From contig JBMFWW010000014.1 of the NCBI GenBank assembly GCA_049964835.1, positions 1 to 18,552 of the forward strand: DNA of 18,552 nucleotides, given 5' to 3'. Every line of letters begins with the position of its first letter. The first letter of the stretch is position 1. The translations under genes were made by a program, and so were the position numbers. Below are positions 1 to 18,552 of this stretch, piece after piece. Under the pieces are notes generated by a model. The model searched no databases. It saw nothing but the letters and a program-made list of their open reading frames with translations, and had not been told where the DNA came from. The stretch is from Candidatus Micrarchaeia archaeon (GTDB lineage: Archaea; Micrarchaeota; Micrarchaeia; Micrarchaeales; CABMGC01).

Positions 1-1719
1 CAAGAAGAGTTAGGAAGTACATCAGCAACTGTATCTACTGGAAGTCCAACCGGATCTAGTGGGAGTAACGGACAAGGTATAATATATTTAACAAATTTTT
101 TATCTAGTTCAAGTAATATAATAGAACTTAATCTTATAAATGGAAACATAATAAATTCTATAAATCTTAACACAAAAGTTTTTAATCATCCTTACTTTAT
201 TTCCTTAAACGGTCAAGATATTTATATAGTAAATCAAAATGGTGGTCAAAATTATAAGGGCAATATAACTATATATAATGTCCAAACCGATCAACTTTCA
301 TCAATTGATTCAAGTCTTTTTAATTATCCATATGGTATAGCCTTTTACGGTTCTAACGCATATATAACTCAGGCTTTATATACTGGTTCATATTATGGAA
401 ATTTACTTGTATACAACACCCAAACCAATCAACTTTCTTTAATAGATTCTAGTCTTTTTCGTTTCCCAATAGGAATAGCATTCTCCGGCGCGAATGCATA
501 TATAACAAATCAATATAGTGGAGCCGGCAGTAACACAAACGGTAACTTAATTATATACAACACCCAAACCAATCAATTTTCATCAATCGATTCAAATCTT
601 TTTAGTTCGCCTCAAGGAATAGCCTTCTTAGGTGCAAACGCATATATAACTAATCAAAATGGTGGCCAATATGGTTCTGGAAATATAATCATCTACAACA
701 CCCAAACCAATCAATTCTCATCAATCGATTCAAATCTTTTAAGTTCGCCTCAAGGAATAGCCTTCTTAGGTGCAAACGCATATATAACTAATCAAAATGG
801 TGGCCAATATGGTTCTGGAAATATAATCATCTACAACACCCAAACCAATCAATTCTCATCAATCGATTCAAATCTTTTTAGTTCGCCTCAAGGAATAACT
901 TTTTATAATTCAAATGCATATATAGATAATGAAAATGGAGGATTACTTCAAACTGGAAATTTAATAAATTTTAATACTTTAGATAATTTAGTAACTGAAG
1001 GTCCAAGTTTTACAACTAATAATATGTTATATTATCCAAAATTAATTATTCTAAATGGGACTTCTGGTTATTTTATAGGGAAGCAATATTTAAGTTATGC
1101 TATATTTACAATAAATCTCCTCACAAATACTATCAGCAAAATTAGTTCCAACATAAATCCTATACTTCTTCCTTTTGGTTTAGCAATATACAATAAGAAT
1201 TTATATATTACAAATTCTGTAGCTAATATTGTTTTATACAACATACAAACTAATCAATTCTCAACCATCGACTCCTCTCTTTTTGATGATCCTACCGGAA
1301 TAGCCTTCTACGGTTCTAATGCGTATATAACTAATTATGAAGGCGGTTATTATAGTTCTGGCAATATAATAATCTACAACACCCAAACCAATCAATTTTC
1401 ATCAATTGATTCCTCCACGTTTGATAATCCTACTGGTATTTCTTTTTCCGGCCCAAACGCATATATAATAAACCAGTTCGGTGGCCAATATGGTTCTGGA
1501 AACTTAATTATATACAACACCCAAACCAATCAATTCTTATACTATGACTCAAAAAAATTTGATTTTCCCGAATATATAACAAAATCTGGAAGTAATTTAT
1601 ATATTTATAATCAAGTAGTAGGTAATATTTTAGTCTACAATCCATCACAAAATGAAATAGTAAACACCATAACAACGGTATCTTCTGGTTATCATATCAC
1701 TGGAATGTCTAATACTTGA
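1..1719 (+). CDS. 5'-partial beta-propeller repeat protein (YVTN/NHL-like blades), probable secreted or surface protein
   Basis: Frame 1 is open from base 1 (QEELGSTSATVSTGSPTGSSGSNGQG...) to TGA at 1717-1719, so the ORF-track start at 1024 is internal. There are about 8 recognisable ~46-aa units (YNTQTNQFSSIDSxLFxxPxGIAFxGxNAYITNxxGGxYGSGNIII) after a Ser/Gly/Thr linker. Confidence 0.85.
   Translation, partial: QEELGSTSATVSTGSPTGSSGSNGQGIIYLTNFLSSSSNIIELNLINGNIINSINLNTKVFNHPYFISLNGQDIYIVNQNGGQNYKGNITIYNVQTDQLSSIDSSLFNYPYGIAFYGSNAYITQALYTGSYYGNLLVYNTQTNQLSLIDSSLFRFPIGIAFSGANAYITNQYSGAGSNTNGNLIIYNTQTNQFSSIDSNLFSSPQGIAFLGANAYITNQNGGQYGSGNIIIYNTQTNQFSSIDSNLLSSPQGIAFLGANAYITNQNGGQYGSGNIIIYNTQTNQFSSIDSNLFSSPQGITFYNSNAYIDNENGGLLQTGNLINFNTLDNLVTEGPSFTTNNMLYYPKLIILNGTSGYFIGKQYLSYAIFTINLLTNTISKISSNINPILLPFGLAIYNKNLYITNSVANIVLYNIQTNQFSTIDSSLFDDPTGIAFYGSNAYITNYEGGYYSSGNIIIYNTQTNQFSSIDSSTFDNPTGISFSGPNAYIINQFGGQYGSGNLIIYNTQTNQFLYYDSKKFDFPEYITKSGSNLYIYNQVVGNILVYNPSQNEIVNTITTVSSGYHITGMSNT
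556..897 (+). repeat. Near-perfect in-frame tandem repeat, 138-bp unit, about 2.5 copies
   Basis: Units start with TACAACACCCAAACC at 556, 694 and 832. The only differences seen are ttttca/ttctca and ctttttagt/cttttaagt. More diverged units start at about 274, 412, 1237, 1375 and 1513. Confidence 0.95.
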
Positions 1720-1860
1720 CATACCGTTTTGTTACTTTCTTAGTTAGCCCAAAATTATTACTTTAAATAAATAAAATTTAATTCAGTAAATAAATGAGTA
1801 AATAAAATACGGTAATATTTGATTATATTTATTGCAACTATAAGTAACCTAAAATTTTAG

Positions 1861-1968
1861 TGGGCCCGGAGAGATTTGAACTCTCGACCTCCCGATTTCT
1901 GCAGTGATCAAACCTTATTTAAAAGTTTATATCAGTCGGGTGCTCCAACCAAACTAAGCTACAAGCCC
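1861..1968 (-). tRNA. tRNA-Ile(GAU) with a 33-nt intron at canonical position 37/38 (intron about 1897-1929); CCA not encoded
   Basis: Reverse complement reads GGGCTTG-TA-GCTT AGTTTGGTTG GAGC-A-CCCGA CT GAT A [TAAACTTTTAAATAAGGTTTGATCACTGCAGAA] A TCGGG-AGGTC-GAGAG TTCAAAT CTCTC-CGGGCCC-A. All four stems pair and the spliced product is 75 nt. Confidence 0.92.
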
Positions 1969-1983
1969 TTATATTTAATATGA

Positions 1984-1998
1984 ACTTAAAAGTCTTTA
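1984..1998 (-). promoter_or_regulatory. Putative BRE/TATA promoter of tRNA-Ile
   Basis: Minus strand TAAAGAC-TTTTAAG lies about 20 nt upstream of the tRNA. It closely resembles TAAAGTC-TTTTATA upstream of the exosortase gene. Confidence 0.4.
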
Positions 1999-2013
1999 TT
2001 ATTTTCTAATTAC

Positions 2014-2964
2014 TTATTTGTTTATATATTTTTTAAATAAATCAAAATCATTATCCATAATTTTACTTATTCTTTTAAATCTTAATGCTGCGGCAGGATG
2101 GAATGTTATCATATATTGTATATTATTAATTTTTATTAATTCACCATGATGCTTTGAAACTTTATCAATATTAAGTAGTACCTTTGTTGATATGCTTCCT
2201 AATGTTATTATAAATTTAGGTTTTATTATCTCTATCTGCTTTATAAGAAAGTTCTTGCATATATAGATTTCTTTATCTGTCGGTATTCTATTTTTAGGAG
2301 GGAAAAATTGTACTGCACTTGTTATATAACATGAATCTCTACTTATTCCAAGTCTTTCAATCTTACTATTTAATAAAACTCCGCTTCTTCCTATAAATGG
2401 CAATAATTTTTCATCTTCTAATCTTCCAGGCGCTTGCCCAACTATCATCACATCGGTATTCAAAGGCCCATATCCTTTTACATACTTTTTACTTAAATCC
2501 CAATTTTTATTTATGTAAGGTAATTTAGCATATTCTTTATTTAAATCATGAATCTTTTCATATTTCAATATATACTCATAAGCCTTACTTATTACATGTT
2601 TCAAATTATCATAAGCTATCTTTTCTAGAGCACTTTCTATTTCCAGCCATTCATAACCTTTATGTTCTTTTGATACCTTTACATTTTGTGTTGAAGACTT
2701 ACCTATAAAATAAACAACACTTTTTTCTACAAGTTTATTACTTCTAAACTGATACTCAATTTTCATAGAAAAGTGCTCCAATATTTTAGGTTTTAAAGAA
2801 GTTTCTTCAAAAATCTCTCTTTTCGCAGCAGATAGATCATCTTCATCATTTTCAAGATGGCCTTTTGGCATATCATATCTGTTATCACCTTTAAGAAGCA
2901 AAATAAGTATCTCCTTATTTTTTCTATAATATACTACTGCTCCTGCACTTCTTTCCTTTATCAT
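2014..2964 (-). CDS. Fusion of a Nudix hydrolase (Ap4A-hydrolase-like) and a family-4-like uracil-DNA glycosylase
   Basis: N-terminal SAGAVVY and Nudix box GHLENDEDDLSAAKREIFEETSL, plus SKEHKGYEW. C-terminal UDG motifs MIVGQAPG..ED...PFIGRSG, PPKNRIPT..EI..C, IITLG and FHPAAALR. Confidence 0.9.
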   Translation of the reverse strand: MIKERSAGAVVYYRKNKEILILLLKGDNRYDMPKGHLENDEDDLSAAKREIFEETSLKPKILEHFSMKIEYQFRSNKLVEKSVVYFIGKSSTQNVKVSKEHKGYEWLEIESALEKIAYDNLKHVISKAYEYILKYEKIHDLNKEYAKLPYINKNWDLSKKYVKGYGPLNTDVMIVGQAPGRLEDEKLLPFIGRSGVLLNSKIERLGISRDSCYITSAVQFFPPKNRIPTDKEIYICKNFLIKQIEIIKPKFIITLGSISTKVLLNIDKVSKHHGELIKINNIQYMITFHPAAALRFKRISKIMDNDFDLFKKYINK

Positions 2965-4472
2965 ATCTTCACCAAGTTATCTATTATACAAGCTCCCTTA
3001 TTCAAATCTTTGGTTACTGTACTGTTATAGAAATGGAATGATAGAGAGTTATAAATTATATCTTGTAAATTTTCTTTATAACTACAACTATAATATTTTA
3101 AACTACTTGTAGGAATTATTGCATATAAATATTCAACTCCAAATTCTAGTGTAGATATATTATAAGGTAATCCTTCTTCAAAAACAACAAAAGAGGTACT
3201 ATTTGAAATGTTATAGTAAAATGTACTGGTAATCCCATTTTTATTTATCACAAATGTTGGCGAATTCTTATAAACAAATGAGCTATTAAAGTAAGAAAAT
3301 ATTATCGGAGATGTAGTATTTATTTCGCTTTCATTATGATAAACTTCCAGAGCATAGCTATTATTTCCATTTTTTACAACTCCTACGGGATAATTGCTTA
3401 TATTTATGTAACTCACTAATTGCTTTAGTTGCAATGTACTATTTAAATTATTTAGTGCATTTTGATATGATCTTGCATAAACTACATTGTAATTTAGATA
3501 AAGAAAGAGGTAACTAATTGCAAATATAAATGACAGTGTAATTCCAAAATAAATACTTTTTTTATTTTTTATAAACTGATTTTTTAAATGAGGTACACTC
3601 AAACCAAACTTTCCAGCTAAAAGCAAAACTATAATTATACTTAGATAGAATAAGAAAATTCCTGCAAATTCATGAAATAGCAGTAATCCTGATGTGGGCC
3701 CGTTAAGTATCCATTCCAAAGCAATAAAGGTCATTCTTATTATATTTATTAAAAGAAGTGTAAAAACACCAAAAACTATCCAAAAAATCTTTTTTTTATT
3801 TTTTCCATTGAAAAAAAAGGCTACTGGCAACAATAAGAAAATTATTGCTATTAATAGTCCTAATCCGACGCAACTCTCTCCAATACCTATTCTATAACCA
3901 TTAGCAATTATGGTTATCGGAGCAGAGTAAACAATGCCCTTTATTGATATACTTAAAATATAATATACTAATTTAGTATTTAATATTGTGAAAAGTGAAT
4001 TTAAGTTTATTAAAAAAGATAAAACGAAAGGAGATGTAAATATAGAATATAAATACAAGATATAAAATTTTTTGATATTTTTAATTCCAAAAAGCAACGT
4101 TACGAAAACAACGAGTAATAAAGGCAGCAATATCAAATCAATTCTATAAGCTAAAAATAAATATGAAAGATAAACTCTCATATAAAATGTTATTATTATC
4201 AATAGCAAAAATAATACTATACTTGATATTATATCTATTTTTTTAACATTTATTTTAATATTTTTCTTTATATAAAAAAAGCCAAATATTGGTAACATCA
4301 ATATTGGTATAATAACATAAGTTGATGGATTTGTATCACTTATTCTTGAATTTGTTAATGTTATGTTGTATAAAATACTTAAGGCTATAAATATTGCAAA
4401 AAGTACAAAGGCCAAGTTCTTATTATATTTCATAAAAACACTTATGTCCTCAGCCGATATAGGCGTCATCAT
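2961..4472 (-). CDS. Exosortase/archaeosortase family membrane transpeptidase with a C-terminal soluble domain
   Basis: Many hydrophobic segments. The Cys-Arg-His triad occurs in family context: IGESCVGL, NIIRM, FHEFAG. A hydrophilic N/S/Y-rich tail of about 170 aa follows. ATGA overlap with the Nudix-UDG gene at 2961-2964. Confidence 0.8.
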   Translation of the reverse strand: MMTPISAEDISVFMKYNKNLAFVLFAIFIALSILYNITLTNSRISDTNPSTYVIIPILMLPIFGFFYIKKNIKINVKKIDIISSIVLFLLLIIITFYMRVYLSYLFLAYRIDLILLPLLLVVFVTLLFGIKNIKKFYILYLYSIFTSPFVLSFLINLNSLFTILNTKLVYYILSISIKGIVYSAPITIIANGYRIGIGESCVGLGLLIAIIFLLLPVAFFFNGKNKKKIFWIVFGVFTLLLINIIRMTFIALEWILNGPTSGLLLFHEFAGIFLFYLSIIIVLLLAGKFGLSVPHLKNQFIKNKKSIYFGITLSFIFAISYLFLYLNYNVVYARSYQNALNNLNSTLQLKQLVSYINISNYPVGVVKNGNNSYALEVYHNESEINTTSPIIFSYFNSSFVYKNSPTFVINKNGITSTFYYNISNSTSFVVFEEGLPYNISTLEFGVEYLYAIIPTSSLKYYSCSYKENLQDIIYNSLSFHFYNSTVTKDLNKGACIIDNLVKI

Positions 4473-4523
4473 TTTTCAGCAGTTACTCTTGTCTTCACAG
4501 GACAATAATTATTTTTCCCTAAG

Positions 4524-4549
4524 CATATAAAAGACTTTACAATTAAAGT
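4524..4549. promoter_or_regulatory. Divergent promoter region between exosortase and archease
   Basis: TATAAAA at 4526-4532 is 24-30 nt before the archease ATG (leaderless spacing) and reads AAAGTC-TTTTATA on the minus strand. Palindrome ACTTTA-caat-TAAAGT at 4534-4549. Confidence 0.45.
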
Positions 4550-4555
4550 AATTAT

Positions 4556-5002
4556 ATGTCTTTACATAAAAAATACAGATACTTTAATCATACTGCAGAC
4601 ATATCCTTCTTTGCTTACGGGAAAGATGAGAAAGAATGCTTTAAAAATTCTGCGTATGCGATGTTTAATGTGATGTATGATGAAAAAAATTTTAATAAAG
4701 AAAAAATTAAAAAGAGCGTTATAAAAATAAATGAAAAGGCAAATTCAAAAGAAGATTTGCTTTGGTTCTTTTTGCAGAAAATAATTACTACTATTTATTC
4801 TAAGTCAATATCAATATTTGACATTAAAAAATTAAATATAACTAAAAAAAATAATCTTTTTTATTTAAAAGCAGAGCTATTTTTTATTAAAAATCTAAGG
4901 CAGGAAGATTTTTTAATGGACATAAAAGCAGTAACTCCACACAACATAGAGATAATTAAATACAAAAATGGATACAGATCAAGATTAACTTTGGATATAT
5001 AA
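4556..5002 (+). CDS. Archease (RtcB tRNA-ligase activator, DUF101)
   Basis: 148 aa with YRYFNHTADI near the N-terminus, DIKAVTPH, and terminal LDI, the characteristic archease motifs. Confidence 0.93.
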   Translation: MSLHKKYRYFNHTADISFFAYGKDEKECFKNSAYAMFNVMYDEKNFNKEKIKKSVIKINEKANSKEDLLWFFLQKIITTIYSKSISIFDIKKLNITKKNNLFYLKAELFFIKNLRQEDFLMDIKAVTPHNIEIIKYKNGYRSRLTLDI

Positions 5003-5059
5003 AACTATAAATATCTGAAAAAGTCAATGTTTTTATCATATAAATATAATTGTGTTTTT

Positions 5060-6439
5060 ATGGCGTTAGAACGAATATATTCAAATCAACAGAGCGAAGA
5101 GCGAAGCGAAATAATAAAAATTCTGAATGGGATCCCAAGTAAGGCAGTGCTTTTTAATCTTATATCTAAATATAAAGACGCACCTTCATTTATTTTATCA
5201 AGAGAGGATTTATCAAAAAAAATATTTGATTTTGGGACTGGAAAGACATATGCTCACGAACTTGTAAAACTTAGCTTATCCTCAAGTTTAAGGGCAATGA
5301 ATTCACCAAATATTTGGGCAATAAAAGATAAGTCTGGTTGGAGTGTTGGTCATGAAGCGGCAATTTCACATATAGAAGTAGCAAAAGAATGTATAAAAAA
5401 TCAAAACTCATCAGAACTTTTAAGTATTCAAGATGTAAAAGGCTATACAGTTGCAAACGCCATTTTAAATAAGTACAAGAATATCTTGAATAATGAAGAA
5501 TTAGTTTTTATACGTATTTTTATCGAAAGCAATAAAAATAATGTAGAAAATAAAACTGGGCAGAATATTGGGTCTTCTCAAAAAAATGCAGATAACATCA
5601 ATGTGCAATCAGATACTCCAATAAAAACTTCTACTACTGAAAATAAAGTTTCAAATACACCTGTAGGAGCTCAAGAATTGATTGATTTGGAAGAGCATCT
5701 TAAAGACCAAATAAGAGATGATGAAAATAAGAATTTTTATTATGATGAAAAAAAAGAGATATACGATCAAATTGCTTCTATGGTAAAAAAAGGCCAGATT
5801 ATAAAATTACAACAGCTTCTTAAAGATGATAACCTTTTAACTAACTATATGGTTTCAAATAATATAGGACTTGATATTGTATTAAATCATAAAGGTCATA
5901 CTGTTGGTCATCTTCTTGCAGCTTCTAATGAAAGTTTAGCAATAAAATTAATATCTAACCTTAAAACCGCTGAAATTGCAACAAAAGACAAAAATTGGTC
6001 TATTGCTCATGAGGCAGTACTACATTATAAAAATGCAGCTCATGTTGCAATGAACTCAGAAAATATATGGGACATTTCAGAAAATAATGGAAAATCTGTT
6101 GGTCATGTTGCTGTTAGAACACATAAAGATATAGCAATGCTATGTCTTGGTCATGAAAATTCAAAAAGACTTCTTCTTGTAGAAGATGATAACATGATGA
6201 CTGTCGCACATGCTGGACTTTACTGGTCAGAATTTTCATTAATGGTTTTAGAAGATAAAGAGTTATACTCTATAAAAGATTATTCTGGAAGAACTCTTGC
6301 ATTAATTGCAGTTACAATGCATGCAAGTTCAGCAAGGAAGGTTTTGCGTGTACCTGAACGATATATATCTGTACTGGGACAAAAAGATGGTTCACAATTA
6401 ATACGCGCTGCAAAGCAGAAATTGGCAGAGCAAAAGTAG
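5060..6439 (+). CDS. Ankyrin-like repeat protein (likely start ATG 5060; ORF track starts at 5027)
   Basis: Repeated G-x-[TS]-x-[AG]-H-x-A-like motifs at about 33-36 aa spacing: GKTYAHEL, GWSVGHEAA, GYTVANAI, GHTVGHLLA, NWSIAHEAV, GKSVGHVAV, MMTVAHAG, GRTLALIAV. They form two clusters split by an N/T/K/S-rich linker. Confidence 0.65.
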   Translation: MALERIYSNQQSEERSEIIKILNGIPSKAVLFNLISKYKDAPSFILSREDLSKKIFDFGTGKTYAHELVKLSLSSSLRAMNSPNIWAIKDKSGWSVGHEAAISHIEVAKECIKNQNSSELLSIQDVKGYTVANAILNKYKNILNNEELVFIRIFIESNKNNVENKTGQNIGSSQKNADNINVQSDTPIKTSTTENKVSNTPVGAQELIDLEEHLKDQIRDDENKNFYYDEKKEIYDQIASMVKKGQIIKLQQLLKDDNLLTNYMVSNNIGLDIVLNHKGHTVGHLLAASNESLAIKLISNLKTAEIATKDKNWSIAHEAVLHYKNAAHVAMNSENIWDISENNGKSVGHVAVRTHKDIAMLCLGHENSKRLLLVEDDNMMTVAHAGLYWSEFSLMVLEDKELYSIKDYSGRTLALIAVTMHASSARKVLRVPERYISVLGQKDGSQLIRAAKQKLAEQK

Positions 6440-6460
6440 TACAAAAAACTCTTTTATATA

Positions 6461-6545
6461 AATGAATAACTAAATCTACAGAAACAATAAATTCAGGTTT
6501 ATTGTTTATGTGTTTTTTTACATTTTACTTATTCATTTTTTTTGT
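6461..6545 (+). terminator. Long AT-rich hairpin with T-tracts after the ankyrin gene (putative terminator)
   Basis: Perfect 10-bp stem AAACAATAAA (6482-6491) / TTTATTGTTT (6498-6507), nested in AATGAATAA (6461-6469) / TTATTCATT (6529-6537), with T7-T8 runs. Confidence 0.45.
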
Positions 6546-6571
6546 GTTAGTTTTTTGAAATAATGATTTAA

Positions 6572-6690
6572 GTTCTCTCGCTATCAAGAAAACAGGGGAA
6601 ATGAAATAGTAAAGAATCGTCCTGCTGGGAAGAGAACAATGAGGACATAACAGTCCCTAAATGCAGTTGCGATAATTAAAGGTCGCAACG
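6572..6690. ncRNA. Candidate structured non-coding RNA of unknown family
   Basis: About 42% GC (50/120 counted, 6571-6690) versus about 18% in the preceding 120 nt, with no credible ORF. Stems: GTTCTCT/AGAGAAC, CAGG/CCTG, GGAC/GTCC, GTTGCGAT/GTCGCAAC. Confidence 0.35.
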
Positions 6691-6800
6691 GTTAATTTTT
6701 ATATTTGAAGAATCGGATAGAAAAAGGTGCATCATATCTAAAATTAGATCTAAATATAAGAAAATATACTTTATATATCAAATATTGTTTTAGTATAGTA

Positions 6801-6819
6801 CATAGGATATAATCCTATG
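6801..6819. repeat. Perfect 8-bp inverted repeat (possible operator, or hairpin downstream of tRNA-Cys)
   Basis: CATAGGAT-ata-ATCCTATG. Confidence 0.6.
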
Positions 6820-6853
6820 ATTTAATGTAATGCAAATTAAGTAACAAACATAA

Positions 6854-6924
6854 AGCCAGGAGAGGGAATCGAACCCCCCTTTTCCGCTCTGCAGGCGGAC
6901 GCATAGCCTATCTGCCATCCTGGC
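6854..6924 (-). tRNA. tRNA-Cys(GCA), intronless, CCA not encoded
   Basis: Reverse complement reads GCCAGGA-TG-GCAGATAGGCTATGC-G-TCCGC CT GCA GA GCGGA-AAAG-GGGGG TTCGATT CCCTC-TCCTGGC-T. The U73 discriminator is typical of tRNA-Cys. Confidence 0.96.
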
Positions 6925-7019
6925 GTAGTTTTTCTACTTTTAAAAACAATACATTAATTTATTTTATTTTAAGATAAGTATTTAAAGTATAAATATCTAG
7001 ATATTTAAATGGTGTGTAA

Positions 7020-8147
7020 ATGAAACAAGCATTTGAAGTATTACCTAAAGATTTTGTATCCGAAACATATTTTTTAAAGCACAGCGACCATCTAACTGGA
7101 GCTATACCCAAAATAAATAAGAGTGGAGTAGTAATAGTTATGAAAGAAAAGGAGTATTATGGTGTTGTTGATGACAGACTTCTATATAGGAGCAATCAGA
7201 AAATAAACAAGTCAAATAAACTTAGTTCTTTTTCAGTGAAATTACCTCTTCTTGATGATCAAACAAGTATAGAAAAGGCCATAAATATCTTCTATTCGTC
7301 ACAAGCAAAGGCTCTTCCATATAGTTATAAAAATAAAATCCTAGGGGTAATAAAAAGAGAGACAATACTTAAGGCTATACTCTCTTTGCATATGGCGTCT
7401 GATCTCAAAGTGAAAGATATAATGTCTACTCCTGTAATAGCTGTAGAGCCTTCAATGAGCATTTCAAATGCAAAAAATTACATGCAAAAAAATAAGGTAA
7501 ACCGATTAGTAGTTTCATCTTCTGGAAAGTTAGACGGTATAATTACTTATAGGGATATACTGCAAAATACTGAAAGGATTCCGGAAAAAAGTTCAAAAGG
7601 AAGCAAAGCTGACAATGTTCAAAATAGCAGCATTTCATCAATCTATTCTACAAATCCTTTCACTGTAAATCATAACGACTCGGTAGATAATGCGATAAGA
7701 TTAATGATAGAAAATAAAATTTCATCTCTAGTCGTAACAAGAAGCAATAATCCTGCAGGCGTAATAACTACAAGAGACATACTAGAAGCATTAATAAAGA
7801 ATTCTGGTACAGTTGACGATATAGTAATATCCGGTTTAGATGATTATACAAAAGAGTACGAGGAGGAGATACGAGAAGAGATTAAAAAAATGGAAGAAAA
7901 GATACAAAAGTTCCATAAGATTAATGTAGAACATATAGTACTTAATGTGAAAAGACATAAGAGTAAAAATTACGAACTCCATATGCGTGTTTGGTTGGGT
8001 AAGAGAGGTGTAATATCACACAAGATGAGTGGCTTCTCACTTGAGACTGTACTATCCGAGCTAATAAAGAACTTTTATAATAGCATAAAGAAAGAAAAGG
8101 AAATGATATATATTAAAAAAGAGCCAATGGCTAGATATGATGAGTAA
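7020..8147 (+). CDS. Tandem CBS-domain protein with a C-terminal HPF/RaiA-like domain (archaeal Hib-type ribosome hibernation factor candidate)
   Basis: CBS signatures VKDIMSTPVIAV, NKVNRLVV...GIITYRDIL, ISSLVV...GVITTRDIL, with a degenerate N-terminal CBS pair. The C-terminal ~95 aa (IVISGLD...EKIQKF..IVLNVK..YELHMRV..ISHKMSGFSLETVLSELIKNF) fits the beta-alpha-beta-beta-beta-alpha HPF pattern. GGTG RBS at 7011. Confidence 0.8.
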   Translation: MKQAFEVLPKDFVSETYFLKHSDHLTGAIPKINKSGVVIVMKEKEYYGVVDDRLLYRSNQKINKSNKLSSFSVKLPLLDDQTSIEKAINIFYSSQAKALPYSYKNKILGVIKRETILKAILSLHMASDLKVKDIMSTPVIAVEPSMSISNAKNYMQKNKVNRLVVSSSGKLDGIITYRDILQNTERIPEKSSKGSKADNVQNSSISSIYSTNPFTVNHNDSVDNAIRLMIENKISSLVVTRSNNPAGVITTRDILEALIKNSGTVDDIVISGLDDYTKEYEEEIREEIKKMEEKIQKFHKINVEHIVLNVKRHKSKNYELHMRVWLGKRGVISHKMSGFSLETVLSELIKNFYNSIKKEKEMIYIKKEPMARYDE

Positions 8148-8607
8148 GAATTTAAAACTACAATCGAGCTTTGAGTTGCTTGTTACTTTATCTATAGGTT
8201 TAGCCATACTTCTTCCTCTAGTAATAATAGCATTTATACAGCTTTCAAACGCGAATGTTTCCGTAAGTTCAATACAATCACAGCAAGCAGCTTCAAAGCT
8301 AGCCAGCATAGCAACAACATTAGCTTCAGAAGGTCCACCTTCAAAACAATTTGTACAAATCCAAGTACCACAAGGTGTTCAAAACATTTATGTAGGCAAT
8401 GAGCAAGATGGCATAGGTCATATAATACTCTTTGTTGTACGTGCAGAAAACGGTCCTAGCTATATAACCGAGTATACACCTGCAAATATAAGCGGCAATC
8501 TGGGGGGAGTTGTAAATCAAGGTACGTATATTATTAATCTAACTGATGAAGCAAATTGTCCTTCAGATACATCTTTGAGTTGTGTTTATATGTCACCAGT
8601 AGTTTAA
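8137..8607 (+). CDS. Class III signal peptide (type IV pilin-like) protein
   Basis: N-terminus KLQSSFE followed by a hydrophobic helix (Q+1, E+5 pattern). The start overlaps the end of the CBS gene. Confidence 0.75.
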   Translation: MMSKNLKLQSSFELLVTLSIGLAILLPLVIIAFIQLSNANVSVSSIQSQQAASKLASIATTLASEGPPSKQFVQIQVPQGVQNIYVGNEQDGIGHIILFVVRAENGPSYITEYTPANISGNLGGVVNQGTYIINLTDEANCPSDTSLSCVYMSPVV

Positions 8608-8625
8608 TTATAAGTAATTGGTTTT

Positions 8626-11292
8626 ATGGTTTTAAAAGTACAGATAGCATTGGAGTTCATGATAATATTTTCATTCATAATGGTAATTTTTCTTTTCATG
8701 TTTGCTCTAATCGCTACACAAAGAAGCTCTGTTGCAAATCAGCAATCATATTCTGAACTTCAAAATATCGCGCAGAATATTGCTCAACAAATAGATCTTG
8801 CAGAAAGTTCAGGAAGTGGATATTACTCAAATATTAGTTTATACAGCCAAGTAGGAGTTCCAATATTTAATCTGAGCATAGAAAATGGTGGAATAGTAAT
8901 ACTAACATCAAAAATAGAAACACAATTTTTAAGAGCTTTAGCTTACTCTAATGTTAAAAATATAGAAGCACCGACATATTTGTCTAACAATACTTTAACT
9001 GTAGAAAATTATAACGGTCAGATATGTGTCGATACTCCATGTTTTAAACCAAATAACTATCCGAATATTCTTCAGACTTCAACACAAAAAACATCTATGA
9101 ATGGAAAATCAGGTTATTTAATCAATACTTACACATCAAATCAATCAGGTTCACCTTCACAAAACGCAATCATAGGATTTGCATCTACAAATAACAATTT
9201 TTCAAATTATGCATTTTCAGTAAACAAGACAAATAACTTCGGAGTTGCAAATGTATTCTTAAATAATTATAATTCATACTCTGGGTCATTAGTAAGGATT
9301 ACTCCATTTCAAGGTGGTACTGGAATGTTCCATAATCTAAGCCAGTTTCTACCGCTAAATTTAGGATCTGGAAATTATATTTATGATTTAAGCGGTTATA
9401 ATTCAATAGGATACTTGACAAATGTAAGTTGGGCAATGCCAAATTATGCTGCAGAATTTTTAGGCAACAGTTACATAAAATTAAATACACCACCAATTCA
9501 AAATTCATTTACAATCTCATTTTGGGTAATGCCATCCTCAATTGCTTCAGAACAAATACTCGGCCAAAACGGCACAGACTCTGGTACTCTATCATTGTCA
9601 ACCACATCTAGTCCATCAATGCCAAACTTTTATGAGCTTAATATTCAAGGATTTGGAAATGTAATGCTGGGCTCGTATATCCCCAATACGTGGTCTATGC
9701 TTAGTATAACGTATAATTCAATAACTGACAATTTAAGCACATATCAAAATGGTTATTTACTAAATTCTTATACTGACTCTATTTCTCCTAATACCATTGC
9801 TCCATTTTATATCGGTGCAGCAAATCCAATTTTTTCTAACTCATTATTTAGTGGGAAACTTGCAAATCTACAGTTTTACTCGGTTCCATTAAAACAAAAT
9901 GCAATACTAAATCTATCTGTTTTTGGAGTTAGTACGCCTCCAGTGCAGTCAGGAAATATACTCTTATGGATGCCACTAAATGGTGATATGAATAATTATG
10001 CCAATTCTTATACTAATAGCTATGGAATAAATGTTTTTGGAAGCATTCCTTTCATACAGCAATATCAACAAATTAACAACTCAATAAATCAAACAAATCT
10101 ATTAGTTGCTAATTTCAACGGCGCAAATTCATTAATATCAATTCAAAATCCGTATAACTCTATTTTAGACACAGGTTCTAGAGGCGGTGAATTTGCAGTT
10201 TCTTTATGGTTTAATCTAAGCTCGCAACAAGCGCAGCAGCCACTTTTAAGTACATATCCTTATACAACATGTGGTTTCTCTGCCAATATATTGACAACAA
10301 ATACAATTTTATTTTCTGACAACTGTGGCAACACAATATCTTATCAAATACCTTTATTTCAAAATAGATGGTATAATCTTATAATATCACGAACTTATTC
10401 TAATGCACTTAACTATTATGTTAATGGTGTTCTTGTCTATAATACCCAATTTCCTAGTATTGCAGATTCTGGCTCTTGGAGTTCAATAAATATAGGCACC
10501 TCTTCATCAGCTTTCTTTGATGGTTCAATGTCAAACATTCAATTTTATAATACATCAATATCAAATAATCAAGCCAAAGCGTTTTTTGATAAAGGCCTTT
10601 CATATATACCAAGATATGAAAATTTGACTTTATGGATGCCATTAGATGGCTCTCCTAACAATTTTATGTACAATTCAAATTCAGTGCCATCAAATATAAT
10701 TTATCAAGAAATATCAAATAAGCCTACAACTCCTTATTATCCATTGTTAAACTCAGGTTTGATATTTAATGGAAATGGTGGAGTTTCAGGCAACGCAAAC
10801 ACGGTAATCGGGACAAATACCTTTACAATAAACGCCTGGGTATATCCTGCTCCTTTTAATAGATTTTTTGAATTTGTAAATCAGTACGTTATCAATGGCG
10901 GTGCAATATCTCTTGCAATAAATAAGGGTACTGGGACGCCATCGAATTCATTTCTTCTTAATCTGTCAGTTTCATATGCAGGATCCTTTTATTATAATAT
11001 AGGTGGCGCCATAACTCCATACACATGGTCACAGATTACTGGCGTTTACAATGGTAAAAATCTTACAACATATATTAATGGTAAAGTGGCTTCTGTAGAA
11101 AAGTTTTCTGCAAATCTTCCAACTCAGGTAAGCTCATTTTCAATAGGTGGTTATAACATTGCAAACTTTCCATGGGATTATTCTGGAATAATAAGTGACG
11201 TATCGTTATACAAATCACCATTAAATAGCACACAGATAAATTATTTATACTACTCCGGAGCCCCTAAAAACTCTAAAGTGGTACTTCCATAG
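8626..11292 (+). CDS. Large pilin-like adhesin with three LamG/concanavalin-A-like domains
   Basis: KVQIALEF plus a hydrophobic helix, then three repeats with FTISFWV/FAVSLWF/FTINAWV, W..[LI]....., Y.NG and G..[AS][ND][LIV][QS][FL]Y. FLPLNLG, LWMPLNG and LWMPLDG motifs recur. Confidence 0.85.
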   Translation: MVLKVQIALEFMIIFSFIMVIFLFMFALIATQRSSVANQQSYSELQNIAQNIAQQIDLAESSGSGYYSNISLYSQVGVPIFNLSIENGGIVILTSKIETQFLRALAYSNVKNIEAPTYLSNNTLTVENYNGQICVDTPCFKPNNYPNILQTSTQKTSMNGKSGYLINTYTSNQSGSPSQNAIIGFASTNNNFSNYAFSVNKTNNFGVANVFLNNYNSYSGSLVRITPFQGGTGMFHNLSQFLPLNLGSGNYIYDLSGYNSIGYLTNVSWAMPNYAAEFLGNSYIKLNTPPIQNSFTISFWVMPSSIASEQILGQNGTDSGTLSLSTTSSPSMPNFYELNIQGFGNVMLGSYIPNTWSMLSITYNSITDNLSTYQNGYLLNSYTDSISPNTIAPFYIGAANPIFSNSLFSGKLANLQFYSVPLKQNAILNLSVFGVSTPPVQSGNILLWMPLNGDMNNYANSYTNSYGINVFGSIPFIQQYQQINNSINQTNLLVANFNGANSLISIQNPYNSILDTGSRGGEFAVSLWFNLSSQQAQQPLLSTYPYTTCGFSANILTTNTILFSDNCGNTISYQIPLFQNRWYNLIISRTYSNALNYYVNGVLVYNTQFPSIADSGSWSSINIGTSSSAFFDGSMSNIQFYNTSISNNQAKAFFDKGLSYIPRYENLTLWMPLDGSPNNFMYNSNSVPSNIIYQEISNKPTTPYYPLLNSGLIFNGNGGVSGNANTVIGTNTFTINAWVYPAPFNRFFEFVNQYVINGGAISLAINKGTGTPSNSFLLNLSVSYAGSFYYNIGGAITPYTWSQITGVYNGKNLTTYINGKVASVEKFSANLPTQVSSFSIGGYNIANFPWDYSGIISDVSLYKSPLNSTQINYLYYSGAPKNSKVVLP

Positions 11293-11302
11293 GTGTTATC
11301 AT

Positions 11303-11842
11303 ATGAGAGGACAATTTTGGTCATTTGATGCAGTTTTCGGCATACTTTTATTTATTTTAGGAATTATAATACTTACTTACTCATGGATTACAATAAGCGG
11401 CAACTATTCTTCTATATCTTCAGATAATACAGCGGTGATGCAAGCGGAGTTAAACCAGCTAAGCAGTGCACTTTTTTTAAGGGGCAATCCTACTAATTGG
11501 AATTCAGTTGTAAATGTTTCAAATCCTTCTACATGGTCTGGAGTTTCAGTAGGTTTGGGAAGTAATTACGGTTCAAGCGATATCTCTGAAAATAAGCTAC
11601 TTGCACTTCTTGCAATGTCTACTTACAATTATAGCTTGACAAAGGAAACTCTAGGGGTAACATTTGACTATTACATAAATATAACAACCAATATCCCTTC
11701 TTTTAGCATACAAATAGGTAAGAATCCAAATAACTTCAATCCTACTTCGGTAAATAAACTATCAGAACCTGTTTTAATAAATGGTCAACCAGGAAAAGCA
11801 ACAATAACTATATGGACAAATACAACATTTGGTGTTTCTTAG
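11303..11842 (+). CDS. Class III signal peptide (minor pilin-like) protein
   Basis: MRGQFWSFD followed by a hydrophobic helix, with a GNPTNW motif. GGTG RBS at about 11292. T-tract after the stop. Confidence 0.8.
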   Translation: MRGQFWSFDAVFGILLFILGIIILTYSWITISGNYSSISSDNTAVMQAELNQLSSALFLRGNPTNWNSVVNVSNPSTWSGVSVGLGSNYGSSDISENKLLALLAMSTYNYSLTKETLGVTFDYYINITTNIPSFSIQIGKNPNNFNPTSVNKLSEPVLINGQPGKATITIWTNTTFGVS

Positions 11843-11997
11843 TTTTTTGTATAAAGTTAAAAATATGTATGTGACAATTCAAAGCCATGAAACATACTAA
11901 TTTTAATCATGAGCTATCAGTTCACTAATTAATTATACTACTTAGTAACTTTATCAAAGTAGGCATAAAATACACATGCTTTATCGGTGGGAGAATG

Positions 11998-13008
11998 TCA
12001 CGCAGCTGATCCTATATTGCTGAATAGTCCTCCGAGTGCTATAGAAACTAAAAAGAATATAGCTAAACCTATGATTATGAACACTGGAAGATACTTTAAG
12101 CCACGTATTGCAGCGCCACTAGAAATAGAAGCTACAATAAATGCACTTATACCGCTTATCAGTATTATTGCTACAAGTGAAAATATATTATACTCTGAAG
12201 GAGTTATTGTTGGTGGTTGTGGCTTCAAAAATGATACGGTACTAACCTGCGATACAGAGCTTAATCCGTTAGGATTCTGCTGCAGAATACCGCTCCATAT
12301 TGTATCTGTTATTCCAATCATCTTATTCGTTAATGCATATAAGGTTGGTGCACCGATTACAGCTGCAAAGATTATAAATATAGTGTACATCAAAAGTTGA
12401 CTTCCTATTTCCTTTTGTATTATCTGTTGATTTCTAAGGTCTTTTGATATTTGACTCAGTATATCTGCCATTCCTCCTCCATACCTCATTGCTTCTGTCA
12501 TCATTCTTGCTGTTCTTTTAAGTTGTAAGGATCTATATCTATTGGATAAATTTATCAAAGCATTTGTCATAGTTTCTCCAAAGTACAGCTGCTTAGCCAT
12601 TAAAAGTACATCATCTTTGAAGTACTTAAAGTCAGGTCTTGCAGCTGATATCAAAGCTTTGTCTAATGACACTCCGCTTCTCATATTTGCTGAAGCTATC
12701 TGAAGGTAATCTGGCAGTATCTCATCTACGAAGCTCTTTCTTTTGTCTATCATATATTCTAATATAGCATATAAACTAAATTCGAATAGTCCTGCGGCAA
12801 CAATTCCTATAAATGCAGCAATGCCAAAATTAAAGTTGAAAACAAGTAGGCTAAAGAACGAGAAAATAATTAGTAATGCAAACCCTCCAAGTATTGCAAT
12901 CTCTATAAAACGATTTATTGTAATTTTAACTCCTGAAAGGTCAAGCTCATCAGATATAAACCTTGCCAGGTTTCTTGATATAAGTCTTTCAAATGAAATT
13001 GCCATCAT
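11998..13008 (-). CDS. Type II/IV secretion system F-family (TadC/ArlJ-like) membrane platform protein
   Basis: LPDYLQIASANMRSGVSLDKAL, YFGETMTNAL and RYGGGMADILSQISKDLR, plus several TM helices. Start is probably ATG 13008 or 13005 rather than GTG 13014. Confidence 0.9.
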   Translation of the reverse strand: MMAISFERLISRNLARFISDELDLSGVKITINRFIEIAILGGFALLIIFSFFSLLVFNFNFGIAAFIGIVAAGLFEFSLYAILEYMIDKRKSFVDEILPDYLQIASANMRSGVSLDKALISAARPDFKYFKDDVLLMAKQLYFGETMTNALINLSNRYRSLQLKRTARMMTEAMRYGGGMADILSQISKDLRNQQIIQKEIGSQLLMYTIFIIFAAVIGAPTLYALTNKMIGITDTIWSGILQQNPNGLSSVSQVSTVSFLKPQPPTITPSEYNIFSLVAIILISGISAFIVASISSGAAIRGLKYLPVFIIIGLAIFFLVSIALGGLFSNIGSAA

Positions 13009-13010
13009 AT

Positions 13011-14183
13011 TCACATACTAAACGAAGGTCTGGAACTCTTTATCATATTTAAGAATATTATTTGTATACCTACTATGAATACTAGTACCATTATGAGAGT
13101 TGTCGTATTTATTGTTATTAAACTTATGAAGGTAGTCATTATCGCAGCAACTGCTATTCCCATACTTGGGAATATTACTCCAAATATCATATAAAACATA
13201 GCAAGAGCATTTAATCGTTGTCCATATCTTCTCAATTCTATTACGCGCTCTTGCATAATATCATCTATCACGCTTTGAAGTGATGTTGTTATATCTGCAC
13301 CTACTTTTATGCTTATACTAGCTTGAAGCATTATCCTTTTAAAGATCTTAGAGTAACTTTTTTCACTTATCTCATCAATAGCTTGTTCAATAGGCATACC
13401 TAGCTGCACTAAAGATACAATCTTTCCAAACTCAACGCTAGCCCATCCATATCCTGTACTTATTGAGGTAATTGCATTAAACAGTGGCATACCAGATCTC
13501 ATACCTATTACCATATCTCTTGTAGCAAATAATATGTCTTTGTCTATCTCTTTTCCTAACTTTCTACCTCTAGTTATTGGATAATTTATAAAATTGTTAA
13601 AGAATATATTGTACATAGCTATTAACGTAACAAGAGCTATAATAATAGAAGCTAGGGGGCTTACATTTAATTTATAAAGTATAGCAAAAACTAGAATTGA
13701 TGTCACTATAGCTAATAATATAGAGAACATCATCATTCTTTTTATAAAATCATAGGCGCTACTTTTAATTCCTATATCTCTCAATGCAGAATCCAATCCT
13801 TTTTTAGAAATTATTATTCTTGTTATATACGTGCTTTGTGCTTTAATTTTCTTATTCATTTTAGATTTATTTTTACTTTGGTCTGCAGAAGTATCTTGTG
13901 GCGTTGCATTTTGCTTGTTTGTTGATGTGCTTGAAAAATCTGAGTTAGTTTGATTCATATTTATATTACTTATATTTTTGCTTTGATTGGTAATAGGACC
14001 CGCAACATTAACATTGTTATTCTGCTGTAATTTTGTATTTTTGTTATTACCTTTCTTATCATCATAAATAGGTTTAGACTTTATCTTAAAAAATAAGAAC
14101 TTTTTACTTTTTGTGAATGCTACTGGTTTAGTAGAATCTTGACTATTGTTAATTCCAGTAACATTGTTCGTATCTTCTGCCAT
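13011..14183 (-). CDS. Second GspF/TadB-like membrane platform protein with a long low-complexity N-terminal extension
   Basis: MRSGMPLFNAI, GMPIEQAI and VGADITTSLQ, plus TM helices. ATG at 14183 is preceded by GTGA (ORF track starts at 14210). Confidence 0.88.
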   Translation of the reverse strand: MAEDTNNVTGINNSQDSTKPVAFTKSKKFLFFKIKSKPIYDDKKGNNKNTKLQQNNNVNVAGPITNQSKNISNINMNQTNSDFSSTSTNKQNATPQDTSADQSKNKSKMNKKIKAQSTYITRIIISKKGLDSALRDIGIKSSAYDFIKRMMMFSILLAIVTSILVFAILYKLNVSPLASIIIALVTLIAMYNIFFNNFINYPITRGRKLGKEIDKDILFATRDMVIGMRSGMPLFNAITSISTGYGWASVEFGKIVSLVQLGMPIEQAIDEISEKSYSKIFKRIMLQASISIKVGADITTSLQSVIDDIMQERVIELRRYGQRLNALAMFYMIFGVIFPSMGIAVAAIMTTFISLITINTTTLIMVLVFIVGIQIIFLNMIKSSRPSFSM

Positions 14184-14214
14184 CAAATTCACTAATCTAT
14201 ACACAGGCATTATT

Positions 14215-14787
14215 TTATATATTAGCTAATTTTTTAATTACTTCCTCTAATCTCTGATTTCTTATTTCTCCGTCCCCTCCAATAGAAATCCCCTTTTTTG
14301 TAATTGTTTTAATATAATTGTATAATCCGTTAGTTTCTTCTTTAATTATCTTTATCTGCTCTTCAGTAAATACCTTCTGATCTAAACCTATACTTATTTT
14401 TTCCAGTTCGTTTATCTGGTCATCAGTCGATAAATTTACTAAAATGAGAGTATTCTTTTTCGAAGCTCCAATGTTCATATCTTTTATATCTGTAATAACA
14501 TTTTTTCCAATTTCAGATATTGTACCTTGTAATTCTTTTTCAGCATCCTTTAAAATATCTTCTAAGAATGAAGAACCACTTTGATATATACCTGCTGTGT
14601 TCTGCATTTTGGTATTTTGTGTTACCCCTTTAGACCCAAAAAGATCCAAGACCTTTTCATAATCATAATCAAAAATATTGCTTTGTTGTGTCAACGCCCT
14701 GCCAAAGTCTATACTTACATTTTTTTCATCTGTTTTATTCATATTAGAAAGTATATTTATTACATCTTCATACTTTAATTCTTCCAT
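14215..14787 (-). CDS. Hypothetical acidic, soluble helical protein in the pilus assembly operon
   Basis: 190-aa ORF packed between the ATPase and TadB-like genes with very short gaps. No TM segment and no recognised motif. Confidence 0.75.
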   Translation of the reverse strand: MEELKYEDVINILSNMNKTDEKNVSIDFGRALTQQSNIFDYDYEKVLDLFGSKGVTQNTKMQNTAGIYQSGSSFLEDILKDAEKELQGTISEIGKNVITDIKDMNIGASKKNTLILVNLSTDDQINELEKISIGLDQKVFTEEQIKIIKEETNGLYNYIKTITKKGISIGGDGEIRNQRLEEVIKKLANI

Positions 14788-14791
14788 TTAA

Positions 14792-16288
14792 TCATTTAAA
14801 TAGTTCTTTATTATATGTCAAATTTTCCTTTACAACATCTAAAACTTTGGTTGGATTTTTATAGTAATTTGCTACTATAAAACCTGATGTTGTTATATCA
14901 AAAATCTTATTTCTTATCATCCAATCTATAATACTCGCTTTTTCTGCTATATCCTGATTTATCTCTTGAAATGAGTAACCTCCATATAACGATATTGTCT
15001 GTCCAAGTCTTGTTATATCCCCTACTTTCAAGAAAAGATCATTTCTTATGTCCCATCTTGATAAGACATTTACATCTCCCGAATTTGTAATTTCACCGAA
15101 TTCCAACATTCTTCTTATACCTAATCTTCTATGCCTAAATAATGAAACAACTGCTCCTATCGAATTAAGCATAATTTTAGGTATATCGATAGGTGGATTT
15201 GTCATTCTTATTATTGTATCTTGTGCATTATCTGCGTGAAGTGTACCATATACTGCGTGACCTGTGTGTATAGCCTCAAAAAGAGTTTCAGCATCATTCT
15301 TGACTCTAATTTCTCCAATTAGCATTATATCTGGTCTTTGTCTCAATGCGTTTATCATCAAGTCATAAAGCTTAACCTCTCCTTTTCCTTCAGGATTTGG
15401 CTGTCTCGTTTGCATAGGTATCCACTGAAGAAACTCAGGAAGACTAAGTTCTCTTGTATCTTCAACAGATATTATTCTTCTATTCGGAGGCATAAACATG
15501 CTCATGGCGTTGAGAAAACTTGTCTTTCCGCTTGCCGTACCTCCAGAAATTAGTATACTTATTTCATTTTGTATGCTTAACCAAATAAGTCCTGCAAGTT
15601 CTGAGGATAATGCTTTATTATATACCAATGCAGGCATGCTCCAAGGATTTGTAGCAAACTTTCTTATTGTTATTGTATTTCCTTTTACTGATATTGGAAA
15701 TAATGTTGCATTTACTCTTGATCCATCAGCTAATTCAGCATCCATTATTGGTGTTAAATTACTTATCTCCCTTCCAACTCTTCTCCCTATTTGTTCTGAT
15801 ATTTCATATATCGATGTTTCACTTTCAAGTTTTATAGTTGATTTGCACCAACCATGGTCTTTATGAAATACCCAAACCGGTTCATTTGCAGTATTAACTG
15901 CTACTTCTTCAAGATTTTCATCTGCAAGAAATACTTCAAGATCTCCAAGACCCAGAAACATATTTTTTATATAAGCTATAAGTGTATTTTTTATATCATC
16001 TGTTAATCCTGGTAAATATTTTTCTAATACTGTTTCTATAAAATTTTGGTAATTTTTGTTTAATTCTTTTATATAATTTTCATCTTGTAATCTTTGTTGA
16101 TCTACTGGCACTGAAGCTAAAATTTCAGGGCGCATAGACCCAAGCAGAATTTTTGTTGCTTCCCCTATTCCTGCATATGTTACATCATAAATAGGTACAA
16201 ATTCACCTTTCTTAGATATCTCTATATTAATGACAAGACCGTTGGCATTAATCATATACTTTGCAAGTTTAACTTCTTCTGGTTCCAT
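14792..16288 (-). CDS. Type IV pilus assembly ATPase (VirB11/TadA/ArlI family)
   Basis: GSRVNAT, ITIRKF, Walker A GGTASGKTS, Asp box SVEDTREL, LRQRPD..LIGEIR and His box HTGH..GTLHA. Likely start is ATG 16288 (ORF track GTG 16300). Confidence 0.95.
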   Translation of the reverse strand: MEPEEVKLAKYMINANGLVINIEISKKGEFVPIYDVTYAGIGEATKILLGSMRPEILASVPVDQQRLQDENYIKELNKNYQNFIETVLEKYLPGLTDDIKNTLIAYIKNMFLGLGDLEVFLADENLEEVAVNTANEPVWVFHKDHGWCKSTIKLESETSIYEISEQIGRRVGREISNLTPIMDAELADGSRVNATLFPISVKGNTITIRKFATNPWSMPALVYNKALSSELAGLIWLSIQNEISILISGGTASGKTSFLNAMSMFMPPNRRIISVEDTRELSLPEFLQWIPMQTRQPNPEGKGEVKLYDLMINALRQRPDIMLIGEIRVKNDAETLFEAIHTGHAVYGTLHADNAQDTIIRMTNPPIDIPKIMLNSIGAVVSLFRHRRLGIRRMLEFGEITNSGDVNVLSRWDIRNDLFLKVGDITRLGQTISLYGGYSFQEINQDIAEKASIIDWMIRNKIFDITTSGFIVANYYKNPTKVLDVVKENLTYNKELFK

Positions 16289-16296
16289 AAAACATC

Positions 16297-17583
16297 TCAC
16301 ATATTATTTTTAGGCGTATCTGCTACATTTTCTGTTTCATTATCTACTGCGGAGAGTCTATCATTAATATTTTTCATTTTATCATTTATTTCTTTAGATT
16401 TCTTTTCACTTTCTATAACATTTCTATAACTCTCTAAAATATTTGATTTTTTATCCATTTTAATTTTTTTAATTTTATTTTGCAAATCGCTTATTTCTTG
16501 AGTTATGCTTGCTATATCTTTTTCTAAATCTTTTATTTGATAATCAATATTCTTTATATCTTTAAGTCTAGCTTCATTATTTTTTATTTTTTCAAGATCT
16601 TTATTTACTGTTGAATTAATTTCATTGAATTTTTTCATACTAATATTATAAATTTTTTCTAAATCTGACTTAGTAAGATTCATTTTATCTATTAATGCTA
16701 TTCTCTCCTTTTGTATTTCCTTATTTATTGCATATTGATCTATCTTATAATCTTTAAGTTTATCATTATAGCTAGATATCTGTTCATTAATAGCCTTTTC
16801 AAATTTATTTATCTCTTCTTCTTTCTTTCTCAGTTCAATTTTTAAATCAACAAAACTGGCTCTTGTTTCATCCGTTTTTTTATCAAATTCATTAATCAGT
16901 TGATTTATATTACTTCTCATATATGATGTTTTACTTTTTATATCATCAATTACTGCCCTTGCATTTTTTGAAACTATATCTACATTCTGAAATGAAATAT
17001 ACTCTTTGTCAAATTCAAAACTTCTACTTTTTAATTTTTCTATATTAATATTTATCTGATCTAAATAGTTTTTAATCTCTTCTGTGTCTTTTCTAGCCTG
17101 AGCGTTATAAGTGTTAAGTTCATCTATTGTTTTTTTAATTATTGGTTCATGCTCTTTTAGCATTTTTTCCGCATTTTCAAAAAAGGCTTTAGACTCTTTT
17201 AATTTGCGATTTATAATTTCTACATTCTTCTTCTGGCTTTCTAAATTATCCTGTATTATGTCTGTTTTTACTTCATTTATTTTTTTAACTTGATTCGTAT
17301 CTAGCGTTTCTGTACCTTTTACTTGGTTAGTATTAGTTGCGTCAGTTACAATGCTATTGTCACTTCTATTAATAACAATTTTATTTGAAGCACTTGAAAC
17401 ATACATTTTACCTAACTTGTATGTTATACGTGCGAGCTTAGCTTTTTCTAAAGCCTTTGACCACTCTAAAACTGTGCTTTCATTAACTCCTAATATATTT
17501 GCTAAGGTTAGCACATCTGTCTCTCCATTTTGATTTATATAACTAAGTAAAGAATCAATACCTGTTAATATGTTGGCAGCCAT
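16297..17583 (-). CDS. N-terminal winged-helix domain plus long coiled-coil protein, first gene of the pilus operon
   Basis: LLSYINQNGETDVLTLANILGVNESTVLEWSKALEKAKLARITYKLGKMYV is an HTH/wing pattern, followed by about 330 aa of K/E/I/N heptad-rich sequence. Confidence 0.75.
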   Translation of the reverse strand: MAANILTGIDSLLSYINQNGETDVLTLANILGVNESTVLEWSKALEKAKLARITYKLGKMYVSSASNKIVINRSDNSIVTDATNTNQVKGTETLDTNQVKKINEVKTDIIQDNLESQKKNVEIINRKLKESKAFFENAEKMLKEHEPIIKKTIDELNTYNAQARKDTEEIKNYLDQININIEKLKSRSFEFDKEYISFQNVDIVSKNARAVIDDIKSKTSYMRSNINQLINEFDKKTDETRASFVDLKIELRKKEEEINKFEKAINEQISSYNDKLKDYKIDQYAINKEIQKERIALIDKMNLTKSDLEKIYNISMKKFNEINSTVNKDLEKIKNNEARLKDIKNIDYQIKDLEKDIASITQEISDLQNKIKKIKMDKKSNILESYRNVIESEKKSKEINDKMKNINDRLSAVDNETENVADTPKNNM

Positions 17584-17704
17584 GTCATATCAATATTGAA
17601 TAATAAATGAATAATTATATATGTTTCCATTATTTACGTATTTAATTTAACCTAAAGAAAAAATACTAACAAAAAGTAATAATTCTTAAAAAAGAAAAAG
17701 AGAT

Positions 17705-18279
17705 TTACTTTACCATCTCTAAAAATTCTTTCTTAAGACTTTCTAATGTTTGTAAATTAATATCCTTTTTACTATATCTTAATGCAGATTTTATCATTAC
17801 TGAATTATTTTGCCTTATGCCTCTTATTTCTGTGCAGTCATGTATTCCTGAAATGGTACATATAACAAATAAAGGTTTTAACTGTTCATTTAAAAAATTA
17901 ACTATTTCTCACGTTACAAATTCTTGAGTGCTTGGTTTTGTGGAAGTAATAGAAGCAACTCTAGCTAAACTTTGACAATCCACAAATTTTACCATTATTC
18001 TTAGTAGATAACCTATATTTATTTTATATTCAACTGGCAATAAATGATGCTGACATAATCCAATGTTACTATGTTTTTATTAATTATCATTGTTTTTTCT
18101 TGGTTTTTTGCGGTTGAAATGTCGTAAAATTAAAAATTTCATTTTGTTTATTGTAAATCTCCTTAAAATATTTATTAATCCTTCTGGATGTATTTTTAAG
18201 TGATTCATTATCAAACCAGTCATACTCTTTATTTAATTCTTTTATCAGTTCATTTAAAATTTTTTTCAAGTTTTTCCAT
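17705..18279 (-). pseudogene. folE: GTP cyclohydrolase I (FolE) pseudogene
   Basis: Manual minus-strand translation across frames: MEKLEK / ILNEL..SLKNTSRRINKYFKEIY..FTTF / MIINKNIV / GLCQHHLLPV..IGYL / NGKICGLSK / LARV...KPSTQEFVT*EIV..LKP..GIHDCTEIRGI..SALR..KEFLEMVK-stop. This gives about 5 frameshifts and an in-frame TGA at 17909-17911. Confidence 0.85.
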
Positions 18280-18376
18280 ACTCTACCTTATTATTCTACG
18301 AATATATATACAAAATATATATGTCAAATTAATATCTAAAATATAAAACAACAAAGTAAAACTTACTTGTTTTAAA

Positions 18377-18552
18377 TTAGGCTTTGTTAACCGCTTTTAT
18401 GTAAATTTTCCCTAATTTGTTGATTACATACACAAGCTTTGCTTTTTCTAAAGATTTGGACTATTCCGAAACAGTACTTTCGCTAACGCCCAGGATCTTT
18501 GCTATCTTAGACGCGCTTATTTCTCCATTCTCACCAAATACTTAAGTAATAC
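18377..18552 (-). pseudogene. Degenerate, 5'-partial paralog of the wHTH domain of 16297..17583
   Basis: Reads VLLKY / GENGEISASKIAKILGVSESTVSE*SKSLEKAKLVYV / HKLGKIYIKAVNKA-stop. It aligns with LLSYINQNGETDVLTLANILGVNESTVLEWSKALEKAKLARITYKLGKMYV. TAG at 18461-18463 replaces Trp, and there are two frameshifts. Confidence 0.8.

Follow-up and report, generated by a model that had tools for sequence, protein, structure and literature searches.

The gene for a HibA/AHA-family ribosome hibernation factor (hibA) and the gene for a small pilin-like protein (pil1) were found as a neighbouring pair across much of the class Micrarchaeia. We give somewhat better than an even chance to the explanation that hibA and pil1 are transcribed together as a unit of two genes that is widespread in this class, linked via shared strong, largely constitutive expression. 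The pairing is what is new here, as the HibA family itself has already been published, as HibA from Pyrococcus abyssi and Thermococcus barophilus (Madru et al., Nat Commun 2026, PMC13324472) and as AHA from Haloferax volcanii (Souza et al., EMBO J 2026, PMC13728122). The main texts of these papers, supplements apart, which may hold context data, treat structure, phenotype and phylogeny and mention neither an operon nor a pilin; that of PMC13324472 also has nothing on pili, synteny or genomic context. Literature searches for an archaeal hibernation factor with a pilin gave none relevant by title among the listed matches, and those for Micrarchaeota pilins or type IV pili and for Micrarchaeum pili transcriptomes gave nothing on the pairing among the listed matches. 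To our knowledge, a start-stop overlap of a hibernation-factor gene with a pilin gene has not been described. Conserved neighbourhoods of bacterial hpf include rpoN-hpf in Proteobacteria and yvyD near flagellar genes and secA in Bacillus subtilis. Like these, hibA is a hibernation-factor gene kept beside unrelated genes over long evolutionary distances, but in another domain of life and with another partner gene. Being present in many families of a host-dependent class, the pair provides a testable handle on the expression of a hibernation factor in minimal cells, and on whether the production of surface filaments is tied to HibA. If the linkage proves neutral, the annotation of two unnamed genes would still be useful.

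The window, that is, the whole stretch of 18,552 nt analysed here, carries four consecutive genes on the plus strand at 7020-11842, as seen in the ORF list, the translations and the raw sequence. The gene hibA (7020..8147) encodes 375 aa and ends with the stop codon TAA at 8145-8147. The pilin-like pil1 (8137..8607) starts at ATG 8137 or ATG 8140, giving a product of 156 or 155 aa and an 11- or 8-nt overlap with hibA. The third gene (8626..11292), beginning 18 nt after the end of pil1, encodes an 888-aa pilin-like protein with three Laminin_G_3 modules (the LamG protein), and after a gap of 10 nt it is followed by pil3 (11303..11842) for a small pilin-like protein of 179 aa, with an AGGTG motif 7 nt upstream of its ATG. 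The preliminary description had reported the overlap of hibA with the first pilin-like gene and the two short gaps behind it; the overlap was exact to the base in the raw sequence, and the coordinates of the two further genes agreed. On the other side of hibA, ARAGORN detected a divergent tRNA-Cys (GCA) gene on the minus strand (6854..6924). The AT-rich intergenic region in between (6925..7019, plus strand) is a candidate operon promoter according to its sequence and the motif listing, with TATA-like hexamers at 6939, 6981, 6988 and 7004 and a Shine-Dalgarno-like GGTG at 7011-7014 ahead of the hibA start. The T6 tract right after pil3 (11843..11848, plus strand) may be an archaeal terminator, in an AT-rich window where runs of at least five T are frequent.

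Judged by homology and modelled fold, the product of the gene at 7020-8147 clearly belongs to the HibA/AHA hibernation family known from publications, and is a cytoplasmic protein composed of a CBS tetrad and an HPF domain. The profile constructed from 54 family members matched the solved P. abyssi HibA chain 9sr9_H (entry 9SR9, HibA-ATP) with an E value of 7.7e-40, in one stretch aligning residues 17-365 with 15-374; the second-best PDB entry was 9L96. Pfam PF02482 was matched by 25 of the 54 members, and the window's own HibA was below threshold for this family (E up to 0.01). Four CBS repeats were assigned to residues approximately 17-261 (Pfam CBS, E 3.4e-35), and the AF2 model (pLDDT 84.1) contained four beta-alpha-beta-beta-alpha units between residues 17 and 261. 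In the wide search with VIA, this part matched the CBS tetrads 3ddj_A, 9zni_7 and 3lfz_A with Z 19-20. The HPF/RaiA domain is C-terminal (residues approximately 264-370), with modelled strands at 268-271, 305-313, 317-325 and 331-338 and helices at 278-296 and 341-367. Foldseek with the whole HibA model gave a list taken up by CBS tetrads, uninformative on the C-terminal domain. When residues 264-370 were compared by VIA, they matched HPF/pY/RaiA/RafH chains with Z 11.0-12.1, including 28lu_y (Z 12.1, rmsd 2.5, 102 aligned residues), 5zep_x (Z 11.7) and 8rd8_D (Z 11.1). The profile match, the PF02482 matches and these fold scores supported the earlier assignment of the gene to a CBS+HPF-like hibernation factor, for which a comparison of the C-terminal domain with HPF/RaiA folds had been proposed. 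The model also showed a low-confidence disordered loop (residues 186-198) between CBS3 and CBS4, at the place of the long loop that in solved complexes of HibA/AHA reaches the peptidyl transferase centre. Characterised HibA relatives act on idle ribosomes by plugging the sites for mRNA and tRNA. HibA of P. abyssi and T. barophilus (PMC13324472) and AHA of H. volcanii (PMC13728122) have the same order of a CBS tetrad and then an HPF/RaiA domain. The protein of the window is similar in length to characterised HibA (375 against 392 aa), and its identity to characterised HibA/AHA is only approximately 20-25%, ribosome binding here being a prediction.

All three proteins encoded behind hibA begin with a short basic leader followed by Q and then a hydrophobic stretch (MMSKNLKLQSSFELLV... 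in pil1, MVLKVQIALEFMII... in the LamG protein and MRGQFWSFDAVF... in pil3). Because this N-terminal motif in its strict form occurs in only 8 of the 832 ORFs of the same genome, and because the same hibA neighbour is present in most related genomes, the row of genes is beyond chance. The pil1 protein has the class III signal-type N-terminus K-L-Q-S-S-F-E-L-L. Among 50 sequences of its family, Q9 (+1), E13 (+5) and P78 were invariant and K or R was found at -2. Its AF2 model (pLDDT 93.5) consisted of a helix at residues 7-65 and six strands, and the protein has a C-terminal Cys pair. The invariant motif and the helix-plus-sheet model of pil1, together with the Q/hydrophobic N-termini of all three proteins, bore out the earlier view that the genes following hibA are pilin-like. 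Archaeal type IV pilins with class III signal peptides are exemplified by the Epd pilins of Methanococcus maripaludis, and pil1 resembles such proteins in the basic leader, Q at +1, S at +3, E at +5 and the hydrophobic helix. The machinery for archaeal pilins is present here too, namely an A24 peptidase, a FlaI/PilB-like ATPase and PilC/FlaJ-like platform genes. Unlike known archaeal pilins, pil1 has no Pfam or NCBIfam model, as is also the case for pil3, carries L at -1, and possesses a beta domain for which no significant solved relative was found. The window's pil1 did not match PF04021 (Class_IIIsignal) at E up to 0.1, a level at which 8 of the 50 family members did (best E 0.00012), and its relatives in the ESM Atlas belonged to unnamed archaeal clusters only. 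The best VIA fold matches of pil1 were type IV pilins with weak scores (Z 3.5-4.6, under 5 throughout), and the L at -1 in the window replaces the usual G, A or S, which most relatives carry.

The motif and the predicted fold point to pil1 as a membrane-inserted type IV pilin-like subunit, probably exported, which the A24 prepilin peptidase of the genome (PF01478 at G000:C6:2302-2595, 27.6 bits, above cut-off) would process. The profile of pil1 matched 192 of the 201 sampled genomes, a count that in distant families also includes paralogues. Unannotated and unusually well conserved, pil1 thus ranks as the leading candidate for a core subunit of the pilus in Micrarchaeia. We also considered that pil1, instead of being a filament subunit, might work with HibA as a membrane protein, for instance to position stored ribosomes there. 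Between the two closest families pil1 retains 42-63% identity against 30-44% for HibA, a degree of conservation not usual in exposed pilins; no significant match to solved pilins was obtained, and Foldseek with the pil1 model gave nothing at all at E up to 0.001. However, no cytoplasmic part would be left after the predicted cleavage, the Q(+1)/E(+5) motif, the long helix and the C-terminal Cys pair are hallmarks of pilins, and relatives of pil1 occur without HibA. We therefore regard such a role as highly improbable. Obligate dependence of pil1 on HibA was likewise rejected, as relatives of pil1 also exist in families with few or no HibA matches: pil1 was detected in 17/21 against 3/21 for HibA in one family (f8), and in 4/4 against 0/4 in another (f14).

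The linkage of the two genes was counted with a pil1 HMM built from the two closest families only. A same-strand pil1 gene immediately following hibA was seen in all 17 evaluable loci of the window's own family; the sister family had it in 28 of 30 loci, and the other families of the class in 18 of 41. The pil1 gene was convergent and adjacent to hibA in six further loci and within 3 kb in eight more, although such locus counts include kin and overstate the number of independent retentions. Four families contained loci with the convergent arrangement. When every ORF of 89 loci was clustered without bias, the pil1 cluster occurred in 70 of these loci and the next commonest neighbour in 22. The genes on both sides of the pair differ between families. 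Only in the window's own family do the LamG gene and pil3 come after the pair, and 10 loci of this family had a pil3 homologue behind the LamG gene; in other families housekeeping genes come next, such as those for NMD3, SecD/SecF, tRNA synthetases and pyrimidine metabolism. The conserved unit is therefore the hibA-pil1 pair only, and not hibA with an adhesin operon. The adjacency to pilin genes in relatives, which the preliminary description had proposed to check, thus held for hibA and pil1 across much of the class, but not for the LamG gene and pil3, which follow the pair in one family only. Pairing as a general property of HibA was a further candidate; against it, six Ignisphaera-type HibA loci (Thermoproteota, all of one clade) had no pilin-like neighbour and no match to the pil1 HMM.

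Among the 65 same-strand pairs, 38 overlapped (14 of them by ATGA), 25 were separated by 0-20 nt and two by 21-60 nt. As the genes overlap or almost touch, the hibA promoter most likely also drives pil1, whose translation would be coupled to the termination of hibA. This geometry suggests that the output of the pilin would be tied to hibA expression through both the shared promoter and the translational coupling. In the four families with convergent pairs the two genes are not co-transcribed, and co-transcription is therefore dispensable. The same arrangement is relevant to the possibility of neutral retention, in which the two genes became neighbours by accident in an ancestor and stayed so because small, dense genomes rearrange little, while pil1 is regulated independently from its own promoter. 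That the adjacency survives inversion in four families is compatible with this, as are two TATA-like hexamers within the 3' end of hibA (8074 and 8107, approximately 25-60 nt before the pil1 start), by which a pilin-specific promoter may exist there in this AT-rich window, and the C-terminal tail of HibA (residues 364-375), which is poorly conserved and of low model confidence. Bacterial hpf also occurs in conserved but functionally loose neighbourhoods, as beside rpoN. On the other hand, pil1 is by far the top neighbour of hibA (70 loci against 22) while the flanking genes change, and GC-richer relatives have Shine-Dalgarno-like motifs and ATGA overlaps before pil1, with no AT-rich box seen there. 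Taken together, we consider neutral retention unlikely.

For the favoured explanation, the reason for the linkage would be that both proteins are needed in many copies, which shared strong and largely constitutive expression could supply. According to the main text of PMC13324472, iBAQ values of HibA resemble those of ribosomal proteins. The main text of PMC13728122 reports that AHA levels in H. volcanii are largely unchanged between exponential and stationary phase, and its authors favour control by nucleotides over control by synthesis. HibA activity would then be set after translation by adenylate binding, and the operon therefore need not be a dormancy-specific switch. A switch of this kind had been suggested earlier under the term 'dormant but fishing', in which starvation or the host-free state induces one transcript that stores ribosomes through HibA and raises host-capture pili. 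The conserved overlapping pair would indeed tie pilin synthesis to hibA transcription, and lectin-bearing pilin-like genes lie co-directionally downstream in the window's family. Furthermore, hibA of Thermococcales is reported in the main text of PMC13324472 to be under the heat-shock repressor Phr, and stress control of a hibA-pil1 operon is therefore possible. In contrast, the flat levels of AHA across growth phases in Haloferax, the adhesin-like genes lying outside the unit except in one family, the convergent pairs in four families and the absence of co-loss of pil1 with HibA all argue against induction. We thus hold the 'dormant but fishing' switch to be unlikely. It also appears rather unlikely that the class-wide operon represents a selected regulatory link, in which a core surface filament subunit and the energy-sensing HibA would be produced under one promoter and, by translational coupling, under one flow of ribosomes, so that the idling of ribosomes would be coordinated with the capacity for host attachment.

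Under the favoured constitutive unit, the family of the window would have added two pilin-like genes to hibA-pil1, first one with lectin modules and then a small one. The product of 8626-11292 matched PF13385 (Laminin_G_3, a ConA-like lectin fold) in three stretches with an E value of 5e-42, making the LamG protein a candidate adhesive pilus subunit for which binding is predicted. Modular pilins are known from other systems, such as PilB/PilC of Streptococcus sanguinis, and the LamG protein resembles them in the fusion of a pilin-like N-terminus to extra modules. LamG modules were present in one of the three pilin-like genes. Downstream of pil3, genes for pilus assembly are located on the minus strand, convergent to the pilin-like genes. 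The platform gene of the window is split in two adjoining T2SSF (PilC/FlaJ-like) genes at 11998-13014 and 13011-14210 (Pfam PF00482; E 1.5e-16 and 5e-15 for the pair). A T2SSE/FlaI-like assembly ATPase is encoded at 14792-16300 (Pfam PF00437, E 2.1e-33; NCBIfam FlaI-like, E 4.4e-74, below cut-off), one of two PF00437 loci in the genome. The ATPase and the platform proteins of the window would be the apparatus assembling pil1. The same strand also carries a 190-aa ORF with no family assigned (14215-14787), situated between the platform genes and the ATPase gene, and a gene at 16297-17583 for a 428-aa protein with weak coiled-coil/SMC-like matches.

Gene 1 of the four-gene row, hibA (7020-8147, + strand, TAA stop at 8145-8147), was followed on the same strand by pil1 (8137-8607, with ATG 8137 or ATG 8140 as the start), a LamG pilin-like gene (8626-11292) and pil3 (11303-11842). 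The ORF list and the raw sequence reproduced exactly the coordinates of the preliminary description. The overlap of hibA and pil1 was 11 nt (ATG 8137) or 8 nt (ATG 8140), genes 2 and 3 were separated by 18 nt and genes 3 and 4 by 10 nt, and a T6 tract was located directly 3' of the last pilin-like gene. The window was the entire 18,552-bp contig (C14) of an 806-kb genome, 94% complete.

The Pfam scan of gene 1 detected CBS domains only (E 3.4e-35). The database contained 86 relatives, ~75 of them full-length and from Micrarchaeota where named, with PF02482 (Ribosomal_S30AE) in 3. A profile of 54 relatives (A1) matched chain 9sr9_H at E 7.7e-40 in a single stretch (17-365 against chain 15-374); 9SR9 is HibA-ATP of Pyrococcus abyssi according to the data availability section of PMC13324472. 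When the 54 members were scanned singly, 25 matched PF02482 (E up to 0.01). In the AlphaFold model (pLDDT 84.1, pTM 0.77), four CBS units preceded a C-terminal beta-alpha-beta-beta-beta-alpha domain, and residues 186-198 formed a disordered loop. Foldseek with the whole model retrieved CBS tetrads only, including the archaeal ribosome factors SriA-D and Dri. Comparison with 48,161 representative chains matched residues 264-370 to factor pY (28lu_y; Z 12.1, rmsd 2.5, 102 aligned), the HPF-type chains 6eri_BV (Z 11.7) and 5zep_x (Z 11.7, rmsd 2.0, 94 aligned), RaiA (8rd8_D; Z 11.1) and RafH (8whx_w; Z 11.1), and the HPF-like C-terminal domain proposed earlier was thus recovered. The profile and the model identify gene 1 as a member of the HibA/AHA family, already published as HibA (Nat Commun 2026, PMC13324472) and, for the same family, as AHA (EMBO J 2026, PMC13728122).

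The N-termini of genes 2, 3 and 4 (MMSKNLKLQSSFELLV, MVLKVQIALEFMII and MRGQFWSFDAVF) were all pilin-like, in agreement with the earlier assignment; as a baseline, the strict N-terminal motif occurred in 8 of the 832 ORFs of the genome. Three Laminin_G_3 modules (E 5e-42) were present in gene 3. For pil1, neither Pfam nor NCBIfam gave a family, and every one of its 165 database relatives was unnamed or "hypothetical". The alignment of 50 family members showed invariant Q9, E13 and P78 with a basic residue two positions before Q, and a C-terminal Cys pair common to the two closest families, the window's own (f1) and its sister (f2); PF04021 (Class_IIIsignal) was touched by 8 of the 50 (E up to 0.1). 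In the pil1 model (pLDDT 93.5), residues 7-65 formed one long helix on a sheet of six strands. Foldseek against solved structures gave no match at E up to 0.001, and the best VIA matches were type IV pilins, all weak at Z < 5 (6xxd_A, 4.6; 5g2f_A, 3.9; 1ay2_A, 4d40_A and 5v23_A, each 3.8). The HibA and pil1 proteins are both of known kinds. The genome also gave an A24 prepilin-peptidase hit above the cut-off (27.6 bits), together with two loci for T2SSE ATPases, one of which lay convergent in the window with two adjacent T2SSF genes (11998-13014 and 13011-14210, - strand, 4-nt overlap), corresponding to a split PilC/FlaJ platform protein.

Of the 201 genomes sampled from the class, 167 had a match to the HibA profile (E up to 1e-20; unpublished G086 included). 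We fetched 90 hibA loci with flanks of 3 kb on the 5' side and 9 kb on the 3' side, comprising 18 from f1, 30 from f2 (without G086) and 42 spread over 18 further families; L100 was dropped because tblastn gave no orientation, and L048 (f1), with only 31 nt downstream, was not evaluable. An HMM built from f1 and f2 pil1 sequences only located pil1 directly behind hibA on the same strand in 17/17 f1 loci, 28/30 f2 loci (at +1.5 kb in L077, none in L070) and 18 of 41 loci from other families, demonstrating that the adjacency was kept in relatives. The remaining other-family loci had pil1 adjacent but convergent (six: L079, L093, L098, L105, L110, L113; two matches weak, E about 1e-4), on the same strand after inserted genes (five), on the opposite strand at about 2.9 kb (three), or had no pil1 (nine). 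Direct same-strand pairs occurred in f1, f2, f9, f15, f19 and f31, and convergent pairs in f5, f6, f10 and f20. Unbiased ORF clustering of 89 loci recovered the pil1 cluster in 70, the runner-up neighbour being present in only 22. L070 carried another, 304-aa pilin-like protein (QSAMEYLMTYGWAIL type) in pil1's place. In f7 (L083, L087, L090, L092), pil1 was separated from hibA by a same-strand gene for a ThiD/ThiN fusion of 442-453 aa (phosphomethylpyrimidine kinase and thiamine-phosphate synthase). Identity to the window protein, f1 versus f2 (L031-L078), was 42-63% for pil1 and 30-44% for HibA; this stronger conservation of the pilin-like protein is odd, being unusual for a surface subunit.

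The genes 3' of the pair were LamG and pil3 in f1 (pil3 in 10 loci), convergent NMD3, SecD, SecF and RIO1, or ThrRS, PheRS and GluRS, in f2, and dihydroorotase, DHODH and a TPR-AAA protein elsewhere; 5' of hibA, archease, archaeosortase and NUDIX-UDG were found in part of the f1 and f2 loci only. Since the downstream genes differed between families, the conserved unit is hibA with a single pilin-like gene; of the pilin/adhesin operon described earlier, the one pilin-like gene was kept, but the LamG adhesin-like gene and pil3 came after the pair in f1 only. In L055, L062 and about 20 f2 loci, the convergent NMD3-family, SecD, SecF and RIO1 kinase genes came right after the pair, which thereby adjoins ribosome-biogenesis and secretion genes.

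Among 65 same-strand pairs, 38 overlapped (14 by ATGA), 25 had gaps of 0-20 nt and two of 21-60 nt. Shine-Dalgarno-like 4-mers preceded the chosen pil1 start in 36/65, against 15% of random 13-nt windows, a soft figure because the start choice favoured such motifs. The reading we consider most likely, with somewhat better than even confidence, is that hibA and pil1 form a widespread operon; pil1 synthesis would then ride on the strong hibA promoter, and its translation would be coupled to hibA. According to PMC13324472, HibA in Thermococcales is as abundant as ribosomal proteins, and hibA there is reportedly controlled by the repressor Phr. Neutral retention of the adjacency, with pil1 served by an internal promoter, is less likely. 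TATA-like hexamers at 8074 and 8107 indicate that such a promoter may exist in the window; no AT-rich box preceded pil1 in GC-richer relatives.

The conserved adjacency also bears on the proposal that one transcript serves both ribosome storage and host-capture pili, a dormancy programme that we regard as less likely, to the same degree as neutral retention. Several results speak against a functional tie. The pil1 profile matched 192/201 genomes and extended to families that yielded HibA seldom or not at all (f8, pil1 17/21 versus HibA 3/21; f14, 4/4 versus 0/4); in distant families it matched several paralogues per genome. The convergent pairs in four families, and six HibA loci of Ignisphaera type, from a different phylum, that had no pilin-like neighbour, argue in the same direction, as do the Haloferax AHA levels, described in PMC13728122 as "largely unchanged" between growth phases; its authors propose control via AMP binding.

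Literature searches on the pairing and on Micrarchaeota pili/pilins did not find the hibA-pil1 pair, and the main texts of PMC13324472 and PMC13728122 made no mention of a class-wide hibA-pilin pairing. The terms operon and pilin had no occurrence in either main text, nor had pili, synteny or genomic context in that of PMC13324472.

Elsewhere in the window, an open-ended 572-aa ORF (1-1719, +) with weak Kelch/beta-propeller matches may encode a further surface protein. In a single 316-aa ORF (2014-2964, -), a NUDIX domain (E 8e-15) was joined to one of the uracil-DNA glycosylase superfamily (E 5.4e-30); the ORF shared 4 nt with a gene of the exosortase/archaeosortase family (503 aa; 2961-4472, -). 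Two ORFs fell outside Pfam and NCBIfam families, one of 470 aa (5027-6439, +) and one of 190 aa (14215-14787, -), the latter flanked in the pilus operon by the ATPase gene and the platform genes.
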